This document shows, piece by piece, positions 1 through 12,422 of a stretch of 12,422 nt of DNA. Each line of letters starts with the position of its first letter. Positions within the stretch are counted from its first letter, which is position 1. Made by a program: the position numbers and the translations under genes. The stretch is from Coleofasciculus sp. B1-GNL1-01. GTDB taxonomy: Bacteria; Cyanobacteriota; Cyanobacteriia; Cyanobacteriales; Coleofasciculaceae. A model generated the notes under the pieces. The model saw nothing but the letters and a program-made list of their open reading frames with translations, was not told where the DNA came from and searched no databases. Where the stretch lies: the NCBI GenBank assembly GCA_040220235.1, contig JAVJTO010000129.1; one strand, written 5' to 3'.

Positions 1-1
1 T

Positions 2-421
2 CACGGTGCAACGGTAGAAAACACCTTGTTTGAAGACGGTGAAGGGTCAAACACCTTCCGGGCGTTTAACCCCACCCAAGCCGAAGAAACCTATTCGATG
101 GTGACGGCGAACCGCTTTTGGTCTCAGATTTTCGGGATTGCGTTTTCCAATAAGCGCTGGCTGCACTTCTTCATGCTGTTTGTCCCAGTGACGGGCTTGT
201 GGATGAGTTCAGTGGGTGTGATTGGCTTAGCGGTGAACCTGCGGGCGTATGACTTCGTGTCCCAGGAAATCCGGGCAGCAGAAGACCCCGAATTTGAGAC
301 ATTCTACACCAAGAACATTCTGCTCAACGAAGGAGTCCGAGCTTGGCTGGCGCCTCAAGACCAACCCCACCAGAAGTTTGAATTCCCTGAGGAAGTTCTA
401 CCTCGCGGTAACGCACTCTAA
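2..421 (+). CDS. psbD: Photosystem II D2 protein, 3' part (5'-truncated by window edge); stand-alone psbD2-type copy
   Basis: Frame is open from nt 2 ([13 protein letters not shown]...) and reads [21 protein letters not shown]...[12 protein letters not shown], the D2 C-terminus. It is followed by a terminator, not by an overlapping psbC. Confidence 0.99.
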
Positions 422-449
422 TAAGTTGGGTTTAGTCATCAACTTTGCT

Positions 450-476
450 CCCCTGCCTTCGGGTAGGGGTTTTTTT
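450..476 (+). terminator. Intrinsic terminator of psbD
   Basis: Stem CCCCTGCC/GGTAGGGG (one G-U) closing a C(UUCG)G tetraloop, followed by T7. Confidence 0.9.
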
Positions 477-588
477 CTGTTCATCGTTGATGGTTGACAA
501 CTCAAAACTTGAATGGGGCGGGTTTAAATAGTCGGTCAAGAGAAAACGACACGCTCACGCTTGTTTTATAACCCAGACTCAAACCTAT

Positions 589-645
589 ACAAAGGACGTA
601 GCTTGCTTTTCGCTTGCGCGAGAATGACAAATGACGAATGACGAA
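589..645 (+). repeat. Small dispersed repeat (GACGTAGCTTGCTT-N9-GCGAG) embedded in an AATGAC(A/G) heptamer run, copy 1
   Basis: Shares ACAAAGGAC, GACGTAGCTTGCTT, GCGAG and the ATGAC heptamers with 4179-4266. The heptamer is the reverse complement of the STRR2-type TT(G/T)GTCA. Confidence 0.75.
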
Positions 646-664
646 AAACTTTCCTGGCTTCCCC

Positions 665-692
665 TTGCCAAATCTAAATGGTGTGTTATTCT
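665..692 (+). promoter_or_regulatory. Putative sigma70-type promoter for the 699-999 locus
   Basis: TTGCCA (665-670), 16-nt spacer, extended -10 TG-n-TATTCT (684-692). TSS predicted at about 698-700. Confidence 0.6.
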
Positions 693-763
693 AATTAAAG
701 GTGAATAAACACCAGATAACTAACGGATTAAAAAACCGTACAGGGATTAAGGAGGTGATGCCC

Positions 764-835
764 ATGAGCGATAGTAGTAAAAGCATGGGTCATCTGATTG
801 GAGTTAGCCGGCTGTGTGCCGGGGCTGTTCTCTAA
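764..835 (+). CDS. Putative 23-aa small peptide MSDSSKSMGHLIGVSRLCAGAVL
   Basis: ATG 764 lies 8 nt after the GGAGG core of AAGGAGGTGAT (749-759); TAA at 833-835. Too short for the ORF track. Translation is not proven. Confidence 0.5.
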   Translation: MSDSSKSMGHLIGVSRLCAGAVL

Positions 836-935
836 CAGTTGGCTCAGTTCTCTTCGGAGAACTCATAGATTGAGAAACTGGGCTGGTTAAGGAGTTCCTT
901 CCGGCAGTCTGGTTTCAATCAGAAGACCCGCTAGA

Positions 936-999
936 CCGCTCTCACTATAAGTACTAAAGATTTTATCTAGGTACTTCCCGTGAGAGCGGATAGTTTTTT
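936..999 (+). terminator. Long terminator-like hairpin upstream of the dehydratase gene
   Basis: CCGCTCTCAC/GTGAGAGCGG (10 bp perfect) + AAGTAC/GTACTT + AGAT/ATCT, then ATAG-T6. Confidence 0.7.
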
Positions 1000-1038
1000 G
1001 GGGATTTTTTTAATAAAGTTGAAGGTGGGAGAAAAAAT

Positions 1039-1323
1039 ATGGCTGAGTTACTCAGTGACGCAGAAATTCAAGAAAAAGTCAAGTCATTAGAAGGCTGGAC
1101 GGTTGAAGGGAAAGAGTTACACACAACTCGCCAATTCAAAGATTTTGTCGAAGCGATCGCCTTTGTCAATAAGATTGTTGAACCAGCAGAAGCGGCTGGA
1201 CATCATCCTGATTTAGGGATTTCGTATAACAAGGTGACGATTAGTCTCACCACCCATGATGCTGGGGGTTTGACAGCGAATGACTTTGAGATGGCTCAAA
1301 CGCTGTCCAAGTTAAGCGCATAG
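1039..1323 (+). CDS. phhB: Pterin-4-alpha-carbinolamine dehydratase (PCD)
   Basis: 94 aa; catalytic motif EAAGHHPD, plus YNKV and LTTHDAGGLTANDF; GGGAG SD upstream. Confidence 0.95.
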   Translation: MAELLSDAEIQEKVKSLEGWTVEGKELHTTRQFKDFVEAIAFVNKIVEPAEAAGHHPDLGISYNKVTISLTTHDAGGLTANDFEMAQTLSKLSA

Positions 1324-1380
1324 CTGTAAAACGCGGATATGGCAAGGGCTTAAGTACCAGTTTTAAAACATTGACATCTA

Positions 1381-1410
1381 GGACTGCTTGTGTAATACAA
1401 GCAGCCATTT
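1381..1410 (+). terminator. Inverted repeat: possible phhB terminator or a protein-binding site in the porin promoter
   Basis: CTGCTTGT (1384-1391)/ACAAGCAG (1397-1404) with a short ATTTT tail; TTGACA at 1371-1376 is directly upstream. Confidence 0.4.
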
Positions 1411-1564
1411 TAGATATATAATTGGCAATATTAGCCAAAAGCTTACTTGACTGGCAGATGAACAAGGGTTCCAAAATGAATCTGAAAATTAAGCGAAAAA
1501 ATACCATCTGCCAATAGACGATGTACCATAGTGCGAGAAGGGCAATCAAATTCTTTCTGTAAAG

Positions 1565-1573
1565 GTGTGAGGA
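1565..1573 (+). promoter_or_regulatory. Ribosome-binding region complementary to the Yfr1 sRNA seed
   Basis: GTGTGAGGA, 6 nt before the porin ATG, is complementary to 9 nt of the conserved Yfr1 motif ACUCCUCACAC. Confidence 0.65.
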
Positions 1574-1579
1574 CAGAAG

Positions 1580-3553
1580 ATGTCGAAATTACTGTGGAAG
1601 TCTCTACTTATTAGCCCAGCGGTATTAGGTGTAACCTTAGTTGCATCTACGGTGGGAGTACGTGCAGCCGATAGCGCCAATCTGCCTATCGCTGACACTC
1701 AAACAGCAACGCCAGAAGTTCAGTTCGATGGTGTTGCTGATATTACGGTTTCAGAGGAAATTGCGGTTAATCCGGAACAGTTAACTCCAGCCAGTCTAGA
1801 GGTGAAGCCAGAGGTACAACCGACCTTGGCTCAAACTGTACCTGCTGCGCCCAATGACGCTGAGATTTTAAATCAAATCAATGACTACAGCAACGAAGGA
1901 ACCTCTAGTGGACAAGTGACCAGTGTGGGTCAGTTACGCGATGTTTCTCCAGGAGACTGGGCGTATGAAGCGCTACGTAGCCTAGTCGAACGTTACGGCT
2001 GTATCGCTGGGTATCCGGATGGTACATATCGTGGCAATCGGGCGCTAACTCGTTACGAATTTGCTGCTGGTTTGAATGCTTGTTTGAATCAAATTGAGCG
2101 TTTAATCGGAACAGGCGGTTTTGATGAAACTGAGTTAGAAACCCTGCGGCGGTTGATTCAGGAATTTGAAGCGGAACTGGCGACGCTAGGGGCGCGAGTT
2201 GATAACCTAGAAGGTCGTGTGGCGTTCCTGGAAGATAATCAGTTCTCCACGACGACCAAGTTACGGGGTGAAGTCATCTTTGCGCTCACCGATACCTTCG
2301 GCGGCGAGGACAACTCTTTTGATATAGATGGTGTAGATTTGGCTGATCCCGAAGTTCAAGAATTTTTTGAAGAAATCTTGGGAACAGATGTAGAGTTTGA
2401 CGATGATACAAACACCATCTTTGGTCACAGGGTTCGTCTAGAACTCAATACTAGCTTCACTGGTCAAGATCGTTTAGTAACTCGTCTGGCGGCTGGCAAC
2501 CTGAATGCTTTTACGCCTAACAGTCCTAGTTTCAGTCTAGTCGATGAAGACCTTGATCTAGATGTGCCATTGGGTACATTGGGTACGGGCGAAGCCTTCC
2601 AAACGTTCAATATTGGAAACACTGATAACGATGTCATCATAGACTGGTTAGCTTATTACTTCCCCTTTGGCAGCTCAAAAGTTTATGTTGCTGCAACTGG
2701 AGGAATTCACAGCGACTACGCCCCTACACTCAATCCCTACTTTGAGGATTTTGACGGTGGTAATGGTGCCCTTTCTAGCTTTGCCTCGGAAAATCCCATT
2801 TATCGGATTGGTGGTGGTGCAGGCGCAGCACTTAGCCTTGGTGTCGGTCCTCTAGAAAGGGTTCTGGGTCCAAGTACATTGACTCTAGGTTACTTAGCTG
2901 GTCCAGGAGCAGAGAATCCAGGTGAGGATTTTGGCATATTCAACGGCGAATACGCAGCCCTCGCCCAGTTGAATTTCAATATTGGTGACCGAATTGGTAT
3001 CGGTGCTACCTACGTCCACGGTTACCACAATGCTGGCAGTGACATATTTGATATCGGTGGAGGGGATGGAGGTTCTGTTGTGGGAACCTATTTAGCCAAT
3101 AATCCCAGTGAAGTGGCTACCCTCCTTAATGCTGACCTGCCAGTGACTCCAACAGTAACTAATTCTTACGGCATCGAAGCGGCGTTCCGCCTGACGGAAA
3201 AAATATCCATTAGCGGCTATGGCACTTACACAGATGCAATCCTGATTGGTCAGGGTGGAGCTGAAATCTGGACTTACGGAGCTGGCGTAGCTTTCTCAGA
3301 CTTAGGTAAGGAAGGTAACATTTTGGGAATATTTGGAGGAGCACAACCTTATCTAGGAAATACTAATACTCCAGGTGAAGATTTCCAAATTGACGGTACT
3401 GATGATGTTCCGTGGCATATAGAGGCATTCTACAAGTATCAGCTCACGGATAATATCTCCGTTACTCCGGGTGTGATCTGGCTACTGAATCCTAACCAGG
3501 CTGATGCAGATGATGCTGTAGTCGGTACACTCAGAACTACTTTCACGTTCTAA
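1580..3553 (+). CDS. Cyanobacterial outer-membrane porin (SLH domain + OprB-type beta-barrel; Som/'iron uptake porin' family)
   Basis: Signal peptide; SLH motif DVSPGDWAYEALRSLVERYGCIAGYPDGTYRGNRALTRYEFAAGLNACL; coiled coil; FSTTTKLRGEV; C-terminal GTLRTTFTF. Confidence 0.96.
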   Translation: MSKLLWKSLLISPAVLGVTLVASTVGVRAADSANLPIADTQTATPEVQFDGVADITVSEEIAVNPEQLTPASLEVKPEVQPTLAQTVPAAPNDAEILNQINDYSNEGTSSGQVTSVGQLRDVSPGDWAYEALRSLVERYGCIAGYPDGTYRGNRALTRYEFAAGLNACLNQIERLIGTGGFDETELETLRRLIQEFEAELATLGARVDNLEGRVAFLEDNQFSTTTKLRGEVIFALTDTFGGEDNSFDIDGVDLADPEVQEFFEEILGTDVEFDDDTNTIFGHRVRLELNTSFTGQDRLVTRLAAGNLNAFTPNSPSFSLVDEDLDLDVPLGTLGTGEAFQTFNIGNTDNDVIIDWLAYYFPFGSSKVYVAATGGIHSDYAPTLNPYFEDFDGGNGALSSFASENPIYRIGGGAGAALSLGVGPLERVLGPSTLTLGYLAGPGAENPGEDFGIFNGEYAALAQLNFNIGDRIGIGATYVHGYHNAGSDIFDIGGGDGGSVVGTYLANNPSEVATLLNADLPVTPTVTNSYGIEAAFRLTEKISISGYGTYTDAILIGQGGAEIWTYGAGVAFSDLGKEGNILGIFGGAQPYLGNTNTPGEDFQIDGTDDVPWHIEAFYKYQLTDNISVTPGVIWLLNPNQADADDAVVGTLRTTFTF

Positions 3554-3602
3554 CTCAATTCCGCCAAGGGCAGAATTAGGCTGAAAATTCATTAATTTTA
3601 TG

Positions 3603-3627
3603 ACCCCGCCATTGAGCGGGGTTTTTT
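3603..3627 (+). terminator. Intrinsic terminator of the porin gene
   Basis: ACCCCGC-cattga-GCGGGGT followed by a T run. Confidence 0.9.
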
Positions 3628-3650
3628 CAGCTTGTCTAAGCTAAACCAAC

Positions 3651-3678
3651 AAACCCCACCGGAAAACCGGGGTATACT
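3651..3678 (+). promoter_or_regulatory. Candidate Rrf2 operator overlapping a -10 box
   Basis: 25-bp imperfect palindrome AAACCCC-N11-GGGGTAT (3651-3675) overlapping TATACT (3673-3678), 35 nt before the rrf2 start. Confidence 0.55.
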
Positions 3679-3710
3679 GGGAATGATTGACCTGACATGA
3701 ATCAATTTCT

Positions 3711-4148
3711 GTGGAACTCTCCTGTAAGACTGAATACACCCTACTTGCTCTCTTAGAACTCACGGGTCATTACAATCAGGGAGAACCCTTACAAATCCGA
3801 CAGATTGCCGCGCAACAAAATATTCCCGATCGCTATTTAGAGCAACTTCTGGCAAACCTGAGACGCGGTAATTTAGTCCGTAGCCAACGGGGGTCTAAAG
3901 GCGGCTACCTCCTAGCCCGGGAACCCTGGACAATTACCCTATTGGATGTTATTAACTGCCTAGATGGTTCAACCGCACCCGTCTCTGGAAACCAAAAAAC
4001 TGTAACAACCCAAGAAAGTGCGATCGTCCAAGAAACCTGGCAAGAAGTCCGCGATCGCACCAATGAAATTTTGCAAGACTATACACTGCAAGATTTATGG
4101 GAGAAACTGAATAACAGACGACAGTTGAACATTATGTATTACATCTAA
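3711..4148 (+). CDS. Rrf2-family transcriptional regulator, CymR-like
   Basis: GTG start; wHTH motifs IAAQQNIPDRYLEQLL and SQRGSKGGYLLAR; lacks the three-Cys Fe-S ligand set of IscR/NsrR; ends in MYYI. Confidence 0.93.
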   Translation: MELSCKTEYTLLALLELTGHYNQGEPLQIRQIAAQQNIPDRYLEQLLANLRRGNLVRSQRGSKGGYLLAREPWTITLLDVINCLDGSTAPVSGNQKTVTTQESAIVQETWQEVRDRTNEILQDYTLQDLWEKLNNRRQLNIMYYI

Positions 4149-4178
4149 TATTATGACGTCCCTGTTCCCCGTTACCTA

Positions 4179-4266
4179 ACAAAGGACATAAGACGTAGCT
4201 TGCTTCTTTTTGGGAGCGAGTATGACATAAGACGAATGACGAATGACGAATGACAAATGACGAATG
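4179..4266 (+). repeat. Small dispersed repeat + AATGAC(G/A) heptamer run, copy 2, overlapping the J-protein start
   Basis: GACGTAGCTTGCTT-N10-GCGAG (4192-4220), then tandem AATGACG/AATGACA units to about 4266. Confidence 0.8.
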
Positions 4267-4958
4267 CCAATCATTACCACACATTAGATATCCACCCGCA
4301 AGCAACAGCCCAAGAAATCAAGCAAGCCTACCGACGTTTAGCTAAACGCTTTCATCCCGATAGCCAAACTGAAACAGCTAACTCGGAAAAAATTATCGAG
4401 ATTAATGGGGCGTATGAAGTTCTCAGCGATCCTCAGCGACGCCATTCTTACGATCAACAGCTTTTCTATCCCCAGTTTTCATCCAAACGCCGCACTCGCC
4501 AACAGCGCAACGAAGCCGCGCAACAACAGTATCAACGTCAACGGGCGCGATCGTACAATACTGACACTCACTTAGATATCTGGTTGCAGCAAGTCTATAA
4601 ACCAGTGAACCGATTGATTATTCCCATTCTCAAATCCCTGAATACTCAAATCAATCAACTCGCTGCTGATCCTTTTGACGACGAACTCATGGAAGACTTT
4701 CAGACGTATCTAGAAAACTGTCGTCATCAGCTCAATCAGGCTCAAATTACCTTTCGTTCCCAACCCAATCCCGCCCCTGTTGCTGGTGTGGCGGCGAACT
4801 TGTATTACTGTCTCAATCAGTTGGGAGATGGTATTGATGAGCTAGAACGGTTTACCTTCAATTACGACGAACATTACCTGCATACCGGTCAAGAACTCTT
4901 CAGAATCGCCACCAGCTTACGCCACGACGCTCAAGATGCCATTAAGCATCTAATATAA
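4257..4958 (+). CDS. J-domain (type III DnaJ-like) co-chaperone
   Basis: N-terminal HYHTLDI...EIKQAYRRLAKRFHPD...INGAYEVLSDPQRRHSYD; no G/F region or zinc finger; helical C-terminal domain. Confidence 0.92.
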   Translation: MTNANHYHTLDIHPQATAQEIKQAYRRLAKRFHPDSQTETANSEKIIEINGAYEVLSDPQRRHSYDQQLFYPQFSSKRRTRQQRNEAAQQQYQRQRARSYNTDTHLDIWLQQVYKPVNRLIIPILKSLNTQINQLAADPFDDELMEDFQTYLENCRHQLNQAQITFRSQPNPAPVAGVAANLYYCLNQLGDGIDELERFTFNYDEHYLHTGQELFRIATSLRHDAQDAIKHLI

Positions 4959-4971
4959 AAATTATTAATTC

Positions 4972-5050
4972 CCTGTTGCCTGTTGCCTGTTGCCTGTTGC
5001 CTGTTGCCTGTTGCCTGTTCCCTGTTCCTTGAGCAATGACCAATGACCAA
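4972..5050 (+). repeat. Heptamer tandem repeats: (CCTGTTG)6(CCTGTTC)2, then (CAATGAC)2
   Basis: 8 units at 4972-5027; second heptamer type at 5034-5050. Confidence 0.95.
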
Positions 5051-5078
5051 TATTCGTTTATCCTAGAAATAAGGTTAA

Positions 5079-5096
5079 TTTACAGAATTTTACAGA
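5079..5096 (+). promoter_or_regulatory. HLR1-like direct repeat (candidate RpaB site)
   Basis: TTTACAGA-AT-TTTACAGA with a 10-bp period; one mismatch per half to (G/T)TTACA(T/A)(T/A); downstream of a possible -10 TATCCT (5059-5064). Confidence 0.45.
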
Positions 5097-5114
5097 TTCT
5101 TGCTAAAAAAACGC

Positions 5115-5987
5115 ATGAAATGCATCATTAACCGCCGCGCTCAGTTTTCTGCCAGTCACCGCTATTGGTTACCGGAACTGAGTGAAGCTCAAAACCAGCA
5201 GAAATTCGGTCGAGGTGCCCAGTTTCCCGGTCATGGACATAATTATGTCCTATTTGTTTCCCTTGAAGGTGACCTAGACGAATACGGTATGGTGCAAAAC
5301 CTATCGCAGGTCAAAAAAGTGATCAAGCAAGAGGTCACCAGCCAATTGGACTATGCCTATCTGAATCATACTTGGCTAGACTTCCAGGAAACCCTACCCA
5401 CAACCGAAAACATTGCGCGTGTTATCTGGCAAAAGCTAGCACCTTATTTGCCGCTTGTCAAGATACAGCTATTTGAACATCCAGAACTTTGGGCTGATTA
5501 TTTAGGAAACGGAATGGAAGCATATCTCACCGTATCGACCCACTTTAGCGCCGCTCATCGGCTGGCTCATCCCCAACTCAGTTATGACCAAAACTGTGAA
5601 ATCTACGGCAAATGCGCTCGCCCGAATGGTCATGGACACAATTATCATTTAGAGGTAACCGTAAAAGGGGAAATTGACCCACGTACTGGGATGATTGTCG
5701 ATTTGGGAGCCTTGCAAAAGGTAATCGATGATTATGTCGTCGAACCCTTTGACCATACCTTCCTGAACAAAGACATCCCTTACTTTGACCAGGTTGTGCC
5801 GACGGCAGAAAATATTGCCATCTATATTCGGCAATTGCTCCAGTCACCGATCCAAAAATTAGGAGCGAAACTGCATAAAGTTAAACTCATTGAAAGTCCC
5901 AATAACTCCTGTGAAGTCTATTGTACAGGTGAAACATCATCGGTAGAACCGGACGCGATCGCATCTCCTGTTCTAACATTTGTTTAG
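5115..5987 (+). CDS. Dual-domain 6-pyruvoyl-tetrahydropterin synthase (PTPS/QueD fold, PTPS-II-type motif)
   Basis: Two tandem T-fold domains, each with FSAxH, GHGHNY and PTxENIA. Domain 2 has C-X5-HGH. ATG 5115 is preferred to the TTG at 5100. Confidence 0.92.
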   Translation: MKCIINRRAQFSASHRYWLPELSEAQNQQKFGRGAQFPGHGHNYVLFVSLEGDLDEYGMVQNLSQVKKVIKQEVTSQLDYAYLNHTWLDFQETLPTTENIARVIWQKLAPYLPLVKIQLFEHPELWADYLGNGMEAYLTVSTHFSAAHRLAHPQLSYDQNCEIYGKCARPNGHGHNYHLEVTVKGEIDPRTGMIVDLGALQKVIDDYVVEPFDHTFLNKDIPYFDQVVPTAENIAIYIRQLLQSPIQKLGAKLHKVKLIESPNNSCEVYCTGETSSVEPDAIASPVLTFV

Positions 5988-6077
5988 GGGAGAGTACCCC
6001 ATCTACTCTATGATAATGTTGGTCTAGTAGTCAGCGCTCAAACCCCTGTCCCTGCCTTCCATAGTCGTTAAGAGTAT

Positions 6078-6110
6078 AGATCCCCGACTTTTTAGAGAAG
6101 TCGGGGATCT
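6078..6110. repeat. Perfect 13-bp-arm palindrome, REP-like
   Basis: AGATCCCCGACTT-tttagag-AAGTCGGGGATCT; no U-tract on either side. Confidence 0.75.
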
Positions 6111-6176
6111 GGGTGCTGTTTGGCTTCCGGATGCTTCTTTCCCACTCACGTAACGAGTGAATAGAAGAGGGGAACA

Positions 6177-6216
6177 TTGACATTCTCCCACCGTTAAATC
6201 AAAGATTGTAGCGGGA
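6177..6216 (+). mobile_element. Possible orphan IS200/IS605-type end remnant
   Basis: TTGAC followed by ATTCTCCCA and a bulged hairpin CCGTTA-AATC-aaa-GATT-g-TAGCGG. This resembles IS605/IS1341-type subterminal hairpins (from recall). No tnpA/tnpB is present. Confidence 0.35.
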
Positions 6217-6401
6217 TCATTCTCGCTGATTGAGGTAAATGAGCCAGGTATGGCAGAGTTTGAGTATCAGTTTTTTGCTTCCACCGAAGTCATGAGAAAA
6301 ACTTTTGGTAAGATAGGCGAAAGCTTAATATTCTGCCTATTATACCCATCCTGCTCAGACAAACGATAAAATGTCCTACTTGAGGTCACAGTAGAGGAAC
6401 T

Positions 6402-6917
6402 ATGGAACCGAATCCACAAAAATCTGAATATACTGAGGGTAATCCCCCAGAGGTCAAGACGGCTCAAGCCGACGCTACAAAAAGCCCAGAGTCTAAAGTA
6501 GATGTCAATGTTGACCAACCTGGGACAGTTGCCCAACTCCCGCCTAATAATCAAGCCAAGCTTCCCGCAGCGGGTCAAACCACGGATCAAGCTTGGCAGG
6601 AATGGGTACAGCCTGTGTTTGACTTCCTGTCCAAACTTCCGGCGATAATCAGTGCATTTTATTACGAGTACCAACAAGCCATCATTTTGATTGGGCTAGT
6701 GATAGCCGGCTTTATCACCGTGTATGTTACCCTAGCTGTACTGGATGCCATTAACGACATTCCCTTATTAGCCCCAATTTTTGAACTTGTTGGGATTGGT
6801 TACACAATCTGGTTTATTGCCCGTTATCTTTGGAAAGCTGAAAGTCGCCAAGAATTGGCTCAAGAGTTTGAATCTCTTAAAGGACAATTGCTTGGCAAAG
6901 ACTCGACTCAGAGTTAA
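6402..6917 (+). CDS. curT: CURT1/CAAD-domain thylakoid curvature protein
   Basis: Disordered N-terminus, amphipathic helix, two TM helices with AVLDAINDIPLLAPIFELVGIGYTIWFIARYL; GAGG SD. Confidence 0.9.
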   Translation: MEPNPQKSEYTEGNPPEVKTAQADATKSPESKVDVNVDQPGTVAQLPPNNQAKLPAAGQTTDQAWQEWVQPVFDFLSKLPAIISAFYYEYQQAIILIGLVIAGFITVYVTLAVLDAINDIPLLAPIFELVGIGYTIWFIARYLWKAESRQELAQEFESLKGQLLGKDSTQS

Positions 6918-6926
6918 GTTAATCTC

Positions 6927-6961
6927 TATCCCTACCTGAATCTCGGATTTGGGTGGGGATA
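6927..6961 (+). terminator. 3' hairpin of the curT mRNA
   Basis: 16-bp stem TATCCCTACCTGAATC/GATTTGGGTGGGGATA with three G-U pairs valid only on the + strand; poor U-tract. Confidence 0.6.
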
Positions 6962-6994
6962 ATTCTAAAAAACCAGTCCTGGGACTTATGAATA

Positions 6995-7155
6995 AGGGCG
7001 GGTTTTGTTGTTCCGTTATTGGTGAGGAGGGCGGGTTTTGTTGTTCCGTTATTTCAGCAATAGCTGACTTTAGTCCCTAAACCCGCCCCTACAGTCCCTA
7101 AACCCGCCCCTACAGTCCCTAAACCCGCCCCTACAGTCCCTAAACCCACCCCTAC
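6995..7155. repeat. Compound REP/MITE-like element with amplified ends
   Basis: 2 x 26-bp AGGGCGGGTTTTGTTGTTCCGTTATT (6995-7020, 7028-7053) and 4 x 21-bp AGTCCCTAAACCCGCCCCTAC (7072-7155; last unit has one substitution). GGGCGGGTTT and AAACCCGCCC are inverted complements. Confidence 0.9.
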
Positions 7156-7157
7156 AA

Positions 7158-7571
7158 TTAACTTAAATTAACTCGAATAATTTTAGGTAAACGAACAATT
7201 TCTGACGCCCCCTCCTGACTGAGTTGATTTGCCGTTAATGACTTCACTAAATCAGAAATGCCTTCTGCTCCGGTTTTTTGCAGGGTTTGCAAAAGCTGAT
7301 AACTATGGTCAATTAACTCTGTAACCTGAATTTCCTCATAAATAGGTTGGTAGTCACCTAAGCGTCTAATTCCCTCCCCAAGCAAGATGACAGCGCCACG
7401 CCAGTTAAGATTATTGAGATGGTAGCAAGCTACCGAAATTTGTAATATACCTTGATAAAACTGTTTGTTTGGTTCGGCAGCCTCCATCCACAATGCCTCT
7501 AAGGTGTCATGACAGGCATAAAATTCCTGTTGATTAAATTGCTCGACACCTTGCCAAAATTGCTTAGTCAT
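7158..7571 (-). CDS. DUF309 family protein
   Basis: FNQQEFYACHDTLEALW...YQGILQISVACYH motif pattern; follows ftrC on the same strand. Confidence 0.88.
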   Translation of the reverse strand: MTKQFWQGVEQFNQQEFYACHDTLEALWMEAAEPNKQFYQGILQISVACYHLNNLNWRGAVILLGEGIRRLGDYQPIYEEIQVTELIDHSYQLLQTLQKTGAEGISDLVKSLTANQLSQEGASEIVRLPKIIRVNLS

Positions 7572-7593
7572 AGGTGATGAATTCCAGATTATG

Positions 7594-7631
7594 AGTCATT
7601 GGTCATTTAGATTTGAAAATGACCAATGACT
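7594..7631. repeat. 15-bp perfect inverted repeat built from STRR2 heptamers
   Basis: AGTCATTGGTCATTT-N8-AAATGACCAATGACT, located between ftrC and DUF309. Confidence 0.85.
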
Positions 7632-7640
7632 TAAAGACAA

Positions 7641-8006
7641 TTAAGCCATGCTATCTCGAACGGATTGAAGCTCCTCGATGGTAATTTCCTGCTGTTCTCC
7701 AGAAAATTCGTTGTCTGGTGTCAAAAACAACATACAGTGGCATTCTTTGCGCTCACGCATGGGGATGCAAGGACAATTCCAGTAGGTGGCTTTCACCTCG
7801 GCTTCTTTGTCTTCGTAATGACGGCATGGACATAGGGGTGAACCTAAATCATCTTTGTGTTTCGCTAATCCTTCGATGACGACAGCCGTTACCGAGGGGT
7901 CAGCACAAAAGTAGGTGCCAGTTCGTTTAGCATAAGTTTCGGCAAAATTCTTCATTGCTGCCAGTGTTTTCTCACGGGAAAGATTTGTGTTTTCTGATGT
8001 ACTCAT
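7641..8006 (-). CDS. ftrC: Ferredoxin-thioredoxin reductase catalytic (beta) subunit
   Basis: CPC, CPC and CHC motifs (LCPCRHY, WNCPCIPMRERKECHCMLF). Also called ftrB. Confidence 0.97.
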   Translation of the reverse strand: MSTSENTNLSREKTLAAMKNFAETYAKRTGTYFCADPSVTAVVIEGLAKHKDDLGSPLCPCRHYEDKEAEVKATYWNCPCIPMRERKECHCMLFLTPDNEFSGEQQEITIEELQSVRDSMA

Positions 8007-8119
8007 AAGTTAAATTCGCTAGATACCCTATTCTTTAGTGTGAGCGTTCACTTTTCTTTGCATTTTAACGCAAGCCTTCTAAGTAAGGGCTGCTGAATAA
8101 GTTTTGTGGTGAGGGGCGG

Positions 8120-8145
8120 GAACAGGCAACAGGGAACAGGCAACA
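8120..8145 (-). repeat. CCTGTT(G/C) heptamer repeat, about 3.7 units
   Basis: GAACAGG CAACAGG GAACAGG CAACA on +, the reverse complement of the 4972-5027 unit. Confidence 0.85.
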
Positions 8146-8148
8146 CTT

Positions 8149-9321
8149 TCAACCCCTCTGTTGAGGTAAAATTTGCTGTAGCTGACGTTGTAAGGCTTCC
8201 TCTTTATCGATGATTCTACCCGCGCAATTGGTCAGTCCTGAGGTGTGTCGTTCAGGTTGGGCTACTGTGGATGGCGACCAAAATAACCAACGACTACCCG
8301 GAGGAAGGGCATTGAGACTGGCGGATTGTTGGGTGAGCCAAATTAAGGGAAGATGGGGAGGATCGCCAGCGTCTGCATCTTCTCCCGGTTGGGTCGCAGC
8401 TAGGGCTTCTAAGACAACTTGATTCCCGTGTAATAATCCGGTTCTAGCTGTCCAGAGTCTAGCATCAAGCTGACGAGAACAGGCATAGAAATAGAGGGAG
8501 GCAGCAGCAATCACGGCTGATTCAAAATCCTCGGATTGCCAACTTACCGCACTATCGAGGCAAATGACAATTTCTTGAGACCCCGTAAAGACTTCTAACT
8601 CCCGTACCATCAATTCTCCATACCGGGCGCTGGTACGCCAATGAATCAGACGAGTTGGATCACCCACCCGGTAAGGTCGGAGCGATCGCGTCAGGTCTTC
8701 TGTGGCGGATTGAGAACGGCGATCGCTTAACAGTTGTAGACTATCATCTGTGCCGATTTCGTCAACGATTGGACAACTGGTTAAGGGTAATACCGTAGGA
8801 TAAACAATCGCTGTGGCTGGTGCATGGCGGCTACGACGACACCAAAATAATCCTAAGGGATTTCCAGTTCTTAGTTGGATTTCATGCCAGTGGTAGACCC
8901 CCCGCTTAGTGGTGGAATGGAAATAAACCCAGTGATAGATACTCCTTGGCGCAATGGTTTCGATCGCGGTTTGCATGGGTTTTCCCAGTTCAGATTGGAG
9001 AATGTCCTGAACTTGTAATAACGTTTTGGATTTAGGGGTAGGATTTTCAATATCGATTTCAATGGTGAGTTCATCACCCGCACTAACTGGAAAGATAGGA
9101 CGGCGGTGGACTTGAAGATGACGTAGCGATCGCGGCGGTAAGATAACCGCTAACCCCAGTAGCGCAAACGTTATACCACTGATGACATACAGCCACCCTG
9201 ACATAGTATTGGTCGCCGCGCCAAAGAAACAAATCGCAATACCCGCTAATATCCATCCAGCATAAGCAGGAGTCACCCAATGGGTTTCTAACCAATCCGT
9301 GATTCGAGTGATGATGCCCAT
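8149..9321 (-). CDS. DUF58 family membrane-anchored protein
   Basis: Two N-terminal TM helices; LRPYRVGDPTRLIHWRTSARYGELMVRE motif; FESAVIAAASL. ATG 9321 has a GGGAG SD; alternative GTG start at 9330. Confidence 0.9.
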   Translation of the reverse strand: MGIITRITDWLETHWVTPAYAGWILAGIAICFFGAATNTMSGWLYVISGITFALLGLAVILPPRSLRHLQVHRRPIFPVSAGDELTIEIDIENPTPKSKTLLQVQDILQSELGKPMQTAIETIAPRSIYHWVYFHSTTKRGVYHWHEIQLRTGNPLGLFWCRRSRHAPATAIVYPTVLPLTSCPIVDEIGTDDSLQLLSDRRSQSATEDLTRSLRPYRVGDPTRLIHWRTSARYGELMVRELEVFTGSQEIVICLDSAVSWQSEDFESAVIAAASLYFYACSRQLDARLWTARTGLLHGNQVVLEALAATQPGEDADAGDPPHLPLIWLTQQSASLNALPPGSRWLFWSPSTVAQPERHTSGLTNCAGRIIDKEEALQRQLQQILPQQRG

Positions 9322-9392
9322 TTGACACACTCCCTACCCCGCTTAGGCTTTGATTGTCTCACATTAAATCCAAAAAATAGATTATAGATTAT

Positions 9393-9908
9393 TTACTGTT
9401 GATGAAACCATGCCGTTAGTGCCACCGCCAAAGCATCGGCTGCATCATCTGGCTTAGGTATACTCTCTAAATTTAACTCTCGTGCCACCGCTTGCTGTAC
9501 CTCGTGCTTGTCCGCATTCCCATAACCTGTCAACGCTTGCTTCACCTGTCCTGGTGTAAACTCTACCATTGGCACCTGATGCTGGGCTAACACCAAGGTG
9601 ACAACCCCCCGTGCCTGAGCCACAGTAATTGTATTACCCATCCGGTAAAAAAACAGCTTCTCTACGGCAACTAGATCCGGTTGGCACTGCTCCAGGATAG
9701 TATGTAAATCTTCGTAAATTGTACAGAGTCGCTTTCCCAGTTCTGTCCGCGCTGGCGTCTGAATGACACCAAAATCCAATAACTGTACAGATTCAGATGT
9801 CGATTTTCCCCGAACCTTGGTCATTGGTTTAACTTCAGCGTGGCAGATAATTGCCCCAAAGCCTAAAATCGCTAACCCTGGGTCTAGTCCTAAAATTCGC
9901 TTTCCCAT
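9393..9908 (-). CDS. ruvC: Holliday junction resolvase RuvC
   Basis: [45 protein letters not shown]. Confidence 0.97.
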
Positions 9909-10081
9909 CGACCTTGCTGTCTCCTAGAACACCAGTCTAGTGCATGATGGCAAACGTGTCTGAACTCAAAACTCATACCAAGTTGGGTTCTAACGTGTCA
10001 TTCTGAGCCTAGCGTTGGGTCAAAACTTCCTCATTCAGCCAGATGCCATGAACAGTAAGACCTGCATTCAAGGGATGATTG

Positions 10082-10097
10082 TGTAGCTCGTGTTACA
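10082..10097. promoter_or_regulatory. Consensus NtcA box
   Basis: TGTA-GCTCGTGT-TACA matches (T)GTA-N8-TAC(A); lies in the divergent ruvC-yvcK spacer. Confidence 0.5.
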
Positions 10098-10172
10098 GTT
10101 TTGAGGAATTCTAGCATCGACTTCGATGACACCGACTGGTGTTCTAGTCGTTGTGATTCTTGACGTTCTCCG

Positions 10173-10200
10173 TTGGATTAATCAGTCGTCCCGGTATAAT
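10173..10200 (+). promoter_or_regulatory. Putative yvcK-tsaE promoter
   Basis: Perfect TATAAT (10195-10200) with weak TTGGAT (10173-10178). Confidence 0.45.
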
Positions 10201-10358
10201 TTCCAGAATGTATCCTGACCAACCCATCCTCCCAGCTAATAAAAGAATATGGCACAGTTGACAGCAGACAATCCTACACCTCCCGTCAAGGACTTGAGCA
10301 ATTGCCCTGCTCTTAGCTAAAGTCTATCCAGTTTTGTTCTCCGTTTCTGGTATCAGCA

Positions 10359-11729
10359 ATGTCCTCAATTAGTCTCCTCAAACGCGCTCTACGAACCCTG
10401 CATAACGAGTCAAGAGGTAGGACGCCCCGACAAGTCAATCGGTGGTTTAAGTGGTTAGCCCCTGGACTATTCGTCAAACGCTGGTTGCTTCTCAGTGCCA
10501 TAGGTGTACTACTGACGAGTCTGGGGGTAGCGATTTGGGCAAAGCTGACCCCCATTTTTTACTTAATCCAACTCACGTCTACCATTCTGGAAACAATCAC
10601 CACGGTTATTCCCAACTATGTATCCGGACCGATCGCGATTATTTGTGGTCTGATGTTTATCTTCTGGGGACAAACCCGGACGGTGGGCTCGATTACTGAG
10701 GCACTAAAACCCGGAGGCGATGAAGAACTGGTAGATGTGCTGATCGCCCATCGTCGCCTGTATCGTGGTCCGAAAATTGTCGTCGTGGGAGGCGGTACTG
10801 GTTTGTCTACCTTACTCCGAGGACTGAAAATTTACAGCGCCCATATCACTGCCATTGTCACCGTAGCCGATGATGGCGGTTCTTCTGGGCGGCTGCGGCA
10901 AGAATTTGGGGTTCTGCCTCCGGGAGATATTCGCAACTGTTTGGCAGCTTTAGCAGACCAAGAAAAACTATTAACCGAACTGTTTCAATACCGTTTCTCA
11001 GCGGGGAATGGTCTAGTGGGTCACAGTTTTGGCAATTTATTCTTGACGGCAATGAGCGAGATTACGGGGGACTTAGAACGGGCAATTGCCGCCAGTTCTC
11101 AAGTTTTAGCGGTGCGAGGACGAGTTCTTCCGGCGACATTGAGTGATGTCTGTCTCTGGGCAGAATTAGAAGATGGGCGTCGGATTGAAGGCGAATCGAA
11201 TATTACGGCTGCCAATGGTAAAATCGTCAAGATGGGTTGCACGCCAGAAAATCCTCCAGCTCTTCCCGCCGTTCTCAAAGCGATTCACGAAGCCGATTAC
11301 ATTATTATTGGTCCGGGTAGTCTGTATACCAGCATCCTGCCGAATCTGTTAGTGCCAGAAATTACGGATGCGATCGCGGCAAGTACTGCTCCCCGAATCT
11401 ATGTGTGTAATATCATGACTCAACCGGGTGAAACGGACGGATATACGGTTGCTGATCATATTCGCGCCCTGGACAATGCTTGTGGTCACTCTTTATTTGA
11501 TGCGGTTTTGGTGCATCGAAAAGTGCCTTCTGCTGAAGCATTGATTAAGTATGCCCAAGTCAATTCCCACCCTGTTTTTCTGGATCGCGAAGCAACCGAA
11601 AAGTTAGGACGCCGCATTGTTTTAGCAAATGTCATGGATGAAGATGAGAACACGAATCTAGTCCGCCATAATCCGGAAAAGTTAGCACGGGTGTTACTAC
11701 GCTGGTACAGTCGCGCTCATCTGATGTAA
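10359..11729 (+). CDS. yvcK: YvcK/GlmR (UPF0052, CofD-like) gluconeogenesis-factor family protein with N-terminal membrane anchor
   Basis: [39 protein letters not shown] motifs; two hydrophobic N-terminal segments. Confidence 0.94.
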
Positions 11730-11741
11730 AAGGGGTAAGGA

Positions 11742-12206
11742 ATGACTAAATTCCGTCTAACCGATGCACAAGCCACGCGATCGCTCGGTGTTCGTCTGGG
11801 GGAATCTTTGCCCGCAGGTACTGTGATTTTGCTAGAGGGGGATTTAGGTGCGGGTAAAACCACACTGGTGCAGGGAATTGGTGCAGGCTTGGGAATCACC
11901 GACGCGATCGTTAGTCCCACGTTTACTCTGATTAACGAATATCCCGAAGGACGCATTCCCCTCTATCATCTAGATTTGTACCGTCTAGAACCCGAAGCCG
12001 TAGCCGCGTTAGACCTAGAAAGCTATTGGGAAGGTGTAGAAATGCCCTTGGGAATTGTCGCGATCGAGTGGGCGGATCGATTACCCTATTTACCAGAATC
12101 TTATCTGCATCTGAATTTAACCTATTTAAGCGAAGGTGGACGTCAAGCCCAACTGATTACTGTCTCAACGGGGAAATCTGAGGCGGCGATAGAACTGCCT
12201 CTATAA
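11742..12206 (+). CDS. tsaE: tRNA threonylcarbamoyladenosine biosynthesis ATPase TsaE
   Basis: GDLGAGKT P-loop, SPTF, HLDLYRL, IEW. Confidence 0.97.
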   Translation: MTKFRLTDAQATRSLGVRLGESLPAGTVILLEGDLGAGKTTLVQGIGAGLGITDAIVSPTFTLINEYPEGRIPLYHLDLYRLEPEAVAALDLESYWEGVEMPLGIVAIEWADRLPYLPESYLHLNLTYLSEGGRQAQLITVSTGKSEAAIELPL

Positions 12207-12224
12207 GAATATTGGACTTTGGAC

Positions 12225-12258
12225 AAAAAAAATGCATTTGCGTAACTTTTACGCAAAT
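12225..12258 (-). terminator. Probable terminator of the convergent minus-strand gene
   Basis: Perfect 10-bp arms ATTTGCGTAA/TTACGCAAAT (12236-12258); A8 at 12225-12232 gives U8 on the minus strand. Confidence 0.6.
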
Positions 12259-12308
12259 ATAATTTGAAGTTAATGAAGAGGAATTAATTGGACTATGACC
12301 GAAAAGTT

Positions 12309-12422
12309 TTACTCGTCTTTAACTCCCTCATTTTCCCCAGAGATATCCGGCTCAGTTTCTCCTCCAAAACAAACATCTAAATAACTTGACTGGAGAGAAT
12401 TAATAACTCTTTCCAATTCGTC
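12309..12422 (-). CDS. 3' end of an unidentified gene entering from beyond the window
   Basis: Open minus frame from the edge: DELERVINSLQSSYLDVCFGGETEPDISGENEGVKDE*; protein-like and followed by a correctly oriented terminator. Confidence 0.6.
   Translation of the reverse strand, partial: DELERVINSLQSSYLDVCFGGETEPDISGENEGVKDE

Follow-up and report, generated by a model that had tools for sequence, protein, structure and literature searches.

The spacer between psbD and phhB in Coleofasciculus sp. B1-GNL1-01 raises the question of whether it specifies a functional RNA and, if so, what that RNA does. The window, that is, the whole stretch of DNA analysed, comprises 12 422 nt of contig JAVJTO010000129.1 (assembly GCA_040220235.1). 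An earlier note, made from the letters of this stretch, had described at 665–999 an unannotated, fully structured transcription unit and had proposed a stable sRNA or dual-function RNA, perhaps one already catalogued. The proposal is borne out by the single copy of the element, by compensatory changes in its stems, by a transcript at a homologous locus (L065) and by a match to the cyanobacterial RNA Ncl0160/Sye_sRNA1. The feature is thus real and is not novel, being an already catalogued RNA of cyanobacteria. What is new here is a supported fold, a wider range, the ranking of its Shine–Dalgarno (SD) sequence and a gradient link to the small ribosomal subunit.

Organization of the locus

The features of the region are collected in Table 1. 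A BLASTN comparison across cyanobacteria with attention to phhB synteny, as the earlier note had suggested, recovered homologues; at the 30 closest loci a psbD-like match and phhB are each found 27 times, and the SLH/OprB porin gene 28 times. The same arrangement occurs at L054, with psbD upstream and phhB and the porin gene downstream. A cobB-like gene lies upstream of the RNA at L047 and L065, and the downstream gene is different or convergent at L065 and L209. The conserved motif ahead of the SD, 20–28 nt 5′ of the AUG, is a possible protein site or tiny hairpin.

Table 1. Positions of the RNA gene, its parts and its neighbours in the window
Feature	Position	Strand	Basis
psbD (D2) 3′ end, upstream neighbour	2–421	+	ORF, Pfam Photo_RC
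psbD terminator	450–477		Terminator scan
Promoter: −35 TTGCCA 665–670, 16-nt spacer, extended −10 TGnTATTCT 684–692 (TG 684–685, TATTCT 687–692)	665–692	+	Homologue upstream regions
RNA gene, orthologue of Ncl0160/TU475/Sye_sRNA1, ~300 nt	699–999	+	Homologues, published loci, L065 reads
Conserved CCGNNNAGG motif ahead of SD	736–744	+	118 of 175 distinct upstream sequences
11-nt SD, complementary to 16S 3′ tail	749–759	+	Conservation, computed duplex
Hairpin H1, covers SD tail and AUG; predicted, nascent RNA only	753–795	+	
sORF, 23 codons, MSDSSKSMGHLIGVSRLCAGAVL	764–835	+	Frame and stop kept, residues not
Rod 5′ arm (codons 8–23)	787–832	+	Covariation; 4-nt bulge 815–818 contains codon 18
Variable domain, includes cUUCGg hairpin 846–863	836–891	+	47 lengths
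Rod 3′ arm	892–929	+	Double changes in 23 of 31 rod pairs (787–832 : 892–929)
Terminal hairpin with U tract (3 bp, then GA/A internal loop, then long stem)	931–999	+	Covariation
phhB (pterin-4a-carbinolamine dehydratase), downstream neighbour	1039–1323	+	Pfam Pterin_4a, E 1e-32
SLH/OprB porin gene, 3′ of phhB	1580–3553	+	Pfam

Promoter and transcript

The promoter elements reported earlier are present as placed. A match to the promoter consensus is by itself at chance level (two found, 2.4 expected). The extended −10 element is recurrent among homologues: of 182 distinct upstream regions, 149 have a TGnTAnnnT box 25–110 nt 5′ of the ORF, and 10 have one when the opposite strand is searched. 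Transcription in this organism would begin at about position 699; start sites of the RNA have been mapped in two model strains (PMC6091082, PMC4195498).

The discrete transcript that had been predicted was seen at the homologous locus L065 as a strand-specific peak when three raw RNA runs were mapped (a fourth run consisted of contigs, not reads). Depth is 300–940 over the RNA and 0–37 in the bins of the upstream gene (1189–1343). In runs X23 and X24 the opposite strand has a depth of 0–1 at L065:941–1095, compared with 400–940 on the RNA strand; in run X20 the opposite strand amounts to about 4%.

Identity with a catalogued RNA

The window RNA is almost certainly the free-standing, abundant, growth-linked transcript Ncl0160/Sye_sRNA1. 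In Synechococcus elongatus UTEX 2973, Sye_sRNA1 measures about 200 nt by Northern and, 16S rRNA aside, is the most abundant sRNA; it has 53 homologues, mostly 3′ of psbD or cobB, equals TU475 of Synechocystis 6803, and has psbD, dcoH and somB as neighbours, the porin gene somB possessing its own start site (PMC6091082). Reads of TU475, tagged ncl0160 in the supplement of PMC4195498, number 1.66 million in exponentially growing cells and drop to 162 thousand in stationary phase and to 76 thousand in darkness; a 3′ extension of 434 nt is attributable to read-through (PMC4195498). In Synechocystis 6803 the stretch where footprints of translation would be expected lies at about NC_000911 484,812–484,741 on the minus strand, and sll1501 overlaps the 5′ portion of the RNA. 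A survey in 2016, from which the lineage of marine Prochlorococcus/Synechococcus had been omitted, found 83 homologues among 89 genomes and an ORF of 23–25 aa behind a ribosome-binding site (RBS), with all three stop codons in use (PMC4734099).

The window RNA shares with Ncl0160/Sye_sRNA1 the position after psbD or cobB, sequence homology, the RBS and 23–25-codon ORF, the use of three stops and the spacing of the start site. By BLAST the window query matched genome G216 with E 5e-23 and G107 with E 1e-7, and model R1, which had L054 in its training set, matched G107 with 5e-18. At L054 the residue 337 nt before the phhB GTG is a G placed 7 nt behind TAGAAT, in agreement with the published start site, and at L065 the TU475 start lies 48 nt 5′ of the AUG, behind a −35/−10 pair (102-nt offset from the end of the neighbouring gene). 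As these two loci agree with the literature in gene order and in the distances to the start sites, the RNA and its ORF were already known. The window RNA differs in length, about 300 nt, from the species on the published Northern (PMC6091082), because its leader is longer and it carries a variable domain.

The description of the element as unannotated and unnamed holds for Rfam and for this genome, but not for the literature, where it is published as Ncl0160/TU475/Sye_sRNA1; this match removes the novelty and leaves the feature. Rfam 15 gave no family match (best E 1.5 over window positions 1–2000; none at E≤1 in five loci), six deep loci gave a single, unrelated match outside the RNA (E 0.11), and ARAGORN found no tRNA or tmRNA gene in the window. 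No function for Ncl0160/Sye_sRNA1 was found in the literature searched, most subscription journals lying outside the search, and the accessible text of PMC6091082, PMC4734099 and PMC4195498 contains no mention of 30S association or of pairing between the ORF and a 3′ arm. The RNA may figure among the predicted structures of a 202-genome structure screen (PMC12873609).

Two further cyanobacterial RNAs, close to this one in size and either conserved or abundant, were rejected as identities. PmgR1 (Ncr0700) is a separate entry and, unlike Ncl0160, lacks a heavy gradient peak; Yfr6, which has a 33-codon ORF, is a glutamine-aptamer leader.

Distribution and copy number

BLAST detected the RNA in 52 of 61 related genomes, counting the organism's own genome (G000), which holds one full copy. 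A phylum sample without G000 had it in 76 of 85 same-class genomes, and none of the 115 genomes from other classes had it. A more distant search, with a model of the 5′ 110 nt built on sequence and not structure, found matches in 123 (E≤0.1) and 116 (E≤0.001) of 141 class-wide genomes. This wider range is new here: the homologues in these 116 genomes extend to deep branches and to a small-genome family excluded in 2016. The weakest matches of this search are genuine, since families f59, f61, f64, f65 and f36 all carry the SD, ORF, rod and terminal hairpin. We take f36 to be the picocyanobacterial family and f59 the deepest branch. A query made from f36 found 64 of 81 f36 genomes at E≤0.05 (61 at E≤0.001), the misses being mostly genomes of 1.6–1.9 Mb, and a psbD match adjoins the RNA in 15 of the 27 f36 loci scored.

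An exact-pattern scan of GTDB genomes returned at least 119 loci, the 80 listed belonging to cyanobacteria or uncultured bacteria. No match was obtained in phage, plasmid and viral contig collections. In the class-wide model search most f38 genomes and some fragmented assemblies gave no convincing match, and a strict SD–ORF pattern had no match in five f36/f38 genomes lacking a model match. Weak matches within ordinary genes (L195, L226) were dropped, and L002, an SD-only match in the organism's own genome, was excluded from all counts.

Second copies of the RNA were observed in G274 (C112:9774–9877 and C329:411–511) and G328 (C1:2023818–2024006). Separately, G000 contains long SD sites before five near-identical gene starts (C11:42280, C16:20675, C53:1194, C110:12109 and C115:15543), one of which is the source of the weak match L002; these are presumably TnpB/IS605-type genes.

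Shine–Dalgarno sequence and reading frame

The SD positions from −13 to −4, 10 in all, are each retained in 172 or more of 175 sequences. The computed duplex with the 16S tail has an energy of −20.5 kcal/mol, stronger than all 4562 of 4562 ORF starts in G000 (median −4.6), these starts having been crudely called and the 16S tail taken from a genome of the same family. In family f50 (L222, L224 and L227) the SD is shortened or lost, with the 23-codon ORF and the rod intact; this family offers a natural control for the idea of 30S binding. A further 11-nt complementarity, of 800–810 to a 16S segment near position 458, was rejected as chance, since it is equalled in 11 of 300 shuffles and falls short of 6 nt in 49 of 87 homologues.

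The earlier note had counted about 165 nt of structure after the stop codon of the sORF, more than a simple mRNA needs, and this length is confirmed. The ORF has 23 codons in 178 of 189 loci (loci repeat genomes; 166 are distinct), the 11 exceptions comprising five early stops, all at the bulged codon 18 of the rod, two stop losses, three whole-codon insertions and one contig end. Stop usage among 154 distinct ORFs is TAA 78, TAG 75 and TGA 1. Outside codon 18, early stops are absent from 159 distinct ORFs, where independent column frequencies, which take no account of the tree, predict 12.2.

The peptide itself varies. Its pairwise dN/dS is 0.69, a value confounded by RNA pairing, and the conserved sites use single codons (codon 5 AGT in 152, codon 9 GGT in 151 and codon 17 CTG in 149 of 154). 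A compensated +1/−1 internal frame shift is found at L060/L061. Deep-branch peptides range from 15 to 26 aa and are unlike one another; that of f36 has 17 aa in all 27 loci scored. The sORF peptide has no Pfam match and is polar, with no hydrophobic run of membrane length on inspection. New here is the pattern that these alignments indicate, in which the SD, open frame, stop and AUG-to-stem distance are kept while the peptide varies.

In all 159 distinct homologues the −1 frame runs into a stop no more than 17 nt from the AUG (TAG TAG TAA at 772–780 in the window), and at L065 this frame forms the end of the upstream cobB-like gene. The −1 stop may merely reflect a conserved AGUAGUA loop.

Conserved fold

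The region 690–1000 folds with z −4.8 on the plus strand and −4.7 on the minus strand, values so nearly equal that folding energy alone cannot choose the strand; the adjoining spacers have z −0.18 (422–698) and −2.2 (1324–1579). Covariation was assessed in 60 homologues of less than 88% identity, from 92 available, among which kin are not independent. RNAalifold returned a rod, in which codons 8–23 pair with the 3′ arm, plus the terminal hairpin. In a 44-pair model 95.2% of cells pair and 30 pairs have double changes; double-changed cells number 225, as against 64 after shuffling (none of 500 shuffles reaches the observed value) and 28–63 in slid controls. The compensatory changes that the earlier note had asked for are therefore present, in the rod and the terminal hairpin.

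In 180 of 189 loci the first position of the rod is +24 relative to the AUG, and f36 shows the same distance. The terminal stem extends to 931–993, with 7 of 13 pairs double-changed and 99% pairing among the 60 homologues. The hairpin is canonical in 164 of 189 loci and is swapped for unrelated terminators in L043, L046, L048 and L059–L061; f59 and f36 have the same architecture with other closing pairs. The base of 3 bp, GA/A loop and stem, kept in the deepest branches (L209–L211, L229–L258) although its closing pairs differ, is more than a plain terminator needs.

An almost unbroken series of local hairpins had been described for the locus. All five fold in isolation, and the terminal one (936–989) covaries, but the conserved fold is the long-range rod between the ORF and the 3′ arm. 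Hairpin 753–795 is 88% paired among homologues, with one-sided changes only and none of its 10 pairs double-changed, and 806–826 is 94% paired in the 60 homologues. The three parts of the long stem 868–920 are only 45–69% paired. Hairpin 846–863 belongs to the domain after the stop, which takes 47 different lengths (0–131 nt, all frames) over 176 loci, and its cUUCGg loop is thus lineage-specific. The related claim, of a plus-strand RNA under structural selection, is upheld by covariation that tolerates G–U pairs.

In the window sequence the rod lies 5 kcal/mol above the minimum-energy fold, which contains the 868–920 stem, and among 81 homologues the core pair of the rod reaches P>0.5 in only 43; two folds may therefore coexist. 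Invariant bases that are unpaired or do not covary occur in the AGUAGUA loop, the rod core and the base of the terminal hairpin. Examined by eye, the sequences have no conserved antiterminator pairing the 3′ arm with the terminal hairpin.

Hairpin H1 and the rod are exclusive, as they compete for 787–791. In a set of 87 of the 92 homologues, from which five with other ORF lengths were left out, H1 is predicted with P>0.5 in 81 transcripts cut at codon 16 and in six at full length. The cost of opening the SD–AUG region falls from 11.5 kcal/mol in the cut form to 5.7 in the full-length form, and is lower in the latter in 85 of 87. The switch is absent in f36 (14 of 27; medians 9.2 and 9.6) and fails in L054 and L057. 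The conserved CC spacer is explained equally well by extra pairing to the 16S tail.

Co-sedimentation and fitness data

Published Grad-seq data (supplement of PMC8136920) place Ncl0160 in two peaks, at F7 and F16/17. Fractions F14–18 hold 32–41% of it, compared with 1.6–2.5% of psbA2, norf1, PmgR1 and tmRNA and 10% of ncl1600, these controls being chosen by hand. The rRNA rows of cluster 16, two in number, have their peak at F16/17, and the four of cluster 17 have theirs at F18; from the numbers of rows, cluster 16 would correspond to 16S rRNA. Over F9–F18 the Ncl0160 profile correlates with cluster-16 rRNA at r = 0.98 and with cluster-17 rRNA at 0.05–0.11, and a three-component fit assigns a weight of 0.45–0.58 to the cluster-16 profile. 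In a comparison covering 37 of about 4250 transcripts, namely Ncl0160 and 36 further non-rRNA rows, two of the latter reach 10% or more in F16/17: ssr3572, with a jagged profile, and ncl0150. With 33% there, ncl0150 follows the cluster-16 rRNA to a still greater degree than Ncl0160, resembling the 3′ extension of ncl0160 (30%), and is probably 3′ read-through of the ncl0160 transcription unit.

This co-sedimentation suggests that much of Ncl0160 travels with the small ribosomal subunit. The lysis buffer contained 1 mM Mg (PMC8136920), so SD:16S pairing could be a post-lysis event, and other mRNAs that carry an SD of this kind might sediment in the same way. The main text of PMC8136920 does not discuss ncl0160, which is also absent from the main text of a 2025/26 Synechocystis Ribo-seq preprint (10.64898/2025.12.20.695498). 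CRISPRi against ncl0160 caused no significant fitness change in any of 11 conditions (adjusted p 0.13–0.98), in a data set in which the depth of knock-down is not visible (PMC10615215).

Possible role of the RNA

We propose, at what we regard as an even chance of being right, that selection acts on engagement of the ribosome and not on the peptide, the RNA serving to buffer free 30S subunits or to gauge their number. The RNA would be made from the extended −10 promoter placed here. Its 3′ arm, once made, would zip onto codons 8–23 to form a rigid rod, as covariation indicates, leaving a single-stranded platform of SD, AUG and seven codons (a fixed 23 nt) with room just sufficient for the footprint of an initiation complex. 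The 11-nt SD would grip the 30S subunit unusually tightly, a step consistent with the computed duplex and the published co-sedimentation. An elongating ribosome would have to unwind the rod, freeing the 3′ arm for an alternative fold or decay, and the open frame with its stop would provide the ribosome's exit route. The RNA would in this way buffer, or gauge, free 30S subunits or initiation capacity. In most larger-genome lineages H1 is predicted to form first and probably bars ribosomes until the rod is complete.

Engagement of the ribosome is favoured by the near-invariant SD, the open frame, the freedom of the peptide, the fixed distance from AUG to rod, the covariation of the rod, the co-sedimentation, and the abundance of the RNA with its tie to growth. 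The shortening or loss of the SD in f50, the null CRISPRi result, the 1 mM Mg of the gradient, the absence of the switch from f36 and the position of the rod above minimum energy count against it. A broader version, which we advance as speculation and consider doubtful, is that this has been a housekeeping RNA since the root of the oxygenic cyanobacteria, in which a mock message parks unoccupied 30S subunits through their anti-SD tail. It would buffer initiation capacity, or shield the 16S 3′ end, where ordinary mRNAs pair weakly; the short frame would be a release route and unwinding of the rod would report ribosome activity.

The RNA could instead be an mRNA for a functional peptide of 17–24 aa, as proposed in PMC4734099, with the rod and terminal hairpin just stabilizing the message and metering its translation. 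Conservation of start, stop and frame, a dN/dS below 1, the recurrence of a Ser-rich start and of Gly9, and retention of the ORF where the SD decays (f50) all speak for this. It nevertheless seems unlikely, in that the conserved residues fall at RNA-paired sites with single codons (5, 9 and 17), the last six residues are lost repeatedly, an internal frame shift is tolerated, and the deep-branch peptides have little in common and no Pfam match.

We consider it rather improbable that the RNA is a base-pairing or protein-binding sRNA acting in trans, in which translation governs only how stable it is or uncovers a seed, such as the AGUAGUA loop or the 3′ arm. Such an sRNA would have its own promoter and terminator, as here, and might account for the invariant unpaired or non-covarying bases and for the half or so of the RNA that sediments away from ribosomes in peak F7 (PMC8136920); however, the conserved stretches are mostly locked within the rod, and the extreme SD is left unexplained.

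The leader-like anatomy of sORF, alternative folds and terminator, the position of phhB and the porin gene next to the RNA at most close loci and at L054, and the read-through represented by the TU475 extension would all suit a translation-coupled attenuator for these two genes. This is very improbable given the different or convergent downstream genes at L065 and L209, the separate start site of somB (PMC6091082), the replacement of the terminal hairpin at six loci and the failure to find a conserved antiterminator by eye.

A type I toxin mRNA with metastable SD-hiding hairpins, like aapA3 of Helicobacter pylori (PMC6733600), would share the strong SD, short ORF, predicted nascent hairpin and long-range 5′–3′ pairing, and is largely refuted by the polar peptide, the near absence of antisense reads at L065, the single copy with vertical synteny and no phage or plasmid match, and the very high constitutive abundance. 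A MITE or other DNA palindrome, suggested by the good folding of both strands and named in the earlier note as a possible refutation, is itself refuted by copy number, with no dispersed copies in G000 and one per genome in nearly all relatives, as well as by covariation tolerating G–U pairs and a discrete transcript.

Relation to known systems and significance

Several known systems resemble the window RNA in part. Like aapA3 it pairs its ORF with the 3′ region, and a hairpin sequestering the SD is predicted in its nascent form, but it has neither an antisense RNA (judged at L065) nor a hydrophobic toxin, and its full-length form is predicted to be the more open one (PMC6733600). Other parallels lie in better-known classes of RNA. 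Dual-function sRNAs such as SgrS/SgrT, and leader-peptide attenuators, carry an sORF in a small, structured, terminated transcript. The window RNA likewise has one, but its peptide is not conserved and no fixed operon follows. Ribosome-associated non-coding RNAs (rancRNAs) are a known class, and resemble it as small abundant RNAs co-sedimenting with a ribosomal subunit; here, by contrast, putative binding would occur through a canonical SD and ORF.

The RNA is reported to be among the most abundant non-ribosomal transcripts of several model cyanobacteria, is near-universal in the class, and has no Rfam entry. The strength of its SD, the platform, the covarying rod, the disposable peptide and an overlooked gradient profile give a specific, testable link to the small subunit. 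If the peptide is the product, this would be an ancient, overlooked small protein; if buffering of 30S subunits is correct, translation in photosynthetic bacteria would have a regulator of a new type.

Follow-up and report, generated by a model that had tools for sequence, protein, structure and literature searches.

Most of the short open reading frame of the cyanobacterial RNA ncl0160 lies in one strand of a covarying long-range helix

Background

In dual-function small RNAs, such as SgrS/SgrT, RNAIII/hld and SR1/SR1P, the open reading frame (ORF) occupies a part of the RNA mostly distinct from the regulatory domain, and the pairing targets are known. Leader-peptide transcription attenuators of the trpL and pyrL type have a short ORF behind a strong Shine-Dalgarno sequence (SD), followed by an intrinsic terminator and close downstream genes, all in one transcript. 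In type I toxin mRNAs, for example those of the hok, tisB and ibs type, a tiny ORF is found together with translation signals that can be occluded and a long-range pairing between the 5' and 3' parts of the mRNA. In cyanobacteria, ncl0160 is reportedly a small RNA of Synechocystis 6803, described by Mitschke and co-workers in 2011.

Of 89 cyanobacterial genomes, 83 have a homologue of ncl0160 according to Brenes-Alvarez et al. 2016 (PMC4734099). As far as the accessible text and supplement of that paper go, the RNA encodes a conserved small peptide of 23-25 aa with a ribosome-binding site always in front (the stops are 47 TAA, 34 TAG and 2 TGA), and the authors grade it as 'likely translated'. 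For the homologue in Nostoc 7120, Table S3 gives a transcription start at 5442335f, an end at 5442618, a length of 283 nt and a sequence beginning with AGGTGAAAA; the entry is annotated 'putative peptide', an annotation that came after an RNAcode run on the alignments of that study. Fig. S2 shows a predicted structure of ncl0160 with the SD boxed, and the oligonucleotide table includes a Northern probe for the Nostoc 7120 homologue. We were not able to find an assigned function for ncl0160 in the literature searched, where its name was found only in Brenes-Alvarez et al. 2016. The locus is not mentioned in the accessible parts of PMC2662882, PMC12873609 and PMC5126843, nor in the accessible main text of a Synechocystis Ribo-seq preprint (10.64898/2025.12.20.695498).

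Here we analyse a stretch of 12,422 nucleotides from Coleofasciculus sp. B1-GNL1-01 (the window), in which an earlier note, made from the sequence alone, had flagged a tiny ORF behind a strong SD. The ncl0160 family is defined by a core sequence, an SD with an ORF of 23-25 codons and about 283 nt up to a Rho-independent terminator, and the element in the window differs from it in nothing essential; its own start and terminator are predicted at ~699-999, from a conserved extended -10 and a covarying terminator. The element is also like the dual-function RNAs, in that a small structured RNA bears a short translatable ORF as well (cf. the accessible part of PMC12612679). Unlike in those RNAs, most of the ncl0160 ORF is at the same time one strand of a conserved helix.

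Results and discussion

Identity and distribution of the element

The flagged site is a rediscovery, since the homologues described as ncl0160 by Brenes-Alvarez et al. (PMC4734099) make it part of a cyanobacterial small RNA family that is already published. The 16-mer GGAGGTGATGCCCATG of the window is present in 73 rows of the accessible Fig. S1 alignment of that paper and also lies inside the Nostoc 7120 sequence of its Table S3. Compared by eye, the accessible rows consist of the same blocks as our own alignment (A2), and the architecture of the Nostoc 7120 entry, as tabulated, is that of the window element. It is thus almost certain that ~699-999 is the ncl0160 orthologue of this genome and that the long-range helix described below is its conserved fold. 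A riboswitch, tmRNA, 6S RNA, RNase P RNA, SRP RNA or other curated Rfam family was considered and rejected, as no covariance model matched: at the gathering score there were no Rfam matches in the whole window, a permissive threshold gave only chance-level matches in 430-1060 (E >= 1.2), and ARAGORN found neither tRNA nor tmRNA in the window.

When 660-1040 was the BLAST query, 53 of 61 related genomes had a match, and 22 of the 24 other families of the order were represented among them. With 750-999 as the query, matches were found in 138 of 401 genomes from the whole phylum; these come from almost all families of the order and, beyond it, from several orders of the class. No match was found by BLAST in 29 genomes of a family with small genomes (f38), nor by a motif search with up to three mismatches in 121 genomes of the same family; in a further set of 12 families, 2 of 225 genomes matched. 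Of the 53 matching relatives, 50 had a single match each; the second matches in the others were the other half of the element or weak matches of 20-32 nt. In summary, we collected 76 distinct loci (L numbers below), many of them from two families. The loci are phylogenetically clustered, and the covariation and ORF counts given below are simple counts over them, which therefore overstate the independent support. Among the divergent homologues, L064, L065 and L080 (family f39) and L067 come from lineages that are blank in the ncl0160 row of Table S3 of PMC4734099, as far as that table is accessible.

Transcription unit and neighbourhood

All features described here are on the plus strand. The upstream neighbour (2..421) is the 3' end of a stand-alone gene that we read as psbD (D2), because its Pfam match is Photo_RC (E 7e-15); a reading as psbC was set aside on account of the same match. 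An intrinsic terminator of psbD was found at 450..477 by the terminator scan, and in relatives an equivalent G+C hairpin with a T-run lies upstream of the promoter. The sole promoter-like site that the promoter scan found in 400-1100 is TTGCCA-16 nt-TATTCT at 665..692, with an upstream TG that makes an extended -10 (684-692). A TGTGyTATCTT-like extended -10 is kept in most of the 22 upstream regions that were aligned. Because of this conservation, we place the start of the RNA near A699 (AGGTGAA...), in agreement with the start of the Nostoc 7120 transcript as tabulated in PMC4734099. An ACCGTwyAGGGA box was considered as the -10 and rejected; the conserved extended -10, 60 nt further upstream, fits the Nostoc start. 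The box itself, just upstream of the SD (741-763), is kept even in distant homologues. In the fold of the window, GGGAUUA pairs with UGAU-GCCC and shows AGGAGG in a 6-nt loop, a pairing that is lost in several relatives.

From its predicted start, the RNA would have a 5' UTR of 64 nt (699..763) with hairpins at 700-713 and 723-739, then the SD (749-759), the ORF (764..835) and a sequence-variable apical domain (838..888). The latter consists, according to RNAalifold, of a stem (838-848/876-887) and a hairpin GUUCUC-UUCG-GAGAAC (847-862), with compensatory changes at alignment columns 89-99/136-147 and 100-104/113-117. The intrinsic terminator (930..999) has an invariant stem base, GCUAGACCGC / GCGGAUAGU, and a U-tract at 994-999; over 54 sequences, its helix (helix 6) shows double changes in 6 of 14 pairs, while 7 pairs are invariant. 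Judged by its sequence, the Coleofasciculus element is an independently transcribed, terminator-ended RNA of ~300 nt with a predicted start and end. The long structured 3' UTR that the earlier note had described was borne out by folding 699-1005, which gave -111.5 kcal/mol (z = -5.08), with 0 of 100 shuffles as good.

Contigs from RNA libraries, 95-99% identical to the window, cover 661-1247, 754-1247 and 737-1010; their strand and ends cannot be read, and they may stem from DNA. The last of them, a 274-nt contig from one run, has the extent of the element and is possibly a graph artefact. The ~180 nt between the psbD terminator and the ncl0160 promoter (480-660) are missing from most aligned relatives. 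Within them lie four tandem 7-nt units, GAATGAC / AAATGAC / GAATGAC / GAAAAAC (621-648). Metatranscriptome contigs have loose ends and variants exactly in 480-660, especially in 621-648.

Downstream of the element we find a gene for pterin-4a-carbinolamine dehydratase (PCD; 1039..1323, Pfam Pterin_4a, E 1e-32) and a gene for a porin with SLH and OprB domains (1580..3553, Pfam SLH and OprB). This neighbourhood is widely kept: on the same strand as the element, psbD is upstream in 54 of the 76 loci, PCD is downstream in 50 and the SLH-OprB porin in 57, and at least one of the two downstream genes is present in 65, including loci that lack psbD (L061, L074-L076). In the window, the gap between the U-tract and the PCD start codon is only 40 nt. 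Between the element and the start of the PCD match lie 35-64 nt in 21 of the 30 loci L001-L030, hardly enough to hold a promoter; another family has spacings of 142-685 nt. The promoter scan gave no promoter-like site in 693-1100, and expression of the PCD gene may require transcription through the ncl0160 terminator. We also compared the RNA with the PCD start, the porin start and the psbD 3' end using RNAduplex, and saw no pairing beyond the shuffles, of which 24, 159 and 109 out of 200, respectively, were as good.

Several observations on the surroundings are given for completeness. In the window and in many relatives (L003, L010, L011, L014, L016, L018-L024, L027, L029, L030 and others) the contig starts inside psbD, 200-700 nt upstream of the element. 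These starts fit assembly breaks at a second, near-identical psbD; the gene here has no psbC after it. Two genes unrelated to the element are a TnpB/Cas12f-like gene (OrfB_IS605 and TNB domains) at L067:1780-3015 and a ParE-family toxin gene at L060:1002-1292.

The Shine-Dalgarno sequence and the short ORF

The claim that the SD is a perfect 11-nt complement of the 16S rRNA 3' tail proved correct, the complement being AAGGAGGTGAT at 749-759. The sequence GGCUGGAUCACCUCCUU, which we take to be the 16S rRNA 3' end motif, was not found in this assembly; it was found in all four relatives searched, and in the one relative that was run through Rfam it forms the 3' end of the SSU rRNA match, so the complementarity holds. 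Within a single genome the SD is unexceptional: GGAGGTGAT, with at most one mismatch, occurs 3 times in the window (2.4 expected), and AGGAGGTGAT has 32 copies in the 8.66-Mb genome vs 19 for the reversed control. The SD is significant because it is conserved, with GGAGG followed 8-10 nt later by ATG in 76 of 76 homologous loci.

The tiny ORF is likewise as described, running from ATG 764 to TAA 835 and giving MSDSSKSMGHLIGVSRLCAGAVL. All 76 loci have the GGAGG, the ATG and an open frame, and none of them has a frameshift, a lost AUG or a lost SD, which the earlier note had named as findings that would speak against its reading. It had named variable stops as well, and these do occur: the ORF is 23 aa long in 67 loci, one codon longer in 4 and only 17 aa long in 5, with a stop at codon 18. 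The variable stops weaken the case for a role of the C-terminal residues. Within the ORF all length changes are multiples of three (L057, L072, L074/L075), whereas indels of other sizes are common downstream of it (A2).

The five variants with 17 codons (L005, L064, L065, L080 and L066) all stop at codon 18. Four of them read on after this stop through an 'AG.VL'-like or 'GRVVL' sequence; L064, L066 and L005 then stop again at the usual place, and L065 continues further. Since the sequence is conserved after these stops, the apparent conservation of the C-terminus is at least partly a matter of the RNA. The codon-18 stops, TGA or TAG, represent at least four separate cases, and the codon elsewhere is Cys, Arg or Ser. 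In two of the variants TGA stands for a Cys codon. The local-hairpin alternative to the long-range fold would place codon 18 in a hairpin loop.

We were not able to find the excess of variation at third positions that is typical of protein genes: the mean column entropy for codon positions 1/2/3 is 0.37/0.47/0.47. Only codons 3-4 (D/E, S), with a variable position 3, look coding-like. They are part of a conserved N-terminal M-x-[D/E]-S-S-K, a motif that is absent, as we read it, from the Gloeobacter row of the accessible alignment in PMC4734099. Residues 10-14 are free to vary, and the 3' strand of the helix changes along with them in a compensatory way. An exact look-up in a collection of 15 billion proteins found 1 of 10 peptides, without a name. 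From these sequences, selection looks to act on the RNA fold and on a translatable ORF (start, frame and approximate end) more than on the peptide sequence, because the third-position excess is missing and conservation extends past the premature stops. A functional peptide is still to be reckoned with, since codons 3-4 are coding-like and PMC4734099 carries the putative-peptide annotation. The ncl0160 ORF may be translated conditionally.

A conserved long-range helix and a local hairpin predicted to be transient

The structure was modelled with RNAalifold on 25 sequences, and pairs were counted on 54 sequences (A2). In this model, ORF codons 8-24 (787-833) pair with the 3' domain (891-929). 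The helix P1 joins 787-802 with 914-929 (UUCAAUCAGAAGACCC), P2 joins 807-813 with 906-913 (AGUCUGGU), P3 joins 818-824 with 899-905 (UUCCGGC) and P4 joins 830-833 with 891-894 (GGAG). Together they form a composite helix of ~33 bp, capped by the variable apical domain and with the terminator behind it. The 3' strand of P3 reads UUCCGGC here and UCCCGGC in most relatives. The 3' domain also carries an anti-SD-like CCUCC/CCUUCC that could pair with GGAGG and is part of P3 in the covarying fold.

Over the 54 sequences, the conserved structure is 97.8% paired, and 18 of its 47 pairs, or 137 cells, are changed on both sides. None of 500 shuffles reached any of the five measures of conserved structure, and slid controls were 28-51% paired. 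The compensatory changes are visible, for example, in L061, L071, L076, L079 and L062. In the ensemble of the full-length RNA, 11 of the 15 P1 pairs have p >= 0.95, and when 24 diverse homologues were folded at full length, the P1 core had p >= 0.94 in 17. The predicted probability that the SD is unpaired ranged from 0.00 to 0.99 among the full-length homologues. Covariation and thermodynamics thus point to a long-range helix, and in it the SD and AUG stay largely unpaired.

According to the earlier note, the SD is locked in a hairpin with its own coding sequence. The complementarity is there, as AGGTGA/CCCATG (753-758/761-766) can pair with CATGGG/TCATCT (784-789/790-795), giving a local hairpin at 753..795 (753-758/790-795 and 761-766/784-789) that is predicted as a transient structure of the nascent RNA. 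In isolation it folds with -13.1 kcal/mol (z = -1.92; 8 of 200 shuffles as good), and it is the minimum free energy structure of transcripts that end at 800 and 830, being predicted only below ~830. A 5' hairpin of -8 to -20 kcal/mol was predicted for the nascent 5' part of all 24 homologues. As a conserved fold, on the other hand, the locking hairpin does not stand, because covariation and thermodynamics both favour the long-range helix on the same strand. Its probability in the full-length ensemble is 0.00, the 3' strand pairing with 914-929 instead. None of its 12 pairs is changed on both sides among the 54 sequences, and the pair A753-U795 is broken in 27 of them. Tested together with two local hairpins it is 92.2% paired, and its covariation score, which 244 of 500 shuffles attain, is at the level of shuffles. 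Where the shared strand 784-795 has changed, the compensating change is in the 3' domain, not on the SD side. To judge from these models, the local hairpin can only be, at most, a transient co-transcriptional state. We also note that L067 keeps the ORF and is without the 5' strand of the local hairpin (GGAGGTTCCTGCGGATG).

A proposed mechanism and its alternatives

We propose that ncl0160 is a translation-gated structured RNA, in which a nascent 5' hairpin gives way to an exposed SD and AUG, helix and translation exclude each other, and fold and frame are selected over the peptide; in our judgement, this proposal has roughly an even chance of being right. It builds on the identity of the RNA, its conservation, the covariation and the retention of the ORF, all of which are observed. 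During synthesis, the AUG and part of the SD would be held in the local 5' hairpin. Once 914-929 is transcribed, the long-range helix would capture the strand of the hairpin, and the SD and AUG would become accessible. An initiating ribosome would then have to unzip the whole composite helix, which would make the folded and the translated state mutually exclusive. The result would be a dual-feature RNA with an activity or stability that depends on the passage of ribosomes. That translation occurs, that folding follows this order and that ribosome passage is the functional switch is what we infer here.

One could go further and see a 'translation sensor' that is common to the phylum, with an ORF that exists in order for ribosomes to unzip the ~33-bp helix and a peptide sequence that is largely irrelevant. 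We put this forward tentatively and consider it rather improbable. The co-transcriptional hairpin would keep ribosomes off until the fold is complete, and the passage of ribosomes, and so the translational capacity of the cell, would toggle the RNA between a closed and an open state. Such a toggle could free the invariant 3' strand for another interaction, or it could set the read-through into the PCD and outer-membrane porin genes beside psbD.

Potentially, the locus could be a microprotein gene, with a peptide of 17-24 aa as the effector and a long-range structure that stabilises the mRNA or tunes its translation; we regard this as possible and, on balance, somewhat unlikely. Such a gene would keep its ORF, SD and start, as is the case in 76 of 76 loci, it would change length only in frame, and the conserved N-terminal motif with the variable third position of codon 3 would fit it too. 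It would be harder to reconcile with the missing overall third-position excess, with residues 10-14 that are free to track compensatory changes of the 3' strand, and with conservation that continues past the codon-18 stop in 5 of the 76 loci. The Gloeobacter row without the N-terminal motif (as read here from the accessible alignment of PMC4734099) and the single unnamed hit among ten peptide look-ups also argue against it, and an mRNA stabiliser would not need a 3' domain and a terminator base anywhere near as invariant as these. Alternatively, the RNA would go untranslated and serve as a ribosome-associated or decoy RNA, binding 30S subunits by its anti-SD complement of 9-11 nt and the AUG, with an incidental ORF. 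Here the absence of codon periodicity is expected, GGAGGTGAT is invariant or nearly so, and the helix begins 23 nt downstream of the first AUG nucleotide, about where the footprint of an initiating ribosome would end. For an incidental frame, one would not expect every indel to be in frame, nor the stop to remain at codon 18 or 24-25, and we find this docking very unlikely.

The layout that the element has in common with attenuators (a short ORF with a strong SD and then an intrinsic terminator in one transcript, with close downstream genes) suggests a cis-acting leader, attenuator or riboswitch-like, that controls terminator read-through into PCD and porin, so that the '283-nt sRNA' would be the terminated leader. 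Consistent with it are the PCD and/or porin genes that 65 of 76 loci have downstream in the same orientation, also where psbD is missing, the 35-64 nt to the PCD match in most of L001-L030, the scan of 693-1100 without a promoter-like site, and the RNA-library contigs that bridge 661-1247 and 754-1247, which may be DNA and are no proof of a single transcript. On the other hand, 11 of the 76 loci have neither gene downstream, and the longer spacing in another family does not suit a leader. Unlike attenuators, the element has no antiterminator supported by covariation, and two conserved Ser codons are all that resembles a run of regulatory codons; its ORF ends ~95 nt before the terminator, and the terminated RNA is a discrete, conserved product. 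The candidate antiterminator GGCAGUCUGG (903-912) with CUAGACCGC (931-939) is uncompensated in A2 as judged by eye, with changes of U/C at 908, U/A at 910 and G/C at 934 that have no partner changes. We therefore hold a cis-acting leader to be unlikely. In the nascent folds at 940 and 950, the terminator arm (GCUA/CGCU) pairs with the 5' tail (UAGU, to which this genus alone adds AGCG); as an antiterminator this pairing was rejected, with only 4 bp conserved. No antiterminator candidate besides these two was found.

The earlier note had also suggested a type I toxin-antitoxin module. What the element shares with type I toxin mRNAs is its arrangement, in which a strong, occludable SD precedes a tiny ORF, the 3' region is structured and the 5' and 3' parts of the RNA pair. 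The suggestion fails on peptide chemistry, copy number and distribution, and we consider it extremely improbable. Unlike in those toxins, the peptide is not hydrophobic: its N-half is polar, and its longest uncharged apolar run, LCAGAVL, has ~7 residues, not enough to cross a membrane. The element is single-copy rather than multi-copy (one match in 50 of the 53 matching relatives), and it is syntenic and vertically conserved across a bacterial class, not patchy. An antisense partner is not in evidence either, as the promoter scan found no promoter-like site on the minus strand in 400-1100.

Conclusions

The 'locked SD' and the toxin readings should be dropped. Compared with PMC4734099, what is new here is the quantified covariation of the helix between the ORF and the 3' domain and its competition with the 5' hairpin, the 17-codon variants, the conserved psbD / PCD / porin neighbourhood, and the homologues in lineages (f39, L067) that were scored negative by the BLAST criterion of that study. 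The added structural reading is a modest advance on a known family.

With its distribution, ncl0160 is among the most widely conserved cyanobacterial small transcripts. According to the accessible part of a 2024 review, no conserved cyanobacterial protein is shorter than PetN (29 aa); if the ncl0160 ORF is translated, its product would be shorter still. Since the ORF is also a strand of a covarying helix, the locus offers a clean natural test of translation vs peptide vs fold, and with psbD and a major porin gene as stable neighbours it has concrete phenotypes that can be tested.
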